In this document: positions 1 to 64,000 of the stretch, piece by piece
How the letters are laid out: the number at the start of each line of letters is the position of its first letter
Position numbering within the stretch: the first letter of the stretch is position 1
Source of the DNA: Candidatus Enterousia sp.
GTDB lineage: Bacteria > Pseudomonadota > Alphaproteobacteria > Rs-D84
Direction: 5' to 3'
Assembly (NCBI GenBank): GCA_045539815.1
Contig: JAZQGC010000009.1
Span: forward strand, 9,064-73,063
DNA: 64,000 bases
Position numbers and translations under genes: made by a program
Notes under the pieces: model-generated
Told to the model about the DNA's origin: nothing
Seen by the model: the letters and a program-made list of their open reading frames with translations, nothing else
Databases searched by the model: none

Positions 1-596
1 CGTCCGTTGGTGATGATGAAAAAGCTGCTGCAAAATTGGCAGGGTTGTTTGTTGGACAAGAACCTGTGATGCGTATTGTAGAGACTGCACGTGATGAAGT
101 AGAGGTTATACCTGGTGGAAGTGCTGTTACAGATGTGCCAATGGTTGTGTTGGTGTCAAATACAACACGCGGAACCGCAGAAGCAATCGCAGCCGCAATG
201 TATGAAAATAAACGCGGTGTTTTGGTTGGTACCCCAACATCTGGTGATGCGCGATTGGCATCCAGAATTGCATTGAATAATGGTGGTGTTTTGGAATTGC
301 AGAACAAGGCGATAAAAACAGGCGCAGGATATAATATCGACAGTCGTGGCGTCTTTCCGATTGTTTGTTTGTCGAATATACGTTCAAGTCAGCAACAAAA
401 TGCGTTCTTTTTAAATGTGGTTAATAATGATTTTCGGGCGCGTGATTTTAATCGTGAACCAGATGTCGATGTTAATGATATCAGACGCGGTTGCCCGGTC
501 ATTACCAGTGGGGCGGATGAAGATGCGCTGGCCACAGCGGTGTCAGTAAAAATTTTAACAGATAAAAAAGTTTATAATGGTTTGATTGAACAATAA
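1..596 (+). CDS. ctpA: C-terminal processing peptidase (S41 family, CtpA-like), 5'-truncated at the window edge
   Basis: The reading frame is open from nt 3 to the stop at 594-596. The motif VLVSNTTRGTAEAIAAAMYENKRGVLVGTPTSG matches the S41 catalytic Ser/Lys region (…GSASASEI…KRA-VGE-TFGKG). Confidence 0.7.
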   Translation, partial: SVGDDEKAAAKLAGLFVGQEPVMRIVETARDEVEVIPGGSAVTDVPMVVLVSNTTRGTAEAIAAAMYENKRGVLVGTPTSGDARLASRIALNNGGVLELQNKAIKTGAGYNIDSRGVFPIVCLSNIRSSQQQNAFFLNVVNNDFRARDFNREPDVDVNDIRRGCPVITSGADEDALATAVSVKILTDKKVYNGLIEQ

Positions 597-605
597 TTTC
601 TATTT

Positions 606-1301
606 GTGGGGGATGAAATGTTTTTAACAGAAAATAATCAAATTAAATGGAAAAAAATGGGTGTGGCGGCAATTATAACTGCGCTGTTGGTTGTGTTGGG
701 AATTACCGTGTTTGATAAGCCGCTGTATGTATTTTTGCGTGAACTAGATTGTGGTTTGTGGCGCGTGTTTGATTATATCTTTGATGAAAAAGTTTGGTTG
801 ATAATTTCTTTTATTGTGTTGGTGTTGTTGTATGTAAAAAAATGTGAAAATTCAAATTGTTGTGACGCAAAATGTAAAGAAAGGTTTAACCTGGGGGTTA
901 TGTTGCGAAATTTTTTTGCAAAGATAAAAACAAGTAATGCATTTTTAATCTTTTCCAGTGTTTTGGTTACTGCAATTATTGTAAAGGTGTTAAAGGTCGT
1001 TCTGGGGCGTGCCAGACCTGTGTTCTTTGAGGCACTGGATATGACAGGCTTTTTCCCGTTTAATTTTGATTGGGCGTTTAATTCAATGCCGTCTGGTCAT
1101 ACCGCGCTGACATTTGCGGGGTTGGTGATGATTGGTATGTTGGCGCCAAAGTACAAGGTTTATACTTGGTCATTGGCAATATTGGTTGGCTTATCCAGAA
1201 TCGCGGTTGGGGCGCATTGGCCGTCAGATGTGATTTTGGGGGCTTTTATCGGTATGGTTGTTGCGGATTTAGTCAAAGGATTCTTGTTAAGAAAAAAATA
1301 A
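606..1301 (+). CDS. PAP2-family membrane phosphatase (phosphatidate or undecaprenyl-pyrophosphate phosphatase-like)
   Basis: Multi-TM protein carrying the three PAP2 motifs: KVVLGRARP, PSGHTA, and SRIAVGAHWPSDV. Confidence 0.75.
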   Translation: MGDEMFLTENNQIKWKKMGVAAIITALLVVLGITVFDKPLYVFLRELDCGLWRVFDYIFDEKVWLIISFIVLVLLYVKKCENSNCCDAKCKERFNLGVMLRNFFAKIKTSNAFLIFSSVLVTAIIVKVLKVVLGRARPVFFEALDMTGFFPFNFDWAFNSMPSGHTALTFAGLVMIGMLAPKYKVYTWSLAILVGLSRIAVGAHWPSDVILGAFIGMVVADLVKGFLLRKK

Positions 1302-1359
1302 TTAATAATTCAGGCGATAAAAAATAATCGCCTGTTTTTTTGCTTTAAAATATGATAAA

Positions 1360-3645
1360 ATGCAAATCGTTATGGCAAAGAAATCAAAGTTTTTACCAGA
1401 ACGTGTTTCTGGGGCGCTAAAAAATCTGGGGCAACGTATTGTTGGCGCAGTTATTTGTTTGTTGGGCTTGTGGGCAACGCTGGCAATGGTGTTGTTGAAC
1501 CCGTGGTTGGATGGTTTTGCGGTATCCAGTACATTTGGTAATCAATATCTGATGGGAAACATTGTGGCGTTTGTGCGATATGTGTTTGGATTTATCCCGG
1601 GGCTGTTTTTATGTCTGTGTGTGTCCAGATGGGGGGCGGTGAAGTTTATCGCATTAAACGATAATGTGGCCCCAGAATATAATTTCTTGCGCGGGTTTGT
1701 TGCGTTGTGTGTCGGGGCGGTTGGGTTTGGATTAATTGCGCCAAGTGCAACATATGGTGGATTGTTGGGGGCGATTGCCGCAGATGATTTATGGTTACTT
1801 GTTGGAAATGCGGCTGTTGTGGTTGGAATTTTATGTCTGTTGGCTTTTGTTGGATTGGGGGCGATTTTATTACATATAAAATGGTCTCATTTGCGTTGGG
1901 GGGCCAAGGTTTTGGGTTATTGGCTGCGATTGATTGCAGGGGCATTCCATCTGAGTAAAAACGCGCAGCAGATTAAATTTAATGCAGACGATGGTGATGA
2001 TGTTCCTGAAACAGCAGATACAGAAAATACAGACAATGCGGGCACAGAAGACGATGGAAATGCAAAACAAAAACGCAGCTTGCTAAGAAAAAAAGTTGAT
2101 AAAAAAGTTGTTGCGCCGGTCGCCACCGTCAGTGCCGTAAAACCACGCGCTGGTGCGGCATATCAGTTGCCAGAACCAAGATTTTTAGAACGGTCTAATT
2201 TCAGCAAGTATTCTGTTACGCCAGAATTGAAACAAAATGCACGAAATATGGAAACACATTTTGCAGAATATGGTGTGTTTGGCAAAGTGGTGGGAATAAA
2301 GCCGGGACCAATTGTCACTTTGTATGAATTTGAACCTGATACCGGTATGCGTATCGCCGATATTACAAAAACGGTCAAGGATATGACACGTGCAATGGCA
2401 ACAGAAAATATTCGTATCGCACATATACCACGTACAAACTATGTTGGCGTTGAAATGGTTAATATTAAACGGCAAACGGTGCGTTTCAGGGGACTGGTTG
2501 AAAATCCTGTGTTTGTGGAATCTAAATACAGAATACCGTTGGCGTTGGGGGTTGATATTGGTGGAAATCCAATGTATTTTGATTTGGCAAAAATGCCGCA
2601 TATGTTGGTTGCTGGACGTACTGGGTCTGGTAAGTCTGTGTTTGTTCAGTCTATTATAACATCGATTGTTTATCATTTTACACCAGATAAATGTAAGTTA
2701 ATGATTATTGACCCAAAAGGTGTTGATTTTGGTTTCTGGGATGATATTCCACATCTGATAACACCAATCGTCAAGTTGGACCCAGGGGCCGCTGTAAACG
2801 CATTAAAGTGGGCCGTAAGGGAAATGGAAGAAAGATATAAACAATTACAGGTCTTGAACGCCAGAAATATAGAAAGCTATAATGAAATGGCGGCAGAAAA
2901 ACGTGCCAATGGCGAGAAATTAACCAAACAAGTTGCCGTTGGTACAGACGAAGAAACAGGCGAATTGTTGTTCGAAACCCAAGAAGTTGATTTGTCTGAT
3001 ATGCCGTATATCGTAATCGTTATTGACGAGGTGGCAGACCTGATGAGTTTGGCACGCAAAGAAGTTGAAGCGTGTGTTCAACGTATCGCACAAAAGGCAC
3101 GTGCCGCAGGTATTCATTTGGTTATGGCAACACAGCGACCAGATGCCACAACAATTACAGGTGTTATCAAAGCGAACTTTCCAACGCGTGTTTCTTTCCA
3201 GGCGCGCAGTCGTATTGACAGCGTTACAACATTGGGCGAAGGTGGCGCGGAACAGTTGTTGGCAATGGGGGACATGTTGTTTAGCGAGGCCGGACGCGTG
3301 CCTGTTCGTATTCATGGCGCGTTCATAGATGATAGCGAATTAAACAGAATAGGGGATTTCTTGCGTTCACAAGGGACACCAGAATATGCAGACGGTGTAA
3401 CAGATGGTGAAGATGTCGCTGGTGCAGATATGGGTATGGTATCCGGTGGGGGCGCGGGTGCAGACAAGGATTCTGATTATGCACGTGCCAAGGAATGTGT
3501 GTTGCGTGATAAAAAACCAACGATTTCTTATATCCAACGCAGATTGCAGATTGGGTATAACAAGGCCGCCGGGTTTATGGAACGTATGGAACAAGAAGGA
3601 ATTGTCAGTGCGCCTGATGCAAATAATAAACGACATATATTATAA
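1360..3645 (+). CDS. ftsK: DNA translocase FtsK
   Basis: N-terminal TM helices and an acidic linker are followed by the Walker A motif VAGRTGSGKSV. A C-terminal gamma-domain-like segment is present (ISYIQRRLQIGYNKAAGFMERMEQEGIVS). Confidence 0.9.
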   Translation: MQIVMAKKSKFLPERVSGALKNLGQRIVGAVICLLGLWATLAMVLLNPWLDGFAVSSTFGNQYLMGNIVAFVRYVFGFIPGLFLCLCVSRWGAVKFIALNDNVAPEYNFLRGFVALCVGAVGFGLIAPSATYGGLLGAIAADDLWLLVGNAAVVVGILCLLAFVGLGAILLHIKWSHLRWGAKVLGYWLRLIAGAFHLSKNAQQIKFNADDGDDVPETADTENTDNAGTEDDGNAKQKRSLLRKKVDKKVVAPVATVSAVKPRAGAAYQLPEPRFLERSNFSKYSVTPELKQNARNMETHFAEYGVFGKVVGIKPGPIVTLYEFEPDTGMRIADITKTVKDMTRAMATENIRIAHIPRTNYVGVEMVNIKRQTVRFRGLVENPVFVESKYRIPLALGVDIGGNPMYFDLAKMPHMLVAGRTGSGKSVFVQSIITSIVYHFTPDKCKLMIIDPKGVDFGFWDDIPHLITPIVKLDPGAAVNALKWAVREMEERYKQLQVLNARNIESYNEMAAEKRANGEKLTKQVAVGTDEETGELLFETQEVDLSDMPYIVIVIDEVADLMSLARKEVEACVQRIAQKARAAGIHLVMATQRPDATTITGVIKANFPTRVSFQARSRIDSVTTLGEGGAEQLLAMGDMLFSEAGRVPVRIHGAFIDDSELNRIGDFLRSQGTPEYADGVTDGEDVAGADMGMVSGGGAGADKDSDYARAKECVLRDKKPTISYIQRRLQIGYNKAAGFMERMEQEGIVSAPDANNKRHIL

Positions 3646-3661
3646 GGTGTTTTTTATTCTT

Positions 3662-3689
3662 TTGTATCGTGGCGTTTTGTGATATAATT
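3662..3689 (+). promoter_or_regulatory. sigma70-like promoter (-35 TTGTAT / 16 nt / TG-n-TATAAT) upstream of the OMP gene
   Basis: ttgtat at 3662-3667 and tgatataat at 3681-3689. The RBS aaaggag lies at 3697-3703 and the ATG at 3713. Confidence 0.4.
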
Positions 3690-3712
3690 TTATTTAAAAG
3701 GAGTATCTTATT

Positions 3713-4993
3713 ATGAAAAAACAGTTGGGTTTATTGTTTGGAACGTTGTTTGCGTTGTGTGGCGCAGATGCATCTGCGGCGACAACGTGGGGAATGCGTG
3801 CCGGGTCCAGTGCAGATTTGTCCACTGGGGCGTCAACGCGTACACAAGAAAGCGTTAATTATAAAAAATATCAGACGCGTTCAACAACATATGAAACAAA
3901 AGACGCAGGTGATTTATATTATACAAAACCACAAAATCGCAGCGCATTGTATAAACAATACGAAGGTGCAAATTCTTCGTCTGCACGCGTAACTAAAAAG
4001 ACTGTGCGCAAGACCCGTTCTGAAACGGTTATTAATAAAATGAAGCGTAAATATTATTTGGCGCATCCGTTCTTTCAACCATTGCAGGGCAAGTTTGGTT
4101 CAATTACAGATTTGTCGTATTTGTCATCTGAATATGATATTAAATTGCCGACCGGGGGGTCTGGACTGTATGCAGATTTAGGAAATGGTATTCAAGAGCT
4201 GTCTTTTAATGGACTGGAAGGGAATTGGAACAGATCTGAATTGTTGATAAAAGAAGATTTTAGCTATGGTATTACAGACCGCTTGGCGTTGCTTGTAATG
4301 GCACAATATAATTCAACAGACGATGAATATAAATGGGCCGCTGGTACAGGTGACAAGATTAGCAACAAGGGCCTGAATATGTATGGCGCAGGTGTACAGT
4401 GGCGCTTTGTTGATAATAATAAATGGATTGCAACAGCGTCCGCTTATTATCAACATCAAAAAGATATTTCTAATAATTTCTTGTTAGACATCAAGGCAGG
4501 ATACAAGATTGCACAATCAACCATTTATGGTTTGGCACGCGGTTGGTATCTGGATTTTGAAGGCGACTATTATGGCAATGGTGTTGTTGGTAAAGATTTG
4601 AATAATCAAGACAGCGCGTTTATGTTGGTATATGGTGATGGCGGCAGCGCCAGGTTTATAGAAGGGGGAATTGGTGTTTTCAGTGTGTTAAATCCTGATT
4701 GGACGCTGAATCTGGAAGCCGTTCTGGGGGATTATGATTGGCATACCCAGGCAAATATCAAGGGGGCAATTGGTTGGCAACCAAATGATTGGTTTGCGTT
4801 GAACCTGTATGCAAAAACTGTGTTTTACAGCGATGTTGATGGTAAAAAGCTGGATACACTGTATTGGTTAGATGGTGTCTATGAAGATAGTCAATTGCAA
4901 AAACCGTTAACATATTTTAAAAATATTGGAATGTCTGAATTGGATAACTATTCTGAATATTCAATTGGTGTTCAGGCAATATTCCAGTTCTAG
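3713..4993 (+). CDS. outer membrane beta-barrel protein (signal peptide, C-terminal Phe)
   Basis: Signal peptide MKKQLGLLFGTLFALCGADASAA. The sequence has alternating amphipathic strands and ends in QAIFQF. Family not identified. Confidence 0.55.
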   Translation: MKKQLGLLFGTLFALCGADASAATTWGMRAGSSADLSTGASTRTQESVNYKKYQTRSTTYETKDAGDLYYTKPQNRSALYKQYEGANSSSARVTKKTVRKTRSETVINKMKRKYYLAHPFFQPLQGKFGSITDLSYLSSEYDIKLPTGGSGLYADLGNGIQELSFNGLEGNWNRSELLIKEDFSYGITDRLALLVMAQYNSTDDEYKWAAGTGDKISNKGLNMYGAGVQWRFVDNNKWIATASAYYQHQKDISNNFLLDIKAGYKIAQSTIYGLARGWYLDFEGDYYGNGVVGKDLNNQDSAFMLVYGDGGSARFIEGGIGVFSVLNPDWTLNLEAVLGDYDWHTQANIKGAIGWQPNDWFALNLYAKTVFYSDVDGKKLDTLYWLDGVYEDSQLQKPLTYFKNIGMSELDNYSEYSIGVQAIFQF

Positions 4994-5011
4994 GAACTGT
5001 ATCAATGTCTT

Positions 5012-5055
5012 GTATTGCCCCGATATATCTTGTGGGGCAATACATGTGTTTTTTT
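5012..5055 (+). terminator. intrinsic terminator after the OMP gene
   Basis: Stem gtattgcccc (5012-5021) pairs with ggggcaatac (5034-5043), followed by a T-run. Confidence 0.55.
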
Positions 5056-5074
5056 AGGAGAGAGGAAACCGATT

Positions 5075-5812
5075 ATGCATAAACTTTTATCTGTATTTTT
5101 TGCGTCTGTTTTAGTGGCACTGCCAATGGTGGCCGGGGCGAATTCGTTGGAACATGATTCTTCGGATCCGTTGTATTTGCTGGCAGATGAAGAAATTTTA
5201 AGTAAGTCGAATATCGCTTATTGGGATCATATGTTGCGTGTTGGACAAAGTGTTTCGTATGGTCTGAACAGCCGTTTGGCAATCGGGGCAGATGTGCATT
5301 ATCAACATCATTTTAATGGTGATGAAGATGGTTTTTCTGCCGTTGATTTTGGGGCAATTTATCGTGTAACCCAACCAGGTGATATAAAATCTAATATTAT
5401 TACAGATTTATTGTTGGGATTTAAAATCGGAGGCAGTTCGCATGTGCGTACGCCGTATTATGCAGATTCTACATATTATGCAGGTGTGCGTTTTGGGCGT
5501 CAATGGGCCGGGATGACGTTGGCAGCAACAATAAAATCTAATTGGGTGTTTGATGATGAACGCGGGATGTCTTTTATTGATTTAACACCCGAAGCTTATT
5601 TCAGATTGTCACCAGATTGGCGTATCGGTGGCGGTTTTACAATTCGTAAAGCAACAAATAAAGATGCACAAACAGGTGATGATTATGACCAAGAATGGTT
5701 GCATATGAAATTAGTGCGTCAGTATGGTCGAACACAATATATCGGACATATTGATTACGAATTTGAAAGCGATGATGTTCAAATCGGTGCAAAGTTAAAT
5801 ATTTTGTTCTGA
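5075..5812 (+). CDS. outer membrane beta-barrel protein (MipA/OmpV-like size)
   Basis: RBS aggagagagg precedes the ATG at 5075. Signal peptide MHKLLSVFFASVLVALPMVAGA. The protein ends in LNILF. The upstream in-frame extension from 5015 lies inside the terminator hairpin. Confidence 0.5.
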   Translation: MHKLLSVFFASVLVALPMVAGANSLEHDSSDPLYLLADEEILSKSNIAYWDHMLRVGQSVSYGLNSRLAIGADVHYQHHFNGDEDGFSAVDFGAIYRVTQPGDIKSNIITDLLLGFKIGGSSHVRTPYYADSTYYAGVRFGRQWAGMTLAATIKSNWVFDDERGMSFIDLTPEAYFRLSPDWRIGGGFTIRKATNKDAQTGDDYDQEWLHMKLVRQYGRTQYIGHIDYEFESDDVQIGAKLNILF

Positions 5813-5848
5813 TAAAAAAAATCCCCGTTTTTGGGGATTATTTTTTTT
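5813..5848. terminator. bidirectional intrinsic terminator
   Basis: A8-atcccc-gttttt-ggggat-T9 lies between the convergent OMP (+) and rarA (-) genes. Confidence 0.7.
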
Positions 5849-7109
5849 GATTTATTTTATCGCGTAACGCGTCCCAATAATCCAGACGCTTTTTTATTTC
5901 GCGTTCAAAACCACGCTCAACAGGGGTATAGAATCTTTGTCGGCCCATTGATTCGGGAAAACAATTTTGACCGGAAAAACTGTTTGGGGTGTCAGGATCA
6001 TAAATATAACCTTGGTTGTATCCCATTTCTTTCATCATTTTTGTTGGGGCGTTTAATATGTTTTTTGGGGGTGGCAAAGAACCAGTGCTGCGCGCAGCGG
6101 CGTATGCAGCCTTTTGTGCGCGATAGTTGCCGATGCTTTTTGGTGCCGTTCCAAGATATATTACCAATTGTGTTAATGCCAAATCCCCTTCGGGACTGCC
6201 CAGGCGTTCGTATGCCTGCCATGCAGAAATTGCAATTTGTAATGCGTTCGGATCGGCCAGACCAATGTCTTCGACAGCAAAACGGGTCAGACGACGAAAT
6301 ATATACATGGGATCCTGGCCAGATGTAATCATGCGCGCAGTCCAATACAGGGCGGCGTCAGTGTCACTGGCCCGAAGTGATTTATGAATCGCAGATATTA
6401 AATTATAATGTTCGTCGCCGTGTTTATCTGACATTGGGGCACGACGATGTATGGCGCCGGCCAATGTTTCTGGGGTCAGTTCCGATTGAAAATTGGCGTT
6501 CGCCAGATATTCGATGGTGTTTAACATGAAACGTGCGTCACCATCAGACATCTGGGCCAGATAAATGCGTGCCGCATCGTTTAATGGTAATTTTTTGTTT
6601 AAAAAGTTTTCTGCGCGCGATATCAATGTTAATAATTCATCGGTTGATAATGCAGATAAAACACCAATATGACAACGGGATAACAATGCGTTGTTCAAAT
6701 TAAAACTGGGGTTTTCTGTTGTTGCACCCATGAATACAACGGTGCCATCTTCTAAATAAGGTAACAGGGTGTCTTGTTGTGTTTTATTAAAGCGATGTAT
6801 TTCATCAATAAATAATAATGTGTTGCGTCCAATGTCTTGGTTCATGCGTGCGGCATCCATGGCCTTTTTTATGTCGGCTGTCCCAGAAAATACGGCAGAC
6901 ATTGGAACAAAATCCATGTCAACAGAATTTGCCAATGCGCGGGCAATTGTTGTTTTGCCACATCCTGGGGGACCCCATAATATCAGGTTTGATAATTTCT
7001 TGTTATCAACCATGCGGCGAATTAAACCGTTTTCGCCCAATAATAAAGACTGACCAATAATGTCATCAATTGTGTTGGGGCGCATTAAATCTGCCAATGG
7101 ACGTGTCAT
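5838..7109 (-). CDS. rarA: replication-associated recombination protein A (AAA+ ATPase RarA/MgsA)
   Basis: Walker A motif LILWGPPGCGKTT and Walker B motif LLFIDEIHRFNK, with RarA-like C-terminal helical domains. Confidence 0.85.
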   Translation of the reverse strand: MTRPLADLMRPNTIDDIIGQSLLLGENGLIRRMVDNKKLSNLILWGPPGCGKTTIARALANSVDMDFVPMSAVFSGTADIKKAMDAARMNQDIGRNTLLFIDEIHRFNKTQQDTLLPYLEDGTVVFMGATTENPSFNLNNALLSRCHIGVLSALSTDELLTLISRAENFLNKKLPLNDAARIYLAQMSDGDARFMLNTIEYLANANFQSELTPETLAGAIHRRAPMSDKHGDEHYNLISAIHKSLRASDTDAALYWTARMITSGQDPMYIFRRLTRFAVEDIGLADPNALQIAISAWQAYERLGSPEGDLALTQLVIYLGTAPKSIGNYRAQKAAYAAARSTGSLPPPKNILNAPTKMMKEMGYNQGYIYDPDTPNSFSGQNCFPESMGRQRFYTPVERGFEREIKKRLDYWDALRDKINQKK

Positions 7110-7112
7110 GTT

Positions 7113-7538
7113 GTGGTTAACTTTTTTTTATATATTATTTGTGATATAATGATTGTATTAAATTACAAAGGAATTGGCAAGTTGGTAAATAAAAATTATG
7201 ATTTTACATTGGCTGTTGCAAATCTGGCCGCGGCGGCAATTAATGCAAATCCTGAATTGTCCATGCAAGATGCGGTAAATAACGCACGTGAAATTCTGCG
7301 CGGAACAACAATAACAAAACAACAAATCGAAGATTCTGTACAGTACGATAAGATTCAATGTCTGGAAGATGGTACATGGCATGTTATGTTGCGCAGATAT
7401 TTAAAACGCAGATTTAATATGACACCACAACAATATAAGCAAAAGTGGGGATTGCCGGATGATTATCCATTTGTTGCGGCTGCGTATTCTGATAAACGAT
7501 CAAAAATTGCCAAGAAAAATAAACTGGGTAAAAAATAA
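7113..7538 (+). CDS. MucR/Ros-family transcriptional regulator (start uncertain: GTG 7113, ATG 7149 or TTG 7182)
   Basis: The C-terminal segment IQCLEDGTWHVMLRRYLKRRFNMTPQQYKQKWGLPDDYPFVAAAYSDKRS aligns with the Ros/MucR zinc-finger region (ITCLECGK…[20 protein letters not shown]). The second Cys and both His ligands are replaced. Confidence 0.6.
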   Translation: MVNFFLYIICDIMIVLNYKGIGKLVNKNYDFTLAVANLAAAAINANPELSMQDAVNNAREILRGTTITKQQIEDSVQYDKIQCLEDGTWHVMLRRYLKRRFNMTPQQYKQKWGLPDDYPFVAAAYSDKRSKIAKKNKLGKK

Positions 7539-9560
7539 TTGTGTGCAAAGGATTGCTGTATGAAAGTCTGTGTTGATATCCATGATAAACGTTGGAATAA
7601 ATATAATATTGATTTTGATAAAATTGTCTGTGCGGCGGTTTCTGGCGTACGCAAGGATTCTGAGGTTTCAATTATCTTGACTGATGATGCTGAAATTCAT
7701 GGTGTGAACAAGCAGTATCGTGGTGTGGATAAACCGACAAATGTTTTGTCGTTTGAATTGGGTGATGATATTTTATTGGGTGATATTTATATATCGTTAG
7801 ATACTGTAAAGCGCGAGGCTGAACAGGCCGGTATCAGTGTCGAAGATCATGTTACGCATATGGTTGTGCATGGGGGATTGCATTTGTTGGGCTATGATCA
7901 TATTACCGATGATGAAGCGTCTGTCATGGAAATGAAGGAAATAAAAATATTAAAAAAGTTGGGAATAAAAAATCCTTATACGGATGATGTGGTGTCGTCA
8001 TGTAAATGCGGTGATTGTTGCCCCGGTGGTTGTTTTGTCGCAGGAATAAAAAAATTAAAAATAAAGCAAAATGGTTTTATGCAATACTTTCTGTACGGCG
8101 TATTTGGTGTGTTGGCCAGTTTGGGGTTTGCACCGTTTTATTATGGTTTGTTTACGGTCTTGGGGGTTGCTGGTGCGTATTGGTTGACGGTCAGAAATAC
8201 GGATAAAAGTGGGCTTTGGAAGACATTGTTGCGTGTTTCGCCGTTTGGCGCGTTGTATTGTTTGTCTATGTTTTGGTGGGTATTAAATTCTATATATGTT
8301 GTGCCAGAAATTGCGTCGCAATACGCAATATGGACACTGCCCGGGGTCGTTGGATTAATGCTGGCCGGTGTGATGATATTTTCATGGCCGTTTATTGCCG
8401 TGACCAAGGTTCGTGCAAATGCCATGGGGCGTGTTTTCTTGTTCGCGTCCGTATGGGTGTTAGTGTTGTGGGCGCGTGAGTGGATGTTTACTGGTTTCCC
8501 ATGGAACCCGATTGCAAATATCGCAATGCCGTATCCAGTGTTGGCAAATTCAATGTCTGTTTTCGGTGCGCTGGGGTTAAGTTTTTTAATTGTTGGTTTG
8601 ATTGCGTCTGTTGTTGAAGTGTGCAGAAGAAAAAAATATGCAATTTATACATTTGTTTTCTTTGTGTTGTTGGCTGTATGCGCATGTTTTGCTGGGGTGC
8701 ATAATATGCGATTGGCCGATGTTGGTGCCACGGATGAACATGTTATGTTGCGAATTGTGCAACCTGGATTGTCGCAAAGTCAAAAGGCCACCCATAACAG
8801 GGTAGAGGCATTGCAAAAAGCATCAGATAATTTATATAATTTAGTAAAATTGGCAAATGTTGATAATAATGCTGATATTATTTTGTTCCCAGAAACGGCG
8901 TATCCCTTTGTTGTTATGAAAGATGATTTGATAGATGTTGCAAGATATCTGAATAAGCCAATGTTAATTGGTGCAAATGTTTTTGACGCGGGCGGTTTAT
9001 TTAATTCGATGGTTGTAGCCCAAGAAAATGGCCGTATACAACAGATTTATAGCAAGACACATTTGGTGCCGTTTGGTGAATATAGGCCGTTGGGGGTTTT
9101 GCCGTCACCAGTTAATTTAACGCCTGGTAATGGACCGGAAATTATAAGTGTTGGAAATTTTGTTTTTGCACCGGCGATTTGTTATGAAATTATTTTTTCT
9201 GATTCTTTGTTAGAATCTGGGGTGGGGCGTGTTGATGCAATTGTTAATCTGACAAATGATAATTGGTTTGGTAATACGCCGGGCGTTTATCAGCATCTGG
9301 ATATGGTGCGCCGTTATGCCATTGAGTCAGGGGTGCCAATTGTGCGTGCAAATTATTCTGGTATCAGCGCATTTGTTGCGTCAGATGGTGAAATTATTTC
9401 TGCGTTGCCGGTTGGCGCAGTTGATGTGTTGGATGGTTTTGTATGGGGCGCACATCAAACACCATATCGACAGATTGGATTAAATGGTTGGTTGATAATT
9501 ATTTTGTCTGTATCTGTGTTTGGGATTTTTATATCAAAGCTGATAGATCGTAAAAATTAA
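7539..9560 (+). CDS. ybeY/lnt: in-frame fusion ORF: endoribonuclease YbeY domain (N-terminal ~150 aa) joined to apolipoprotein N-acyltransferase Lnt (C-terminal ~510 aa)
   Basis: The YbeY H3xH zinc motif HMVVHGGLHLLGYDH is present. A Cys-rich linker VVSSCKCGDCCPGGCF follows, then the Lnt TM region (LGFAPF, EWMFTGFPWNP) and a CN-hydrolase domain (ILFPETAYP…). There is no stop codon between the two domains. Confidence 0.75.
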   Translation: MCAKDCCMKVCVDIHDKRWNKYNIDFDKIVCAAVSGVRKDSEVSIILTDDAEIHGVNKQYRGVDKPTNVLSFELGDDILLGDIYISLDTVKREAEQAGISVEDHVTHMVVHGGLHLLGYDHITDDEASVMEMKEIKILKKLGIKNPYTDDVVSSCKCGDCCPGGCFVAGIKKLKIKQNGFMQYFLYGVFGVLASLGFAPFYYGLFTVLGVAGAYWLTVRNTDKSGLWKTLLRVSPFGALYCLSMFWWVLNSIYVVPEIASQYAIWTLPGVVGLMLAGVMIFSWPFIAVTKVRANAMGRVFLFASVWVLVLWAREWMFTGFPWNPIANIAMPYPVLANSMSVFGALGLSFLIVGLIASVVEVCRRKKYAIYTFVFFVLLAVCACFAGVHNMRLADVGATDEHVMLRIVQPGLSQSQKATHNRVEALQKASDNLYNLVKLANVDNNADIILFPETAYPFVVMKDDLIDVARYLNKPMLIGANVFDAGGLFNSMVVAQENGRIQQIYSKTHLVPFGEYRPLGVLPSPVNLTPGNGPEIISVGNFVFAPAICYEIIFSDSLLESGVGRVDAIVNLTNDNWFGNTPGVYQHLDMVRRYAIESGVPIVRANYSGISAFVASDGEIISALPVGAVDVLDGFVWGAHQTPYRQIGLNGWLIIILSVSVFGIFISKLIDRKN

Positions 9561-9587
9561 TTTTATTAAAATAAATATGTGTTATAT

Positions 9588-9821
9588 TTATATCGACACT
9601 TGGTGTTCAAGTGTTGGGTGTGATATAATTTGTTGTAAAACCCATACGCGTATCGCAGATGATAAATTTTTGTCGGGAGAGCGGTTGGAATCTATGTCGT
9701 TTATAATTGCTGCAACCGAACGATTCTGCCGTATAGCCAGTTTTTGTAATGCGTCAAAAAATTCTGGTTCCAGTGTGATGCTGGTTTGATGACCAGATAG
9801 TGAAACTGATATTTTTTTCAT
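9588..9821 (-). CDS. ribbon-helix-helix protein (RHH_4-like, alphaproteobacterial conserved)
   Basis: The sequence ISVSLSGHQTSITLEPEFFDALQKLAIRQNRSVAAIINDID…NLSSAIRVWVL matches the RHH_4 family pattern. Confidence 0.55.
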   Translation of the reverse strand: MKKISVSLSGHQTSITLEPEFFDALQKLAIRQNRSVAAIINDIDSNRSPDKNLSSAIRVWVLQQIISHPTLEHQVSI

Positions 9822-9825
9822 TTCT

Positions 9826-10260
9826 TTATATCTTTCCTGCGATTAAACAGTCGAACATTGCGCGATAGCCGTCATCGTATTTGCGCAATGGTGCCAATGA
9901 TATGTTATCCAACATATAAAATACACCAAACGCATCAAATGCAAACCAAAATAAATCGTTGCGACCAAATAATGTTTTGCCAAATGTTTTGCCCAGGCCA
10001 GACATGTCGTCATTTATCTTTAATATACTGGGGATTGGATAGGTGTTATTGCGTGGTGTTTCGTCGGGTGCGAATATGTATCCTGTATCAAGATTGATAC
10101 TGCCCGCGTGACGATATAATTCAGATATCTCGGGCGGTAACATTGCAAAACGACGTTGTTGCAGTGCGCCATTTAATAACATTATTTGATTTGCGTGTGC
10201 AGGTGGTGCAATTTTTGCGCCACGGGATTTAATTGTTGCTAAGAATTCTTGACATGTCAT
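9826..10260 (-). CDS. hypothetical protein (144 aa)
   Basis: ORF with protein-like composition, in a co-directional operon arrangement. No recognisable motif. Confidence 0.45.
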   Translation of the reverse strand: MTCQEFLATIKSRGAKIAPPAHANQIMLLNGALQQRRFAMLPPEISELYRHAGSINLDTGYIFAPDETPRNNTYPIPSILKINDDMSGLGKTFGKTLFGRNDLFWFAFDAFGVFYMLDNISLAPLRKYDDGYRAMFDCLIAGKI

Positions 10261-10286
10261 GCGATTCCTGCTTGGTCCTGTTGTTT

Positions 10287-10796
10287 TTATAAATCGCGAT
10301 CAGATACGATTTGGGCCGCGATTGTTTCTGTTATGCGGTCTTCGGTTGCGTTTCCGCCCGTGCCACCCAGACTGGAACTGGCAGGCAGGTATATCTTTTT
10401 TGCCGGATTTGGTAACCATATTTGTGAATTTCCGTGCTGGGATATAATAAATTTGTCCAAGTTAAATGAATGCGGAAATGTTTTGCAAATAAACAGGTTG
10501 TCCATATCCAGTTGTCCGCCCATCTGTAACGGTATGCGAAAACGAAAAGACAGGTTTTTTGGCATTGTGTTACCGGTTAATAAATTCATAAATTCGTCCT
10601 GGCTTAGGTTTAACATTACCAATGTGTCGACGCTGTCTGACAATGTGGACATGAATTTTTTACATAAAATTTTGTATTTATTAAACCAGTCTGGGGTTAA
10701 TTTTGTCGCATTTGGTGTTATCAAACGCAGGGGTAAATCTTTCATCCCCATATCAGAAACTATTCTTTTTGCATCTTGTTCAGTCAATTTTGCCAT
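10287..10796 (-). CDS. hypothetical protein (169 aa)
   Basis: Its start overlaps the stop of the upstream gene (ATGA at 10796). No recognisable motif. Confidence 0.45.
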   Translation of the reverse strand: MAKLTEQDAKRIVSDMGMKDLPLRLITPNATKLTPDWFNKYKILCKKFMSTLSDSVDTLVMLNLSQDEFMNLLTGNTMPKNLSFRFRIPLQMGGQLDMDNLFICKTFPHSFNLDKFIISQHGNSQIWLPNPAKKIYLPASSSLGGTGGNATEDRITETIAAQIVSDRDL

Positions 10797-11686
10797 TAAA
10801 TCTTGCCTATGTAGTCAATAACAGTTGATATATACATGGAAAATGCTTCGAAATTTTCAGGGTCCTGGGCAGGTTGGTTTTCGTGTTCCGACATATATTT
10901 CCGTAATTCTTCAACAGATTCAAATGTTAATATAGATTCTGTTGGGGCAGGTGCGGTTGGATTTACAACAAATCCATGAATGTTTATATCAATGTTGTCC
11001 AGTGTGTCTGAAAATACCTGTTGCAGGGCGGATACCGCATCAATAATGCGTTCGGGCGCAACAGATGACGCGCCGATATATACCGTTTCGTTTGTGCCAA
11101 TCGCAAATACAGGAACGGTAAAGCCGTGAATTCGTGGCGATGGTTTAATTGTATATTTGGCGTTTTCAAAGATGTCCAGAATCTGGGGTGTGTCTGGTAA
11201 TTCTGGTGCTGGCATGCCCCTGGAAATGTTTGGCATCGTGGTCGCCGGTGTGTTTACAGGCGTTGATGCCGGTGTAATGGTGCCCGGTTGTGGTGATATT
11301 GGCGCTGTGGGTGTGTTGGATAATCTTTGTGGGCGAACAGGTGTGTTGGGCGCAATGGTGTTGATAACAGGTGTTGCGTTCTGTTCATGGGGGGGCGGTG
11401 TCTTTTTTGATGTGCGTTTCAAGAAAGCGATTCGTATGCTTTTTATCTGGGGGTGGACCAGCATGTAAGATCCAATCAATATAATCATGCCAGATATTAT
11501 TATGGACAGATAAAAAGATGTCTTGATTGGTGTTTGTGATGCCTGCATATATGACAAATAGCGCCAATGTGCACCAGAAAAGATATCAAAGCCAAATTGC
11601 GTATTAAACCAAAAACATGTTGTCAGTATCGCGATTAATAACCACAATACTACAAGTAAAATTTTATTTAATTTATCCGTCTTCAT
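10796..11686 (-). CDS. hypothetical membrane protein with Pro/Thr-rich linker and C-terminal globular domain
   Basis: Two N-terminal TM helices, a P/T-rich low-complexity segment of about 90 aa, and a C-terminal domain of about 130 aa. Confidence 0.5.
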   Translation of the reverse strand: MKTDKLNKILLVVLWLLIAILTTCFWFNTQFGFDIFSGAHWRYLSYMQASQTPIKTSFYLSIIISGMIILIGSYMLVHPQIKSIRIAFLKRTSKKTPPPHEQNATPVINTIAPNTPVRPQRLSNTPTAPISPQPGTITPASTPVNTPATTMPNISRGMPAPELPDTPQILDIFENAKYTIKPSPRIHGFTVPVFAIGTNETVYIGASSVAPERIIDAVSALQQVFSDTLDNIDINIHGFVVNPTAPAPTESILTFESVEELRKYMSEHENQPAQDPENFEAFSMYISTVIDYIGKI

Positions 11687-11727
11687 GATTGGTATTGTAT
11701 CATATTTATGATAAAGTAAAAAGCATT

Positions 11728-12402
11728 ATGATGAATAAAAATATTATTTTTGATGATTTGTCCGATGTTGTCGCCGTCTGGTGCGGGGCAGATATAGAAG
11801 CAGCAGAATTAGCGCGTATGGTTGATAATGTGTCCAGACAAAATGTTGGCGCGTTGTCTGTTGTGCCGACGGCGGTGCCTGTGGTATGGCCGTGGATGGA
11901 GGAAATGAAAACTAAAATATTTGCGCGGTTTTATTTCCCAAACAGTGAAATATCCGATGACCAGATATCTGATGTTACAATCAGAATAAATAACGCATTT
12001 AAACAAGGTGCACATGGCGCCCAGATTTTCATGCCGTATGCGGCGTTGGCCAATTTGGTTGAACAGACACATGTTATCAGGGGGGATTTGTTCTTTAATA
12101 AAGATTTGGTTATCGGTATTGATATTGCGGATATTGCGTCGTCTGATTTGGATGAATTGTTTGGAAATTTACGCAAGATAAACGCATCTGCATTGATGCT
12201 GGTTTTGACCAAGGATTTGGGGGCAAAATCTGACTTTGTTGGGCGTTTGTACGGTTTGTTGGAAAATTGGAACAGTGCAAACAATTTTGATTTGCATTTT
12301 GCGCTGGGGCGGAATTTTGTGCGTATAGAACAAGCCGCGCGATTAATCCAGGTCATGCAACCCCAGTTGGCAAAAAAAATGAAGTTCTTTGTTAATTACT
12401 GA
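11728..12402 (+). CDS. hypothetical protein (faint DeoC-like TIM-barrel pattern at N-terminus; unassigned)
   Basis: Divergent from the minus-strand operon. The N-terminal pattern IIFDDLSDVVAVWCGADIEAAELARMV…GALSVVPTAVPVV loosely resembles the deoxyribose-phosphate aldolase N-terminus. Confidence 0.45.
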   Translation: MMNKNIIFDDLSDVVAVWCGADIEAAELARMVDNVSRQNVGALSVVPTAVPVVWPWMEEMKTKIFARFYFPNSEISDDQISDVTIRINNAFKQGAHGAQIFMPYAALANLVEQTHVIRGDLFFNKDLVIGIDIADIASSDLDELFGNLRKINASALMLVLTKDLGAKSDFVGRLYGLLENWNSANNFDLHFALGRNFVRIEQAARLIQVMQPQLAKKMKFFVNY

Positions 12403-13019
12403 TTGCGTAACAACAGATATTTTGGTGCGGCGGTGCCAGCCTTGTTTTTATGTTGATATCGTGTTTGTATAATTTCCATATCTGGGATTGTTGCGGATAA
12501 ATTTGTTTGTTTTAATTGTTCCAATATCCAGTCAAAATATTCCCAATGGTCTGTACCAATGATAATTTCGCCATCGTCAGATAAATTTTTTGATAATGTG
12601 TTTAAAAAATCGGCGGACAGTAATCGGCGTTTTTCGTGGCGGGCCTTGGGCCATGGGTCAGGGTGCAGTATCCAAATTTGACTGAATTTCGAATCGGCCC
12701 TGCGCAGGAAATCACGAACATCGTCCGCCCATATGCGGATGTTTTTGTATTCGTCCAATACACGATTCGAATTTTGGTCTGTAATCGCAGACAGCAGACT
12801 TGCCACGCCGTTCATAAATGGTTCGGCGCCAATGATAATTTTGTCTGGGTTATTGCGTGCCAGGTCGCGTACATGTTCGCCGGCACCAAATCCAATTTCC
12901 AAAATATCGCCGGTTTCAGGCGCTAATGATGGCAACAGGTTGGTAATTAAGTCCTGTTGACGGATTGATAATTTTTTGCCATGACGGCGGCCAAATGTTC
13001 TTATTTCTTGTTTTTCCAT
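12396..13019 (-). CDS. trmB: tRNA (guanine46-N7)-methyltransferase
   Basis: SAM-binding motif ILEIGFGAGEH and C-terminal IWILHPDPWPKARHEKRRL. The ATG at 13017-13019 is preferred over the upstream TTG/ATG. Confidence 0.85.
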   Translation of the reverse strand: MEKQEIRTFGRRHGKKLSIRQQDLITNLLPSLAPETGDILEIGFGAGEHVRDLARNNPDKIIIGAEPFMNGVASLLSAITDQNSNRVLDEYKNIRIWADDVRDFLRRADSKFSQIWILHPDPWPKARHEKRRLLSADFLNTLSKNLSDDGEIIIGTDHWEYFDWILEQLKQTNLSATIPDMEIIQTRYQHKNKAGTAAPKYLLLRNQ

Positions 13020-13067
13020 ATATTTAGTATAGAATTGAGTAACTAAAAACACAAGGATTATATAGAT

Positions 13068-13625
13068 ATGGCCGAATTTCCAAAACGAATCGATTGTGGT
13101 GATTTTGAAATGGTAAAACCCGAAGTGTCTTTTGCGCGCGCAAAAGAATTCTATGATGTTGTTGTAAAAAACAAGGATTTTTTATCCCAATGGTTGGAAT
13201 GGACGGCCAGATATTCTAAACCAGAAGTGGCGTTTGATTATTTAAGAATGATAGAGCCCACGAACGAGCCTTCTTATTTAATTGTTGTTGATGATAAAAT
13301 TGTAGGGGGGCATGGCTTTGTTGATTTTAATGAAAGGAATAAAACAGCTGAAATTGGCTATTGGTTAGCGCCACAGTTTAATGGTCGTGGTTTGGTTACC
13401 CGTGGAATTAAATTTTTAGAAGATTTGGCATTCGGGCAGTTGGGAATAAATCGGATGCAGATACAGATAGATGTAAATAATGTAAAATCACAAGCCGTCG
13501 CAATTCGTGCGGGATATAAAAACGAAGGCGTTCTGCGTCAAGCATATGTTTTGCGTAGTGTGCCACATGATGTTATTATGTATTCGAAATTAAAATCAGA
13601 ATGGGAAAAGGAAAAAGTAAAATGA
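13068..13625 (+). CDS. GNAT-family N-acetyltransferase (RimJ/RimL-like)
   Basis: GNAT motif A region GFVDFNERNKTAEIGYWLAPQFNGRGLVTRG. Confidence 0.75.
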   Translation: MAEFPKRIDCGDFEMVKPEVSFARAKEFYDVVVKNKDFLSQWLEWTARYSKPEVAFDYLRMIEPTNEPSYLIVVDDKIVGGHGFVDFNERNKTAEIGYWLAPQFNGRGLVTRGIKFLEDLAFGQLGINRMQIQIDVNNVKSQAVAIRAGYKNEGVLRQAYVLRSVPHDVIMYSKLKSEWEKEKVK

Positions 13626-15199
13626 GAAATGGTTTATCAAAAGATTTAATTGCGCGTGTGTTGGGCGGTGCGCCAAAATATACAATTGCAGAACTGGAAG
13701 AAAAATTCCCAGCCCGTAATTTGCCTGATGGTGCAATGGTGACAAGATTTGCGCCAAGTCCAACAGGGTATATGCATATTGGTGGATTGTATGGCGCATT
13801 GATAGACTGTAAATTGGCACAACAGTCAAGTGGTGTTTTTATGTTGCGTATCGAAGATACAGATACAAAACGTGAAGTCGCAGATGCGGTAAAAATTATT
13901 GAAGAATCGATGGATTGCTTTGGATTGAACTATAATAATGATTCTGTTTATGGACCGTACTATCAGTCGCAACGCAAAGAGATTTATCATTCTGTTGCTG
14001 CGGAATTGTTGGCTTTGGGGCGTGCTTATCCTTGCTTCTTGTCGGCAGAAGATATGGAAAAAATTCGTGAAAATCAAAAGGCGGCTGGCTTTGCAACGGG
14101 GATTTACGGCGAATTTGCACGTGATCGTGATTTGACAGAACAAGAAATTATTGCGCGTCTTGATAACGGGTTGGTACCATCGATTCGTTTGTATTCAGTT
14201 GGTAATCCAGAACAAAGAATTTTCTGCAAGGATGCGGTGCGTGGTTCAATTGGATTCCCAGAAAATAACGAAGATATTGTTTTGATTAAATCAAATGACG
14301 GGTTGCCAACGTATCATTTTGCGCATTTGTGCGATGATCACTTTATGCGTACAACGCATGTTATTCGTGGTGAAGAATGGTTGCCTTCGTTACCGTTACA
14401 TGCACAATTGTTTCGAATGATGGGATGGAATTCGCCGTTGTATATTCATACTTCTACGATTGATAAAATTGATGAAGAAACGGGTAAACAACGAAAATTA
14501 TCAAAGCGAAAAGACCCAGAGGCAAATGTGGCGTTCTTTTTACAAGCGGGCTGGCCAGTGGAATCTGTAATTGAATATCTGGGAAATATTGCCGCATCTG
14601 GTTACGAAGAAGCAAAAATGAAAGGACAGGTAAAAACATTTTGGGATTATGAAATGCGACCAAAGAAAATCCCAATGTCAGGTGCGTTGTTTGATATGAA
14701 AAAACTGGAATGGTGGGCGAAAGAGTTTATCGGTTCGTTGCCAGTGCCAGAATTGGTTGCGCGTGTTGTGAATTGGGCCAATGAATATGGTAATGATACA
14801 AACAAAATGCAGGTCGCAGATGTTGATTACCTGACTGGCGTTCTGGGTATTGAACGTGATAATCCAAAGCGTGTACGCAAAGACTTTATTACTTGGTCCC
14901 AGACATTGGAAAATGTTGCGTTTTTCTGGGACGAATTGTTTGTGCCAAATACAGAATATGAATTTAATAAAGACGCATTGCGCGCGTTCTTGGCAACATA
15001 TAATGCGGCAGATGATAAAGACGTATGGTGGGCAAAAATTGTTGCTGTTGCCGAAAGTATAGGTATAAAAAATGGTGATGTGGCAATGAATTTGCGTGTG
15101 GCGTTGTCGGGACGCACAAATACACCTGATTTATATTCAATAATGTCTGTTATGGGCGCGGAACGCGTAACAAAACGAATCGAAGGAGCGATTAAATGA
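13622..15199 (+). CDS. gltX: glutamate--tRNA ligase (class I; discriminating status unknown)
   Basis: HIGH-type motif APSPTGYMHIGG and the KMSKS-like motif KLSKRK. The start overlaps the GNAT gene stop. Confidence 0.85.
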   Translation: MRNGLSKDLIARVLGGAPKYTIAELEEKFPARNLPDGAMVTRFAPSPTGYMHIGGLYGALIDCKLAQQSSGVFMLRIEDTDTKREVADAVKIIEESMDCFGLNYNNDSVYGPYYQSQRKEIYHSVAAELLALGRAYPCFLSAEDMEKIRENQKAAGFATGIYGEFARDRDLTEQEIIARLDNGLVPSIRLYSVGNPEQRIFCKDAVRGSIGFPENNEDIVLIKSNDGLPTYHFAHLCDDHFMRTTHVIRGEEWLPSLPLHAQLFRMMGWNSPLYIHTSTIDKIDEETGKQRKLSKRKDPEANVAFFLQAGWPVESVIEYLGNIAASGYEEAKMKGQVKTFWDYEMRPKKIPMSGALFDMKKLEWWAKEFIGSLPVPELVARVVNWANEYGNDTNKMQVADVDYLTGVLGIERDNPKRVRKDFITWSQTLENVAFFWDELFVPNTEYEFNKDALRAFLATYNAADDKDVWWAKIVAVAESIGIKNGDVAMNLRVALSGRTNTPDLYSIMSVMGAERVTKRIEGAIK

Positions 15200-15933
15200 C
15201 AAATGAAAAGAAAGCCAGAATCAAGGCTGTTAAAAAAGATTCTCATGCGTCACAATTGTTAAAGGTGTTGCGTGCAACAGGGTTGTTTCGTTGGGAAAAG
15301 CCCTGTTCAAAATCAGAAGAAGTTGTAAATATTTTAACCCATGGAATTGGTATTGGTATTGCAATTGCCGCGTTGACACTGTTGGTGGTGTTTGCCGGAT
15401 TAAAGGGCGACCCATGGGCAATTGTGTCGTGTGCGATTTTTGGTGTGACAATGATAACCCTTTATTTTGGTTCAACGATGTGTCATGCAACCATTGGTAA
15501 AAAATCAGAATGCTTTTTTGAAGTGTGGGACAGTGTTGCAATCTATGCATTGATTGCAGGTACGTATACGCCGTTTTTGTTGGTGAATCTGCGTGGCTTA
15601 ATTGGGTGGACTGTGTTTGGAATTTTATGGGGAATTGTTTTGTTCGGTTCTTATATGAAAATAAAAAATCCAAAACAGCAACCACGTTGGATGGTGGCAT
15701 TATATGTTGCGATGGGGTGGACATTGTTATTCATATTGCCGGCAATGATTCATAATATCCCGATTCGCGGTCTGTGGTTTATCTTGGCGGGTGGCCTGTC
15801 TTATACGATTGGGGTGATATTTTATCTGTGGCGTCGTATGAAGTTTTCACACGGCGTGTGGCACCTGTTTGTAATCGGGGGCAGTGTATGTTTCTTTTTC
15901 GCTGTCTTGTTCGGATGTATATTAGATAAATAA
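15196..15933 (+). CDS. hemolysin III family (PAQR/YqfA) membrane protein
   Basis: Seven TM helices and the N-terminal conserved segment NILTHGIGIGIAIAAL…MCHA. Confidence 0.8.
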   Translation: MTNEKKARIKAVKKDSHASQLLKVLRATGLFRWEKPCSKSEEVVNILTHGIGIGIAIAALTLLVVFAGLKGDPWAIVSCAIFGVTMITLYFGSTMCHATIGKKSECFFEVWDSVAIYALIAGTYTPFLLVNLRGLIGWTVFGILWGIVLFGSYMKIKNPKQQPRWMVALYVAMGWTLLFILPAMIHNIPIRGLWFILAGGLSYTIGVIFYLWRRMKFSHGVWHLFVIGGSVCFFFAVLFGCILDK

Positions 15934-15935
15934 AT

Positions 15936-15958
15936 TCCCCAGTCTTTGGGGATTTATA
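15936..15958 (+). terminator. weak intrinsic terminator after the hlyIII-like gene
   Basis: tcccca-gtctt-tgggga followed by a short T tract. Confidence 0.45.
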
Positions 15959-16061
15959 TCTTGATTTTGTCAATAAATGGGCGTATGATATAAATCATGA
16001 ATTTATTTAAATTTATCTTTGTTACAACTACTACAACCCCGTTGGGGGTGTAATTTCTGTG

Positions 16062-16090
16062 TTGCGGATGTCCGCGTAAAAATTTATAAT
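16062..16090 (+). promoter_or_regulatory. candidate promoter for thrS (-35 TTGCGG / 17 nt / TATAAT)
   Basis: ttgcgg at 16062-16067 and tataat at 16085-16090. The ATG lies 44 nt downstream. Confidence 0.35.
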
Positions 16091-16133
16091 CAAAACAATT
16101 TAATCAAATAAAAAATATAAAAAGGTTTTTATT

Positions 16134-17867
16134 ATGTCTTATGATATTGATATTGTTCGTCACTCGTTGGCGCATGTTATGGCAGCGGCTGTAAAAAAGT
16201 TACACCCTGATGTTAAATTTGCAGGGGGGCCTGCGATTGAAAATGGGTTTTATTATGACTTTGATACAGAATATCGCTTTTCCGAAGATGATTTTGCAAA
16301 AATCGAAAAGGAAATGCGCGATTTAATCAAATCTAATGGTCGATTCGAACAGCGCAATGTTTCGTTGGACGAAGCCAAGGAAATTTTCGCAGACCAACCA
16401 TATAAAATGGAATGGTTAAATGAATATGATGCAGCAGGCGAAGCATTGTCTGTTTATACTTTCCGTGACTTTACGGATTTGTGCCGTGGACCACATGTTG
16501 AATCATCAAAAGATTTACCAAGGGATGGTTTTAAAATTCGCAGTGTTGCAGGTGCATACTGGAAGGGTGATGCAAAAAATAAAATGTTGCAACGTATCTA
16601 TGTTGACGCATTTGCAAGTAAAGAAGAGTTAGAGGCTTTCTTGAAAATGCAAGAAGAAGCCGCTGCGCGTGATAACAGAAAACTGGGGCGTGATATGGAT
16701 TTATTCCATTTTGAACCAGAATATGCGCCGGGTTCTGTTTTCTGGCACGACAAGGGGTATAAAATCTATCGCAAGTTGATTGAATATTTGCGTGCGCGTC
16801 AAGAACGGGCAGGGTATATGGAAATTTCAACACCGTCTGTTATGGACAGATGTCTGTGGGAACGCAGTGGGCACTGGGCAAAATATGGCGAACATAATTA
16901 TTCCGGTAAAACCCAAGATGGCAAGGTGTTCTGTATTAAACCAATGTCTTGCCCAGGGGGGATGTTGGTGTTTGGTCATGGCATTAAATCATATAAAGAT
17001 TTGCCATTGTATCTGGCAGAATTTGGCAAGGTTCATCGTTATGAAGCAGCCGGTGGTTTGTCGGGATTGATGCGCGTTCGTGAATTTACCCAAGATGATG
17101 CGCATATATTCTGTACAGAAGAACAGTTGGAAGAAGAAGTTGTTAAAATCTTGCGTTTCATCAAAGATATTTATGGCAAGTTCGGTTTTGATAAAATTTC
17201 TATGAAATTGGCAACCAGAAAAGAATCAGAATTTCGAATCGGATCAGATGAAATCTGGGACAAGGCCGAAGGTGCATTAAAACATGCGCTGGATGCAAAT
17301 GGTATCGAATATGAAATTGCCGAAGGTGATGCGGCGTTCTATGGTCCAAAAATCGATAATTATCTGAAAGATTCAATGGGACGCGTATGGCAGTGCGGTA
17401 CTGTTCAATTGGATATGAATTTGCCAGAACGATTCGATTTGTCTTATGTTGGCGAAGATGGTGAAAAACATCGTCCGATTATGTTGCACCGTGCGTTGTT
17501 GGGGTCTATTGAACGATTTATGGGCGTGTTGCTGGAATCAACAGGTGGGCATTTGCCACTGTGGCTGAGTCCAGAACCAGTAGTGGTTGCACCAATTTCT
17601 GAAAAGCATGCTGATTATGCAAACGAAGTTGTATCTGCATTGCGTGGCGTGGGTGTAAATACACATGCAGATTTGCGCGATGAAAAAGTGAACTATAAAA
17701 TCCGCGAATTGTCGTTGGCAAAAACACCAATCGTTGCGGTTGTCGGCGAAAAAGAAATGGCAGATAAAACGGTTACATTGCGTCGTTTGGGCGAACAAAA
17801 ACAGGAAACTGTTCCACTGTCTGAATTTGTAGAAATGATGCAAAATGCAATAAAAATGCCGTTGTAA
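16134..17867 (+). CDS. thrS: threonine--tRNA ligase lacking the N-terminal TGS (N1) domain
   Basis: The protein begins directly in the editing/SAD region (HSLAHVM HxxxH). Class II motifs FGKVHRYEAAG and FTQDDAHIF are present. It is 577 aa against about 640 for a canonical bacterial ThrRS. Confidence 0.9.
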   Translation: MSYDIDIVRHSLAHVMAAAVKKLHPDVKFAGGPAIENGFYYDFDTEYRFSEDDFAKIEKEMRDLIKSNGRFEQRNVSLDEAKEIFADQPYKMEWLNEYDAAGEALSVYTFRDFTDLCRGPHVESSKDLPRDGFKIRSVAGAYWKGDAKNKMLQRIYVDAFASKEELEAFLKMQEEAAARDNRKLGRDMDLFHFEPEYAPGSVFWHDKGYKIYRKLIEYLRARQERAGYMEISTPSVMDRCLWERSGHWAKYGEHNYSGKTQDGKVFCIKPMSCPGGMLVFGHGIKSYKDLPLYLAEFGKVHRYEAAGGLSGLMRVREFTQDDAHIFCTEEQLEEEVVKILRFIKDIYGKFGFDKISMKLATRKESEFRIGSDEIWDKAEGALKHALDANGIEYEIAEGDAAFYGPKIDNYLKDSMGRVWQCGTVQLDMNLPERFDLSYVGEDGEKHRPIMLHRALLGSIERFMGVLLESTGGHLPLWLSPEPVVVAPISEKHADYANEVVSALRGVGVNTHADLRDEKVNYKIRELSLAKTPIVAVVGEKEMADKTVTLRRLGEQKQETVPLSEFVEMMQNAIKMPL

Positions 17868-17920
17868 ATTATATGGGGCAGGGTAATCTGCCCCATATAA
17901 GTAAAAAAAGGAAGGATAAT

Positions 17921-18064
17921 ATGAAAAAAATATTTTTGCTTGTTGCGTTGATTGCTGTGCCTGTCGTTGTTTCGGGGTGTGCAAAAAAATGCGAAGTAGA
18001 ACCAATCGTTGAAGAAAATCATAAACTGATTGTGCCACAAAATTTTGGTAAAATGCCGAAATAA
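17921..18064 (+). CDS. small lipoprotein (47 aa)
   Basis: RBS aaaggaagga, then MKKIFLLVALIAVPVVVSGC with lipobox VSGC. Confidence 0.4.
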   Translation: MKKIFLLVALIAVPVVVSGCAKKCEVEPIVEENHKLIVPQNFGKMPK

Positions 18065-18142
18065 TTTTTATCTATATCTGTTTGGTTATTCGTTTTTTTT
18101 GTGGTATAATGTTCATAATTAAATCACAGGGGGGATTTTATT

Positions 18143-18934
18143 ATGGAAGATAATAATTTGGATTTGTTGGATTTAGACGATACGGATTCTATGGATTCTT
18201 TGCCAGAAGCAAATGCGTTCGCGGCGCCACGTCCAAAGAAACCTTGGTTGTTGCTGACTGTTGGTATGGTTGTGATTGTGTTGGCGACATATATTATTAT
18301 TCGTGCAATTGGTGGCGAATCTTCTTCTTCGATGGAGGTTGACCTGGATGTTCCTGCGATTGTTGTCGATGGTGCGCCGGTCGAGCCAGAAATAAATGTT
18401 ATGCCACCTGTGAAACCTGTTCAGGTGCAACCACAAAAAGAAGCAGTGAAACCTGTGGCGCAACCTGTATCAAAGCCAGAGCCTAAGCCAGAAGTTCAAC
18501 CTGTGGTACAGCCAGAACAAAGTGCAGGAATTCCTGTGCGTGTGATTGAAGATCGCAAAGAAGTGAAATTTAATCCAACAAAAACGGAAAAACCGGTTGC
18601 AAAAACAACAACGCCTGCACCAAAACAGGGTGGGGTAAAACCTGCAACCAAGCCAGCGCCAAAAACAGCCGTTAAGAATACTGTGGCAAATGGTGGTTGG
18701 TATGTTCAGTTTGGTTCGTATAGTTCACGTGCATTGGCAGAAAGTGCACAACGTAAAATTCAAAGTCAACACCAAGGATTGTTTGCCGGAAAGCAATTTG
18801 TTATCTTGGCGGCACAATTGAAAAATGGTACAACAACATACAGATTGCGTGTGGCATTCGCAAATTCAAACGAAGCAAATGGTTTTTGCCGTAATGCCAA
18901 GGCAGATGGTCTGGATTGTTATGTTGCAAGATAA
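18143..18934 (+). CDS. SPOR-domain cell-division protein (DedD/FtsN-like)
   Basis: N-terminal TM helix, a Pro/Val-rich linker, and a C-terminal SPOR domain GWYVQFGSYSSRALAESAQRKI…YRLRV. Confidence 0.7.
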   Translation: MEDNNLDLLDLDDTDSMDSLPEANAFAAPRPKKPWLLLTVGMVVIVLATYIIIRAIGGESSSSMEVDLDVPAIVVDGAPVEPEINVMPPVKPVQVQPQKEAVKPVAQPVSKPEPKPEVQPVVQPEQSAGIPVRVIEDRKEVKFNPTKTEKPVAKTTTPAPKQGGVKPATKPAPKTAVKNTVANGGWYVQFGSYSSRALAESAQRKIQSQHQGLFAGKQFVILAAQLKNGTTTYRLRVAFANSNEANGFCRNAKADGLDCYVAR

Positions 18935-18952
18935 TATACAAGGAGTAAAAAT

Positions 18953-19180
18953 ATGTTTGGTCGATTTGGTTGGGGCGAAATTTTAATAATTGTTGTTCTG
19001 GTTATTATCCTGTTTGGGCATAATAAAATACCAGGTATGATGAAAAATTTGGCAGATGGATTAAATGTATTTAAAAAAGAATTGAAAGATACAAAAAAGC
19101 AGACTGTTGAAAAAAAGCAAACAACAAAAGCTGTAAAAAAGACAGCAACCAAGAAACCAGTTGCGTCCAAGAAGAAATAA
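18953..19180 (+). CDS. tatA: twin-arginine translocase subunit TatA/E
   Basis: MFGRFGWGEILIIVVLVIILFGHNKIPGMMKNLADGLNVFKK matches the TatA TM and amphipathic-helix signature. Confidence 0.75.
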   Translation: MFGRFGWGEILIIVVLVIILFGHNKIPGMMKNLADGLNVFKKELKDTKKQTVEKKQTTKAVKKTATKKPVASKKK

Positions 19181-19209
19181 AAAAATCCCCGTTTGGGGAT
19201 TTTTTTTTA
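19181..19209. terminator. bidirectional intrinsic terminator (tatA / dksA convergent)
   Basis: A5-atcccc-gttt-ggggat-T9. Confidence 0.7.
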
Positions 19210-19635
19210 TTTGTGACTTTCGTATTCTTCTTGTTCTTCGATGGTCATGGTTGCCAATGGGCGGGCTAACATGCGTTCTAGTCCGATTTCGTCGCCAGAG
19301 ACAACACTGTATCCGTATGTGCCATTTTCAATTCTGTCCAATGCTGCGCGTACTTTGCGTAATAATTTATTGTTGCGGTCAGACATGCGCAGGTCGTGTG
19401 TAATGTCCTGGTTGTATGATGCGTTATCGGTTTCATCACCAACACCAGCCGATTCGGTTTTTTCTGCCATGCGAACAGCATTTAAAACAGAATCGCGTTC
19501 GCTGATTAATTCTTCTTGTTGGGTGTTCAATATATTATAGAAATATGCCAACTGTTCAGGACACATATATGGTTCTGATTTTTTTGGTTTATATTTTTCA
19601 GACAGTTCGATGTTCTTGTAATTTTTTGTTGCCAT
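19207..19635 (-). CDS. dksA: RNA polymerase-binding transcription factor DksA (zinc-finger-less variant)
   Basis: DksA/TraR coiled-coil with the acidic tip region. The C-terminal region has no Cys. Confidence 0.7.
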   Translation of the reverse strand: MATKNYKNIELSEKYKPKKSEPYMCPEQLAYFYNILNTQQEELISERDSVLNAVRMAEKTESAGVGDETDNASYNQDITHDLRMSDRNNKLLRKVRAALDRIENGTYGYSVVSGDEIGLERMLARPLATMTIEEQEEYESHK

Positions 19636-19958
19636 TATTCAGCTCCTTTCAGTTCCTGAATCCAATCCAGTAATGTGTCTTCGTCCATTACACCTGTGCG
19701 TGCTTCGACCAGTTCACCGTTTTTAAACGCCAAAATGCTGGGGATGCTGCGTATGCCAAAGCGTGTTGGAGTTTTTCTGTTCGCTTCGTCAATTTCAAAT
19801 TTAATGAATTTTGCGTCGGTTGTTTTTTCAGATGCTGATTCAAAAATTGGACCAAACATACGACATGGACCACACCATGTTGCCCAAAAGTCAACCAGGG
19901 TTATTCCGTTGCCTAATAAACTGTCGAATGTTGTGTCGTTTGCGTGTTCAAGTGCCAT
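19635..19958 (-). CDS. trxA: thioredoxin
   Basis: Active site WCGPC (DFWATWCGPCRM). Starts at MALEH. Confidence 0.85.
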   Translation of the reverse strand: MALEHANDTTFDSLLGNGITLVDFWATWCGPCRMFGPIFESASEKTTDAKFIKFEIDEANRKTPTRFGIRSIPSILAFKNGELVEARTGVMDEDTLLDWIQELKGAE

Positions 19959-20033
19959 ATTTTTTCTCCTTTCTTTGATTGATATTCTATGCGAGTGTAT
20001 TATAATCAGTGCAAAATGCAAGAGAAAAACAAA

Positions 20034-21125
20034 ATGAATAAAATCATATACTTAGATGCGGCTGCAAGCTATCTAAAATCAGATGCCGTCATAGGGGCGC
20101 AGGTTGATTTTTTACAGAACAAATATGCCAATGCGGGACGGGGAATTTGCGCGCGTGCAACAGATGTTGATAATATGCTGAAAACAACCCGTAACAAGGT
20201 GGCCGATTTTGTCGGTGCGGAAAATAAAAATATTGTGTTTACGCATGGTACAACCAGTGCGATGAATATGGTTGCAAATATGCTGAATCTGGGGGAAAAC
20301 GCGCGTGTATGCGTGTCTGATTTGGATCACCACAGTGCCAGATTACCCTTTGTTAAAACAGGGGCACAAATAATCGTATGTGATTTGGATGATAATTTGG
20401 ATATTGATATTAATCTTGTCCCTGTGGCAGATGTGATGGTAATAAGCGCCATGTCTAATGTCGTTGGACGCGCCCAAGATGTTGCGCGTATTATACAGGC
20501 GGCACGTAAAAAAAATCCAAATGTTATAACCGTTGTGGATGCAGCGCAATATGTTGTACATGATAAAATAGATGTAAAAAAATGGGATTGTGATTTTATG
20601 TGTTTTTCAGGACATAAAATTGGTGCGGATACCGGGGTTGGTGTTTTGTATATTAAAAATCCTGATTCGTTTAAGCCGGTGGTGTTTGGTGGTGGTATGG
20701 TTAATAAAATTGATGGTGATACGATTTTGTTAAATGCGGCACCAGATGTATTTGAAGCCGGAACCCTGCCGTTGACACAAATTGCGGGACTGGGGGTGGC
20801 AATCGATGTGCTGGAAAAAAACAGACCTAATCTGGAATTGATAAAGTATATGTATGATGAATTATCGAAATTACCACAAATAAAAATAATTTCTGCACGC
20901 GAATCAGCGCTGTTAAGTTTTGCGGTAAATGGTATGCATCCGTTGGATTTTGGGGCGTTGTTGGGGGCGCGTAATGTGTGTGTGCGTGTTGGTAATATGT
21001 GCGCGTCATGGATTCATCAGCGTTTAAATATTGTCGGTTCTGTTCGTGTTTCTGTTGGTGCCTATAATAACTTGCAAGAAGTAAAAACTGTGATATCTTA
21101 CATCAAAGAAATTGTGAAAAAATGA
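20034..21125 (+). CDS. sufS: cysteine desulfurase (SufS-like, class V aminotransferase)
   Basis: IIYLDAAAS near the N-terminus and the PLP-lysine region FMCFSGHKIGADTGVGVLYIK. Confidence 0.85.
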   Translation: MNKIIYLDAAASYLKSDAVIGAQVDFLQNKYANAGRGICARATDVDNMLKTTRNKVADFVGAENKNIVFTHGTTSAMNMVANMLNLGENARVCVSDLDHHSARLPFVKTGAQIIVCDLDDNLDIDINLVPVADVMVISAMSNVVGRAQDVARIIQAARKKNPNVITVVDAAQYVVHDKIDVKKWDCDFMCFSGHKIGADTGVGVLYIKNPDSFKPVVFGGGMVNKIDGDTILLNAAPDVFEAGTLPLTQIAGLGVAIDVLEKNRPNLELIKYMYDELSKLPQIKIISARESALLSFAVNGMHPLDFGALLGARNVCVRVGNMCASWIHQRLNIVGSVRVSVGAYNNLQEVKTVISYIKEIVKK

Positions 21126-21436
21126 TTGAAAGACAAGATATTATTGATGCCTTAAAAAAGATTTACGACCCAGAAATTCCTGTAAATATATGGGATATGG
21201 GCTTGATTTATGATATTGATATTTCAGATGATTTGGTTGTTATAAAAATGACTTTTACCAGTCCGACCTGTCCAATGATGGAAGAACTGTTGGCCCAGGT
21301 GCGTGATGCAACACAACAGGTCGTGGGCAGTAATGTTGGGGTGCGTGTCGATTTGGTTTGGGATCCACCATGGAATCTGTCGCGTATGTCAGATGCCGCG
21401 CGGTTGGAATTAGATTTGACGAACGAAGGGTGGTAA
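21122..21436 (+). CDS. sufT: SUF system Fe-S assembly protein (DUF59/SufT, MIP18-like)
   Basis: DALKKIYDPEIPVNIWDMGLIY…FTSPTCPMM is the DUF59 signature. Confidence 0.65.
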   Translation: MIERQDIIDALKKIYDPEIPVNIWDMGLIYDIDISDDLVVIKMTFTSPTCPMMEELLAQVRDATQQVVGSNVGVRVDLVWDPPWNLSRMSDAARLELDLTNEGW

Positions 21437-21438
21437 AT

Positions 21439-21801
21439 ATGATGTATCAAGATATAAAAAATACTTTGTTGTCATTGTCTGATCCTGTGATGCGTCTGGA
21501 ATTTGTGATGGATTTGGGAACAAGGTTGAATGCCGTTCCTGATTCTGCACAATGTACGCAAATAATGGGGTGTGCGTCATTTGTGGAAATTTGCCGTGAT
21601 GGAAATAATTTTTTTGGGCGCGCAGATTCTGCGTTGGTGCGCGGAATTGTTGCGATATTTGTCGCAATGGTTGACGGAAAAACGCCTGATGAAATAAGAC
21701 AGATTGATATGGAATCAGAATTTGCCGGGCTGGATTTGAATCTGGGGGCGGGGCGTTTAAATGGTGTTAATTCTATGATTCGTTTTTTTCAGAATTTATG
21801 A
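21439..21801 (+). CDS. sufE: cysteine desulfuration protein SufE
   Basis: IMGCASFVEI contains the SufE active Cys motif. Confidence 0.75.
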   Translation: MMYQDIKNTLLSLSDPVMRLEFVMDLGTRLNAVPDSAQCTQIMGCASFVEICRDGNNFFGRADSALVRGIVAIFVAMVDGKTPDEIRQIDMESEFAGLDLNLGAGRLNGVNSMIRFFQNL

Positions 21802-21845
21802 TACAATGTTATTTGTTGGGGGGCGTGATGGGTGATGATGAAAAA

Positions 21846-22121
21846 ATGTTTCAAATAGGCGCGTGGTCTTTTGGCATTGTGTTGTTTTTATCGGTGGTGT
21901 TACAGGTGTCTTATCGTACACAGGACAGACAGTTAAATCGTGTGCGACGCGATATAGTGCAAACACAACAAAAAGTCGCAATGGCAGAGGCAAGTTTTGC
22001 GTCATATGTCAGACCAGAAATTTTGCGAAATATGGTCGTGACAATTGCCCCGAAATCCGAAGTGGTCAGTTTTCAAAAATCTGTGACAATTGATAAATTA
22101 CCAACCAGGGAAGATTCTTGA
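21846..22121 (+). CDS. ftsL: cell-division protein FtsL-like (bitopic, coiled-coil)
   Basis: A single TM helix followed by a coiled-coil, located immediately upstream of ftsI. Confidence 0.45.
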   Translation: MFQIGAWSFGIVLFLSVVLQVSYRTQDRQLNRVRRDIVQTQQKVAMAEASFASYVRPEILRNMVVTIAPKSEVVSFQKSVTIDKLPTREDS

Positions 22122-23758
22122 TGTTTGAAATCGGTAAAGATATTTTTAAACATGGATCAAAAGGTACGCGTATAGACAGTATGACGCGTAAAAGATTAAG
22201 TTTTGTGCATTTTGCTTTTTTTGCAGTTTTTACATTGTTTGTATTGCGTACATTGCAATTGGGTATCCAGGGAACAGACCGATCCAGATTGGCCAGTGTT
22301 GATGCAGAATGGTCTGTACAACGCGCAGATATTGTGGATAGAAATGGCGATATTTTGGCGAAAAATGTTGAGTCTGGACATATCATATTGCGAAACAGGG
22401 CTGTGCGCGATAAAGACAGGGATGCGGTCGCAAAAACAATACATCAAATAATGCCGTATGAGTATTCGTTGGAAGAAGCACTGGCGTTATTAGATTCTCC
22501 AAAACGTTTTATCAGATTAAAGAAATATGCCAGTGATAAACAACGTGAAATTGTAAAGAAAGCACGATTAGAAGGATTGGAAATCGAAAAAATACAGACC
22601 AGAAAATATCCTAAACGACGTTTGTTTTCTCATTTGGTCGGTTTCGTCGGTGCCGATGGACACGGACTGGAAGGGGCCGAGCGTGTTTATGATAAATATT
22701 TAATGGAAAACAAGGATCCGTTGCAGTTGTCTGTGGATTCGCGTATCCAGTCGGTGTTTTATGAACAGTTGTCGTTTGCAATGCAAAAATATGGAACATT
22801 GGCGGCGATGGGGATGCTGATGGATTCGCGTACAGGTGAAATTATCGCGATGGTATCTTTGCCCGATTTTGATCCAGAAAATCTGCGCGCAGACCCCGTT
22901 GCAAACAGGTTGTTTAAACCAATGCGCAGTGTATATGAATTGGGGTCTATATTTAAAATATTTAATACGGCGTTGGCGTTGGAAAATGGTATCGATGTAA
23001 AAAAAGAATATTATGTTGAAAAGCCGTTCCCGATATACGATAAAAATGGACGGGTTGCAAAATATATTACAGATATTCGCAGCTTTAAACCGCCACGCCC
23101 CAGTATTAATGTAGAAGAAATTATGGTGCATTCTTGTAATGTGGGCAGTGCGCAAATCGCAATGGATTTGCCAGATGGTGCACAAAAAGAATTCTTTGAA
23201 AGATTGCATATGGACAAGGCTTTGACACTGGAATTCGGGCGTACAGAAAATACGTTGCCACAACGAAAATGGGGACCGGTGGAACGCGCAACAGTGTCAT
23301 ATGGACATGGATATGCAATAACACCAATGCATTTGTTGTTGGGGGTTAATGCGGTTACAAATGGTGGTATTTATATATATCCAACACTGAAAAAACGTAA
23401 TGTTGGTGCCGTGCAAGGGGAACGTGTTCTGGCAGATGAAATATCCGCAAAGCTGCGTCCAATAATGTTGCGTGTCGCCGAAGAAACCAGTGGAAAAAAA
23501 GCGCGTGTTTCTGGGATTGAAATCGCAGGAAAAACAGCGACAGCTGAAAAATATGTTAACGGCAAGGTTGATAGAAAACGAAATATCACGGCGTTTGTTG
23601 GGGTCTTTCCGGCCAGTGCGCCACAATATACAATATTGGTTATTTTGGATGAACCCAAGGGAACAAAAGAGTCTTGGGGGTGGCGTACGGCGGCATGGAA
23701 TGCGGTGCCGACAACCGGAAAAATATTGGATAGTATACTGCCGTTGCTATTTGAATAA
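22118..23758 (+). CDS. ftsI: penicillin-binding protein 3 (FtsI-type transpeptidase)
   Basis: N-terminal TM helix, with SxxK (SIFKIF), SxN-like and KTGT (AGKTATAEK) motifs. Confidence 0.8.
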   Translation: MMFEIGKDIFKHGSKGTRIDSMTRKRLSFVHFAFFAVFTLFVLRTLQLGIQGTDRSRLASVDAEWSVQRADIVDRNGDILAKNVESGHIILRNRAVRDKDRDAVAKTIHQIMPYEYSLEEALALLDSPKRFIRLKKYASDKQREIVKKARLEGLEIEKIQTRKYPKRRLFSHLVGFVGADGHGLEGAERVYDKYLMENKDPLQLSVDSRIQSVFYEQLSFAMQKYGTLAAMGMLMDSRTGEIIAMVSLPDFDPENLRADPVANRLFKPMRSVYELGSIFKIFNTALALENGIDVKKEYYVEKPFPIYDKNGRVAKYITDIRSFKPPRPSINVEEIMVHSCNVGSAQIAMDLPDGAQKEFFERLHMDKALTLEFGRTENTLPQRKWGPVERATVSYGHGYAITPMHLLLGVNAVTNGGIYIYPTLKKRNVGAVQGERVLADEISAKLRPIMLRVAEETSGKKARVSGIEIAGKTATAEKYVNGKVDRKRNITAFVGVFPASAPQYTILVILDEPKGTKESWGWRTAAWNAVPTTGKILDSILPLLFE

Positions 23759-23761
23759 TTT

Positions 23762-25552
23762 TTGATTATAATACTTCTGATAATAAAAAAAAGAGAAGTA
23801 AGTGTGAGAAAGTTAGTAGAAAAATCCATGCTGGGCAAGGCATGGGTGACAGCGTATGATGATTTTAGTTCCGCAAATGATTTGTTAAGCCGCGTATTAC
23901 AGGCACGTGGTATTAAATCTGATGAAGAAGTAAATATGTTTTTAAACCCGTCTATCAAGGGGTATATGCCGAATCCGTCTGTGATGATGGATATGGACAA
24001 AGGCGCAAAAATTATCGCAGACGCAATTGATGCAAATAAAAAAATTGCAATATATGGCGATTATGATGTTGATGGTATTACATCCACAGCAATATTGGTA
24101 AAGTACTTGCGTGCAATTGGTACGGATGTTGTTTGGCACCTGCCAACGCGCGAGGGCGAAGGTTATGGCCTGAACAATGATGCGATTGATGAAATTGTAA
24201 ACAGTGGGGCCGCGTTGTTGGTTACTGTGGACTGTGGTATCAGCGGAATTGATGAAGTTAAATATGCAAAAAACGCGGGACTGGATGTCGTTGTGACAGA
24301 CCATCATTCGCCAGATGCTGTGTTGCCTGATGCAGATGCGGTGATTAATCCAAAACGCGCAGATGATGGTTCGGAATTGAATTATTTGGCGGGTGTCGGT
24401 GTTGCTTTTTTGACATTGGTTGCACTGAACAGGGAATTGAAAAATCGTCATCGTGATGATGATATGGCACATAGATTACAAGGTGTTAATTTACTGAATT
24501 TTATGGATTTGGTGGCGTTGGGGACAATTTGCGATACGATGCCATTGGTCGGGTTAAACAGGGCTTTTGTCGCCACGGGGTTAAAGGTGTTGGGGTTGCG
24601 ACAAAATTTGGGACTGCGTGTGTTGATGGATATCGCAGGGATTAAAAAGCCTTCTGTGTATGCGGCTGGATTTGCGCTGGGGCCGCGTTTAAATGCCGCG
24701 GGCAGATTGGATTCTGCCGCGCCTGCGTTGGAATTATTGTTGACGGATAATCCGTTGATTGCCCAAGATTTAGCATCAAAATTGCATCAAATGAACCAGG
24801 AACGAATCGATATACAAAATGCAATTATGTTGCGGGCCACAGAAATGGCAGAAAATTGTTGCGCATCAGGAAAATGCAGTTTGTTTGTCTGTGGCGATAA
24901 CTGGCATGGTGGTGTTATGGGAATTATCGCAGGACGCTTGAAAGATAAATTTAATTTGCCGTCATGTGTCGCAACAAAGTCTGATGGTCAGATAAATGGT
25001 TCTGGGCGTTCAATCGCAGGTGTGGATTTGGGTAAAATAATTCATGATGCATTGGCTGCAGGTATTATTACCGAAGGCGGGGGACATGCTGCCGCCGCCG
25101 GATTTTCGTTAAGTGTTGAAAACGAAGGGGCGTTTTGTGAATTCTTGGAACGTGCCGTCGCAGAGCAGTTGGATGGCGTGTTGCCCGCACCAGAGGTTGT
25201 TGTTGATGCCGTGCTGGATGCAGGTGGTGCAACAATGAAGTTGGTAAAACAATTGTCTGCAATGGAACCATTTGGCCAGGGAAATCCAGAACCTGTCTTG
25301 GTGTTGGAAGGGGCGGTTGTACGACATGCAACAATTATGGGCAGTGGGGCGCATCTGCGCGGAACAGTCGCAACCAGTGCCGGAACACAATTGGCGTTTG
25401 TTGGGTTTAATTTGGTCGGAACAAATGTTGGTAATTTTTTACTAGACGATGCCAATACTAATACTAAAATAAAGATGTTGGGAAAATTGAAAGAGAACGA
25501 ATATAATGGACGCGTAAGTGTGCAATTCGTCTTGGAAGATATTGCAATATAG
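23762..25552 (+). CDS. recJ: single-stranded-DNA-specific exonuclease RecJ
   Basis: DHH motifs IAIYGDYDVDGITS and VVTDHHSP, plus a DHHA1 domain and a C-terminal OB domain. Confidence 0.85.
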   Translation: MIIILLIIKKREVSVRKLVEKSMLGKAWVTAYDDFSSANDLLSRVLQARGIKSDEEVNMFLNPSIKGYMPNPSVMMDMDKGAKIIADAIDANKKIAIYGDYDVDGITSTAILVKYLRAIGTDVVWHLPTREGEGYGLNNDAIDEIVNSGAALLVTVDCGISGIDEVKYAKNAGLDVVVTDHHSPDAVLPDADAVINPKRADDGSELNYLAGVGVAFLTLVALNRELKNRHRDDDMAHRLQGVNLLNFMDLVALGTICDTMPLVGLNRAFVATGLKVLGLRQNLGLRVLMDIAGIKKPSVYAAGFALGPRLNAAGRLDSAAPALELLLTDNPLIAQDLASKLHQMNQERIDIQNAIMLRATEMAENCCASGKCSLFVCGDNWHGGVMGIIAGRLKDKFNLPSCVATKSDGQINGSGRSIAGVDLGKIIHDALAAGIITEGGGHAAAAGFSLSVENEGAFCEFLERAVAEQLDGVLPAPEVVVDAVLDAGGATMKLVKQLSAMEPFGQGNPEPVLVLEGAVVRHATIMGSGAHLRGTVATSAGTQLAFVGFNLVGTNVGNFLLDDANTNTKIKMLGKLKENEYNGRVSVQFVLEDIAI

Positions 25553-25560
25553 AAGTTGTT

Positions 25561-26511
25561 ATGAAAGATAATATAAAAGTTTTTTTTGAACGCGTAAAAA
25601 ATGCAAAAACAATTGCAATCATGGGACATAAAAACCCTGATGGCGATTCGTTGTGCAGCGTTCTGGCGTTGGCAAATATTATTAATACAAATTTTGGAAT
25701 ACAGCCTGTGTGCGTGTATGATGGAAATATTCCTGATTGTTTGGATGGTGTGCCTTTGCGTAATCAAATAAAATATTTTGAACGTGTTGATATGAGCATG
25801 GTCTTTGATTTGGTTATTGTGATGGATTATGGAAATCCTGCGCATATTGGTGGACCAAAAACAATCGTTGATAATGCACGTTGTGTGGTTGAAATCGATC
25901 ATCATAAAAACGAACATAATGTCGGTGATTTGCGTATTATTGATGATATGGCGGCTGCAACAGCGGTGATTGTTTATAATATGATATGCCAAGAAAATTT
26001 AAAAATGGATGGTAATACGGCGGATTTGTTGGCGTTGGCAATATTGACCGATACAGGAAATTTTAAGTTTGTACGTAATGGCGATGCGTTGCGAATAATG
26101 GCAAATTTGGTCGATGCAGGGGTTAATATTCGTGAACTGTTGGAATTGTTAAACAATAAACCGCGCAAGGCTGTACAATTAGAAGCGCGTGTTACCGCAA
26201 ATGCAGAATTCTTTTATGGTGGACGGTTGGCGTTGGCGACAATCGTTAAAAAGGATTATAAATATCTGGACGGACGCGGCGAAACCGTGTTGAATTTGTT
26301 GGCACAGATTCAAGGCGTTGATTATGTGGTCTTGTTAAAAGAACAAAAGTCAGAACAAATTGGAATATCGATTCGCAGCAGATCAAAACCAATTGATAAA
26401 TTGGCTGTCGCGTTGGGTGGGGGGGGACATGAACGGGCCGCTGGCGCGATTGTACGAAATTCATTGGATGCGGTGCGTGAACAGGTCTTGGAATTATTTA
26501 AAGAGGTTTAA
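25561..26511 (+). CDS. nrnA: DHH-family phosphoesterase (NrnA-like oligoribonuclease/pAp phosphatase)
   Basis: IAIMGHKNPDGDSL and IDHHKNEH, with DHHA1 GGGGHERAAGA. Confidence 0.75.
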   Translation: MKDNIKVFFERVKNAKTIAIMGHKNPDGDSLCSVLALANIINTNFGIQPVCVYDGNIPDCLDGVPLRNQIKYFERVDMSMVFDLVIVMDYGNPAHIGGPKTIVDNARCVVEIDHHKNEHNVGDLRIIDDMAAATAVIVYNMICQENLKMDGNTADLLALAILTDTGNFKFVRNGDALRIMANLVDAGVNIRELLELLNNKPRKAVQLEARVTANAEFFYGGRLALATIVKKDYKYLDGRGETVLNLLAQIQGVDYVVLLKEQKSEQIGISIRSRSKPIDKLAVALGGGGHERAAGAIVRNSLDAVREQVLELFKEV

Positions 26512-26512
26512 T

Positions 26513-27127
26513 ATGAAAAAATTTTTAATCTGTTTGGGGCTTGTATTTTTTATGGGGACGGCTGGTGCGTCTGTTGATAATAATTTGGTCGGGGATGCTG
26601 AAAAATATTTAAATTCTATTACCGGGTTAAATGGTGTATTTGTGCAGACCGCAAATGGTAAACAACAACAGGGAAATTTTGCGATGTTGCGCCCGGGACG
26701 CGTTCGGTTAGACTATGATAATATGCCGGTTCAGCTGATTGCAGATGGGGATGATTTGTATTTCTTTGACCGGTCGTTGGATCAGATTACAACGGTGCCG
26801 TTGACCAGTACGCCAGCAGGGATATTGATTCGAAAAAATATTGACTTGAAAAATGCAGATATAAATGTCATAGAAACAGCCAGTATGGATGATACTTTTT
26901 CGTTAAAGATGAATTTGCGTGGACAAGAAGGATTGGGAAATATGACGGTTGTGTTTGATAAAAAGCCGGTAAAATTAAATTCTTGGACAGTTGTTGATGC
27001 AACAGGTGCGACAACCGAAGTGTTGTTTCGTGACTTAAAAGAAAAAACAAAGTTTGGTAAAGATTTCTTTCAAATACAAAGACATAAAACAGTATCAGCC
27101 AGTGGTGGTGATGATTTCTATGATTAA
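26513..27127 (+). CDS. LolA-like outer-membrane lipoprotein carrier protein
   Basis: Signal peptide, with FAMLRPGRVRLDYD…QLIADGDDLYFFD matching the LolA fold signature. Confidence 0.6.
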   Translation: MKKFLICLGLVFFMGTAGASVDNNLVGDAEKYLNSITGLNGVFVQTANGKQQQGNFAMLRPGRVRLDYDNMPVQLIADGDDLYFFDRSLDQITTVPLTSTPAGILIRKNIDLKNADINVIETASMDDTFSLKMNLRGQEGLGNMTVVFDKKPVKLNSWTVVDATGATTEVLFRDLKEKTKFGKDFFQIQRHKTVSASGGDDFYD

Positions 27128-27132
27128 TTAAA

Positions 27133-27438
27133 ATGTTTGGAATTAGTTGGGCAGAATTTTTTGTTATTTTCTTGGTCGCCGTGTTGGTGATTCCTGGGCG
27201 TATGTGGCCAGATGTCGCCAGGTTCGTGGCGCGTTTAATAAAAACTGTGCGCGGGTTGATTTGGAAAATTACAGATGCGTCAGAAAATATAAAACAGCAA
27301 ATAGAACTGGAAAAACCAATTGATGAATTACTTGCAACGACAACTAATGATGTGTTGGCTGATTTTTCTGAGGTTTTACCAAAAAGACAGCTGAAAAAAA
27401 CAACAAAAAAAATATCTAAACCCCGGGCAAAAAAATGA
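27133..27438 (+). CDS. tatB: twin-arginine translocase subunit TatB
   Basis: MFGISWAEFFVIFLVAVLVIPG TM followed by an amphipathic helix. Immediately upstream of tatC. Confidence 0.7.
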   Translation: MFGISWAEFFVIFLVAVLVIPGRMWPDVARFVARLIKTVRGLIWKITDASENIKQQIELEKPIDELLATTTNDVLADFSEVLPKRQLKKTTKKISKPRAKK

Positions 27439-28142
27439 AAAATATGACTTTATTACAGCATTTTTCAGAATTGCGTCGGCGTATTTTGTGGTGCGCGCTG
27501 ATATTTTTAGTGGCCTTTGTCGGGGGCTGGTATGTCGCACCAATGGTTCAGACTTTTTTGACACAGCCTTTGTTAGATGTCTGGGAAAATGGCAGGTTGT
27601 TATATACCGGATTGACAGATGGTTTGATGATACGTTTGTCGTTGTCTGCGCTGGTTGCGTTGGTGGTCGTTATGCCCGTGATATTGTGGCATGTGTGGGC
27701 ATTTGTCGCGCCAGGGTTAAAGAAAAATGAACGTGGTGTTATATGGCCGATTTTAATAATGTCGCCTGTGTTATTTCTTTTTGGGGCAGGATTTGCGTTT
27801 TATATGTTGTTCCCAATCGCGTTCAAATTTTTCATAGAATTAAATAGTTCTGCACCAGTGCCCAGTGCCTTGTTGCCTGTGGCGCGTGACTATTTGCACT
27901 TTGCGATTGGGTTGTTACAGGTTTTTGGCGTGGCGTTTCAATTGCCGTTGGTTTTGGTTTTGTTAAATCGAATCGGTGTTCTGGCACGCGATCGTGTGAT
28001 AAAAATACGCAGATATGCAATCGTTTTTATTATCATTGTTGCTGCGGTTTTAACGCCACCAGATGTTGTGTCGCAATTATTGCTGGCGTTACCAATGTGG
28101 ATTTTGTTTGAATTAAGTATTTTATTTATGCGTCGTGATTGA
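27435..28142 (+). CDS. tatC: twin-arginine translocase subunit TatC
   Basis: Six TM helices with TatC conserved segments (LTHFSELRRR, PGL…ERG). Confidence 0.85.
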   Translation: MKNMTLLQHFSELRRRILWCALIFLVAFVGGWYVAPMVQTFLTQPLLDVWENGRLLYTGLTDGLMIRLSLSALVALVVVMPVILWHVWAFVAPGLKKNERGVIWPILIMSPVLFLFGAGFAFYMLFPIAFKFFIELNSSAPVPSALLPVARDYLHFAIGLLQVFGVAFQLPLVLVLLNRIGVLARDRVIKIRRYAIVFIIIVAAVLTPPDVVSQLLLALPMWILFELSILFMRRD

Positions 28143-28162
28143 TTTTATGATATAATCTGCGT

Positions 28163-29455
28163 ATGAAAAAAATCTGTTTTGCAATTTTGGGTTGTTCTGT
28201 TGCCTTGGCGGCATGTGATTTGCAACCAAAAATTATGTCGCTGCCCGATTCGGTTGGTGACTTTATTTCACAGCGTTATCCTGCGCTGTTGGCGGATCCG
28301 AATACTAATCCAGAAATTTATAATTCTGCGGCGACAGACTATGGCGTGTATGCGTCCCCAAATTTATACGGCAGGGGAACAGATGATGAATATGTTACAT
28401 ATGCCAGTGTTAATGATTATATTGTGCCACCACAAACAACAGATGCGGATGTCGGTGAAAAAATAATTTATGGCGAACCTGAAAAATTGGCGTCAACTGA
28501 TGTTTTAATCGTGCCAGAGTATAACAAAAAAATACAGCAAACAGATATTGTTGTTCAATCAGGGGATAATTTGTATTCGTTGGCAAAGCGGCACGGTTGT
28601 ACGGTTGATGATTTGGCAAAATGGAATAATTTAAGCCAGCCATATACTTTGTCTGTTGGTCAGCGTTTGGCCTTGGGGGCAGGGCAACAAAAAACAGATG
28701 TCGTTGTAACAGAAAAAAATGAAAAAAAACAAACTGTGACACGTGTCGATGTCAAAGAAATAACGGTTGCCCCGGGTGATACATTGTTTTCGCTGTCGCG
28801 TCGATATTCTGTGCCTGTAAATGATTTGGCGGTTATGAATAATCTGGTTGCGCCATTTAATTTGTCGGTGGGACAAAAAATCAGGGTTCCGGATTTGTCT
28901 GATGCGCCGGTCGTGACAAAGCAAGAAAAAACAGATAACAAAACGGAACAAAAGAAAAATACTGACGCACCACAAAAGGTGGCCAATGCAAATAATGCAG
29001 AAAAACATTCTGTGCAACAGACCGAAAAAATATCGTCTGATCCATCCAAGAAATTGCCATCGATTAGTGCACGGTCTTCATCGAAATTTTCTTGGCCGGT
29101 TCAGGGTAAAATTTTGTCTGGGTATGGTTCAAAATCCAGCGGTTTGTTTAATGATGGCATAAATATTGGTGCCGCACGTGGTACAGTGGTCAAGGCCGCT
29201 GAAAACGGTGTTGTTGCCTATGCCGGAAATGAAGTAAAGGGGATGGGAAACTTGATTATTGTTCAGCATGCCGCAGGGTGGATGACGGTATATGCACATA
29301 TGGATTCAATGGTTGTTAAACGTGGCAGTCGTGTAAATGTTGGACAGAAAATAGGCACCGTTGGCGAGACGGGCAAGGTGGATCAACCACAATTACATTT
29401 TGAAATTCGCAAGGGGACCAAGGCTTATAACCCGTCAAATTATTTGAAAAAATAA
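28163..29455 (+). CDS. nlpD: lipoprotein with two LysM domains and a C-terminal M23 peptidase domain (NlpD-like)
   Basis: Lipobox LAAC, two LysM domains (VQSGDNLYSLAKRHG; VAPGDTLFSLSRRY), and the M23 region GINIGAARGT…HLHFEIRKG. Confidence 0.8.
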   Translation: MKKICFAILGCSVALAACDLQPKIMSLPDSVGDFISQRYPALLADPNTNPEIYNSAATDYGVYASPNLYGRGTDDEYVTYASVNDYIVPPQTTDADVGEKIIYGEPEKLASTDVLIVPEYNKKIQQTDIVVQSGDNLYSLAKRHGCTVDDLAKWNNLSQPYTLSVGQRLALGAGQQKTDVVVTEKNEKKQTVTRVDVKEITVAPGDTLFSLSRRYSVPVNDLAVMNNLVAPFNLSVGQKIRVPDLSDAPVVTKQEKTDNKTEQKKNTDAPQKVANANNAEKHSVQQTEKISSDPSKKLPSISARSSSKFSWPVQGKILSGYGSKSSGLFNDGINIGAARGTVVKAAENGVVAYAGNEVKGMGNLIIVQHAAGWMTVYAHMDSMVVKRGSRVNVGQKIGTVGETGKVDQPQLHFEIRKGTKAYNPSNYLKK

Positions 29456-29473
29456 TCTGGTGTTATAAAAACT

Positions 29474-29500
29474 TGATTTTTGTGTAAAAGTGTCTATAAT
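29474..29500 (+). promoter_or_regulatory. candidate promoter of tRNA-Lys (-35 TTGATT / 15 nt / TATAAT)
   Basis: ttgatt at 29474-29479 and tataat at 29495-29500. The tRNA begins at 29526. Confidence 0.4.
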
Positions 29501-29525
29501 TAGGCCTGTTTGAACGAAAGGTTCT

Positions 29526-29601
29526 GGATGCGTAGCTCAGTTGGTAGAGCAACTGACTCTTAATCAGTGGGTCCAGGGTTCGAGTCCCTGCGCGTCCACC
29601 A
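29526..29601 (+). tRNA. tRNA-Lys (anticodon CTT)
   Basis: Cloverleaf with acceptor stem GGATGCG/CGCGTCC, D-arm GCTCAGTTGGTAGAGC, anticodon loop CTCTTAA, T-arm CAGGGTTCGAGTCCCTG, and an encoded 3' ACCA. Confidence 0.85.
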
Positions 29602-29613
29602 CGATAAAAATAG

Positions 29614-29640
29614 TCCCCCATGTGTTGGGGGATTTTTTTC
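29614..29640 (+). terminator. intrinsic terminator after tRNA-Lys
   Basis: tccccca-tgtgt-tggggga followed by T7. Confidence 0.7.
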
Positions 29641-29773
29641 TGCTGTAAGTCTTTGTTATGATTTGATTCTCAGGTAATCATACCTATGCAAATATTGGTA
29701 AAGCATTGATACAATCAAAGTGTTGACATGAAACTTTTATATCTAAAAAAAAACTAAACAAAAAGGAGAAAAA

Positions 29774-30388
29774 ATGAAAAAGTTAGCAATATCAACACTG
29801 GCGGTGCTGATGGCATGTCCAGCGTTTGCAGGAATTAATCATCCTGATCAGGGCAGTTCTTGGCAGATGTGGGGTATGGACCCTTATATCGGTCTGCGTG
29901 GCGGTATGAGTTATTCTAATTTAAATTATAAATATGATGGTAACAAAGAATCTATTACTGATTTTATATTCCAGGGTCGTGCAGCATTGGGGTTAGAGGT
30001 TTGTGATACAGTACGTTCTGAAATTGAATGGACTTATTTTGGCAAAACATCTGACAGTAAAAACTTTGGTGTCGCAGGTGATATTGATGTAAAAGCAAAA
30101 ATGCAAACATTGTTGTGGAATAACTATATGGAATTTGGACCATATAAAATTGTTCGACCATTTGCAGGTTTGGGCGTTGGTATGGCGTTCACAGATGTTA
30201 AACATAGTGGCGAATTAATTGAAGACGGCAGCAGCGATAAAACACGTTTCTCGGCAATGGGAACAGTGGGCGTAACATTTGATATGGAACGTTTCGCAGT
30301 TGATTTGGCCGCACGTTACACATATGTGGATATCAATTCTGGTATGCATAACTTTGGTGGCGATGTCGGTATCAGATTTATGTTCTAA
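29774..30388 (+). CDS. small outer-membrane beta-barrel protein (OmpA-like 8-strand / opacity-porin family)
   Basis: RBS aaaaggag, a signal peptide, and a C-terminal IRFMF. About 200 aa with alternating strands. Confidence 0.6.
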   Translation: MKKLAISTLAVLMACPAFAGINHPDQGSSWQMWGMDPYIGLRGGMSYSNLNYKYDGNKESITDFIFQGRAALGLEVCDTVRSEIEWTYFGKTSDSKNFGVAGDIDVKAKMQTLLWNNYMEFGPYKIVRPFAGLGVGMAFTDVKHSGELIEDGSSDKTRFSAMGTVGVTFDMERFAVDLAARYTYVDINSGMHNFGGDVGIRFMF

Positions 30389-30410
30389 ATATCAGCCCCA
30401 AAATCGTATG

Positions 30411-30438
30411 ATACCCCGTTTATACGGGGTATTTTTTA
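30411..30438 (+). terminator. intrinsic terminator
   Basis: ataccccgt-tta-acggggtat followed by T6. Confidence 0.65.
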
Positions 30439-30540
30439 TTGTTGGACCAATGATTGTGCGATTCGTAAAAATGGGTTAATCTGTTTGAATTTATGACGTA
30501 TATTGGTTGTTTATATCTGGTGTTAATATTGATAAATAAT

Positions 30541-30569
30541 AAAAAACACCCCAGATGGGGTGTTTTTTA
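30541..30569. terminator. intrinsic terminator (serves the minus-strand gene; A-run/T-run flanks)
   Basis: A5-acacccc-agat-ggggtgt-T6. Confidence 0.6.
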
Positions 30570-30923
30570 AACTAATTTTGCCAGTGCTAATTTGTTTAGA
30601 AATCCTTCTTCGATTGCGCTTAGCAAAGAATTGATTCCTTCGTTGGTTTCGTTTGACATTTGTATTTCTTCTAGTTCAGATATAATGGTTTCGCACATGT
30701 GTGTTAAATTTAAATCGATTAGTTTGGGGTTTAATAAGTTTGGTTTGAAAATGCTTTTTTTGCCATTGGCCATAAAATACGATTCGGCAATGTTGTCAAC
30801 CCATGTGTCTATTTCTTCTGTCAGTCTGTCAAATAACAAGTGGTGTGCATAGTTGTCTGTGGACCAGTGTTTTATTTTGCAAGCATATTTAAATGCGATT
30901 AATTGTTGTAATAATTCGTACAT
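30567..30923 (-). CDS. short ferritin-like/Dps-like protein (tentative)
   Basis: KHWSTDNYAHHLLFDRLTEEIDTWVDNIAESY resembles the Dps pattern HW-V-G--F--LH--LD…D-IAER. At 118 aa it is shorter than a canonical Dps. Confidence 0.35.
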   Translation of the reverse strand: MYELLQQLIAFKYACKIKHWSTDNYAHHLLFDRLTEEIDTWVDNIAESYFMANGKKSIFKPNLLNPKLIDLNLTHMCETIISELEEIQMSNETNEGINSLLSAIEEGFLNKLALAKLV

Positions 30924-31118
30924 GTTTTTTTCTCCCTGGGGGTTGGTTATAAGTTTATTTTATCATGTATAAATAATACTGGTATAGGAACCATGTCAAT
31001 CGCGTCTGTACGCATGAAATCCGGCATTTTTTCTTAGGCAATCAAACCTAGGGCTTTTGAAAAAAATATAATATAAAATTCTGTTACGTAACCCAGAACA
31101 AAAAAAGGAGAACTTGAT

Positions 31119-31670
31119 ATGAAAAACTTAACAAAAAAAATGATAACAATTGCGTCTGTTATTGGTGCGGTTGTTTTGTTGGCCGGTTGTAATACTTGTC
31201 CTGCAAAAAAACATCACAAGGCACACAATGTTAAATATGCACAACCTGTAGAAATGGTAGAATCTGATACAATCGTTGTTTATCAAACATACGAAGATTC
31301 AGATGTTAATCACTTGTATGCAAAAATGTATACGCACAGCAGCCGTGGTGGCGAATCCAGAATGGGGCATATTAAATTCCGTGAAACAGACAGCGGTCTG
31401 AAAATGGAAGTTGATTTGAAGGATTTGCGCGCAGGTGTGCCATATACTGTTCGCTTGTATCAATGTCAGACATGCAATAATGATGCAAAATGCTGCACAA
31501 AATCTCATATGATGAACATTAATTTGCCAATGTTGGAAACAGGTATCAGTGGCCGTTTAAAACAGACCTATATGATCCAGGGATTAAACGCAGCCCAGAT
31601 AGACGGTGCAAATATTTATCTGGAACGCGATGGCGGTTACAAGGCCGGTTGGGGTAAATTAGAAAAATAA
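31119..31670 (+). CDS. lipoprotein with Cu/Zn-superoxide-dismutase-like (SodC) fold lacking the metal-binding histidines (tentative)
   Basis: Lipobox LLAGC. GHIKFRETDSGLKMEVDLKDLRAGVPYTVRLYQCQ parallels the SodC pattern G-V-F-Q--G-V-V-G-I-GL-PG-HGFHVHE, with the His residues replaced. Confidence 0.4.
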   Translation: MKNLTKKMITIASVIGAVVLLAGCNTCPAKKHHKAHNVKYAQPVEMVESDTIVVYQTYEDSDVNHLYAKMYTHSSRGGESRMGHIKFRETDSGLKMEVDLKDLRAGVPYTVRLYQCQTCNNDAKCCTKSHMMNINLPMLETGISGRLKQTYMIQGLNAAQIDGANIYLERDGGYKAGWGKLEK

Positions 31671-31693
31671 TTTTACAGATTGTGTGCTTAAAA

Positions 31694-31723
31694 CACCCCA
31701 GGGTAACCGGGGTGTTTTTTTCT
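31694..31723 (+). terminator. intrinsic terminator
   Basis: acacccc-agggtaacc-ggggtgt followed by T7. Confidence 0.6.
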
Positions 31724-31758
31724 TTGTGATTATATTCTGGTTCTGTTAATATGCCGAT

Positions 31759-33303
31759 ATGTTCAAAAGGTTGTTATTCGTTTTGTTGTTTTGTGGGGCG
31801 CATGTGTGCGCAAATGCCACAATTGTAACTAATGATATTTGGGGCGCGCAAAAGACATTTAATACAGATTTTTCTGTCAGTGAAAATGTTACTGTCGCAC
31901 CAAATGATGTATATTTGTCGCAATCGGTGAATATTTATAACCAAGGATTAATAAAAACAAATATTCATGTGTGTGACAGATGTCATGTTTATGTTCAGAA
32001 TTCTGGGGTGATTGATTCTGAATTTGTCTTGGGGACAGATGCCAAGATGTTTCAAGTTGTTAATACAAAACAGGATTTAAATGCAATTAATACAAATGCC
32101 GATTATGTTGTTCTGGTGACAAGCGATGATGTGTTGTCTTTGTCTGATGTTGTTAATATGGCAGGAACAGCCCAGGGAGTGGTTGTTGAAAATACAAAAT
32201 TAAATGTAGATTCTGTGCCAGATAATAAATCGTTGCCGATTGATATTGGTGATAATGTGGTCTTGGTCGTTAATGATACAACAGAATTAGATGGTGTGGT
32301 TTTGTTGGATAATGTTCAGGGTGGGTGGTCTGTGCGTTTTGAAGAGCAGAATTCTGATCCAATGTATTCTGTTACGGGTGCGATTAATAATGGCAGATTG
32401 TCGATTAATCGCATGCGCGAAACAAACTATGCAATTGTCCTGGAAAACGATAAGCGTGGTATGTTCTTGAATGAATTGCGGGAACAGGGTGGGGCGGAAA
32501 AGCTGTTTTCGCATCTGGACAGTGCGCCAGATATGAAAGCACTGGATGATATAATGATGCGGTCAGCGCGTTTTAATTTGGATGTTTTGTTGCAACCCGT
32601 ACAAACAATGTATGCATTTGATATGTTGCGTTATGATTTTGCGTCTGTGTTGTCTGGTGCTGATGCGTATGCCATTACGGCAGATGACTATTTTATATAT
32701 GGTTTAAATTTGAAACATAATATGAACCTGTCTGATGGGGTTAGTATTGGTGTTGGTGTGCGTGTTGGACAGATGGAATATAAGTCTGATTTGGATGATT
32801 TTTCAGCCTTGAATTATGGGTTGAATTTAAATGTGAAATATAAATTCTTGTCAGATGCGTTTGTGCGGACAGATGTGGTTGCGATGATGTCTGATTTTGA
32901 TATTGGATTGGTCAGTTACGATAATAATGTTATTTCAAATCCGCGTGCATTATCAGGATATTGGTTAACTGATATTGGATATAAATTTGATTTGTCCGAT
33001 TCGTTTTATTTGACACCGTATGTTGGTTGTGTTGTTGATTATTATAATCTGGAAGATATTGTGCAATCTGACGCGGTTGGTCGTGTTGGTATGGATATGG
33101 GGTATACTTTTGAATTTTCAGGAATTCGTTATAATTATGACGCGCGAATTGGGTTGAATAATTTTGCTGATATTGTGGCATCTGGACGAATCGGTGTGTG
33201 GTCAGATATCGATTCGTTTGGTGGTGATGTTACTGTATCGGTTATATCAATGACAGATGTTGTTTCTTATGGTGTATCGGCAAATTTGAAATTTGCATTT
33301 TAA
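31759..33303 (+). CDS. autotransporter-like outer membrane protein (passenger region plus C-terminal beta-barrel)
   Basis: Signal peptide MFKRLLFVLLFCGAHVCANA, an N-terminal half of about 250 aa, a C-terminal half with alternating strands, and a terminal LKFAF. Confidence 0.45.
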   Translation: MFKRLLFVLLFCGAHVCANATIVTNDIWGAQKTFNTDFSVSENVTVAPNDVYLSQSVNIYNQGLIKTNIHVCDRCHVYVQNSGVIDSEFVLGTDAKMFQVVNTKQDLNAINTNADYVVLVTSDDVLSLSDVVNMAGTAQGVVVENTKLNVDSVPDNKSLPIDIGDNVVLVVNDTTELDGVVLLDNVQGGWSVRFEEQNSDPMYSVTGAINNGRLSINRMRETNYAIVLENDKRGMFLNELREQGGAEKLFSHLDSAPDMKALDDIMMRSARFNLDVLLQPVQTMYAFDMLRYDFASVLSGADAYAITADDYFIYGLNLKHNMNLSDGVSIGVGVRVGQMEYKSDLDDFSALNYGLNLNVKYKFLSDAFVRTDVVAMMSDFDIGLVSYDNNVISNPRALSGYWLTDIGYKFDLSDSFYLTPYVGCVVDYYNLEDIVQSDAVGRVGMDMGYTFEFSGIRYNYDARIGLNNFADIVASGRIGVWSDIDSFGGDVTVSVISMTDVVSYGVSANLKFAF

Positions 33304-34607
33304 CAAGAAACTATTTCACCACGCAATGATGCCTTGTTCGCAGCAGTAATTTTTATCTGGACCAATTCTGGCGCGGTGCCGTTGTCGGGTGCAGGTACAA
33401 TACATTGCTGCATATATGGCGTGCGATATATTAATTTTGTTCCTGTTTTGTCGGGACCTTCAAGCAGGCAGGTTAATGTTTTTTCAATGCAACTGATATT
33501 AAATTCGCGTTGAATTTCATTTAAGTAATTATCCAATATTGCCAGACGTTGCGCCTTGGTATTTTCTGGGATTTGATCTGGCATAATTGCCGCCGCAGTA
33601 TGTGGACGTGGCGAATATTTAAATGAATAAGAATTTATATATCTGACTTGTTCGGCAATTTTCATTGTTTGTTCGAAATCCGAATCGGTTTCGCCAGGGA
33701 ATCCAACAATAAAGTCAGATGATATTTGTATGTCCGGACGTGCAATTCGCAGTTTACGAATTATGTCTGAATATAATTCCAGTGTGTATGGACGATTCAT
33801 GCGTTGTAAAATATTTTGTGAACCACTTTGAATAGGCATGTTTAAAAATGGCAACAATTTTGGTTCTGTTGCAAACATTTCTATCAGGTCATCAGTCATT
33901 TCTGTTGGATAACTGGATGTAAAGCGTATACGCATGATTTCTGGGATTTTTGCCGTTTCGCGGATTAAATCAGACAGGCGGTATGTTTTGCCATTTTTGT
34001 CTGTGTATTTATAACCGTTAACGTTTTGTCCCAAGAAACAAATTTCAATTGCGCCTGTTTTTGCCGCGTGAATTGTGTCACGCATGCATGCGTCAAAATC
34101 ACGTGATAATTCGCGTCCGCGTGTATATGGTACGATGCAGTATGTGCAACAATGGTTGCAGCCTTCTTGGATTGGAATATATGCCACGCGTGGTGATTTT
34201 ACCATTTGGGGCAGGGTATCAAATTTTTCCAAACCACCCAGGTCAATATTCAATAATTTTGCATCTGGATTGTCCAGTATGTCTGATAATTTATGATGGC
34301 TTTGTGGGCCCAGAACAAAATTTAAGTCCGGGATTCTGCGAAACGCGTCGGCGCCAGATTCCCGTGCAACACAACCGACAATGCCGAACAGGGCGGATGG
34401 CTTTTTTGCGCGTCTGATGCGCCCCAGTGCAGAAAAAACTTTATCCGTTGCCTTGGCACGAACAGCGCATGTGTTCAGTATAATTATGTCTGCGTCAGGA
34501 ATACGGTCGGTACGTTGCATACCACGATGTTCCAACATCGCGGCGATTCGCCAACTGTCGTAAACATTCATCTGACAACCAAAGGTTTGGATAAAGAATT
34601 TTTTCAT
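33300..34607 (-). CDS. miaB: tRNA-i6A37 methylthiotransferase MiaB
   Basis: MTTase N-terminal domain FIQTFGCQMN, radical-SAM motif CNHCCTYC, and a TRAM domain. Confidence 0.85.
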   Translation of the reverse strand: MKKFFIQTFGCQMNVYDSWRIAAMLEHRGMQRTDRIPDADIIILNTCAVRAKATDKVFSALGRIRRAKKPSALFGIVGCVARESGADAFRRIPDLNFVLGPQSHHKLSDILDNPDAKLLNIDLGGLEKFDTLPQMVKSPRVAYIPIQEGCNHCCTYCIVPYTRGRELSRDFDACMRDTIHAAKTGAIEICFLGQNVNGYKYTDKNGKTYRLSDLIRETAKIPEIMRIRFTSSYPTEMTDDLIEMFATEPKLLPFLNMPIQSGSQNILQRMNRPYTLELYSDIIRKLRIARPDIQISSDFIVGFPGETDSDFEQTMKIAEQVRYINSYSFKYSPRPHTAAAIMPDQIPENTKAQRLAILDNYLNEIQREFNISCIEKTLTCLLEGPDKTGTKLIYRTPYMQQCIVPAPDNGTAPELVQIKITAANKASLRGEIVSC

Positions 34608-34621
34608 GAGTGCTTTTCTTT

Positions 34622-36142
34622 TTATGCTAATTTGTTGCGCAAGATTTCATTTACGACCGCTGGGTTGGCTGTGCCACCAGTTTTTTTCATGACGTTGCCT
34701 ACAAAGAAGCCCAGTAATCCGACCTTGCCAGATTTGTATTGTTCAACCTGGGATGGGTTTGATGCGATAACTTCGTCAACAATTGCTTCGATTGCGCCAG
34801 TGTCTGTCATTTGCTTCATGCCAAATTTATCTGCGATTTCGCGTGGGGTGCCATTTTCCCCATCTAACATTTTGATAAATATTTCTTTGGCCTGTTTTCC
34901 GTTGATGGTGTTGTCGCCAATCATGTCAACCAGTTCTGATATGTCAGATGGTGTGATAATGCGCATGCCGTCAACAATGCCGGACTTGGTGTTTTCAATG
35001 TCATAGTTTTCTGGGTGCGCAAATAATTCAGAAATCATCCAGTTCGCAACAGATTTTGCGCGTTTTTTATCCCCGTTTACAGCAGTGTCGTACCAGCGTG
35101 ATATGTCAACCGTTTCTGTTAAACGTGCAGCGTCGTATTCAGACAGCCCGAATTCCGCCGTATAGCGCGCGCGTGTTGCAGATGGTAATTCTGGCATTGT
35201 ACGGCGAATGCTTTCGATTTGTTCATCGCTGATTTCCAGTGGTAATAAATCAGGATCTGGGAAATAGCGATAATCCAATGCGTCTTCTTTGCTGCGCATA
35301 ACTGATGTTGTACCTTCGCCTTGGTTATAGCGCATAGTGTCTTGGGAAACAGTGCCACCGTTTTCATAGATTTCGATTTGACGGCGCGCCTCGTATTCGA
35401 TGGCGGATTTAATAAATTTAAATGACACCATGTTTTTTGTTTCTGTACGGGTGCGAAATTCTGTTGAACCCACCGGACGAACAGAAACATTTACGTCTGC
35501 ACGCATTGAACCTTCTTCCATGTTTGCGCGGGATACGCCCAATGCGCGTGCGATTTCACGGATTTCACGCAGATATTTTTCTGCTTCGTCTGGGGATGAA
35601 ATATAGGAATTATTTTCAGGATTTTTTGTATCAAGGAAAGTTACGATTTCCAGCAATGCAACACCCGTGCGGTTATAGTCTGCAAATGATTTTGTCGGGT
35701 GTACATCGTGTTTTAATTTACCAGCGTCTTGTTCCAAATGTGCACGTTCGATAAAAATCTTTTTAGGATTGCCGTCGTCACCCATAATTTCAACCCAGCC
35801 ACGACCAACAACAGGTGGTTCTTCGGCCGGTTGTGAAATCTGATAGCCCTGGGGCAGGTCAGGGTAAAAATATTGTTTACGTGCAAATTTGCTGCGACGA
35901 GATATTTCAGCGTTCAGTCCCAGCCCCATTTTTATGGCTTGTTCTACGCAGTATTTGTTCAAAACCGGTAACATACCAGGCATCGCAACATCAATCATTG
36001 AAACCTGGGTGTTTGGGGATACGCTGGGGTTATAATCCGCAGAAGCACCACTGAATAATTTTGCGTTTGATAATACTTCGATATGTGTTTCCAGACCAAT
36101 TACCAGTTCCCAATCACATGTTTTGCCTTTTATCGTAAACAT
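34622..36142 (-). CDS. gatB: Asp/Glu-tRNA amidotransferase subunit B
   Basis: GatB N-terminal motif WELVIGLETHIEV and a YqeY-like C-terminal domain. Confidence 0.9.
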   Translation of the reverse strand: MFTIKGKTCDWELVIGLETHIEVLSNAKLFSGASADYNPSVSPNTQVSMIDVAMPGMLPVLNKYCVEQAIKMGLGLNAEISRRSKFARKQYFYPDLPQGYQISQPAEEPPVVGRGWVEIMGDDGNPKKIFIERAHLEQDAGKLKHDVHPTKSFADYNRTGVALLEIVTFLDTKNPENNSYISSPDEAEKYLREIREIARALGVSRANMEEGSMRADVNVSVRPVGSTEFRTRTETKNMVSFKFIKSAIEYEARRQIEIYENGGTVSQDTMRYNQGEGTTSVMRSKEDALDYRYFPDPDLLPLEISDEQIESIRRTMPELPSATRARYTAEFGLSEYDAARLTETVDISRWYDTAVNGDKKRAKSVANWMISELFAHPENYDIENTKSGIVDGMRIITPSDISELVDMIGDNTINGKQAKEIFIKMLDGENGTPREIADKFGMKQMTDTGAIEAIVDEVIASNPSQVEQYKSGKVGLLGFFVGNVMKKTGGTANPAVVNEILRNKLA

Positions 36143-36197
36143 TTTTTCTTTTTCCCTTGATTTTTTATTTTTTGTATCTTATTATTGTCCTCGCGTT

Positions 36198-36273
36198 GGC
36201 TAGGTAGCTCAGTTGGTAGAGCAAGGGACTGAAAATCCCTGTGTCGGCGGTTCGATTCCGTCCCTAGCCACCA
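36198..36273 (+). tRNA. tRNA-Phe (anticodon GAA)
   Basis: Acceptor stem GGCTAGG/CCTAGCC, anticodon loop CTGAAAA, T-arm GGCGGTTCGATTCCGTC, and an encoded ACCA. Confidence 0.85.
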
Positions 36274-36287
36274 TCATCTCCTTTCTT

Positions 36288-36311
36288 TCGACCGTTGCGG
36301 TCGATTTTTTT
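36288..36311 (+). terminator. intrinsic terminator after tRNA-Phe
   Basis: tcgaccg-ttg-cggtcga followed by T7. Confidence 0.7.
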
Positions 36312-36343
36312 ATTGATAAAAGAGATGATGTGCAGTTCATATT

Positions 36344-37810
36344 TTATTTTCCCATAATTGTTGTTGGGCGGTTATCAATGCTTGATGCGATTTCGATGTG
36401 CTTTGCCAACTGTAAAACGCGCATATCGTCAAAGCGACGGCCGATAACCTGTAATCCCAATGGCAGACCGTTTTGTGCCAAACCTGCGGGTACGCTGCAT
36501 GCAGGAACGCCAACCAGGTTCATCGCAACGGTAAATAAATCCAGTGCGTAATATTCCAGTGGCGATAAATCCGAATCCAGTGGCATGGCGGTACCAGCGC
36601 TGGATGGACACAGTATCAAATCGCATTGTTCGAATGCGCTGTTGAAACTGTCTGATAACATACGGCGTACACGTGCAGCCTGCATAAAGTATACTTCGTA
36701 AGATTCGCTGGATAATACGGCGGTTCCAATAATCATACGGCGTTGAACTTCATCGCTAAAGCCGGCCGCGCGTGTTTTTTTGTATGTGTCTATTAAATCG
36801 TTGCCTTCGACACGCAGACCATAACGCATGCCGTCATAGCGTGCCAGGTTCGATGATGCTTCGGCTGGGGCGATAATGTAATATGCCGCCAATGCGTCCA
36901 AGATATTTGGAATCGATACTTCGACAATTTCGGCACCCATTGATTTTAAATCGTTCAGACGGGCATTAAATAAATCTTTCATATCCTGGGATACTTCGAC
37001 ATCCATAAATTCTTTGATTATGCCAACGCGTAATTTTTTGCCATTGCCCAAGATTGGTTCCAGTGGACCGTTGCAGGTAAATCCGTTTGTTGCGCTGGTC
37101 GATTCGCGTGGGTCGTGTCCCGCCATGGCAGACAACATTAATGCCGCGTCATCTGATGTGCGGGCAATTGGACCAGGGGTGTCCAGACTGGATGCATATG
37201 CAACGCACCCCCAACGTGAACACAGACCGTATGTTGGTTTCATTCCAACCAATCCCGTGATTGCTGCCGGAAAACGGATTGAACCACCCGTATCTGTACC
37301 TGTGGCGGCGATTGCCAAACCGGATGCAACCGCAGATGACGAACCACCCGAAGAACCGCCGGCGGTCAGGCGTTTTTCCATTTGCCATGGATTGACCGGT
37401 GCGCCAAAGAAACTGGTCTTGCTGAATGTGCCCATTGCAAATTCGTCCAGGTTTGCCTTGCCCAACAGGACTGTTCCGGCATCAATACATTTTTGTGATA
37501 CTGTTGATTCATATTCTGGGACGAAATTTTCCAACATGCGTGATGCGGCGGTTGTGCGAATGCCGCGTGTTGCAAACATATCTTTCATTGCGATTGGTGC
37601 ACCGTCCAAAAAGCGTGCTTCGCCCGCAGCACGACGTGCGTCAGATGCAGCGGCATCCATCATTGCGCGTTCAGGTGTTGTTGTGATATAACAATTTAAA
37701 TCTGCACCATATTTTTCGATACGGTCCAGGTACGCGCGTGTTAATTCAACGGCGCTTATTTCACGGTTGTTCAGTTTTTGTAATGCTTCGGTCAATGTTA
37801 AGTTTATCAT
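36344..37810 (-). CDS. gatA: Asp/Glu-tRNA amidotransferase subunit A (amidase signature)
   Basis: Amidase signature GGSSGGSSSAVASG with Ser-cisSer-Lys triad context. Confidence 0.9.
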   Translation of the reverse strand: MINLTLTEALQKLNNREISAVELTRAYLDRIEKYGADLNCYITTTPERAMMDAAASDARRAAGEARFLDGAPIAMKDMFATRGIRTTAASRMLENFVPEYESTVSQKCIDAGTVLLGKANLDEFAMGTFSKTSFFGAPVNPWQMEKRLTAGGSSGGSSSAVASGLAIAATGTDTGGSIRFPAAITGLVGMKPTYGLCSRWGCVAYASSLDTPGPIARTSDDAALMLSAMAGHDPRESTSATNGFTCNGPLEPILGNGKKLRVGIIKEFMDVEVSQDMKDLFNARLNDLKSMGAEIVEVSIPNILDALAAYYIIAPAEASSNLARYDGMRYGLRVEGNDLIDTYKKTRAAGFSDEVQRRMIIGTAVLSSESYEVYFMQAARVRRMLSDSFNSAFEQCDLILCPSSAGTAMPLDSDLSPLEYYALDLFTVAMNLVGVPACSVPAGLAQNGLPLGLQVIGRRFDDMRVLQLAKHIEIASSIDNRPTTIMGK

Positions 37811-37990
37811 CTTTTCTTCTTTTACTTTTGTTTGTCTTTTTGTGCAATTTTATCGGTGTTAAAAACATTCATCAGTTCTTTTAATTCATCTGAACCAATA
37901 TACCCCAGATGTGCAACATGGTTTGGGTAATGTTCGTACTGTTCGTATTGAACAAAATTTACAGGAATGTTCTTGTTAGGTGTCATTTGT

Positions 37991-38287
37991 TTAGTCCCCA
38001 TCCATAACCTTGGGTACTGCGAAATAACCGCGCGATGTGCCGGCGTTGTCAGGCGTGTTTGCCAAAACCAAATCACGAATGTTGCCGTCAGTGACAACAT
38101 CTTCGCGTTGGGGCAGGGTGTGTTCGGCCGGACTTAACATTGGGTCAATCCCGGTGGTGTCAATCTGTTGAACCTTGTCCAGCCATTCTATAACAGAATC
38201 GATATTCATCTGTTCCAGTTTTTCTGGACTGATTTCAATGCGAATTAAATCTGCAAATTTTTGTAATTGTTGCTTGCTAAATGCCAT
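37991..38287 (-). CDS. gatC: Asp/Glu-tRNA amidotransferase subunit C
   Basis: About 95 aa, with the GatC pattern QQLQKFADLIRIEISPEKLEQM…. Confidence 0.8.
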   Translation of the reverse strand: MAFSKQQLQKFADLIRIEISPEKLEQMNIDSVIEWLDKVQQIDTTGIDPMLSPAEHTLPQREDVVTDGNIRDLVLANTPDNAGTSRGYFAVPKVMDGD

Positions 38288-38323
38288 TTTGAATCCTATA
38301 TTAAAAACAAAGGAAATTATACA

Positions 38324-38773
38324 ATGATTTTACCAGATTTCAAGGCTTTTCCGCGTATGGGGCGTATATTAGGGGTTGATTGGGGACTGCGACGTGTTGG
38401 TGTTGCAATTTCAGACCCTTCTCGTCAGTTTGTTTTTACTCGTCCTGGGGTGATGTTTAAGGCGGGGGTGCAAAATCATGCGGATGTGATTGCCGCCGCG
38501 GCCGTCCAAGAAGGGGTCGTGGGGATTGTGCTTGGTTTGCCAATCAGAAATGATGGCAGTGAATCAGAAACAACAAAAATGGTTCGTGATTTTGCAAATC
38601 GGTTGGCTGAAAAAACAGAATTACCAATTGTATTCATAGAAGAAAATTTAACATCTGCCACGGCCCAAGAAGATATGGGTCGGGTCAGGGTGCGCGATTT
38701 AAAAGAAAATTTAGATTCAGAATCTGCGCGTGTGATACTGGAAAATGCAATTGCAATAATTAACCGGTCTTAG
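38324..38773 (+). CDS. ruvX: Holliday-junction resolvase-like RNase RuvX/YqgF
   Basis: ILGVDWGLRRVGVAISD and the RNase H-like fold motifs. Confidence 0.8.
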   Translation: MILPDFKAFPRMGRILGVDWGLRRVGVAISDPSRQFVFTRPGVMFKAGVQNHADVIAAAAVQEGVVGIVLGLPIRNDGSESETTKMVRDFANRLAEKTELPIVFIEENLTSATAQEDMGRVRVRDLKENLDSESARVILENAIAIINRS

Positions 38774-38790
38774 AAAAAGACCGGTTTTTA
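38762..38790. terminator. intrinsic terminator (overlaps the ruvX stop codon)
   Basis: aaccggtctt-agaaa-aagaccggtt followed by T5. Confidence 0.65.
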
Positions 38791-38807
38791 TGTGTATAGC
38801 GCGATTT

Positions 38808-48292: not shown

Positions 48293-49315
48293 ATGTCGGA
48301 TATGTTTGATAAATTATTATTGTTAAGAACGCCTGGGGTTGGACCGGTGCGATATGCGCAACTGATTAATCAATTTGGTTGTGTCGCAGCGGCTGCGCGT
48401 GCGGTGGCAACGGATGGGCAATTGCGCGATTCGGTTTTGCAAGAGATGGAACGTGCCAATGCGTTGGGGGTTGTCTATTTGTCTGACGATGATGCGCGAT
48501 ATCCACAAAATTTGCGCAAAATAAAAAATCATCCGCCTGTGATTTGTGTCAGGGGAAATATAGATGTGTTGGCAAAAAAGATGGTATCTGTTGTGGGAAC
48601 GCGTCATGCGACCGCGGCGGGTATGAATATCGTGTCAGATATTGCGTGCAGGTTTGCTGAAAATTCGGTGGCGGTTGTGTCTGGGTTGGCAATCGGGACA
48701 GATACGGCGGCCCATCGTGGCGCTTTGCGTGCCGATGGCGATGCCCAGACGGTTGCAGTACTGGCGGGTGGGGTTGATTATGTGTGGCCATTGGAAAACG
48801 AATCGCTGTATTATCAAATCTTGGAACGTGGTGCAATTATCAGCGAGATGCCGGTCGGTTTTGTGCCAATTGCCAATAATTTTGTTCAGCGTAACAGGTG
48901 GGTTGCGGGGTTGTCTGATTCGTTAATTTTGGGCGAGGCCGATTTGAAATCAGGTTCAATGACAACGGCGCGATTCGCAATCAATTATGGACGTGAAGTG
49001 TGGGCAATACCATCACACCCCATGGATCCCAGGGCCACCGGGCCAAATTCGTTGATTCGCAGTGGGGATGCTAAATTATGTATGGGGCCGGATGATTTTT
49101 TTGAAAAAGATAAAAAAATAAAAAAAGATGAAAAAAAATCTGAAAAAAATGAATCGGAAAACAGTCTTATTGACGCGATAGGTAATATTCCAGTGTCAGA
49201 ATCTGTATTGTCAGAAATTGTCAAAAAATCAATTTCGGAAATCAAGGCGAATTTGGTTGTCTTGGAATTGCAGGGTTTGGTGCGAAAAGTTGACGGTGGA
49301 TATGTTCGCGTATAA
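48293..49315 (+). CDS. dprA: DNA-processing protein DprA (Smf)
   Basis: Rossmann-like DprA core GTRHATAAGMNI…SGLAIGTDTAAHRGAL. The ATG at 48293 is preferred; the upstream TTG is at 48254. Confidence 0.8.
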   Translation: MSDMFDKLLLLRTPGVGPVRYAQLINQFGCVAAAARAVATDGQLRDSVLQEMERANALGVVYLSDDDARYPQNLRKIKNHPPVICVRGNIDVLAKKMVSVVGTRHATAAGMNIVSDIACRFAENSVAVVSGLAIGTDTAAHRGALRADGDAQTVAVLAGGVDYVWPLENESLYYQILERGAIISEMPVGFVPIANNFVQRNRWVAGLSDSLILGEADLKSGSMTTARFAINYGREVWAIPSHPMDPRATGPNSLIRSGDAKLCMGPDDFFEKDKKIKKDEKKSEKNESENSLIDAIGNIPVSESVLSEIVKKSISEIKANLVVLELQGLVRKVDGGYVRV

Positions 49316-49809
49316 CTGATTTTATGTATATACAGTGTATATACAGTGTATATACAAAATGGCAGAAAACGGGCAAAAAAACGAATCGTTGTCAAAAAAT
49401 AAATCTGCGTTTTTTTGTTAATATTTTGTTGTAAATCGAATTTTATCTTATAAATTATTTGACGTATCCAAAACCGATTGAGAGATAAAAAATCAATCAA
49501 AAATTTAGGTCTTGGTTTTATGGCTGGGGCTTAAAAAAAAGGTGCGTCTTGGGTGACATTATAAGATGTCAAAAAATGTAAAGATGTGCCTGTGGTTTGG
49601 AAACTTGTGCTGGGTTCTTGGAACTGAAAAACGACAGGCTTGCAAGAATCAGTTTAACATGAGTGGCCAACCCAAACAGCGAGAGAGTAAGAGTAGGGCA
49701 ATAAAAATAAGTATTCTGAAACAGGGATATTTACGTTTTGTGCAGGTGGCTTTTACAACCTTGTGCATTGGGCAGGAAACTCTTTTAGGGAAGGAAAGGA
49801 GAAAACGAT
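49316..49809. promoter_or_regulatory. dnaA upstream region (candidate dnaA promoter/5'UTR; possible origin-associated region)
   Basis: A 494-bp non-coding region containing the triple palindrome and an AT-rich block (about 49390-49500). No perfect TTATCCACA DnaA boxes were seen. Confidence 0.3.
49325..49356. repeat. three copies of the 10-bp perfect palindrome TGTATATACA at 11-bp periodicity
   Basis: The copies lie at 49325-49334, 49336-49345 and 49347-49356, immediately after the dprA stop. Confidence 0.7.
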
Positions 49810-51093
49810 ATGCAGACAGTGGCAAAATTACAAATGACTAACTTGGAAGATATCAAGGGGGCCATTGCCGCAAAAATGGATTCTGCAAGTTTTGCTTCTT
49901 GGGTTGCACCATTAACATTTGATATTGTAAATGATACCTTGGTTTTGGGTGCACAAAATCAATTTTCAGCAGATTTTATTAACAGTGTTCATGGCAATAT
50001 GATTGCAGCTGTTGCGCGTGATTTTGGTTTGAATGCGCGTGTTGTTGTGCGTGGGGCGGCGGTTAAAACGGTTGCACCAATTGCAAATGATAATCAGGCC
50101 CAGGTTTATGCGCCTGTGGCAGTGGCACAGAACAATGCGTCTGTTGCGTTTGATTCTTTTGTTGTGTGTGATGAAAATATGTTTGTTGTATCGGCATGCA
50201 AAAAATTGGCAGCGGGCAGTGTTCCTTTTTCCCCGCTGTTTATTTATGGTGTGGCAGGTTGCGGTAAAACATTATTAACAGAATGTATCGCGGGCGCATC
50301 ACAGGGGCGTGTCGTTAAAATGAGTGGTGCGCAATTTGTTTCTGAATTTACACGCAGCTTGAAAGAACATAATATTTTCGCGTTCAAAGATTTTTGCCGT
50401 AATTGCGATACTTTTATTTTGGATGATGTACAAAGCTTGTCTGGTAAAAAGGCGTCAACAGATGAATTCTTGCAATTGGTTGTTGATTTGCGTAATGCGG
50501 GCAAGAACATTGTTTTGACATCAAATGCGGCCCCAAACAATATGACAGGATTTGACAGACGTGCACAATCTTTGTTGGCGTCTGGTTTGGTTGCGGATGT
50601 TTGTGCGCCAAATGCACATGTAAAATCTGTTATGTTAAAGCGTGCAGGTGTTGCAACAGATGTTGCAGATGCGATTGCGTCACGTATTGCAAATGATGGT
50701 CACTTGATTGCAGGTGTTGCGACAAAAATCAAAACATATGTTGATTTGATGGGTGCTGCGGTTGATATGGATGTTGCACAACGTTTGTTGGCAGATACAT
50801 TGCAGAAAACAAAAACACCATCTGCAATGGTTAAAGAAATGTGTGAAAAATTGGCTGTATCTTATGATGCGGTATGTGGTAATGGTCGCAGTCGTTCATT
50901 GGTTTTGGCGCGTCAGATAATGATGGTTGTATTAAAAAATGTTACGGGTTTGTCTTTGACAGAAATTGGTAATTTTGTTGGTGGTCGTGATCATGCAACG
51001 GTTTTGTATGCAATCAAACAAATTGAAAAACAACAGGCGTCAGATTTGGTTTTGTCCGCCCAGATTCAACAGTTGATTGGTGAATATAAATAA
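49810..51093 (+). CDS. dnaA: chromosomal replication initiator protein DnaA
   Basis: AAA+ motifs LFIYGVAGCGKTLL, FILDDVQ and VLTSN, plus domain IV SLTEIGNFVGGRDHATVLYAIKQIE. Confidence 0.8.
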   Translation: MQTVAKLQMTNLEDIKGAIAAKMDSASFASWVAPLTFDIVNDTLVLGAQNQFSADFINSVHGNMIAAVARDFGLNARVVVRGAAVKTVAPIANDNQAQVYAPVAVAQNNASVAFDSFVVCDENMFVVSACKKLAAGSVPFSPLFIYGVAGCGKTLLTECIAGASQGRVVKMSGAQFVSEFTRSLKEHNIFAFKDFCRNCDTFILDDVQSLSGKKASTDEFLQLVVDLRNAGKNIVLTSNAAPNNMTGFDRRAQSLLASGLVADVCAPNAHVKSVMLKRAGVATDVADAIASRIANDGHLIAGVATKIKTYVDLMGAAVDMDVAQRLLADTLQKTKTPSAMVKEMCEKLAVSYDAVCGNGRSRSLVLARQIMMVVLKNVTGLSLTEIGNFVGGRDHATVLYAIKQIEKQQASDLVLSAQIQQLIGEYK

Positions 51094-51119
51094 AAATACC
51101 CCCTGTTTGGGGATTTTTT
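51094..51119 (+). terminator. intrinsic terminator after dnaA
   Basis: acccc-ctgttt-ggggat followed by T6. Confidence 0.55.
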
Positions 51120-51183
51120 ATTGCTTGGAATTTATTGTGTTTTGTGGTAAAATTGCAGGGATATAATATATAGGAAGGGATTT

Positions 51184-52530
51184 ATGAAGAAATTTTTATT
51201 ATTTGTCTTGGCTTTGTTTGGTTGTGTGTCTGGTGCTGCGGCAGTGGAAGAATGTTTTGTACCAACAGATAGATTTGAGTTGGCAGGGTTTCAGAAAAGT
51301 ACTGATGATGAATTTTTGTATGATGCGGATGGGAATATTTATGAATGTGATGATGAGTTTTGTACTGATTCCCAAGAAGTGACTATGCCCGCAGGACATA
51401 TTTGGCAGGGTAAAACATATGGTGAATCTGTGAAGTATAGGTGTCGTATAGGTGATTATTTTAATGAAGACCGTTGGGAGCGCGTGGCCTTGGATAATAG
51501 AACGCAAGAGTTTACAGAGGATAAGATAGAATATGCGACGGGAGGGTGTGGGAATCCTGTTGGTTTAACAGAATATAGATTTGGGCAGTTTTCTGCGGAT
51601 AATGAGTTTATATATGATAAAGGGAAAGTGTACGAGTGTGATAATGAATTTTGTAAAGATGGGACAGAGAAATGTTTTGACGCGGGGCATTATTGGAAGG
51701 GGAAAGAAATCAAAGGAGCAGTAAAATATCGTTGTGAAGGTAGGACAAACTGGGTGCAGATTGAAATTGGTGACAAGTGTGTTGGTGGTAAAATAGCGCC
51801 AGGTCCTGGGGATTCTGATAAACCAAAGCCCGGGGAAAATAAAAAATCTTGCGTAGAAACGCGTAGTACGGCAGAGGGTAAGGCGTGTTGTTCGTTGTCG
51901 GATAGTGTTGCAAGGTGGACAGGAAGTGAATGTGTTTGTGTTGATACGAATAGGGAGTTTTCTTATGAGGGTTTGCAGGGGTATTGTAATACTAAGGGGA
52001 ATGAGGATGGTATTTATACTTGTGGACCGGCTGATCATGATAGTTTTACTATATGGACAACACAGTGTGCAGATTTTCCGGAAGGGTTGGCTTATATTGA
52101 GCAGCTGAAAGCGATGTGTGGTACAGCAAAGACGAGTGAATATGATAAATTGTTTAATGTGGTTCAAAGTTTTGTTAATGCCAAGTGTCAGAAAAGCACG
52201 GTGATACAAGAAGTAGTGGTAATAAAAGAAGAAAAACCAAAAAATACTGATGCGGAACGCAAAAAGATTTTGGCGGCTGAAAGCGTTTTGAAGGATATTG
52301 AATCCGGATTTGATGTCAGTGTTTGGAAAGACGCTGATGGTAAATTTAATACTGCGCGTTTGGCATCAGATTCAATTGCGGGTGTTGTTTTGGGTACCGC
52401 GGGTGGTTTGATTACCAGCAGCGTTATCAAAAAACATCAGGTAGAAGACGGATTCGAAGATATTAACTGTGTAATTGGCGGTCAATCTGTCGCCGGTTGG
52501 GGTGATGAATTTAGTGTTGGTGTTCAATAA
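51184..52530 (+). CDS. secreted cysteine-rich protein with two tandem ~60-aa repeats and a C-terminal hydrophobic segment
   Basis: Signal peptide. Repeats DDEFLYDADGNIYECDDEFCTD…KYRC and DNEFIYDKGKVYECDNEFCKD…KYRC. A C-terminal Gly-rich helix IAGVVLGTAGGLITSSVI. There are 24 Cys in total. Confidence 0.55.
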   Translation: MKKFLLFVLALFGCVSGAAAVEECFVPTDRFELAGFQKSTDDEFLYDADGNIYECDDEFCTDSQEVTMPAGHIWQGKTYGESVKYRCRIGDYFNEDRWERVALDNRTQEFTEDKIEYATGGCGNPVGLTEYRFGQFSADNEFIYDKGKVYECDNEFCKDGTEKCFDAGHYWKGKEIKGAVKYRCEGRTNWVQIEIGDKCVGGKIAPGPGDSDKPKPGENKKSCVETRSTAEGKACCSLSDSVARWTGSECVCVDTNREFSYEGLQGYCNTKGNEDGIYTCGPADHDSFTIWTTQCADFPEGLAYIEQLKAMCGTAKTSEYDKLFNVVQSFVNAKCQKSTVIQEVVVIKEEKPKNTDAERKKILAAESVLKDIESGFDVSVWKDADGKFNTARLASDSIAGVVLGTAGGLITSSVIKKHQVEDGFEDINCVIGGQSVAGWGDEFSVGVQ

Positions 52531-52561
52531 TAAAAATGCCCCGTTGTGGGGCATTTTTTTA
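52531..52561 (+). terminator. intrinsic terminator
   Basis: atgcccc-gttgt-ggggcat followed by T7. Confidence 0.7.
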
Positions 52562-52701
52562 TGGTGTGTGCTGATTTTTATTGTTTACAGATATGTAAAA
52601 AATTGATATAATTACAGAGATAAACATACATTTTGTATGGCGGAAATTAATGAAAGGTTGGGTTTCTGGGGATTGTGGCCCGAAACACACAGGGGGGTTA
52701 G

Positions 52702-55533
52702 ATGATAAGTCAAAAAATCGTAGGTTCTGTCAAAAATGCAGTTGGGACTGTTTTCTTGTTGATGGGTGCGTTTTTGGTTTGTTCTACATTGGTGTCAATG
52801 CGTACGGTGTTGGCTGATCCGATTGCGCCAATTAATGACCAGGCTGTTTTGGTGCAACAGTTGGGAACTCAACAGGGTAATGCGCGCGGTGCGGCATTGC
52901 GTGAAAGTCCACGAAATCGTGCGACGACGCGTACAAATGTTGCACGTACAACTGTGGCGCCTGCAACAAATTCACGTGCGGTGGCAACACGTGCGGCAAA
53001 TTCGCGTGCGGCCACGGTGAATAATGCGCGTGCAACAACACGGGCGGCGGCAAAACGCGCCGTGTCTTCGCGTGCAACGGCAACACCAACGCGTGGGGTT
53101 GTGCAAAATCAACGCAGTGTCGTTTCGCGCAGTGCAAATGTTGCAAACAGAACAACAGCAATAAATAATCGTAATGTTCGTGCCCGTACGGCTGTGGCCG
53201 CGGATTCTGCGCGCGTTTCTTTGCAGGGCAGTGCAATTCGTGGTTCGAAAACAAGTGGTGGAACCAGTTATTCTTATCTGACGAATAAACTGTATACGGG
53301 AAATTATTCCAATATTATCGATTCAACCACAGGATTGATTTCAGCGGATGCGTTTAATAATTGTTTGGAATCTTATTATGCGTGTATGGATGAAATCTGT
53401 ACCGCGCGTAACCAGGCCCAGCGTCGTTGTGCGTGCGCTGGACGCGTAACCGCATTTGCAGAGGCAGAAGCCGCACTGGAAACAGCAAACGAAGAATTAA
53501 TCAAGGCGTCTGGTGAATTGGCATTGTTGGTTGCAAATCGTGGTAAAGATGTATCAGAAGCATTTCAATTAACCGAAGCGGAACAGGTTATGAACTGTGT
53601 TTCATGGCAAGAGGTTACAAATCAATATGGTACAAATTCTGAACAGGCCATAGATTGGTGTTCGTCGCATGGAATCTTTAATGATGGCAAGGTGGTAACA
53701 AGTTGTGGTATGCCAGATTATTGTTCCAATAACAGCTTTGGATTTGATGTCAAGAATTTAAATGGAAACGGGTCTGATATATTGGCGTCTTTACAGGCGT
53801 GGGCTGATGCCAAAGAACGCACAATCACCATTTTAACAGATGATGAAAATTCTTTGTTAAATGCATTCGAAGGTGTTTCTGGTGTGGTCAGCAATTTGGC
53901 CGGATTGAGTGATGGTTTTGCTGCAAATGAAGAAACCAAGGATTCTTTGGCGGAAACATGGGGGTATGAATTGTTTGCACATGCCCATAACGAGGTTTGC
54001 AGTCGTGTTCTGGATTCTTGTTTTAATGGTATTTATGAATCGTGTGGTTCACCATCGTCGTTCGGTGGAAAATGCGCAAATGGCCAGTCTTCGAATTGTC
54101 CGTTTAACTATAATTCCAAGATAAAAGTCAGTGCAAAGGGCGAAATTGATTTGTTCGAACGCGGTGTGTCGTCCACAACCAATGCCAGTGCGTCTTGTTT
54201 TGGATATACATCAACATCGGGTGATCCATATTCTAATTTGCGTGGGCCGGTTGCTGATGCGCGTCGCAGTATTATGAATAAGTATTTGTTGGACGCAAAT
54301 GCTGATTGCGATTTGTATGGCGAACAATTGCGTACAACCGCACAAAATATCGCCTATCAAAAGGTTGCTGCACAACAGGCGTTGCAACAAAAACGTTTGG
54401 AATTCGCAGTTGAAGAAGAAGAAGAAATCTTGACTGCGGCGATTGAAGCGGGAACAAACTTTAATGAATGTTTAAGTGAAATTTATGATTGTTATGAAAG
54501 TACATCTGACAGTGAACCAAATTGGCCAGATGCGCGTGTGAAAACTTATTGTGCGCAGATTGCAAATGTACCGCATTGCTATGAAGAGATGATTTGTAAT
54601 CCTTCTACGGCACAATTCAAGGCAATCATAGACAAGGCAGACAATGCACAATGTGATAATAATCAAGATTATACAAAAAATACTTGCCGTAATATTGTTA
54701 CATTGAATGAAATCTTGAAAGGTACGGGCGTGAATGGCGCGTCTGTTGAATTGGATGGCAAAGGAAATTCTGCTGCAATGCGTGAACAATGCTTGTTGGA
54801 TGCGGGCGTGGCAGATATCCGTAACTGGTCCACAGATGTTGTTCTGGAACAAAGATGTTCTGTGGCTGAGTTGCCGAAAAATGCAACAACTGGTTACAAG
54901 GATAAAAATGGAAATTGTGTTGCGCTGACATGTAACGAAGGGTATTTGTTGATTAATGGTGAATGTAATCAATCGTCAAGATTGGACTGCACAAAGGCTA
55001 TCCCAGGCGCAAAACAGGCGTATAGAGAACTGGAAAATGGACAGTATGGTGATTGTAAATTGGATTCTTGTCTGGATAATTATGAAAAAGTTGGCAATGA
55101 ATGTAAGCCAAACACTGAATCTTGTCCGGCAGATACATTGACTGTTCTGAATGCAATCAGTGGAACACGTGTTTGGGGCGGTAGTGCGTGGGATGGTTGT
55201 GTGATAAAAGCATGTAAATCTGGGTTCGAATTGTATAACAATACATGTTATAAAACAACTGCTTCGTGTGATATCCAAAATGCCAAGGTTGCACGGCAGG
55301 ATTTTGTTAATGGTTCATATGGCGCGTGTTATGTTGTAGAGTGCGAAACCAATTATCAACCCAATGCAGATGAAACAAAATGCGAACCAAAAACCGTGGC
55401 TTGCACAACACTGCCAGCAAATGCAACGGCTGGGACACGGACATGGCAGGGAACTGATTGGTCGGAATGTGAAATAACCAAGTGCGTTGATGATTATGAT
55501 TTAGTCGACAACAAGTGTGTTAAAAAAGAATAA
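52702..55533 (+). CDS. large (943 aa) secreted/membrane-anchored cysteine-rich repeat protein
   Basis: N-terminal hydrophobic signal/anchor. An Arg/Thr/Ala-rich low-complexity tract of about 110 aa (RNRATTRTNVARTTVAPATNSRAVATRAANSRAATV…). A central Cys-rich domain. Five C-terminal modules of about 45 aa, each with four Cys of the form C-x2-3-C-x2-(G/N/D)(Y/F)-x5-7-C, e.g. CVALTCNEGYLLINGEC. Confidence 0.6.
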   Translation: MISQKIVGSVKNAVGTVFLLMGAFLVCSTLVSMRTVLADPIAPINDQAVLVQQLGTQQGNARGAALRESPRNRATTRTNVARTTVAPATNSRAVATRAANSRAATVNNARATTRAAAKRAVSSRATATPTRGVVQNQRSVVSRSANVANRTTAINNRNVRARTAVAADSARVSLQGSAIRGSKTSGGTSYSYLTNKLYTGNYSNIIDSTTGLISADAFNNCLESYYACMDEICTARNQAQRRCACAGRVTAFAEAEAALETANEELIKASGELALLVANRGKDVSEAFQLTEAEQVMNCVSWQEVTNQYGTNSEQAIDWCSSHGIFNDGKVVTSCGMPDYCSNNSFGFDVKNLNGNGSDILASLQAWADAKERTITILTDDENSLLNAFEGVSGVVSNLAGLSDGFAANEETKDSLAETWGYELFAHAHNEVCSRVLDSCFNGIYESCGSPSSFGGKCANGQSSNCPFNYNSKIKVSAKGEIDLFERGVSSTTNASASCFGYTSTSGDPYSNLRGPVADARRSIMNKYLLDANADCDLYGEQLRTTAQNIAYQKVAAQQALQQKRLEFAVEEEEEILTAAIEAGTNFNECLSEIYDCYESTSDSEPNWPDARVKTYCAQIANVPHCYEEMICNPSTAQFKAIIDKADNAQCDNNQDYTKNTCRNIVTLNEILKGTGVNGASVELDGKGNSAAMREQCLLDAGVADIRNWSTDVVLEQRCSVAELPKNATTGYKDKNGNCVALTCNEGYLLINGECNQSSRLDCTKAIPGAKQAYRELENGQYGDCKLDSCLDNYEKVGNECKPNTESCPADTLTVLNAISGTRVWGGSAWDGCVIKACKSGFELYNNTCYKTTASCDIQNAKVARQDFVNGSYGACYVVECETNYQPNADETKCEPKTVACTTLPANATAGTRTWQGTDWSECEITKCVDDYDLVDNKCVKKE

Positions 55534-55560
55534 AAAAACCGCCAATCGGCGGTTTTTTTA
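55531..55560. terminator. bidirectional intrinsic terminator
   Basis: A7-accgcc-aatc-ggcggt-T7 between convergent genes. Confidence 0.7.
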
Positions 55561-56019
55561 ATGTTGATTATTTTTCTTGTATTTTTCAATCAATTTGGCA
55601 CGGATTGCGATTTCTTGTTCTATATCTTTCCATGTTGCTTGATTTAAATGTTCTTTGTAATTTTTTTCGTATTCGTCAAATATGTATAACGAATGTGGGA
55701 ATACTAATGCAACAGGATCCAATGTTTTGCAGCTTTTGTATTCAATGATTGTTGTTGCAATCTCTGGTCCCATGACTGTTTGTAATTGTTCTTGATGTAT
55801 TGACATTTCGTATGCGCATGGATTTGGAAAATTGATTGCACTCAGCCAACCTGTATTTGTTTGTTGTTCGACACCATTGATTTTTATAACTGCCATTGGT
55901 GTTTCATAGCACATACCAAAAAATGCGTTCGGCATGAATGAACCGAATTTTATGTTATAGGTTGTTTTTAATACAGAATTGTCTTGTGTTTTTGTATTTG
56001 TTGTTTCTTTATTTGACAT
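55558..56019 (-). CDS. hypothetical protein (~153 aa; alternative upstream start at 56085)
   Basis: ORF with protein-like composition. No recognised motif. Confidence 0.45.
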   Translation of the reverse strand: MSNKETTNTKTQDNSVLKTTYNIKFGSFMPNAFFGMCYETPMAVIKINGVEQQTNTGWLSAINFPNPCAYEMSIHQEQLQTVMGPEIATTIIEYKSCKTLDPVALVFPHSLYIFDEYEKNYKEHLNQATWKDIEQEIAIRAKLIEKYKKNNQH

Positions 56020-56109
56020 GTTAATGTACCTTTGTTTTTTTATCATTGTAATACAATAAAATAAATTGTCAATAATTATAAGCAAAAAAAACTGGGGTCG
56101 CCCCCAGCT

Positions 56110-58089
56110 TTATACAAATAAATCTTTGACGAATTGGGCATGCTCGGTTATAAATTTAAAGCGAAATTCTGGTTTTTTGCCCATTAATTCAGATACGATT
56201 GTACGCGTTTTTTCCGTGTCTTCGGCGCCTTCTTCGGTGCGTGGGGGTAATTCAACGCGTATTAATCGGCGGGTTTTTTGGGACATTGTTGTTTCTTTTA
56301 GTTGGTTTGGCATCATTTCGCCCAGTCCCTTGAATCGTGATATTTCGACTTTTTTATTTTTGTATTTTGTCGCCTTTAAATTTTCCAGTTCTTCGTCACT
56401 GTCAACATATATCGATTCGGTGCCACATGTTAACTTATACAATGGGGGACAAGATAGATACAGGTGTCCGCCATAAATTAACTGGGGCATATATTGATAG
56501 AAAAACGCCATTAATAATGATGCAATATGGCTGCCGTCAACGTCGGCATCGGTCATAATGATGATTTTTTCATAACGTAATTTATCTTCGTTCCAGTCCT
56601 TGGCCGTGCCGGCGCCAATAATGTCGATTAAGTCATTTAATTCTTTGTTCGCGCCAAAGCGTTCATCGGAATTGGAAATAACATTTAACACCTTGCCACG
56701 CAGGGGCATAATTGCCTGGGTTGCGCGATCGCGCGCCTGTTTGGCGGTGCCACCAGCAGATTCCCCTTCGACGATGAATAATTCTGTGCCCGCAATACCG
56801 TGTTTTGAACAGTCTGCCAATTTTGCAGGCATACGAATTCGTTTTGTTGGGGTTTTACGCGCAACATCCTTGACCTGTTTGGTTTTAATGCGGGCGTTGG
56901 CCAGATTTATAACAAATTCTAATAATGCGTTCGCTGTTTTGGGGTCAGATGCCAAAAACATTTCCCATGGATCACGCAGTGCGTTTTCTGTGAAACGCGC
57001 GATTTCTGGGTTGGATAATTTTTCTTTGGTTTGACCCAAAAATTGTGGGGTTTTGTAAAATACAGATACGATTGATGCAACAGAATCAAATACGTCTTCA
57101 CCGATAATAGATGATGCAGATTTGTTGTTTGTTTTTTCGCCGTATGCTTTTAAACCCTTGGTTATGGCGGACTTAAAACCAGTTTCGTGTGTGCCACCGT
57201 CAATTGTTGCAATCGTATTACAATATGACGAGAAAAATCCGTCGTCAGATGCCGCACCGTTTTCATCGGTTAAAAATGTCAATGCCCATTCAACGCGTCC
57301 CGAATCGTCAGGAAAATCAACGCTGCCACTGAATATGCGGGGTAAAATACGTGGTTTTGAATCGGTTTTTTCCGCCAAGAAATCTGCAACGCCGTTCGGA
57401 TAATGAAATGTTGTTGTTGCAGGAATATTCATATCTTCTGTCAGCAGATCAGGGTTACATTGCCAGTCTATTTTTATTCCCTTGGATAAAAAAGCCTTGG
57501 CACGGGCCATGCGATAAATCTTTATTGGTTTGAAGGTTGCGTTTGCGCCAAAGATTTCATCATCAATTGTAAATCGTATTTTTGTGCCGTGAGATTTTGT
57601 TGCGTCGCCGCGTTGCATTGTGCTGGTCGGTAACCCACGAGAAAATGTTTGACGCCATTGATAGCCATCGCGGGAAATGGTCACAATCATTTCAGATGAC
57701 AGGGCGTTCACAACCGCAGAACCAACACCATGCAGACCGCCACTGGTTTTATATACATTGTTATTAAACTTGCCACCAGAATGCAGGGTTGTTAAAATTA
57801 CCTCTAATGCAGATTTGCCGGGGTATTTTGGATGCTCGTCCACGGGGATTCCGCGGCCGTCATCTGTGATTTCAATCGTTTTGGAATCAATTAAATGAAC
57901 CGATATTTTCTTTGCAAATCCGGCCACGGCTTCGTCAATAGAATTGTCCATGATTTCAATTGGCAGATGATGCCATGCCTTTTCATCTGTACCGCCAATA
58001 TACATCCCAGGACGCAAACGAACAGGCTCTAAACCCTCCAGAACCTGAATGTCTGATGCGTCATATGTTTTTATATTCTTGTCTGTCAT
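56110..58089 (-). CDS. parE: type IIA topoisomerase B subunit, ParE-like (topoisomerase IV subunit B) by length
   Basis: GHKL ATPase motifs IMDNSIDEA and HGVGSAVVNALS, and a TOPRIM domain. At 660-673 aa it lacks the GyrB-specific insertion. Confidence 0.7.
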   Translation of the reverse strand: MTDKNIKTYDASDIQVLEGLEPVRLRPGMYIGGTDEKAWHHLPIEIMDNSIDEAVAGFAKKISVHLIDSKTIEITDDGRGIPVDEHPKYPGKSALEVILTTLHSGGKFNNNVYKTSGGLHGVGSAVVNALSSEMIVTISRDGYQWRQTFSRGLPTSTMQRGDATKSHGTKIRFTIDDEIFGANATFKPIKIYRMARAKAFLSKGIKIDWQCNPDLLTEDMNIPATTTFHYPNGVADFLAEKTDSKPRILPRIFSGSVDFPDDSGRVEWALTFLTDENGAASDDGFFSSYCNTIATIDGGTHETGFKSAITKGLKAYGEKTNNKSASSIIGEDVFDSVASIVSVFYKTPQFLGQTKEKLSNPEIARFTENALRDPWEMFLASDPKTANALLEFVINLANARIKTKQVKDVARKTPTKRIRMPAKLADCSKHGIAGTELFIVEGESAGGTAKQARDRATQAIMPLRGKVLNVISNSDERFGANKELNDLIDIIGAGTAKDWNEDKLRYEKIIIMTDADVDGSHIASLLMAFFYQYMPQLIYGGHLYLSCPPLYKLTCGTESIYVDSDEELENLKATKYKNKKVEISRFKGLGEMMPNQLKETTMSQKTRRLIRVELPPRTEEGAEDTEKTRTIVSELMGKKPEFRFKFITEHAQFVKDLFV

Positions 58090-58224
58090 GCTTGTATTAT
58101 TAGAACATTTTTTGATTTTACGCAAGCCCAAAGAATTTAAGCATAATTATTATTCTGGGCTTGATTTTTTTATGTGCTGTCTTATATATTCTATAACGAT
58201 AATTAAATTACAGCAGGTTATAAC

Positions 58225-64000: not shown

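What the first reader, a model, noticed from the sequence alone, without database searches (positions are those of the whole stretch)
7539..9560. In-frame YbeY-Lnt fusion through a Cys-rich linker
A complete YbeY endoribonuclease domain (H3xH zinc site intact) runs without a stop codon into a complete apolipoprotein N-acyltransferase. The 30-aa linker between them is VVSSCKCGDCCPGGCFVAGIKKLKIKQNG. In other alphaproteobacteria ybeY and lnt are separate genes, usually with corC/tlyC between them, and corC is absent here. This could be a real bifunctional membrane-tethered YbeY, an operon-compaction artefact where Lnt initiates internally at the MQYF Met, or a sequencing error that removed the ybeY stop.
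Basis: partly seen in the sequence, partly recalled or inferred. Interest (0 to 1): 0.55.

Follow-up and report, generated by a model that had tools for sequence, protein, structure and literature searches.

The report
Conserved membrane-anchored YbeY–Lnt fusion protein
In a group of small-genome gut alphaproteobacteria, the ribosomal-RNA-processing nuclease YbeY is a real part of the same protein as the membrane enzyme Lnt. So a ribosome-maturation factor is probably held at the inner face of the cell membrane, which bears on why these two genes are so often neighbours in bacteria.

Summary
One ORF (7539-9560; the likely start is ATG 7560, giving 666 aa) encodes a complete YbeY, a linker of about 24 aa with five cysteines, and a complete Lnt.

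It is not a sequencing error. Two independent metagenome assemblies carry the same ORF at 99% identity. All 120 best protein clusters (63-99% identity) have the same three-domain architecture, and so do 7 GTDB species loci.

Internal initiation at the MQYF Met is unlikely. That Met is replaced by W, A, V or L in most relatives, and no in-frame start codon in the linker region has a Shine-Dalgarno-like motif.

The catalytic residues of both halves are invariant: YbeY H104/H108/H114 and Lnt E445/K499/C541. Lnt's N-terminus is cytoplasmic, so YbeY should be tethered to the inner face of the membrane.

All fused Lnts but one form a single clade (NJ bootstrap 90-98) that includes Candidatus Enterousia (order Rs-D84, genomes under 1 Mb). 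None of the fused loci has corC or phoH next to the gene.

The Cys motif C-x4-CCPG is nearly invariant in the crown group and absent from deeper fused lineages. It is therefore a later addition, possibly metal-binding.

This is a new architecture built from two known families. Public records label it only as Lnt, and I found no paper describing it. Interest is moderate.

The parts
7560..9560 (+). Fused ybeY-lnt gene (666 codons plus TAA). The open frame extends upstream to TTG 7539.
   Evidence: Homologues and independent gene calls are 666 aa and start MKVCVD/MKVYVD.
7548..7552 (+). Shine-Dalgarno-like AAGGA, 7 nt upstream of ATG 7560.
   Evidence: SD-like motifs also precede the fused-gene start in L001 and L003-L006.
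7560..7982 (+). YbeY endoribonuclease domain (aa 1-141, ending at the conserved NPY).
   Evidence: Pfam PF02130 4.6e-36 and TIGR00043 7e-39. Residues 22-141 align to residues 27-151 of the 155-aa E. coli YbeY chain 1xm5.
7869..7901 (+). Zinc-binding motif H104-x3-H108-x5-H114 (HGGLHLLGYDH).
   Evidence: Invariant in alignment A1. Aligns to HGSLHLLGYDH of E. coli YbeY. Coordinates checked.
7983..8054 (+). Inserted linker (aa 142-165, TDDVVSSCKCGDCCPGGCFVAGIK) that belongs to neither parent family.
   Evidence: It is the gap between the YbeY and Lnt alignments to solved structures. AF2 pLDDT is below 50 over residues 141-166.
8001..8027 (+). Conserved Cys motif C148-x4-C153-C154-P155-G156. The window also has C150 and C158, five Cys in all.
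   Evidence: Top-residue frequencies across 121 sequences are C148 1.00, C153 0.98, C154 1.00, P155 1.00 and G156 0.96. Codons at these residues vary synonymously between lineages.
8079..8081 (+).
   Evidence: Not conserved: the commonest residue in the column is W at 0.44. No SD-like motif lies upstream.
8055..8732 (+). Lnt membrane domain (aa 166-391): a basic juxtamembrane segment and a short predicted helix (aa 157-165, straddling the linker boundary), then TM1-TM7. TM1 is aa 173-190 (nt 8076-8129).
   Evidence: PF20154 LNT_N. AF2 predicts seven long helices between residues 173 and 391. Hydropathy. Aligns to P. aeruginosa Lnt 5n6m.
8745..9440 (+). Periplasmic nitrilase-type (CN-hydrolase) domain of Lnt. 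The catalytic triad is E445 (8892-8894), K499 (9054-9056) and C541 (9180-9182).
   Evidence: PF00795 3.5e-22 and TIGR00546. The triad residues are invariant in A1 and align to PET / K..LVPFGEY / ICYE of solved Lnt. Triad definition from PMC5500888.
9462..9554 (+). C-terminal transmembrane helix (TM8, aa 635-665).
   Evidence: AF2 helix 635-665. Hydrophobic stretch 638-664.
7113..7538 (+). Upstream neighbour, a Ros/MucR-family regulator that ends 21 nt before ATG 7560. It may be co-transcribed. It sits where phoH/ybeZ lies in other alphaproteobacteria.
   Evidence: PF05443 1.3e-25. The same neighbour is present in L081 and L082, and the upstream ORF of L004 ends in a similar C-terminal sequence (no domain search was run on it).

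Best explanation
This is a real, evolutionarily fixed gene fusion. It encodes one polypeptide of three parts: an N-terminal cytoplasmic YbeY (a zinc-dependent single-strand endoribonuclease and 16S rRNA 3'-end / 30S maturation factor), a short linker, and the eight-helix membrane enzyme Lnt, whose nitrilase domain faces the periplasm.

Lnt's N-terminus is cytoplasmic, so YbeY would be held at the inner face of the membrane. The tether is about 25 residues here and only 5-10 residues in some relatives.

The fusion most likely arose once, in the ancestor of a clade of genome-reduced, mostly gut- or rumen-derived alphaproteobacteria (Candidatus Enterousia / order Rs-D84 and deeper relatives). The ancestral arrangement was phoH-ybeY-corC-lnt. 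corC was lost from between the two genes, and then the ybeY stop codon was lost.

The C-x4-CCPG cysteine motif was inserted later, in the crown group, and is under purifying selection. I infer that it binds a metal (a zinc-thiolate or metallothionein-like site) or otherwise organises the membrane-proximal tether.

**Shown:** the ORF; its conservation; intact catalytic residues in both halves; protein-level selection on the linker; absence of a conserved internal start; monophyly of nearly all fused forms.

**Inferred:** translation as one chain that stays uncleaved; the topology; the role of the cysteines; that this is the cell's only YbeY.
For: **Architecture**
- establish the ORF and the three domains.

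**Conservation of the fusion**
- All 120 best clusters are fused and 661-698 aa long.
- Seven GTDB species have an uninterrupted fused ORF.
- Among 1.84 billion 50%-identity representatives there are eight full-length fusions. The three that carry source names are alphaproteobacterial or 'Rickettsiales' MAGs labelled only 'apolipoprotein N-acyltransferase'.

**Independent assemblies**
- ERZ27316723 and ERZ28594298 carry the same ORF. It differs from the window at 19 synonymous and 7 non-synonymous codons; within the linker the count is 3 to 1.

**Selection**
- The invariant Cys and Pro codons vary synonymously (TGT/TGC, CCN) across lineages.
- Invariant residues include YbeY H104/H108/H114 and R54, and Lnt E445/K499/C541.

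**Internal start**
- Met174 is not conserved, and no in-frame start in the linker has an SD-like motif.
- No promoter-like site lies in the linker.

**Topology**
- Lnt has eight TM helices with both termini in the cytoplasm (PMC5500888).
- AF2 gives seven helices before the nitrilase domain and one after it.
- A K-rich segment precedes TM1.

**Phylogeny and route**
- In an NJ tree of the Lnt domain, all fused sequences except P0136 form one clade (bootstrap 90-98).
- L008 and L027 show how easily the step can happen: ybeY and lnt are in the same frame, separated by one stop codon and 1-3 further codons.

**Precedent**
- M. tuberculosis Rv2051c is an Lnt-Ppm1 two-domain protein; PMC3850990 reports a functional Lnt domain, and Ppm activity that survives deletion of it. 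The two are separate adjacent genes in M. smegmatis (PMC3850990).
Against: - There is no protein-level evidence. Cleavage in the low-confidence linker (AF2 pLDDT below 50) or SD-independent internal initiation cannot be excluded.
- I could not search whole genomes of the clade. A second stand-alone ybeY, or a relocated phoH or corC, might exist.
- One fused protein (P0136) falls outside the fused clade, and a stand-alone, divergent Lnt (P0140, locus L083) occurs near the L006 subclade. Fusion and fission may therefore have happened more than once.
- Deeper fused lineages and L004 have no cysteines in the linker. The Cys motif is therefore not needed for the fusion to work.
- The tree is a simple NJ/BLOSUM62 tree.
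Confidence: 0.8

Rival explanations
1. The ORF is one reading frame, but the cell makes two proteins from it. Lnt would start at an internal codon (Met174 in this genome), so the 'fusion' would be only operon compaction.
For: An in-frame ATG lies at 8079-8081, just before TM1. L006, L004 and L005 also have in-frame Met codons in the linker or at the start of TM1. In E. coli lnt is predicted to have its own sigma-E control within the ybeZYX-lnt operon (bioRxiv 10.1101/2023.03.20.533420).
Against: Most of the 121 aligned homologues carry W, A, V or L instead of this Met; W is commonest at 0.44. No SD-like motif precedes any in-frame ATG, GTG or TTG in the linker or TM1 region of the window or six fused loci, while most scanned gene starts have one. 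No promoter-like site lies in 7980-8080. The linker is conserved at the amino-acid level with synonymous codon changes, so it is translated and under selection.
Confidence: 0.08
2. The fusion is translated as one chain and then cut in the flexible linker. This would release soluble YbeY, so the fusion would only enforce 1:1 co-expression.
For: AF2 predicts the linker with very low confidence, so it is probably flexible. YbeY's known partners, the 30S subunit, uS11 and Era, are cytoplasmic (PMC10582724).
Against: Several fused lineages have only about 5-10 residues between the YbeY C-terminal NPY and TM1 (P0123, P0126, P0128, L006), which leaves little room for a processing site. No common cleavage motif is shared by the Cys-containing and Cys-free linkers. 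Nothing tests this directly.
Confidence: 0.1
3. A sequencing or assembly error (a lost stop codon or a frameshift) joined two separate genes.
For: None, apart from the rarity of this architecture among bacteria overall.
Against: The same frame is found in independent assemblies from different samples, in 120 clusters from NCBI, ENA, JGI and Logan and in 7 GTDB species. Indels in the linker are all in frame.
Confidence: 0.01

Closest known systems
E. coli-type ybeZ(phoH)-ybeY-ybeX(corC)-lnt operon and its alphaproteobacterial counterpart phoH-ybeY-corC-lnt
   Same: The same two enzymes occur in the same order and orientation. Of the 80 GTDB loci examined, 51 show ybeY-corC-lnt. The E. coli operon is described in bioRxiv 10.1101/2023.03.20.533420.
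   Different: Here corC and phoH are absent from the locus, and ybeY and lnt form a single ORF joined by a new linker.
Mycobacterium tuberculosis Rv2051c (Lnt-Ppm1 two-domain protein)
   Same: Lnt is covalently joined to a cytoplasmic enzyme that is a separate, adjacent gene in relatives (M. smegmatis MSMEG_3860/3859). The Lnt domain is a functional N-acyltransferase, and Ppm activity persists when it is deleted (PMC3850990). Lnt's membrane domain acts as the anchor.
   Different: The partner there is a polyprenol-monophosphomannose synthase attached at Lnt's C-terminus, and it belongs to the same lipoprotein-modification pathway. Here the partner is an RNase attached at the N-terminus, with no known pathway link.
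YbeY-Era fusion proteins (Clostridia, some Selenomonadales, Thermoleophilum)
   Same: YbeY is the N-terminal module of a natural fusion. That fusion has been read as evidence for a functional partnership (PMC10582724).
   Different: Era is a soluble ribosome-assembly GTPase and a known YbeY partner. Lnt is an integral membrane acyltransferase with no known role in ribosome biogenesis.
Membrane-anchored RNases (B. subtilis RNase Y with an N-terminal TM helix; E. coli RNase E with an amphipathic membrane-targeting helix). Cited from general knowledge, not checked here.
   Same: An RNA-processing nuclease confined to the cytoplasmic face of the membrane. This shows that such confinement is compatible with global RNA processing.
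   Different: The protein families are unrelated, and the anchor in those cases is a dedicated helix rather than another enzyme.
Metallothionein-like Cys clusters (CxC, CC and CxxC runs). A resemblance only.
   Same: The linker has 3-6 Cys within about 11 residues. In L002 it expands to 12 Cys in CNCGCGGKCNCVDCKCKNCSCCNCPG.
   Different: It is much shorter than known bacterial metallothioneins. No family model matches it, metal binding is untested, and fused relatives without any Cys exist.

Membership tests
YbeY (PF02130 / TIGR00043, rRNA maturation RNase) | Profile match above the curated cut-off over the full domain | tested here: met
   PF02130 scores 124 bits against a cut-off of 25, covering profile positions 11-129 of 129. 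TIGR00043 scores 132.8 bits against 45. Residues 22-141 align to E. coli YbeY 27-151.
YbeY (PF02130 / TIGR00043, rRNA maturation RNase) | Zinc-binding H-x3-H-x5-H motif and the conserved R in the DKPTNVLSF region | tested here: met
   H104, H108, H114, R54 and P59-T60-N61-V62 are invariant in the 22 diverse fused sequences. Coordinates checked.
YbeY (PF02130 / TIGR00043, rRNA maturation RNase) | Single-strand endoribonuclease activity and a role in 16S rRNA 3' maturation | not testable with these tools
   Requires biochemistry or complementation of a ybeY deletion.
Apolipoprotein N-acyltransferase Lnt (TIGR00546; PF20154 + PF00795) | Profile match above the curated cut-off for the equivalog model | tested here: met
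   TIGR00546 scores 243.1 bits against a cut-off of 132.9, covering profile positions 1-395 of 395. LNT_N scores 68 bits and CN_hydrolase 79.4 bits.
Apolipoprotein N-acyltransferase Lnt (TIGR00546; PF20154 + PF00795) | Glu/Lys/Cys catalytic triad (E. coli E267, K335, C387) | tested here: met
   E445 (FPET), K499 (SKTHLVPFGEY) and C541 (AICYE) are invariant in A1 and align to the corresponding motifs of solved P. aeruginosa Lnt. The triad is defined in PMC5500888.
Apolipoprotein N-acyltransferase Lnt (TIGR00546; PF20154 + PF00795) | Eight TM helices, with a periplasmic nitrilase domain between TM7 and TM8 and both termini cytoplasmic | tested here: met
   AF2 predicts long helices at 173-190, 196-212, 219-245, 260-283, 288-309, 332-356 and 361-391, then the alpha/beta domain at 396-627, then helix 635-665. 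Hydropathy agrees. Orientation is inferred from homology and the K-rich segment before TM1; it was not measured.
Metallothionein-like / zinc-thiolate linker | A conserved set of at least 3-4 metal-ligand residues with fixed spacing | tested here: inconclusive
   C148, C153 and C154 are conserved at 98% or more, with fixed C-x4-CC spacing in the crown group. They are absent in L004 and in the deeper fused lineages. The AF2 model is uninformative here (pLDDT below 50). Metal binding is untested.
Lipoprotein lipobox ([LVI][ASTVI][GAS]C) | The Cys is preceded by a signal peptide with an n-region and h-region, with L at -3 and small residues at -2 and -1 | tested here: not met
   VSSC lies at residue 148, after a 147-aa soluble enzyme domain with no hydrophobic h-region. 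Position -3 is polar or variable across homologues.

The most novel reading that the evidence does not exclude
In a whole order-level lineage the only YbeY is permanently tethered, within a few residues, to the membrane through Lnt. The conserved C-x4-CCPG linker would be a metal-binding regulatory or dimerising module, for example a zinc reservoir or a 'cysteine switch' acting on the HxxxHxxxxxH site. On this reading, late 30S maturation or quality control happens at the membrane and is coupled to envelope lipoprotein maturation. The ancient and so far unexplained ybeY-lnt synteny would then reflect a real functional link rather than operon inertia.
Probability: 0.2. Interest if true: 0.75.

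Novelty: new variant of a known kind. Interest (0 to 1): 0.5.

Why it matters
YbeY is nearly universal in bacteria, and its exact mode of action is still described as unclear. Its genes sit persistently next to conserved metabolic enzyme genes (cdd, dagK, pdxJ, acpS), and a recent review calls the meaning of such associations 'enigmatic' (PMC10582724); ybeY also lies in one operon with lnt in E. coli.

A natural fusion fixed across a clade shows that selection tolerates, and may favour, a YbeY held at the cytoplasmic face of the membrane. In some lineages the tether is only 5-10 residues long. That constrains models of how YbeY reaches the 30S platform.

The fusion also offers a ready-made construct for experiments. 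The full-length protein, a Cys-to-Ser linker mutant and the separated halves could each be tested for complementation of an E. coli ybeY deletion and of Lnt depletion.

There are two practical points. These proteins are labelled only 'apolipoprotein N-acyltransferase' in public records, so genome surveys that rely on product names could score YbeY as missing in these reduced genomes. The locus is also a clear example of gene fusion following loss of an intervening gene in a reduced genome.

If the fusion is merely neutral compaction, its importance is modest.

Tried and rejected
- **Structure prediction.** AlphaFold2 on the 22-sequence alignment gave usable YbeY and Lnt halves (mean pLDDT 76.5). 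The linker, residues 141-166, scored below 50, so the model says nothing about where the cysteines sit. I ran no fold search because both halves are already identified by sequence.
- **Exact look-up of the window protein.** The gene-position index had no record of it. The 99%-identical P0001 was used instead.
- **Literature.** Searches for YbeY with Lnt, fusion, fused, domain architecture or PhoH found no description of this architecture. The main YbeY review (Liao et al. 2021, doi 10.1042/BST20200669) is not held, so I could not check it.
- **RNA families.** Rfam found only two tRNAs in the window and nothing near the gene.
- **Promoters and terminators.** The scan found no internal promoter-like site in the linker and nothing decisive overall.
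- **Lipobox reading of VSSC.** Considered and rejected: there is no signal peptide and the -3 position is wrong.
- **Alternative genetic code.** I considered whether the in-frame stops in L008 and L027 reflect recoding. They are TAA and TAG, and each is followed by an ATG that begins lnt. They are ordinary stops.
- **Other CCPG-like motifs.** A search of the other long ORFs in the window found only chance hits in unlikely frames.
Full report

Yes. The six-frame ORF list shows one uninterrupted frame at 7539..9560 on the + strand, 673 aa from the first TTG. The DNA reads straight through the junction.

- Pfam places YbeY at residues 26-141, LNT_N at 190-353 and CN_hydrolase at 436-624.
- The NCBIfam equivalog models for YbeY (TIGR00043) and Lnt (TIGR00546) both score far above their curated cut-offs.
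- The likely start is ATG 7560, which gives 666 aa. An AAGGA lies 7 nt upstream, and homologues and independent gene calls are 666 aa long. All residue numbers below use this 666-aa numbering.
- Residues 22-141 align to residues 27-151 of the 155-residue E. coli YbeY. Residues 168-639 align to P. aeruginosa Lnt from its residue 24.
- Only about residues 142-165 (TDDVVSSCKCGDCCPGGCFVAGIK) therefore belong to neither parent. I read the following basic stretch (KLKIKQN) as Lnt's own cytoplasmic N-terminus.

**2. Is it an artefact?**

No.

- Two metagenome assemblies from different samples (ERZ27316723, ERZ28594298) carry the same locus with the same neighbours and a 666-aa fused gene.
- Against the window that gene shows 19 synonymous and 7 non-synonymous codon differences. 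Within the linker the count is three synonymous to one non-synonymous.
- A search of 5.8 billion protein clusters returned 858 relatives. The 120 best (63-99% identity, 661-698 aa, from NCBI, ENA, JGI and Logan) all have YbeY + LNT_N + CN_hydrolase.
- Seven GTDB species-representative genomes have an uninterrupted fused ORF.

**3. Is Lnt made separately from an internal start?**

Unlikely.

- The window's Met174 (MQYF) is a minority state. The commonest residue in that column of the 121-sequence alignment is W, at only 0.44, and most homologues carry W, A, V or L.
- I scanned the window and the fused GTDB loci for every in-frame ATG, GTG or TTG from the end of YbeY into the first transmembrane helices (L002's frame was mis-set, so it gave no data). 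None has an SD-like motif at a functional distance. The gene starts of the window, L001 and L003-L006 do have one (AAGGA, AGGTG, AAGG or GGAG); L007's does not.
- No sigma-70-like promoter match falls in the linker.
- The linker is conserved as protein. C148, C154 and P155 are invariant, C153 is at 0.98 and G156 at 0.96. N171, Q175 and Y176 at the start of Lnt are also invariant.
- These invariant residues are encoded by different synonymous codons in different lineages.
- All length differences in the linker are in frame.

**4. Are both halves functional?**

Both halves look functional. In an alignment of 22 diverse fused proteins (62-78% identity to the window), the following are invariant:

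- the YbeY zinc ligands H104/H108/H114;
- R54 and the PTNV core of the DKPTNVLSF motif (P59-V62, plus S64 and F65);
- the Lnt triad E445/K499/C541, equivalent to E. coli E267/K335/C387 (PMC5500888).

AlphaFold2 reproduces the Lnt plan: seven long helices at 173-391, an alpha/beta domain at 396-627 and a final helix at 635-665. Crystal structures show eight TM helices with both termini in the cytoplasm (PMC5500888). YbeY has no signal peptide, and a lysine-rich segment precedes TM1. The predicted arrangement is therefore a cytoplasmic YbeY tethered to the inner face of the membrane, with the nitrilase domain in the periplasm. This topology is inferred, not measured.

**5. Distribution and origin**

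Among the 80 best GTDB loci:

| Arrangement | Loci |
|---|---|
| ybeY-corC-lnt, the classical form (50 with phoH upstream) | 51 |
| ybeY and lnt adjacent, no corC | 5 |
| Fused | 7 |
| No ybeY within 2.5 kb | 17 |

- None of the seven fused loci has phoH upstream. The window has neither phoH nor corC anywhere in its 64 kb.
- In L006 and L007 miaB directly precedes the fused gene. In the window miaB lies 25 kb away.
- L003 is named Candidatus Enterousia sp.. That genus belongs to the uncultured order Rs-D84, whose members have genomes under about 1 Mb (PMC12306168).
- An exhaustive profile search of 1.84 billion 50%-identity representatives found only eight full-length fused representatives, plus fragments. 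Everything else was ordinary Lnt of 470-550 aa.
- The three fused representatives that carry names are alphaproteobacterial or 'Rickettsiales' MAG proteins labelled simply 'apolipoprotein N-acyltransferase'.
- In a bootstrapped NJ tree of the Lnt domain, all fused proteins except P0136 form one clade (bootstrap 90-98). The adjacent-but-unfused gut lineages (L008, L027, L030, L035) group with a corC-bearing relative (L052) elsewhere in the tree.
- The simplest history is a single fusion in the ancestor of this clade, after corC had been lost from between the genes.
- L008 and L027 show how small the last step is. There ybeY and lnt are in the same frame, separated only by TAA or TAG and one to three further codons before the lnt ATG.
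- P0136, and a stand-alone divergent Lnt (P0140, locus L083) near the L006 subclade, suggest occasional independent fusion or fission.

**6. The linker**

- The cysteine motif is a feature of the crown group only: the window, L001, L002, L003, L005 and P0121.
- Most sequences have three Cys in the linker. The window has five. L002 has twelve, in CNCGCGGKCNCVDCKCKNCSCCNCPG, which resembles a metallothionein.
- L004 and the deeper fused lineages (P0122-P0128, P0141, L006, L007) have no Cys. Some join NPY to TM1 through only about 5-10 residues.
- The fusion therefore does not need the cysteines. They are a later addition that is strongly conserved.
- Metal binding is my best guess, because of the CxC/CC spacing, the expansion in L002 and the fact that YbeY is a zinc enzyme. 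Nothing here tests it, and the AF2 model is uninformative for this segment.
- A lipobox reading of VSSC is rejected: there is no signal peptide and the -3 position is wrong.

**7. Comparison with what is known**

- The gene order is that of the well-known ybeZYX-lnt operon.
- Natural YbeY fusions to Era are documented and have been read as evidence of partnership (PMC10582724).
- Lnt fused to a cytoplasmic enzyme is documented in M. tuberculosis Rv2051c (Lnt-Ppm1); its Lnt domain is functional, Ppm activity persists when that domain is deleted, and relatives carry separate genes (PMC3850990).
- Membrane-anchored RNases (RNase Y, RNase E) are a functional analogy from general knowledge.
- I found no paper describing a YbeY-Lnt fusion. 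The main YbeY review could not be read, so a mention there cannot be excluded.

**8. Verdict**

This is a real, conserved, bifunctional fusion gene, and a new domain architecture of two known families. It probably arose by operon compaction in a genome-reduced lineage.

- It is interesting because it puts a core ribosome-maturation factor at the membrane, and because it bears on the unexplained ybeY-lnt synteny.
- Two things temper that interest. The fusion may be selectively neutral, and there is no protein-level evidence.
- Interest is 0.5.
- The most novel reading still open is obligate membrane-coupled YbeY function with a metal-binding regulatory linker. I give it a probability of about 0.2.

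Noticed in passing
L008 8440-8580; L027 8440-8640: In two gut alphaproteobacterial genomes, ybeY and lnt are adjacent with no corC and lie in the same reading frame. Only TAA or TAG and one to three further codons separate them before the lnt ATG, so one point mutation would fuse them. L008 is labelled 'Lachnospiraceae bacterium', which is probably a mis-binned contig.
   Followed up: partly
L002 about 8410-8500 (linker of the fused gene): The linker is expanded to a metallothionein-like run of 12 cysteines, CNCGCGGKCNCVDCKCKNCSCCNCPG, built largely from repeated TGT/TGC-AAN codon units.
   Followed up: partly
L083 1059-2480 (protein P0140): This is a stand-alone Lnt closely related to the fused L006/P0126 subclade, and it is not preceded by ybeY. 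Its conserved LVPFGEY motif is changed to LVPLRER. It may be a fission product or a divergent paralogue.
   Followed up: partly
window 33309-34598 (-); L006 6718-8010; L007 6655-7989: miaB directly precedes the fused gene in L006 and L007. That looks like a remnant of a miaB-phoH-ybeY-corC-lnt cluster with phoH deleted. In the window miaB lies 25 kb away on the other strand, and a Ros/MucR gene sits upstream of the fusion instead.
   Followed up: partly
window 9826-11686 (-) and 11689-12402 (+): Four consecutive ORFs (144, 169, 296 and 237 aa) next to a ribbon-helix-helix gene (9588-9821, -) have no Pfam match. The same block is conserved in L081 and L082.
   Followed up: no
window 3713-4990 (+) and 52702-55530 (+): Two long ORFs (426 aa and 943 aa) have no Pfam match at E <= 1e-5, although they sit among ordinary housekeeping genes (ftsK, PBP, recJ, gatA/gatB, gyrB/parE-like).
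   Followed up: no
L003 10038-10193: A short second Lnt-like tblastn match (36% identity over 52 aa) lies just downstream of the fused gene's stop codon. It may be a duplicated fragment.
   Followed up: no

Follow-up and report, generated by a model that had tools for sequence, protein, structure and literature searches.

A core five-gene cluster of Candidatus Enterousia as a probable exapted toxin-immunity module with a degenerate HNH domain

The genes p296, p169, p144, RHH77 and p224 of Candidatus Enterousia sp. were analysed within a stretch of 64,000 nucleotides, here called the window, to which all positions refer. We read the cluster as an exapted and catalytically dead toxin-immunity module of genome-reduced gut Alphaproteobacteria, with an estimated probability of roughly 60%. 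Its present role is probably a new one.

The positions of the genes and of their parts are collected in Table 1. All five open reading frames were found where the first-pass annotation had placed them, and its picture of a tight minus-strand operon of four genes, with the RHH_4 gene last and a 41-bp intergenic region in common with the divergent gene, is borne out by the ORF coordinates. Within the operon, 26 nt separate p169 from p144 and 4 nt separate p144 from RHH77, and the divergent starts lie 41 nt apart. The overlap of p296 with p169 had been described as ATGA, which is wrong: the minus strand reads TAATG (10798-10794), an overlap of 1 nt. With stop and start codons overlapping or nearly abutting, co-translation is indicated. 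Regarding the flanks, trmB had been named correctly, and the other side is not lnt alone, as had been stated, but a single 673-aa ORF fusing YbeY with Lnt. The description of the five genes as uncharacterised no longer fits p169 (a YhhZ HNH toxin domain) and p144 (wider YrhA family), and the remark that recognisable intact catalytic motifs are missing holds for the cluster's genes. A search against PADLOC-DB gave no family match for any of the five proteins at E values up to 1.

Table 1. Positions of the five genes and of features within them and between them in the window.
Feature	Position	Strand	Description
RHH77	9588-9821	(-)	77 aa, RHH_4 protein; final gene of the operon
p144	9826-10260	(-)	144 aa, immunity-like protein of the SUKH type, diverged from the YrhA family; p169 partner
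p169	10287-10796	(-)	169 aa, homologue of the YhhZ C-terminal HNH toxin domain, predicted pseudo-nuclease
p296	10796-11686	(-)	Two-TM anchor, Pro/Thr linker and C-terminal domain
p296 N-terminal membrane anchor	11447-11686	(-)	aa 1-80, two hydrophobic helices
p296 Pro/Thr/Gln-rich linker	11195-11446	(-)	aa ~81-164, variable length
p296 C-terminal domain	10796-11194	(-)	aa ~165-296, predicted cytoplasmic
Bidirectional control region	11687-11727	no strand	41 bp between divergent starts
Palindrome TATCATAAATATGATA	11698-11714	no strand	Candidate RHH77 operator
p224	11728-12402	(+)	224-aa acidic orphan, divergent

The gene order, with trmB followed by p224, the divergent operon p296-p169-p144-RHH and ybeY-lnt, was the same at all 80 species loci, as far as each contig extends. 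These loci come from species of Ca. Enterousia and the order Rs-D84 with genomes below 1 Mbp; the Enterousia organisms, whose genomes are of this size, are predicted to be obligate symbionts or parasites (PMC12306168). Missing synteny in related genomes had been named beforehand as a reason to doubt a lineage-specific cluster; synteny is perfect in the 80 species, and the lineage-specific character was borne out. Each of the 80 clade loci holds one copy of the cluster, and no arrays are seen. Median dN/dS values were 0.11 for p169, 0.13 for RHH77, 0.14 for p144, 0.19 for p296 and 0.24 for p224, next to 0.11 for the flanking reference trmB and 0.11-0.12 for trmB and gltX; all these ratios are approximate because dS is near saturation. 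Since each gene has hundreds of homologues, an invariant order and a low dN/dS, the five genes are far beyond chance ORFs. The term "island" in the first-pass annotation, taken as a variable or acquired insert, did not hold up in view of the same order at all loci. A genomic island or horizontally acquired insert is not supported by the clade-wide invariance or by the GC content, which is similar within the cluster (0.35-0.48) and in the flanks (0.37-0.45). No signs of mobility were found in the region's ORF list, in the repeat scan or in the Rfam search. The cluster thus belongs to the core genome of the order Rs-D84, where it is passed on vertically, and it is no recent acquisition.

The alignment of p169 (A5) matched E. 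coli YhhZ with an hhalign probability of 98.4% (E 9.7e-15, 128 columns), with residues 15-139 of p169 covering 254-384 of YhhZ. YhhZ combines a T6SS_HCP domain with a weak Pfam HNH match at residues 322-343 and is annotated as a putative endonuclease; directly downstream, yrhA overlaps the yhhZ stop codon. Judged by this profile match, p169 and the HNH nuclease toxin domain at the C-terminus of E. coli YhhZ are homologous. The AF2 model (pLDDT 89.9) places a putative beta-beta-alpha core, with strands at 82-86 and 101-105 and a helix at 106-119, and HNH domains top the Foldseek lists, none of them significantly. The catalytic and metal-binding histidines of the HNH domain (strand-1 His and helix His) were not found: all three canonical histidines are missing in 81 of 81 clade sequences, and R85, S110 and D114 stand in their place. 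R85, R87, N100 and D114 are invariant (R85 and D114 in 81/81), H109 is near-invariant, and S110 is kept in 74 of 81. Distant relatives of p169 carry H85, N100, H110 and H114, and YhhZ itself has VHH; among the 36 distant homologues with His85, 34 also have a histidine at 110 and/or 114. The replacements are fixed in the clade, and purifying selection on p169 is as strong as on trmB. From the residues present, we infer that DNA cleavage by the HNH mechanism has been lost from p169. An altered active site, or a site for binding a ligand, could be built from R85, R87, N100 and D114 together with H109. By itself, the loss of the histidines is no proof of lost catalysis; in derived HNH families, different residues are employed (PMC3113570).

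The p144 protein of the window scored 23.6 bits (E 3.9e-5) against the NCBIfam model NF038335 of the YrhA family, which has a curated cut-off of 55 bits, and 25 of 26 p144 orthologues matched the family below this cut-off as well (best E 6.4e-10). Because of these scores, p144 is a diverged YrhA relative and not a member by NCBI's rule. The partners of the p169 homologues at loci L086, L087, L092 and L091 pass the cut-off with 57-68 bits and also match the p144 HMM (E 9e-14 to 5e-7). Weak Pfam matches were obtained to SUKH_6 in 5 of 26 orthologues (best E 0.028) and to SMI1_KNR4 in 3 of 26, and a profile search of the PDB had 2ICG, a SUKH structure (PMC3113570), as its top match (E 0.25). A gene of the p144 type immediately follows the gene with the HNH fold in the window, at L083, L084, L086, L087, L088, L091 and L092, and in the yhhZ-yrhA pair of E. 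coli. As far as profiles and gene position can tell, p144 belongs to the wider YrhA family of the SUKH type. SUKH proteins confer immunity to HNH toxins (PMC3113570).

The last gene of the operon encodes a clear RHH_4 protein (Pfam PF13467, E 5.8e-22, 77.9 bits with a threshold of 25), in which residues 2-64 cover model positions 2-66 of 67. RHH77 was found at 79 of 82 loci, the remainder being cut by contig ends, with a median identity of 71%, and it is presumed to be the autoregulator of the operon. The region between p224 and p296 measures 41-44 bp in 71 of 72 species and has a mean column identity of 0.86, with 28 of 44 columns at least 90% identical; this DNA is far more conserved than the proteins on its two sides, which are only 41-50% identical. 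It holds divergent extended -10 boxes, TGATACAAT towards p296 and TGATAAAGT towards p224, and each ATG lies approximately 7-11 nt past its own box, a leaderless-like arrangement. No Shine-Dalgarno sequence was found in the 41-bp control region. The palindrome TATCATAAATATGATA has one exact match in the window, sits at the centre of an inverted repeat (I1) with 33-nt arms (11672-11704 and 11707-11739, 73% complementary), and its core is near-invariant in 72 species. The palindrome is the candidate operator of RHH77, for which the intergenic region is the likely target.

With regard to the membrane protein p296, Kyte-Doolittle windows above 1.6 begin at aa 3-12 and 53-63, and the two hydrophobic helices bracket a loop with the motif FGFNIFSxxHW, which is kept in 26 orthologues. 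A topology with both termini inside (N-in/C-in) is predicted because Lys/Arg-rich flanks are found on both sides, following the positive-inside rule. The linker (alignment A4) varies in length and sequence around a conserved RPPRLN, with R118, P119, R121 and L122 invariant or nearly so. The C-terminal domain is acidic (pI 4.3) and conserved across all orthologues. The p296 of the window did not match NERD (PF08378) at E values up to 1; its distant homologues at L083 (16.1 bits, E 0.016) and L086 (13.3 bits, E 0.12) did, below the Pfam threshold of 22.1 bits. Two segments of these distant homologues, approximately 34 and 19 aa long, are missing from the window clade, as are their conserved D and DxE residues. 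These comparisons weakly suggest that the C-terminus of p296 is a trimmed NERD-like domain.

Outside the window clade, where few contexts (five) were inspected, operons of p296-like, p169, p144-like and RHH_4 genes occur in three unrelated contexts (L083, L088, L091), and the p169/p144 pair in at least four further ones. The genes with a degenerate HNH core are those of such operons, in the window clade and at L083, L088 and L091. The relatives with an intact HNH core lie directly after a VirD4-type T4CP gene at 3 of 3 loci (L086, L087, L092) and are followed by a YrhA-family gene; at L086, p296-like paralogues lie upstream of the T4CP gene, and the p296-like candidates at L087 are weaker. The long T4CP-linked forms carry a PQ-rich N-terminal extension ("MWDWSGSK...") that is missing from p169. 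No T4CP gene was found in or next to the cluster at the 80 clade loci, L083, L088 and L091, nor in the 64-kb window. The linkage to the T4CP genes suggests that the intact-HNH relatives are nuclease toxins delivered by a T4SS.

For better comparison, the cluster was set against known systems. The Hcp-HNH DNase pairs of the T6SS, of which YhhZ/YrhA is one, are alike in the homology of p169, in the YrhA-family gene directly 3' and in the tight coupling; Hcp-ET1 is an HNH-DNase effector (PMC6730261). Unlike YhhZ, p169 stands alone without an Hcp or delivery domain and has neither the HH dyad nor the helix histidine; p144 falls below the cut-off for YrhA, and genes for a membrane protein and an RHH_4 protein lie in the same operon as the pair. 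Rather than a variable accessory locus, p169-p144 is fixed in the core genome of an alphaproteobacterial order. Zhang, Iyer and Aravind described SUKH/HNH-EndoVII polymorphic toxins in 2011 (PMC3113570), in which a gene with the HNH fold is likewise followed by a small SUKH-related immunity gene, and the HNH core of p169 resembles their derived form without cysteines. Those systems are polymorphic and often multi-copy, have their catalytic residues intact and include domains for secretion or delivery, whereas the module of the window is monomorphic in its organisation, present in single copy, predicted to be catalytically degenerate and conserved like housekeeping genes. TfdA of S. maltophilia, a GHH nuclease, is an HNH-superfamily DNase delivered by a T4SS and paired with an immunity protein (PMC11253643). 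The intact p169 relatives, located between a VirD4-type gene and an immunity-type gene, resemble this X-Tfe/X-Tfi arrangement; however, no XVIPCD-type signal was identified, the toxin domain is at the C-terminus, and the long forms have the "MWDWSGSK" motif at the N-terminus as well as the P/Q-rich region. The operon of the window differs further in having no coupling protein and an apparently dead active site. Type II TA loci with an RHH protein (CopG/Arc/ParD-like) likewise have a small RHH gene in one operon with a gene of toxin origin, and a palindromic sequence in the promoter region, but RHH77 is a separate fourth gene and not the antitoxin, the operon has four genes including one for a membrane protein, and neither mobility nor a patchy distribution is seen. 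NERD proteins are alike in the sub-threshold match of the distant p296 homologues, which runs over model positions 12-110 of 111, whereas p296 of the window sits on a two-TM hairpin with a Pro/Thr linker and has no NERD match.

Under the exaptation reading, p169 would act as a non-catalytic binder of a nucleic acid or protein partner, held in a complex with p144. This complex would be recruited by p296 to the cytoplasmic face of the inner membrane, and RHH77 would bind the palindrome and thereby repress both divergent promoters. The coupling-protein partner and the killing role would have been lost from the module, which would be retained because a housekeeping or partner-interaction role was gained in organisms of approximately 900 genes. 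A more specific history is put forward tentatively: a nuclease toxin, together with its immunity protein and a nuclease-like protein anchored in the membrane, might at one time have worked with a T4CP and then been exapted with both nuclease-like sites dismantled, to give a membrane-associated complex that is indispensable across this order of obligately partner-dependent bacteria and controlled by an RHH repressor. If this is true, the complex could tether or sense nucleic acid or mediate contact-dependent exchange with a partner cell, and the RHH-controlled promoter element would be among the most conserved non-coding elements of these genomes.

A toxin-antitoxin or addiction module that is still active appears unlikely. 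Here, p169 would be toxic through a remodelled site (R85, R87, H109, D114) or through non-catalytic binding, p144 would neutralise it, RHH77 would autoregulate, and loss of the module would kill the cell. The descent of the pair from a toxin of the HNH type and its YrhA-type immunity partner, the tight coupling of the genes, the RHH regulator typical of TA loci and the invariant polar residues at the former active site of p169 all fit, and the derived HNH families with altered residues (PMC3113570) provide a precedent. However, the three canonical histidines are gone from every clade sequence, and in all 80 species the locus sits at the same place on the chromosome, as one copy per locus and without signs of mobility, evolving like the housekeeping genes. 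Moreover, the RHH gene is the last of the operon, neither fused to the "antitoxin" nor placed next to it, unlike the arrangement of classical type II systems, and the operon includes a conserved membrane protein for which a TA module has no need.

Less likely still is continued service to a T4SS encoded elsewhere, with p296 and p144 as accessory or chaperone factors of a coupling protein and p169 as a translocated non-nuclease effector acting on a partner or host cell. The gene orders are in its favour, namely p296-like paralogues, VirD4-type T4CP, p169-like and YrhA-like genes at L086 and L087, and T4CP, p169-like and YrhA-like genes at L092; all parts are predicted to be cytoplasmic or in the inner membrane, where a T4CP acts, and a dependence on partner cells has been predicted for Rs-D84 bacteria (PMC12306168). 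On the other side, the T4CP gene is missing from the 80 clade loci, from L083, L088 and L091 and from the window, the genomes are smaller than 1 Mbp, the genome survey makes no mention of secretion systems, and p169 does not have the PQ-rich extension of the T4CP-linked forms.

We regard it as improbable that p144 is an orphan immunity protein guarding against YhhZ-type HNH toxins from neighbours, with p169 as a decayed remnant. Other Alphaproteobacteria without cultured members do have relatives with intact HNH cores, of which L086 at least comes from a gut-derived MAG, and a preprint describes how orphan immunity genes of the SUKH type protect gut bacteria (bioRxiv 10.1101/2025.05.03.651265). 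However, p169 is not decaying, given its dN/dS of 0.11 and its many invariant residues, and there is a single copy per locus, without arrays. In addition, p144 fits the YrhA model less well than do the proteins paired with intact toxins (23.6 versus 64-68 bits), and this divergence is the opposite of what a need for protection against intact-HNH toxins would call for.

That the five genes are functionally unrelated and held together only by frozen gene order in reduced genomes is very improbable: although the whole neighbourhood (rarA, mucR, ybeY-lnt, trmB, gltX) is likewise syntenic across the clade and p224 lies apart from the operon at L088, the four genes are found together again in three unrelated contexts, p169 and p144 form a pair in at least four others, and the stop-start arrangement indicates co-translation.

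The divergent gene p224 is tied to the operon by position alone. It is adjacent and divergent at 74 loci and at L083, lies 3 kb away at L088, and accompanies the degenerate-type operon in three lineages. Neither the Pfam search with 27 family members nor the PDB search with two profiles gave a match. The faint DeoC-like resemblance that had been pointed out is reproducible in register (40-113 against DeoC 43-116), covers the N-terminal third only and is not significant; with an hhalign probability of 0.6% (E 0.098) against E. coli DeoC, p224 was rejected as a DeoC/LacD class I aldolase. The ORF extends over 11689-12402 (+), and the ATG at 11728 is the preferred start, giving 224 aa, one less than the 225 aa annotated at first. 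Nearly all of the homologues, at least 120 among the matches listed and without any Pfam domain, are likewise 224 aa long. The invariant residues of the family include W54, W56, G94, A95, F122, F123 and R205.

The first-pass annotation had described five genes here, four co-directional on the minus strand and one divergent, and this arrangement was verified by both the ORF list and the sequence. The coding regions of p169 and p144 are separated by 26 nt and those of p144 and RHH77 (an RHH_4 protein) by 4 nt, while the junction of p296 and p169, reported as ATGA, actually reads TAATG with a 1-nt overlap. The divergent gene exists as described, but its size had to be corrected, as the ATG at 11728 is favored by the resulting 224 aa (hence p224), the length of almost all 120 homologues listed. 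Similarly, lnt sequence is indeed present on the left flank, but not as a separate gene: YbeY (endoribonuclease) and Lnt (apolipoprotein N-acyltransferase) share one 673-aa ORF without an internal stop. An unbroken YbeY-Lnt match was also found in 65 related loci, the gene calls of L083 (a homologous locus from another genome) include one gene of 596 aa that combines YbeY, LNT_N, and CN_hydrolase domains, and ybeY-lnt appears to be a genuine gene fusion across the clade. The right neighbor of the cluster is trmB. An Rfam search of positions 7000-15500 returned zero RNA families, and antisense ORFs inside the genes, e.g., 10249-10821 (+), were dropped because they overlap conserved coding frames.

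Location of the features in the window and in homologous loci (L numbers), with median identities to the window
Feature	Position	Strand	Basis	Median identity
Ros/MucR-family regulator gene	7113-7538	plus		
YbeY-Lnt	7539-9560	plus		63%
RHH77	9588-9821	minus	ORF list and sequence	71%
p144	9826-10260	minus	ORF list and sequence	62%
p169	10287-10796	minus	ORF list and sequence	57%
p169 tail (residues 140-169)	10287-10370			
p296	10796-11686	minus	ORF list and sequence	41%
Intergenic palindrome	11698-11714			
p224	ATG at 11728, end 12402	plus	divergent ORF	50%
trmB				84%
GNAT acetyltransferase gene	13068-13625	plus		
YhhZ-like HNH protein, H-N-H-H intact, unannotated	L086 6001-7719			
YhhZ-like HNH protein, H-N-H-H intact, unannotated	L087 9846-11372			
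YhhZ-like HNH protein, H-N-H-H intact, unannotated	L092 6001-7017			
Two very large proteins	L084 1945-5818	minus		

When the five proteins were scanned individually (Pfam, NCBIfam, PADLOC, PHROGs), RHH_4 and one weak YrhA match were the only results, and searching PDB sequences with either individual proteins or clade profiles gave nothing usable, one match being dismissed as an artefact of a His-tag and another as due to chance; p169 was recognized by neither approach. An exhaustive HMMER search with the p169 clade profile retrieved 79 representatives, including proteins of 140-420 aa with a C-terminal p169 domain. Only once these remote homologues had joined the alignment (A5) was a usable and confident AlphaFold2 model obtained (pLDDT 89.9, pTM 0.79), a first run with a shallow alignment (20 sequences from the clade) having been discarded at pLDDT 58. 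The model contains a beta-beta-alpha unit at residues 82-119 and a tail of low confidence that is yet highly conserved. The Foldseek check suggested by the first-pass annotation gave zero significant matches for this model against PDB and BFVD, but HNH domains (Cas8-HNH, ZRANB3 HNH, phage HNH endonucleases) headed both lists.

The decisive link for the putative identity of p169 is a sequence comparison with Escherichia coli, in which yrhA lies directly 3' of yhhZ, a gene annotated as 'putative endonuclease' whose product contains an Hcp domain and matches HNH weakly. By hhalign, A5 matched YhhZ with a probability of 98.4% (E 9.7e-15; p169 residues 15-139 corresponding to YhhZ 254-384), and together with the yhhZ-yrhA adjacency this makes the p169/p144 pair homologous to the pair of YhhZ C-terminal domain and YrhA, a DNase toxin domain of the HNH type and the matching immunity protein, like Hcp-ET1 (PMC6730261) and the SUKH systems (PMC3113570). 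Window p144 itself matched the NCBIfam YrhA family weakly (23.6 bits, E 3.9e-5; cut-off 55), and 25 of 26 p144 orthologues matched the model, at best with E 6.4e-10. Some orthologues also showed weak matches to Pfam SUKH_6 or SMI1_KNR4, and the best PDB match of the p144 profile was 2ICG (E 0.25), listed as a SUKH structure by Zhang et al. (PMC3113570). Furthermore, the p144 HMM matches small genes that lie 3' of distant p169 homologues, and four such downstream genes pass the YrhA cut-off with 57-68 bits. Ancestry is now assigned for two large 'hypothetical protein' families.

With regards to the active site, most distant homologues in A5 carry His85, Asn100, His110, and His114; the three histidines have their counterparts in derived HNH domains, one in strand 1 and two in the helix (PMC3113570). 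At the same positions, the window clade shows R85, N100, S110, and D114. Among 81 window-clade sequences, no variation is seen at N81, S83, R85, R87, N100, C104, T106, D114, and Q120, and S110 is present in 74, while only P89 and Q120 are invariant superfamily-wide. This fixed pattern and a dN/dS of 0.11, a rough value as dS is near saturation, argue for a pseudo-enzyme under selection, with the catalytic histidines replaced and a putative loss of activity, rather than for a decaying gene. The tail, of low confidence in the model, has invariant G147, G148, N149, T151, D153, and R154, preceded just upstream by invariant P129, P131, K134, Y136, and P138. As a related PxPxGKVYxP...GG...DR motif is kept in distant homologues as well, the C-terminal tail is probably a partner-binding segment.

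Genomic context differs between intact and degenerate members. In all three loci inspected for intact-HNH members (L086, L087, L092), a VirD4/TraG-type type IV coupling protein (T4CP) gene directly precedes and a YrhA-family gene follows. L086 additionally has p296-like paralogues upstream of the T4CP gene (HMM E 2.6e-12), and in L087, candidate paralogues were weak matches (E 0.35) and a gene weakly resembling TrbL/VirB6 is present. The long forms of these HNH proteins start with 'MWDWSGSK', followed by a long P/Q-rich region. Degenerate members lie in p296-like/p169/p144-like/RHH_4 operons, which occur within the window clade and three more times in unrelated surroundings (L083, L088/L089, L091), and a partly degenerate member forms a bare pair in L084. 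No T4CP gene was found in the 64-kb window, and from the contexts compared, the window operon equals the gene order of the T4CP loci minus the coupling protein. The ancestry and degeneration of the module are shown by these analyses, and its ancestors would have been linked to the coupling protein. The T4CP-linked intact proteins of uncultured Alphaproteobacteria, a previously unannotated family, are candidate T4SS-delivered nuclease toxins, hinting at such toxins beyond Xanthomonadales. Adaptors of the Dot/Icm coupling complex (DotM, DotN, IcmSW) were considered as an analogy and dropped for lack of sequence support. Adjoining the bare pair in L084 and divergent from it are two proteins (582 and 704 aa), the N-termini of which are prepilin-like, e.g., 'GYTMMEMIAVLGIF'.

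Two hydrophobic helices with Lys/Arg-rich flanks were found in p296, and these flanks suggest an N-in/C-in hairpin. The variable Pro/Thr/Gln linker contains an invariant RPPRLN motif and leads to a conserved, acidic C-terminal domain. Distant homologues matched NERD below threshold (E 0.016 and 0.12) with nearly the full model covered; the clade domain lacks two segments and acidic residues conserved in other homologues, and may, with low confidence, be called 'NERD-like, trimmed'. A ZipA-like identity was dropped, the architecture being alike without homology.

Between p224 and p296, 71 of 72 species have an intergenic region of 41-44 bp, with the consensus CTTTtTAcTTTATCAyAAATATGATAcAAT and a mean column identity of 0.86. 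Two divergent extended -10 boxes each lie approximately 7-11 nt before their own ATG, with no Shine-Dalgarno sequence, and the palindrome TATCATAAATATGATA, which occurs only once in the window, is central to 33-nt quasi-symmetric arms. A compact, strongly conserved bidirectional promoter and candidate operator are hereby defined, for which RHH77 is the obvious candidate binder; a literature search on RHH_4 (PF13467) found nothing relevant. The divergent p224 is an acidic orphan protein: 27 members gave zero matches to Pfam, the PDB search gave none, and the homologue search listed clade members only, all without annotation. Its DeoC-like resemblance, noted earlier, is the only one found; p224 aligns in register with the N-terminal third of DeoC, but not significantly. 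The gene is next to the operon in L083 as well as in the clade, and 3 kb from it in L088.

Close p169 homologues (275, each approximately 167 aa, 53-75% identity) came from uncultured gut Alphaproteobacteria, and a scan with one genome per species found p169 encoded in 210 genomes. In the best 80 of these, labeled mostly Candidatus Enterousia or ruminant and equine gut MAGs, tblastn showed the order gltX-(GNAT)-trmB / p224 <> p296-p169-p144-RHH77 / ybeY-lnt to be uniform wherever the contig extends. Median dN/dS values of closely related pairs, rough because dS is near saturation, were 0.11 for p169, 0.14 for p144, 0.13 for RHH77, 0.19 for p296, and 0.24 for p224, with 0.11 for trmB and 0.12 for gltX as controls. 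From gene order, identities, and dN/dS, it can be concluded that the cluster is a core, vertically inherited block. The view of the operon as real and lineage-specific was upheld, but the label "island" was wrong, since gene order is constant and the GC content (0.35-0.48 within the cluster) does not differ from the flanks; a mobile defence island is ruled out by synteny. Enterousia belongs to the order Rs-D84, with genomes below 1 Mbp and predicted obligate symbionts or parasites (PMC12306168).

We consider the cluster, with a probability of roughly 0.6, a domesticated, catalytically disarmed HNH-toxin/YrhA-immunity module combined with a membrane anchor and an RHH regulator, the present mechanism of which we infer. 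Toxin-immunity pairs are usually variable, selfish or weapon-like accessory genes, and reduced genomes tend to shed dispensable ones. A toxin-derived pair that is fixed and housekeeping-like in an order with genomes of approximately 900 genes is a clear candidate for toxin-module domestication, and the cluster offers an entry point to the biology of Rs-D84 and Enterousia, abundant, uncultured gut symbionts or parasites of animals.

Some variation was observed around the block. The Ros/MucR-family gene abuts the ybeY-lnt ORF in the window, and its start may be internal because the listed GTG lies well upstream of the domain (residues 60-139); in most loci, approximately 2 kb separate ybeY-lnt from mucR, the window and L003 being exceptions. 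The distance from RHH77 to ybeY-lnt is below 100 bp in most loci, with approximately 1.8-3.6 kb of additional DNA in L005, L010, L023, L027, L052, L062, and L074. The GNAT gene between trmB and gltX, the 3' end of which overlaps the gltX start (13601) in the window, was found in 38 of 82 loci with identities of 30-93%, a variable spot in an otherwise frozen neighborhood.

What the first reader, a model, noticed from the sequence alone, without database searches (positions are those of the whole stretch)
49810..52530. dnaA not followed by dnaN; instead followed by a secreted Cys-rich tandem-repeat protein
The near-universal dnaA-dnaN linkage is broken. The next gene encodes a signal-peptide protein with 24 cysteines and two ~60-aa repeats (…YECD(D/N)EFC…KYRC…), ending in a Gly-rich hydrophobic helix. 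No family is recognised. A disulfide-rich extracytoplasmic protein is notable for a bacterium of this type.
Basis: seen in the sequence. Interest (0 to 1): 0.55.

Follow-up and report, generated by a model that had tools for sequence, protein, structure and literature searches.

The report
Hypervariable cysteine-rich envelope protein after dnaA
The gene after dnaA in this small-genome gut alphaproteobacterium (Candidatus Enterousia, order Rs-D84) encodes an exported, disulfide-rich protein whose outer part is swapped wholesale between near-identical strains while its signal peptide and membrane anchor stay constant. This is the pattern of a variable surface or contact antigen, whereas the missing dnaN neighbour is ordinary for this class.

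Summary
The sequence observation is mostly right. dnaA is at 49810-51093. The next gene (51184-52530, 448 aa) is not dnaN. It has a signal peptide, two significant ~64-aa Cys repeats, a Gly-rich hydrophobic helix and no Pfam, NCBIfam, PDB or Foldseek match. It has 22 cysteines, not 24, and the helix is followed by a conserved 33-aa tail.

The window comes from Candidatus Enterousia or a close relative (Rs-D84, gut Alphaproteobacteria, genomes under 1 Mb). dnaA followed by this gene is the conserved state of the lineage: 57 of 59 species loci that contain dnaA.

The protein belongs to a large uncharacterised family (952 clusters at 50% identity). Its parts are a signal peptide, 0-4 Cys repeats, a central Cys domain, a stalk and an ultra-conserved C-terminal module. 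Ectodomain Cys counts are even in 109 of 118 members, which implies disulfides.

Strains ~99% identical in the flanks (dS ~0.03) carry unalignable ectodomain modules (dS above 1). The breakpoints are sharp, at the signal-peptide cleavage codon and before the anchor, and the modules reassort in all four combinations.

I read it as a lineage-specific polymorphic envelope antigen or adhesin, shuffled by homologous recombination. Its topology (inner-membrane anchor or surface display) and its function are not settled.

The parts
49810..51093 (+). dnaA (427 aa), the upstream neighbour. It is a separate transcription unit.
   Evidence: Pfam Bac_DnaA, Bac_DnaA_C and DnaA_N. It is 64-90% identical across 59 related loci.
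51097..51119 (.). Terminator-like GC hairpin (ACCCCC-TGTT-TGGGGA) flanked by an A-run and a T-run, directly after the dnaA stop codon.
   Evidence: The same motif (D1) follows the stops of dnaA, the target gene and the 943-aa gene.
51125..51153 (+). Promoter-like site (TTGGAA, 17 nt, TAAAAT, with extended TG) upstream of the target gene. The ribosome-binding site AGGAAGGG lies at 51172-51179.
   Evidence: This is a consensus match only and has not been shown to function.
51184..52530 (+). Target gene: a 448-aa exported Cys-rich protein with a C-terminal anchor module.
   Evidence: ORF. P0001 is a 100% identical database entry. Family alignment A1.
51184..51243 (+). Signal peptide, aa 1-20, with a signal peptidase I type AxA site. 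This is the constant 5' 'handle'.
   Evidence: All 60 nt are 100% identical in 5 strain-level sequences, and divergence starts at codon 21. The family consensus is MKK..h-region..AxA. A lipobox-like motif occurs in only 32 of 118 members and lies inside the hydrophobic region.
51253..51444 (+). Cys repeat 1 (aa 24-87; ...DDEFLYD..YECDDEFC...GHIWQGK...KYRC).
   Evidence: AF2 pLDDT is 84-93 here.
51547..51735 (+). Cys repeat 2 (aa 122-184).
   Evidence: The repeat copy number ranges from 0 to 4 across 120 relatives.
51850..52188 (+). Central Cys-rich alpha/beta domain (aa 223-335, 10 Cys; motif ...RSTAEGKACCSLS..VA.W...C.C...).
   Evidence: AF2 pLDDT ~90. C223, C250, C252, C268, C280 and C312 are invariant.
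51249..52161 (+). Hypervariable cassette: the mature N-terminus to about aa 326. It is replaced between strains whose flanks are ~99% identical.
   Evidence: blastn against L084 gives 98.97% identity over 46280-51248 and 98.65% over 52162-60000. In between there is nothing alignable except 81% identity at 51823-51998. Module alignment. dS and dN by region.
52255..52527 (+). Constant C-terminal module (aa 358-448): helix, then WK..G.FNTARLASDSIAGVVLGTAGGLITSSV-KK, then the tail QVEDGFED..C.IGGQ.VAGWGDEF.VG.Q.
   Evidence: This is the most conserved part of the family. It lies at the extreme C-terminus in the top hits of 952 clusters. It has no Pfam or PDB match. AF2 confidence is low here.
52360..52428 (+). 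Gly-zipper-like hydrophobic segment (aa 393-415), followed by the invariant K416 and K417.
52531..52559 (.). Terminator-like hairpin (GCCCC-GTTGT-GGGGC plus a T-run) after the target gene's stop codon.
   Evidence: family D1.
47369..48226 (+). p305: a conserved orphan exported protein (285 aa from MKYF) with its own Gly-zipper helix (TARVWGTVGGVVGGAGIGVGAMELFG). It is a possible partner of the target.
   Evidence: It is syntenic in 54 loci. It lies directly upstream of a target-family gene, with no dnaA between, in L024, L028 and L041. Its family has 1166 clusters with no names and no Pfam domains. hhalign shows no homology to the target beyond the signal peptide.

Best explanation
The gene encodes a lineage-specific (Rs-D84 / Candidatus Enterousia) envelope protein.

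Mechanism, with the basis of each step:
1. Export. The protein is exported by Sec and cut by signal peptidase I after the AxA site. This is inferred from the sequence and the family consensus.
2. Folding. The ectodomain consists of 0-4 copies of a ~65-aa Cys repeat plus a central Cys domain, and it is held together by about 10 disulfides. This is inferred statistically from the Cys parity.
3. Anchoring. A charged stalk and an ultra-conserved C-terminal module hold the protein in a membrane. The module's Gly-zipper hydrophobic segment most simply reads as an inner-membrane helix with the 33-residue tail, carrying a single invariant Cys, in the cytoplasm. This step is inferred and not shown.
4. 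Variation. The ectodomain is a polymorphic contact or antigen surface. Old, highly divergent allelic modules are exchanged between strains by homologous recombination. The invariant signal-peptide and anchor-coding ends, and an internal conserved stretch, serve as the crossover sites. The recombination is shown at the sequence level. The selective agent is inferred: a partner or host cell, phage or immunity.
5. Position. The location after dnaA is inherited synteny and not a functional link. dnaA, this gene and the next gene each have their own terminator-like hairpin, and this gene and the next gene have their own promoter-like sites.
For: Organism and synteny:
- Loci from Candidatus Enterousia and gut alphaproteobacterial MAGs match the family.
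- A family gene lies within 1.6 kb downstream of dnaA in 57 of 59 species loci that contain dnaA. The same order is seen in 327-kb and 428-kb contigs.

Family anatomy:
- Alignment A1 shows invariant cysteines and a near-invariant C-terminus.
- The C-terminal module is found in 952 clusters at 50% identity, 920 of them at E<=1e-10. In nearly all of the 150 hits shown it ends at the protein's last residues.
- The repeat copy number ranges from 0 to 4.

Disulfides and compartments:
- The ectodomain Cys count is even in 109 of 118 members.
- There is exactly one Cys in the anchor plus tail in 115 of 115 members.

The organism has two membranes: LolA, Lnt, an outer-membrane beta-barrel protein, an autotransporter beta-domain, a secretin and TatC are in the window.

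Hypervariability:
- Window against strain L084: the flanks are ~99% identical and 51249-52161 is unalignable.
- Flank dS is 0.028-0.039 with dN/dS 0.02-0.07. The N-module has dS 1.1 and dN 1.2, central-2 has dS 1.3 and dN 0.9, and the C-terminus has dS 0.039.
- Two N-module types and three central-2 types occur in all four combinations among the window, L084, L085 and L087.
- The type B junction was assembled independently in three samples.
- The signal-peptide coding sequence is 100% identical in five sequences, and divergence starts at codon 21.

Concerted evolution of the anchor: in genomes with two divergent paralogues the 3' 270-390 nt are 98-100% identical, with an abrupt drop upstream.

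Separate transcription: terminator-like hairpins after each gene and a promoter-like site.

Lifestyle: Rs-D84 bacteria are described as obligate symbionts or parasites that lack standard transporters and carry many hypothetical membrane proteins possibly used in cell-cell interaction (PMC12306168).
Against: - No function, localisation or expression data exist.
- If the anchor is an inner-membrane helix in a bacterium with two membranes, the ectodomain is periplasmic. Strong diversifying or balancing selection is harder to explain there.
- The hydrophobic segment is only borderline for a membrane helix (Kyte-Doolittle 1.68) and AF2 gives it low confidence.
- The strain comparison rests on 4-5 metagenome-assembled sequences. 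The dN and dS values in the variable modules are saturated, so their ratio is unreliable.
- Rs-D84 bacteria lack respiratory chains (PMC12306168). How they would run a DsbA/DsbB-type oxidation pathway is therefore unclear, and I could not check this.
- No Dsb gene was seen in the 64-kb window.
Confidence: 0.55

Rival explanations
1. Same protein, different topology. The conserved C-terminal module is not an inner-membrane helix. It is an outer-membrane or oligomeric anchor, either like a trimeric autotransporter (head, stalk, short anchor) or like a glycine-zipper outer-membrane anchor. The variable Cys-rich head would then be displayed on the cell surface as an adhesin or antigen.
For: - The architecture is a variable head, a charged stalk with a helix (aa 356-374) and a ~75-aa constant C-terminal module rich in G, A, V, S and T that ends ...GDEF.VG.Q.
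- Hypervariability and recombination are typical of exposed proteins.
- AF2 run on a monomer fails on the module, as it would for an obligate oligomer.
- The window encodes outer-membrane biogenesis parts and an autotransporter-type beta-domain protein.
Against: - There is no YadA_anchor or any other Pfam hit even at E<=10, and no PDB sequence hit. Foldseek found nothing.
- There is no C-terminal aromatic residue.
- Nearly every residue of the hydrophobic stretch is conserved, rather than alternating ones.
- The invariant KK directly after the segment fits the positive-inside rule for an inner-membrane helix.
- Disulfide-rich passengers are poorly compatible with type V secretion (established knowledge).
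Confidence: 0.25
2. The protein is a periplasmic structural or housekeeping envelope protein. Its ectodomain is simply weakly constrained, and the variation is neutral drift plus recombination with no role in interaction or antigenicity.
For: - It is a positional orthologue conserved across the lineage next to housekeeping genes.
- The anchor is constant.
- dN/dS in the variable modules does not exceed 1 (0.6-1.05).
Against: - Neutral drift since strain divergence cannot give dS above 1 in a background with dS of 0.03. The alleles are old and co-exist within one species-level background.
- The module boundaries are sharp and the modules reassort.
- The Cys framework and its parity are strictly kept, so the fold is under selection.
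- Repeat number changes and paralogue expansion are typical of interaction proteins.
Confidence: 0.12
3. The protein is functionally tied to DnaA or to replication, for example as a membrane tether or regulator. That link would explain why the dnaA adjacency is conserved.
For: The gene is adjacent to dnaA in 57 of 59 loci that contain dnaA.
Against: - A terminator-like hairpin and a promoter-like site lie between the two genes.
- Family members sit in other contexts in related genera: after mutL, after a ribosomal protein cluster, or directly after p305 with no dnaA.
- Some genomes have the copy next to dnaA on the opposite strand.
- The bulk of the protein lies outside the cytoplasm.
- There is no DnaA-box cluster here (23 matches in the window against 26.6 expected).
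Confidence: 0.04

Closest known systems
Giardia variant-specific surface proteins (VSPs)
   Same: Both are from gut organisms. [quoted passage not shown] Many variants share one constant anchor.
   Different: - There is no sequence or fold relation, and the target has no CXXC motifs.
- The tail here is 33 residues, not the 5 residues of CRGKA.
- This is a bacterium with an outer membrane.
- Variation here is allelic, between strains, with 1-2 genes per genome. It is not a switch among about 136 genes in one genome.
Anaplasma Msp2/P44, Neisseria pilE/pilS and Opa-type recombining surface antigens
   Same: All have a hypervariable central region bounded by conserved 5' and 3' ends that act as recombination sites. 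Msp2/P44 also comes from an alphaproteobacterium with a reduced genome (own knowledge).
   Different: - No silent donor cassettes were found in the 64-kb window.
- The exchange seen here is between strains.
- The protein is not a beta-barrel porin or a pilin, and there is no homology.
Trimeric autotransporter adhesins (YadA, BadA)
   Same: Both have a head, stalk and anchor layout. The short C-terminal anchor is the only constant part, and the head has a variable number of repeats.
   Different: - There is no YadA_anchor match.
- There is no terminal aromatic residue.
- The head is disulfide-rich.
- The hydrophobic stretch looks helical and is followed by KK.
Glycine-zipper membrane proteins (Rickettsia 17-kDa antigen, SlyB/Pcp, Gly-zipper_Omp)
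   Same: Both have a Gly-rich GxxxG/GxxGG hydrophobic segment in an envelope protein. The neighbouring p305 has an even more typical zipper.
   Different: - There is no Pfam hit to PF05433, PF13488 or PF13441.
- The protein is not a lipoprotein: the lipobox is not conserved.
- There is a single segment, not a two-helix hairpin.

Membership tests
DnaN (beta sliding clamp), the expected dnaA neighbour | Three DNA_pol3_beta domains in a cytoplasmic protein of about 370 aa | tested here: not met
   No Pfam or NCBIfam hit. The protein has a signal peptide and 22 Cys.
Unnamed Rs-D84 Cys-rich C-terminal-anchor family (this family) | C-terminal module WK..G.FNTARLASDSIAGVVLGTAGG...KK.QVE.GFED..C.IGGQ.VA.WGD.F.VG.Q at the extreme C-terminus | tested here: met
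   Alignments A1 and A3. The profile finds 952 clusters, and the window protein (P0001) scores 158 bits.
Unnamed Rs-D84 Cys-rich C-terminal-anchor family (this family) | Signal peptide plus a Cys-rich ectodomain with an even Cys count | tested here: met
   The window protein has 20 ectodomain Cys. The count is even in 109 of 118 members.
Trimeric autotransporter adhesins | YadA-like C-terminal anchor (PF03895) ending in an aromatic residue | tested here: not met
   Pfam scan of 22 C-terminal modules at E<=10 gave no YadA_anchor hit. The PDB profile search found none. The protein ends in ...VGVQ.
Trimeric autotransporter adhesins | Trimeric 12-strand barrel formed by the anchor | not testable with these tools
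   Only monomer AF2 was available, and the module has pLDDT 31-57.
Bacterial lipoproteins | Conserved lipobox [LVI][ASTVI][GAS]C at the end of the signal peptide | tested here: not met
   LFGC at C14 lies inside the hydrophobic region and is followed by an AxA site. A lipobox-like motif occurs in only 32 of 118 members and is not conserved in A1.
Sortase, exosortase or rhombosortase sorting signals (LPXTG, PEP-CTERM, GlyGly-CTERM and others) | Short motif, then a membrane helix, then a basic cluster as the last ~25-35 residues | tested here: not met
   No NCBIfam hit. A conserved acidic tail of 33 residues follows the helix.
Giardia VSP | Multiple CXXC motifs and a CRGKA tail | tested here: not met
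   There are no CXXC motifs, and the tail differs. This is an analogy only.
Diversity-generating retroelement targets | Nearby reverse transcriptase and a template repeat, with adenine-specific changes in a short variable region | tested here: not met
   No RT domain was found among the window ORFs scanned. The variation spans ~900 bp, includes indels and has saturated dS.
Cassette (gene-conversion) antigenic variation systems | Silent donor copies elsewhere in the same genome | tested here: inconclusive
   tblastn with 120 family proteins found no further copy in the 64-kb window. The rest of the ~0.9-Mb genome was not available.
Disulfide-bonded extracytoplasmic proteins | A DsbA/DsbB or VKOR oxidation system in the genome | not testable with these tools
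   None was found among the window ORFs scanned. Cys parity supports pairing indirectly.

The most novel reading that the evidence does not exclude
This is a previously undescribed bacterial counterpart of protozoan VSP-type antigens. It would be the main variable contact or antigen protein of the Rs-D84 obligate symbionts. The invariant signal-peptide and anchor-coding ends would work as built-in recombination handles for swapping whole disulfide-rich ectodomain modules between strains. The swapping could run through natural transformation, since dprA and a secretin lie in the same conserved block. The constant Gly-zipper anchor with its single invariant Cys would couple the protein to a conserved partner such as p305.
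Probability: 0.3. Interest if true: 0.7.

Novelty: new variant of a known kind. Interest (0 to 1): 0.45.

Why it matters
Rs-D84 / Enterousia bacteria are widespread in human and animal guts. They are uncultured, have genomes under 1 Mb, and are thought to depend on other cells (PMC12306168). How they contact partners or hosts is unknown.

A core, positionally conserved gene whose disulfide-rich ectodomain is the fastest-changing sequence in its neighbourhood is a concrete candidate for that interface. It could be an adhesin, a receptor, a phage target or an immune target. It is also a strain-typing marker.

Neither its confident AF2 domains nor its anchor module matches anything in PDB or BFVD, so it may add new folds.

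It also poses a testable biochemical question: how does an anaerobe without respiratory chains oxidise about 10 disulfides per molecule?

The dnaA-dnaN point itself does not matter.

Tried and rejected
- Library scans. Pfam, NCBIfam, PADLOC and PHROGs scans of the target, p305, p943 and p175 gave nothing useful.
- Structure. The AF2 model of the target (pLDDT 72) was searched with Foldseek. The best E-value was 0.8 against PDB and 0.26 against BFVD, so no match. Profile searches against PDB sequences with A1 and A3 gave nothing but designed coiled coils at E~1.
- Homology of p305 and the target through the shared 'TAR + Gly helix' motif. hhalign matched only the signal peptides, so I rejected this as shown homology. 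AF2 (pLDDT 67) and Foldseek on p305 gave no match.
- Lipoprotein reading of LFGC. Rejected, because the motif is not conserved and lies inside the hydrophobic region.
- Silent cassettes. None were found in the window.
- DGR. No RT was found, and the pattern of variation is wrong for a DGR.
- Origin next to dnaA. DnaA-box matches are no more frequent than chance and GC skew does not change sign in the window.
- More same-species alleles. An exact 41-nt signal-peptide pattern found 0 matches in the JGI metagenomes.
- Similarity among the target, p305 and p943. None was found.
- Literature. I found no explicit statement on alphaproteobacterial dnaA/dnaN order beyond PMC1914354. That point therefore rests partly on my own knowledge.
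Full report
**1. What is in the sequence**

dnaA occupies 49810-51093 (+). It matches Pfam Bac_DnaA (6e-30), Bac_DnaA_C and DnaA_N. After a 90-bp spacer comes the ORF 51184-52530 (+), 448 aa.

The spacer holds a GC hairpin flanked by A- and T-runs (51097-51119). It also holds a promoter-like site (51125-51153) and a ribosome-binding site, AGGAAGGG. The same stop/A-run/hairpin/T-run motif follows dnaA, this gene and the next gene (family D1). The three genes therefore look like separate transcription units.

The protein starts with MKKFLLFVLALFGCVSGAAA|VEE. It has 22 cysteines, not the 24 reported: C14 in the signal peptide, 20 in the ectodomain and C429 near the end.

The two repeats are real. 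They span aa 24-87 and aa 122-184, with 31 of 64 residues identical. The alignment score is 156 against 28 +/- 5.6 for 1000 shuffles, z = 23.

The Gly-rich hydrophobic stretch lies at aa ~393-415, with a Kyte-Doolittle maximum of 1.68. It is followed by KK and a 31-residue acidic remainder of the tail, so the protein does not end in the helix.

**2. Organism and the dnaA-dnaN point**

Relatives of the protein come only from gut MAGs labelled Candidatus Enterousia, 'Alphaproteobacteria bacterium' or 'uncultured proteobacterium'. Enterousia is an alphaproteobacterial genus of the uncultured order Rs-D84. According to PMC12306168:
- genomes are mostly under 1 Mb;
- there is no TCA cycle and no respiratory chain;
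- there are no flagella and no standard transporters;
- the proposed lifestyle is that of an obligate symbiont or parasite.

The window encodes LolA, Lnt, an outer-membrane beta-barrel protein, an autotransporter beta-domain protein, a secretin, TatC, PBP2, and SPOR and LysM/M23 proteins. The organism therefore has two membranes and a periplasm. No dnaN and no Dsb or thioredoxin-like protein appeared among the roughly 45 ORFs scanned.

In Alphaproteobacteria dnaA is not normally followed by dnaN (my own knowledge). PMC1914354 describes dnaA-dnaN-recF-gyrB as the gamma-proteobacterial cluster and places alphaproteobacterial origins beside hemE.

The comparative data here are direct. The order rpsT(-)-plsY-p305-dprA-dnaA-[family gene]-[p175(-)]-gyrB(-)-dnaJ recurs in 327-kb and 428-kb contigs. 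Of 79 GTDB species-representative loci, 59 contain dnaA, and 57 of those have a family gene within 1.6 kb downstream of it. The 'broken linkage' is the ancestral state of the lineage and is not an anomaly.

DnaA-box matches in the window are no more frequent than chance (23 against 26.6 expected). GC skew stays positive throughout. There is no sign of an origin beside dnaA.

**3. The family**

The protein has no match in:
- Pfam, NCBIfam, PADLOC or PHROGs;
- PDB by profile search;
- PDB or BFVD by Foldseek with an AF2 model.

In that model the repeats and the central domain are confident (pLDDT 84-96). The best Foldseek E-values were 0.8 and 0.26.

It is nevertheless a large family. There are 1463 clusters at 90% identity, none with a name beyond 'hypothetical protein' and none with a Pfam domain. 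A profile of the last 91 residues, run exhaustively against 1.84 billion representatives, found 952 clusters. Of these, 920 scored E<=1e-10. In nearly all of the 150 hits shown the match ends at the protein's last residues. The boundary of the family is sharp.

The layout from alignment A1 and from BLAST and HMM dissection is:
- a signal peptide with an AxA site;
- 0-4 copies of the ~65-aa Cys repeat (27, 54, 31, 6 and 2 of 120 proteins have 0, 1, 2, 3 and 4 copies);
- a P/G/K-rich linker;
- a central Cys domain (aa 223-335);
- a K/E-rich stalk with a helix (aa 356-374);
- a near-invariant C-terminal module, WK..G.FNTARLASDSIAGVVLGTAGGLITSSV-KK-QVEDGFED..C.IGGQ.VAGWGDEF.VG.Q.

Conservation runs opposite to the usual pattern. 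Across species the median identity is 38% for this protein, against 69% for DnaA and 90% for GyrB. The last ~90 residues, however, are 58-76% identical to the window protein across the 22 diverse family members aligned.

**4. Disulfides and compartments**

Cysteines were counted from residue 21 to the FNTAR motif. The count is even in 109 of 118 family members. Every one of 115 members has exactly one Cys in the anchor plus tail.

Such parity is not expected by chance. It is the signature of fully paired cysteines in an oxidising compartment. The lone invariant Cys would sit in a different compartment or form an intermolecular bond.

The LFGC motif at C14 is not a conserved lipobox. It appears in 32 of 118 members, inside the hydrophobic region and ahead of an AxA site. 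The protein is therefore a signal peptidase I substrate and not a lipoprotein.

**5. Hypervariability, the main new finding**

A contig from another sample (L084, carrying P0005) is 98.97% identical to the window over 46280-51248 and 98.65% identical over 52162-60000. Between 51249 and 52161 nothing aligns except 176 bp at 81% identity.

The left breakpoint is exact. The 60 nt that encode the signal peptide are 100% identical in five strain-level sequences, and divergence begins at codon 21, the cleavage site. The right breakpoint lies at about aa 327, just before the constant C-terminal part.

Nei-Gojobori estimates for the window against L084:

| Region | dS | dN or dN/dS |
|---|---|---|
| dnaA | 0.028 | dN/dS 0.072 |
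| dprA | 0.039 | dN/dS 0 |
| gyrB | 0.035 | dN/dS 0.019 |
| Target, C-terminus | 0.039 | dN 0.011 |
| Target, N-module | 1.1 | dN 1.2 |
| Target, second half of the central domain | 1.3 | dN 0.9 |

The values in the variable modules are saturated, so only their order of magnitude is meaningful. Because dS is as elevated as dN, these are old alleles brought in by recombination and not recent hypermutation.

Aligning four strain-level proteins shows two N-module types. Type A has two repeats (window, L087). Type B has one repeat plus a different segment (L084, L085). There are three types of the distal central domain: a (window), b (L084) and c (L085, L087). All four N-module by c/non-c combinations exist, which requires recombination between the modules.

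Type B with the same junctions was assembled independently in three samples. This argues against assembly chimeras.

In L085 the stretch from the central domain into the next gene is 94.5% identical, while the dnaA side is 99.3% identical. That is another imported tract.

The closest GTDB species (L005) has DnaA 90% and GyrB 96% identical, but this protein only ~44% identical.

tblastn with 120 family members found no silent copy elsewhere in the 64-kb window.

**6. Paralogues and concerted evolution of the anchor**

Several species carry two family genes head-to-head downstream of dnaA (L011, L047, L057, L076, L038, L069) or in tandem (L058).

In the divergent pairs the 3'-terminal sequence is nearly identical at the nucleotide level and then falls abruptly to random:
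- L011: 300 nt, 100% identical;
- L069: 390 nt, 99.7% identical;
- L076 and L038: 270 nt, 98% identical.

The anchor-coding end is thus homogenised within a genome while the ectodomains diverge. This mirrors the between-strain pattern. These 3' ends form inverted repeats that could also mediate inversion. Both promoters lie inside the segment, so an inversion would not obviously switch expression.

**7. A possible partner**

p305 (47369-48226) is an exported orphan protein conserved in the same block, with a median identity of 51%. It has its own Gly-zipper helix preceded by 'TAR', as in the target.

In three rumen MAG loci (L024, L028, L041) a p305-like gene sits directly upstream of a family gene, with no dprA or dnaA between them. 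This hints at a functional pair.

hhalign finds no homology between the two families beyond the signal peptide. p305 has 1166 unnamed relatives, and its AF2 model has no Foldseek match. The link remains a lead and is not a result.

**8. Interpretation**

*Shown.* The gene is a core, positionally conserved member of a lineage-specific family. The ectodomain has conserved, paired-looking cysteines. The ectodomain is exchanged in modules between otherwise near-identical strains. The signal-peptide and anchor ends are constant and are homogenised.

*Inferred.* The protein is Sec-exported, disulfide-bonded and membrane-anchored, with a polymorphic ectodomain maintained by some form of frequency-dependent or diversifying selection. 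The selective agent could be the partner or host cell, phage or mucosal antibody. This fits the proposed partner-dependent lifestyle of the lineage (PMC12306168).

dprA and a secretin lie in the same conserved block. Natural transformation is therefore a plausible route for allele exchange, but this is inference only.

The closest functional analogy is the Giardia VSP. It has a variable Cys-rich ectodomain on a highly conserved transmembrane segment plus a conserved Cys-containing tail, and it also comes from a gut organism (PMC10156722). There is no homology and there are no CXXC motifs in the target.

*Unresolved: topology.* Three observations favour an inner-membrane helix with the tail in the cytoplasm: the KK after the hydrophobic stretch, the lone tail Cys, and the fact that every position of the stretch is conserved. 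That model puts a hypervariable domain in the periplasm, which is odd. The rival is an oligomeric or outer-membrane anchor that displays the head on the surface. It fits the biology better but failed every sequence test I could run.

**9. Verdict**

Its headline, dnaA without dnaN, is ordinary for an alphaproteobacterium.

What is there is an uncharacterised protein family with no detectable fold relatives. It behaves like a modular, recombining variable envelope antigen. This is a new variant of a well-known kind of system, in a poorly known but common group of gut bacteria. Interest is moderate at 0.45. It would be higher if surface exposure and a role in partner or host contact were demonstrated.

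Noticed in passing
window 52702-55533 (+): A 943-aa Cys-rich protein (45 Cys) with no family match. It has an N-terminal signal-anchor, an A/R/T/N-rich low-complexity region (DNA repeats at 52943-53075) and five C-terminal ~45-aa Cys repeats (C...C..GY.L....C). It is present only in the closest relatives (L005, L084, L085, L087), inserted between the target gene and p175/gyrB. It has its own strong promoter-like site (52584-52612, 11 of 12 matches) and its own terminator. Segment 54967-55362 is unalignable against L085 and L005, and dN/dS against L084 is 0.48. It looks like a second variable envelope protein.
   Followed up: partly
window 47309-48226 (+); L024, L028, L041: p305 is a conserved orphan exported protein with a glycine-zipper helix and five invariant Cys. 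Its family has 1166 unnamed clusters. It lies directly upstream of a target-family gene in three rumen MAG loci that have no dnaA between the two genes. It may be a partner of the target.
   Followed up: partly
L011 5038-7296; L069 3663-6669; L076 3356-6558; L038 3576-6699: These are head-to-head paralogue pairs of the family. Their 3' 270-390 nt are 98-100% identical inverted repeats that bracket the two variable 5' parts and a shared ~60-160-bp promoter region. This shows concerted evolution, and the segment may be invertible.
   Followed up: partly
window 7539-9560 (+): A single 673-aa ORF combines a YbeY endoribonuclease domain (aa 26-141) with a full apolipoprotein N-acyltransferase (LNT_N and CN_hydrolase, aa 190-624). 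It is either a gene fusion or two adjacent genes read through from a TTG start.
   Followed up: no
window 49316-49809: This is a 494-bp AT-rich spacer upstream of dnaA. It has a tandem/palindromic repeat (49322-49359, TATATACAGTG units). A stretch just before the start codon (…CAGGAAACTCTTTTAGGGAAGGAAAGGAG…) reappears, translated as 'QETLLGKERR', in the extended dnaA ORFs of distant relatives (L038, L058, L076). It may be a conserved dnaA leader. There is no DnaA-box cluster.
   Followed up: no
window 1-64000: GC skew is strongly positive almost everywhere (0.1-0.38 per 2 kb). It falls to about 0 only where genes are on the minus strand (34-38 kb, 56-58 kb). There is no sign change, so the replication origin is not in the window even though dnaA is.
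   Followed up: partly
window 44456-46084 and 48254-49315: A secretin gene and dprA lie in the same conserved block as dnaA. Together they suggest DNA-uptake competence in a genome under 1 Mb, which would fit the recombination seen at the target locus.
   Followed up: no
L023, L049, L079, L083 (flanks of the family gene): Other Rs-D84 genomes carry clusters of further unannotated, signal-peptide-bearing Cys-rich proteins (for example 671 aa with 25 Cys, 614 aa with 21 Cys and 287 aa with 20 Cys) next to family members. Disulfide-rich exported proteins seem to be a general feature of the lineage.
   Followed up: no

Follow-up and report, generated by a model that had tools for sequence, protein, structure and literature searches.

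The gene at positions 52702..55533 of the forward strand, in the 64,000-nucleotide stretch of Candidatus Enterousia DNA analysed here (the window), encodes a member of a previously undescribed protein family, present as one ortholog per genome. Our searches indicate that this family is restricted to Candidatus Enterousia and the order Rs-D84. As judged from alignments, it is defined by a core running from residue 1 to about residue 710 and not by the C-terminal four-cysteine modules, which are an optional and fast-evolving accessory to this conserved 710-residue unit.

The open reading frame begins with ATG and encodes 943 aa plus a stop, exactly as given in the initial annotation of this DNA, and the product is identical to the NCBI protein P0001, for which an exact-sequence lookup returned no record. 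This is a real gene and an independent transcription unit, since it has its own promoter, its own Shine-Dalgarno sequence and terminators on either side. The putative promoter is sigma-70-like (52584..52612, + strand; TTTACA, 17 nt spacer, TATAAT and an extended -10 TG) and is proposed purely from its agreement with the consensus (11 of 12 positions), and the Shine-Dalgarno sequence AGGGGGG (52691..52697, +), read from the sequence, lies 4 nt 5' of the ATG. The upstream gene, Cys448, ends at an intrinsic terminator (52536..52560, +; an AUGCCCC-GUUGU-GGGGCAU hairpin followed by a U-run) with a folding energy of -15.9 kcal/mol and a z-score of -3.5, none of 200 shuffled sequences being equally stable, and this terminator sets Cys448 apart from the target gene. 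At the 3' side, the bidirectional intrinsic terminator initially described was confirmed by a stable fold on both strands (55531..55560; AAAAAAACCGCC-AATC-GGCGGTTTTTTT; -17.5 kcal/mol on either strand, z-scores of -4.7 and -6.2); it is common to the target and to a convergent 175-aa ORF on the minus strand (55558-56085). The target and the preceding gene had also been described as a two-gene "Cys-rich" locus, of which only the adjacency remains: comparison of Cys448 with the target found no sequence similarity, their signals are separate and their pairing is retained in one of 80 related loci (that of the closest relative), which together rule out that the two are related or co-transcribed. 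A relationship of Cys448 or h305, as diverged copies, to c12/c15, the Cys-rich proteins encoded ahead of the ortholog in other genomes, was also discarded, as HMMs gave no matches.

The distribution in related genomes, a check proposed with the initial annotation, was established: orthologs are present in 298 species-representative genomes, labelled Candidatus Enterousia or Alphaproteobacteria MAG and originating from ruminant, human, chicken and other guts. Each of the 80 loci that we fetched has one ortholog (48-73% identity). Family membership is expressed by a full-length alignment over aa 1-~710, the signature and LDANADCD motifs and the 24 core cysteines, all of which were found. Homologs form more than 1146 clusters, all unnamed, and an exhaustive search of 1.84 billion representatives returned no more than about 36 clusters of full length, its weak tier aligning at aa ~211-301. 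Divergent orthologs occur in "Rickettsiales" MAGs, which we take to be termite-gut sets from their locus tags. Some paralogs carry canonical short signal peptides, and giant distant paralogs (L046:701-5845, L047:1283-5797 and L047:8914-14463) have Listeria-Bacteroides repeats (PF09479, with E-values as low as 8e-21) in C-terminal position. Rs-D84 and Candidatus Enterousia have been described as uncultured organisms with genomes of <1 Mb, no respiration and few transporters, widespread in human, livestock and termite guts, and a partner-dependent lifestyle has been proposed for them (PMC12306168).

The N-terminal signal or anchor reported for the protein is present according to hydropathy. Residues 1-38 (52702..52815, +) form a putative signal peptide or signal-anchor, with K5 and K11 in the n-region, a hydrophobic h-region at aa ~13-33 and a c-region VLA|DP, where cleavage is predicted from the -3/-1 rule. 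This segment is unusually long and conserved, with 62-85% identity across orthologs, which matches the conservation of the core, and with G22, F24 and S28 invariant. A lipoprotein attached via C27 was rejected: the context AFLVC, read by eye, lies within the h-region and has Val at -1, and is not a canonical lipobox [LVI][ASTVI][GAS]C. We consider the protein very probably exported, given the signal or anchor, the even count of conserved cysteines beyond it and the paralogs with canonical short signal peptides.

An Arg-rich tract, recognised by its composition (A 25%, R 18%, T 14%, N 11%), occupies aa 60-190 (52879..53271, +) and is predicted to be disordered (pLDDT 25-35). The basic low-complexity tract first described here does contain RATTR and NSRA strings, its length being about 130 aa and not about 110. 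It includes 22 R, 2 K, 1 D and 1 E (net charge +22), and unlike this tract the proteome overall favours Lys over Arg. In 117 orthologs, the tract measures 126-168 aa, has a mean net charge of about +21 and 1.7% acidic residues, and some Arg positions are invariant.

The following region, aa 191-716 (53272..54849, +), is acidic (net -37), mostly helical and family-defining. The protein as a whole has 45 cysteines (4.8%, versus 1.19% in the other 41 proteins of the window), 44 of which lie beyond the N-terminal hydrophobic segment and 24 within the helical aa 221-697, in agreement with the long Cys-rich region initially noted. Identity to orthologs is 65-86% in this core, versus 31-45% in the tail, and 23 of its 24 cysteines are at least 90% conserved, even when termite-gut orthologs of 32-36% identity are included. 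The core carries a signature motif at aa 221-245 (53362..53436, +), C-x6-C-MDE-x-C-x9-C-x-C (CLESYYACMDEICTARNQAQRRCAC), that is common to a wider paralog superfamily and of which no second copy was found in the window. AlphaFold2 (AF2) predicts a single, roughly 94-residue helix at aa ~511-604 (54232..54513, +), which we propose to be a stalk; it appears as helix 336-429 (core numbering, pLDDT 76-93) in the core model, the pLDDT of which is 69, and as H514-604 in the full-length model, where confidence is only moderate over aa 215-550. No match to the core was found in the PDB, either by fold (Foldseek) or by sequence (profile search).

The five C-terminal four-cysteine modules that had been described, two of them with W-x-G-x-x-W-x-x-C, were all recovered, each copy being significant with an HMM that we built from 157 homologous modules. 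Modules 1, 3 and 5 are of type A: module 1 spans aa 719-755 (54856..54966, +; independent E-value 1.3e-10; Cys 719/739/744/755; modelled as beta-hairpins, pLDDT ~80), module 3 aa 808-849 (55123..55248, +; 1.3e-14; Cys 808/833/838/849; VWGGSAWDGC) and module 5 aa 901-939 (55402..55518, +; 7.9e-15; Cys 901/923/928/939; TWQGTDWSEC), after which the protein ends with VKKE. The two type B modules, which share GxYGxC, are module 2 at aa 763-801 (54988..55104, +; 2e-12; Cys 763/785/790/801; GQYGDC) and module 4 at aa 856-894 (55267..55383, +; 5.8e-9; Cys 856/876/881/894; GSYGAC). Their common spacing is C-x(19-24)-C-x4-C-x(10-12)-C, with 37-42 aa from Cys to Cys, and in the AF2 model they are small, compact units of two beta-hairpins (pLDDT 80-90). 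The HMM gave no matches in the rest of the window beyond these five copies, and the idea that other proteins of this genome also contain such modules was dismissed, as none was detected by HMM within the window and the 80 loci.

Most orthologs end at about aa 710, and about 70% have no module at all, the number of copies per ortholog ranging from 0 to 6; on the core tree, module presence and absence require at least about 8 gain or loss changes. At strain level, dN/dS is 0.38 in the tail versus 0.07 and 0 in the flanking genes, and every Cys is kept; positive selection on the tail is not demonstrated by this value, which is below 1 and comes from 17 substitutions. A homolog search with the tail alone returned one fragment, 95% identical, the divergence of the modules being too rapid for a word index to follow. 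The initial view that the modules belong to no known family held, with Pfam, NCBIfam and PDB searches all below threshold: the full protein gave nothing above the cutoffs of Pfam and NCBIfam, PDB sequence searches with the single sequence and with core and module profiles gave nothing significant, and neither did Foldseek against a viral library.

The family, although undescribed, is of a known general kind. The chlamydial OmcB protein has a signal peptide, a basic glycosaminoglycan-binding N-terminal region and a large Cys-rich body, has both structural and adhesin roles, and is found in a host-dependent diderm with a reduced genome. Compared with it, the target has a similar layout of signal, basic region and Cys-rich body and also belongs to a reduced-genome diderm. 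However, its body is modelled as alpha-helical where that of OmcB is a beta-sandwich repeat, its basic tract is much longer (~130 aa) with almost exclusively Arg as basic residue, and no DUF11 or OmcB-type match was found in it with Pfam and NCBIfam. The PF09479 surface proteins are represented in the lineage itself: these distant paralogs share the N-terminal unit of the target (signal, basic tract, first Cys motif and helix), this unit being only about 25% identical, and have their repeats where the target has its four-Cys modules; a Pfam search found no PF09479 repeat in the target itself. Pfam likewise found no C-terminal beta-barrel translocator domain of the autotransporter (type V) kind.

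The modules recall fibronectin type 1 (FN1) domains by their size of ~40-45 residues, their four cysteines and a first hairpin that carries a Trp or another aromatic residue, and both FN1 and EGF-type domains by the C-terminal hairpin "C...C-x-x-G-Y/F-x...C" and by tandem arrays at the end of the protein. With the full model, the best Foldseek match in the PDB was a tandem FN1 (9a3z_B, prob 0.87, E 7e-3), a weak match with a low TM and short of significance, and further weak FN1 matches were 9a3y_B and 2rky. However, FN1 has the Cys pattern C...C-x-C..., and the modules have C-x4-C instead of this adjacent C-x-C; Pfam fn1 did not match them up to E 10, and a search of PDB sequences with the module profile retrieved no FN1 chain. 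EGF and cEGF domains have six cysteines versus four per module, and cEGF reached only E 0.015-2.7 in orthologs (cutoff 26.6 bits). Among curated profiles, the modules come near to Pfam PF21671 (CPL1-like) alone, the rest of the target being unrelated to it: three stretches of the isolated tail gave 24.5 bits (E 3e-5) and the full protein 14.7 bits, below the gathering cutoff of 27.4 bits. The best of these sub-threshold stretches is in module 4 (aa 864-894); the alignment is limited to profile positions 28-59/60, a generic C-x4-C-x3-Y...C hairpin, and the ortholog P0022 carries a precomputed PF21671 match. Cpl1 is reported to be a secreted virulence factor of the fungus Cryptococcus (bioRxiv 10.1101/2021.09.02.458767), and CPL1-like proteins are secreted and Cys-rich, as predicted for the target. 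The initial description of the protein as eukaryote-like is not supported beyond a weak FN1/EGF-type fold resemblance and the sub-threshold CPL1-like match. The context is bacterial and lineage-specific, and nothing points to an origin in, or transfer from, eukaryotes.

Our preferred explanation, tentative and at a little less than even confidence, is that the target is a modular envelope or surface protein, in which a basic tether is followed by a helical stalk with disulfide staples and, distally, by binding modules that vary. Its long conserved N-terminal signal or anchor would export the protein, and the Arg tract would tether it electrostatically to anionic envelope polymers (LPS phosphates, peptidoglycan, phospholipid) or span the periplasm. 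The 24 conserved core cysteines would form disulfide staples in the acidic, elongated alpha-helical core, which would be the rigid stalk or scaffold that carries the conserved function, and the C-terminal modules would be distal, surface-exposed binding units, the number and sequence of which may shift quickly as the bacterium adapts to differing partner or host surfaces. That the protein is exported, forms disulfides, is exposed at the surface, is tethered and mediates adhesion is what we infer from these features. A cell-surface attachment role, in line with the surface or adhesin-like character first suggested, is plausible, as distant paralogs swap the modules for Listeria-Bacteroides surface repeats. 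The host is a diderm bacterium, and its DNA encodes a secretin, TcpQ, LolA, Lnt and an autotransporter, the latter as a separate gene (31759-33303). Several observations weigh against surface exposure: the target has neither a beta-barrel nor a known sorting signal, its loci have no linked secretion genes, and the conservation of the N-terminus is more in keeping with an anchor retained in the inner membrane, which would place the protein in the periplasm, than with a signal that is cleaved. Because the modules are absent from most orthologs, module-based adhesion cannot be the conserved function. Lastly, the reported lack of respiratory chains (PMC12306168) would make the formation of about 22 disulfides hard to account for; a motif search of ~1.1 Mb of lineage DNA, which is not a complete genome and is uninformative in this respect, found no Dsb-like protein.

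A structural protein of the periplasm or envelope is rather unlikely as an alternative, with some appreciable chance left to it. The N-terminal segment would then be an uncleaved inner-membrane anchor, the Arg tract would lie on peptidoglycan or on the inner leaflet of the outer membrane, and the core would be a cross-linked Cys-rich scaffold, possibly a functional analogue of the chlamydial cysteine-rich outer-membrane complex, with dispensable modules. The N-terminal segment conserved like the core, with its invariant G22, F24 and S28, argues for such a protein, as do a near-universal, single-copy and strongly conserved core in a minimal genome, the lack of an outer-membrane translocation signal and the predominance of orthologs without modules. 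The neighbours of the ortholog are also often envelope genes: OMP-like barrels, FtsQ/A/K and PBP1a recur in the 80 loci, and a 189-aa signal-peptide protein, PagL-like outer-membrane protein by eye only, is encoded upstream in 42 of them. However, gene order around the ortholog is not conserved in these loci and ties the protein to no single envelope machine, no similarity to OmcB/DUF11 or to a known envelope scaffold was found with Pfam or Foldseek, and rapidly evolving module arrays subject to gain and loss, together with the Listeria-Bacteroides paralogs, are more typical of externally exposed proteins.

Release of the protein to the medium or to a host or partner cell as an effector, which was among the initial suggestions, or as a toxin, the core acting for example by membrane binding or insertion and the modules targeting a receptor, seems quite improbable. 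Effectors are usually more variable than housekeeping-type proteins, and the core is conserved at housekeeping level, each genome having a single strict ortholog; Pfam, NCBIfam and Foldseek searches revealed nothing toxin-like in fold or domain, and no secretion-system genes are linked to the ortholog across the 80 loci. On the other hand, secretin and TcpQ genes lie 7 kb upstream of the target, export signals and Cys-richness are found in many secreted effectors, the lineage is presumed to be partner-dependent (PMC12306168), and the nearest Pfam family, CPL1-like, is founded on a fungal protein reported to be a secreted virulence factor (bioRxiv 10.1101/2021.09.02.458767), the match being sub-threshold and over half of the profile only. 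It is very unlikely that the cysteines are Zn or Fe ligands instead of disulfides, in a protein for metal binding, metal storage or redox sensing in the envelope. An anoxic habitat and the reported absence of respiratory chains from the lineage (PMC12306168) would make oxidative folding problematic, and the signature C-x6-C-x4-C-x9-C-x-C is clustered as metal sites often are, but the cysteines are even in number and spread over ~720 residues, with the regular spacing typical of disulfide-rich extracellular modules, conserved His or Asp co-ligands are not conspicuous beside them, and AF2 gives compact, high-confidence module hairpins in the absence of metal.

With the core and the four-Cys module, this analysis delimits two sequence families that lack annotation and for which databases currently say only "hypothetical". 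The target is also a concrete handle for antibodies, FISH-coupled sorting, pull-downs of partner ligands and structural work. A gene of 2.1-2.8 kb that is retained at 65-86% identity in roughly 300 minimal-genome species must be important, and a protein of this kind, exported, rich in Cys and with distal modules that can be exchanged, obviously suggests itself as a candidate for the interface between cells or between cell and host. It is a speculative and on balance doubtful extension of our preferred explanation that the 710-aa unit, made up of the conserved signal or anchor, the Arg-only tether and a disulfide-stapled helical core whose fold has no solved relative, might be a structure of envelope or attachment that is central to Rs-D84 and defines this lineage. 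In it, a new type of surface stalk would display interchangeable C-terminal binding cassettes, either four-Cys modules or Listeria-Bacteroides repeats, and would serve these sub-1-Mb gut bacteria to attach to and exploit a partner cell.

The open reading frame at 52702-55533 (+) is a real coding sequence of 943 aa, and reading its translation bore out every anatomical statement of the initial annotation. A hydrophobic segment at aa ~13-33, with VLA/DP next, precedes an A/R/T/N-rich tract holding RATTR and NSRA strings; 24 cysteines lie within aa 221-697, and five C-terminal modules follow with the spacing C-x(19-24)-C-x4-C-x(10-12)-C, of which modules 3 and 5 carry W-x-G-x-x-W-x-x-C and modules 2 and 4 GxYGxC. 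Cysteine makes up 4.8% of this protein versus 1.19% across the 41 others encoded in the window. An HMM of 157 homologous modules matched each of the five independently (i-E 6e-9 to 8e-15) and gave no further match elsewhere in the window. The protein is without an autotransporter barrel, lipobox or PF09479 repeat.

Using a pattern scan with one genome per GTDB species, we recovered relatives in 298 genomes labelled Ca. Enterousia, Alphaproteobacteria MAG or "uncultured Rickettsiales" and originating from ruminant, human, chicken and other guts. Divergent orthologs (32-36% identity) occur in "Rickettsiales" MAGs, which from their locus tags we take to be termite-gut sets. A large protein search returned more than 1146 homolog clusters, none of them named, and scanning 1.84 billion representatives exhaustively with HMMER gave 96 hits; as only ~36 of these are full-length family clusters, the family is populous yet phylogenetically narrow. 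All 80 fetched loci contain exactly one ortholog (48-73% identity). In the closest, L012, labelled Candidatus Enterousia sp., identity is 73% for the protein and 81-96% for the housekeeping genes flanking it. One record, L074 (CAVGNU010000001.1), combines an ortholog and typical Rs-D84 neighbours with the title "Bacteroides fragilis isolate ... cleanbin"; in all likelihood the bin is mislabelled or contaminated.

Most homologs found by BLASTP are 690-760 aa long and align to query aa 1-~710 only, with 63-68% identity. Identity to orthologs is 62-85% in the signal/anchor (aa 1-40), 45-70% in the Arg tract (aa 41-190), 65-86% in the core (aa 191-716) and 31-45% in the tail bearing the modules (aa 717-943), and 23 of the 24 core cysteines are invariant or at least 90% conserved, divergent orthologs included. 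No module is present in 79 of the best 120 homologs, the remainder having 1-6, nor in 57 of 81 species-level orthologs, and presence or absence changes at least eight times on a neighbour-joining tree of the core, an approximate tree on which 59 taxa were placed. Within the protein the modules are 14-38% identical and alternate between a type A (1, 3 and 5) and a type B (2 and 4). The modules are accessory and dynamic and do not define the family. At strain level, comparison with L081 (97.6% nucleotide identity) gave a dN/dS of 0.38 for the tail (10 non-synonymous and 7 synonymous changes), the flanking genes having 0.07 and 0; the tail changes are mostly charge swaps, with every cysteine kept and one 2-aa indel. 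The tail thus shows relaxed or diversifying turnover over a fixed disulfide framework, positive selection not being proven.

The full-length AF2 model (pLDDT 61.7) has a disordered Arg tract (pLDDT 25-35), a helical core and modules folded as beta-hairpins (pLDDT 80-90); modelling the core by itself with a more diverse alignment gave a pLDDT of 69.3 and a helix of ~94 residues. Foldseek searches of the PDB with the core returned nothing significant (best E 0.45, generic long-helix proteins alone being listed), and the best match for the modules, to tandem fibronectin type I modules (9a3z_B, E 7e-3, prob 0.87), was weak. The modules had been described as belonging to no recognised family, and this held: Pfam and NCBIfam gave no match above threshold to the protein or its modules, and profile searches of PDB sequences were empty. 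The isolated tail scored 24.5 bits (E 3e-5) against PF21671 (CPL1-like), below the cutoff of 27.4 bits and over the second half of the profile only, so that membership is not established; a precomputed PF21671 match is present in one ortholog, and the Pfam comparison also contained cEGF and TIL traces. The likeness to FN1 and EGF is that of a two-hairpin disulfide module at the level of the model, and does not establish membership in either family. All these matches being weak or sub-threshold, the best description of the modules is as a new family of two-hairpin disulfide modules resembling FN1 and EGF.

Target aa 60-190 contain 22 R, 2 K, 1 D and 1 E (net +22), and in 117 orthologs the tract is 126-168 aa long with a mean net charge of +21 and 1.7% acidic residues, several single Arg positions being invariant. 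Because the proteome background favours Lys (6.0%) over Arg (4.6%), the Arg bias of the tract is selected, not compositional. The folded core, at net -37, is of opposite charge. On the simplest reading, the tract would be a basic tether to anionic envelope or host polymers.

The weak matches of the exhaustive search align to aa ~211-301 only, that is to the motif C..Y[FY].CMD.[FI]C...RC.C and the next helix, and come from proteins sharing a layout of canonical signal peptide, basic S/R/A/T tract and motif. Such paralogs are ~25% identical to the target and adjoin the ortholog in 27 of 80 loci; the MAG of the sole labelled example encodes an ortholog as well. Three are giants of 1504-1849 aa (L046 701-5845; L047 1283-5797 and 8914-14463, the ortholog in L047 being flanked by two of them) with Listeria-Bacteroides repeats (PF09479, E 2.7e-7 to 8e-21), a domain typical of bacterial cell-surface proteins. 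These repeats support a common N-terminal unit that may display differing C-terminal cargo.

The proposed bidirectional terminator was confirmed as a perfect A7-stem-loop-T7 hairpin at 55531-55560, stable on both strands. Directly upstream, a gene at 51184-52530 (+) encodes Cys448, a 448-aa protein with 22 Cys, and is terminated by a hairpin of its own (52536-52560, +; -15.9 kcal/mol, z-score -3.5); this is followed by a near-consensus promoter at 52584-52612 (+; TTTACA-17-TATAAT, extended -10 TG) and, 4 nt ahead of the target ATG, by the strong Shine-Dalgarno sequence AGGGGGG, and the target is therefore a separate transcription unit. The suggested two-gene Cys-rich locus is apt as a description, these being the two most Cys-rich proteins of the window, and fails as a functional or evolutionary unit, since similarity between them is not detectable and their adjacency is retained in 1 of 80 related loci. 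Cys448 has an internal duplication (aa ~30-90 and ~125-185) and a C-terminal hydrophobic anchor; it shares only 44% identity with its counterpart in the closest relative, against 90% for DnaA. Conservation elsewhere is confined to the final ~95 aa, a C-terminal membrane-anchor domain that matches (E 2e-37) 247-aa proteins just downstream of orthologs (L002 8814-9557; L029 2480-3223).

Neighbours of the orthologs, read from representative sequences, are variable and mostly housekeeping (PPDK, DnaQ, UvrD, L21, ValRS, FtsQ/A/K, PBP1a). The commonest immediate neighbour, divergently upstream in 42 of 80 loci (e.g. L062 5245-5814, minus strand), is a 189-aa signal-peptide protein with an HFSNG motif that by eye resembles an outer-membrane lipid A deacylase of the PagL type; it is absent from the window. 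One clade (L001, L004, L007, L016 and L041 compared) has the order FtsK-c12-c15-ortholog-c32-c33, in which clusters c12 and c15 represent further secreted proteins rich in Cys, c32 and c33 being OMP-barrel-like. The Cys-rich pair (c12/c15: L041 2783-4960; L001 4406-5158) comprises a protein of ~725 aa, whose coiled coil is Q-rich and which bears "W..G..C.C" modules at its C-terminus, and one of ~250 aa; homologs of both are absent from the window. Here the homologs of c32 (3713-4993) and c33 (5015-5812), both ending in F, come directly after FtsK (1360-3645), so the target has moved to the dnaA region, the block being relocated or rearranged in this genome.

Ca. Enterousia, placed in order Rs-D84, has genomes below 1 Mb without TCA cycle, respiratory chains or standard transporters, and dependence on a partner organism is suspected (PMC12306168). 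The window is a housekeeping region of a diderm, encoding FtsK, YbeY/Lnt, LolA, TatC, PBPs, SPOR and LysM-M23 proteins, an OMP barrel, an autotransporter barrel, SufBCD, TcpQ and a secretin, DprA, DnaA, a ParE/GyrB-type topoisomerase, DnaJ, PgsA and UvrC. A mechanically listed 673-aa ORF at 7539-9560 (+) is a candidate fusion of a YbeY endoribonuclease domain (aa 26-141) with domains of the apolipoprotein N-acyltransferase Lnt (aa 190-624). DnaA (49810-51093) and UvrC are short, with 427 and 475 aa. GC skew is positive across the whole window (0.0 to 0.38) and keeps its sign at dnaA; a skew-defined origin is therefore not beside dnaA here. TcpQ and the secretin (type IVb pilus or T2SS-like) lie at 43538-46084, 7 kb upstream of the target, and a 154-aa ORF at 61881-62345 has a pilin-like N-terminus (GRSMIEMLGVLAIMG) and no match in a Pfam search. 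In the hypothetical 305-aa protein at 47309-48226 (+), the N-terminus is signal-like, and both a short basic stretch (N/R/S/T) and a hydrophobic segment rich in Gly (VWGTVGGVVGGAGIGVGAM) are present; L012 has a counterpart with 81% identity, and apart from that the only similarity, a weak one, is to part of an 896-aa protein of L080. The 514-aa protein at 31759-33303 (+) has a signal peptide and, at its C-terminus, an autotransporter beta-domain (PF03797, E 1.9e-6); it shows that the organism has a type V route, which the target does not use.

The initial interpretation, a surface or secreted effector resembling adhesin-like repeat proteins, is partly supported: the general kind is a modular exported Cys-rich surface or envelope protein, of an undescribed, lineage-specific family. 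We tentatively favour, at somewhat short of even chances, a modular envelope or surface protein whose N-terminus would export it, whose Arg tract would serve as tether, whose disulfide-stapled helical core would form a rigid stalk bearing the conserved function, and whose variable modules would be distal binding units. The main rival, an envelope scaffold in the periplasm that an uncleaved anchor would hold, is rather unlikely, even with the unusual conservation of the N-terminal segment, the absence of an outer-membrane translocation signal from the target and the lack of modules in most orthologs speaking for it. Release as an effector, the other half of the initial wording, seems improbable, and metal binding by the cysteines more doubtful still. 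As respiratory chains are reportedly lacking, it is a real question how ~22 disulfides would form. For this uncultured lineage with reduced genomes, the target, as a putative modular envelope or surface protein, makes a good candidate interface to partner or host.
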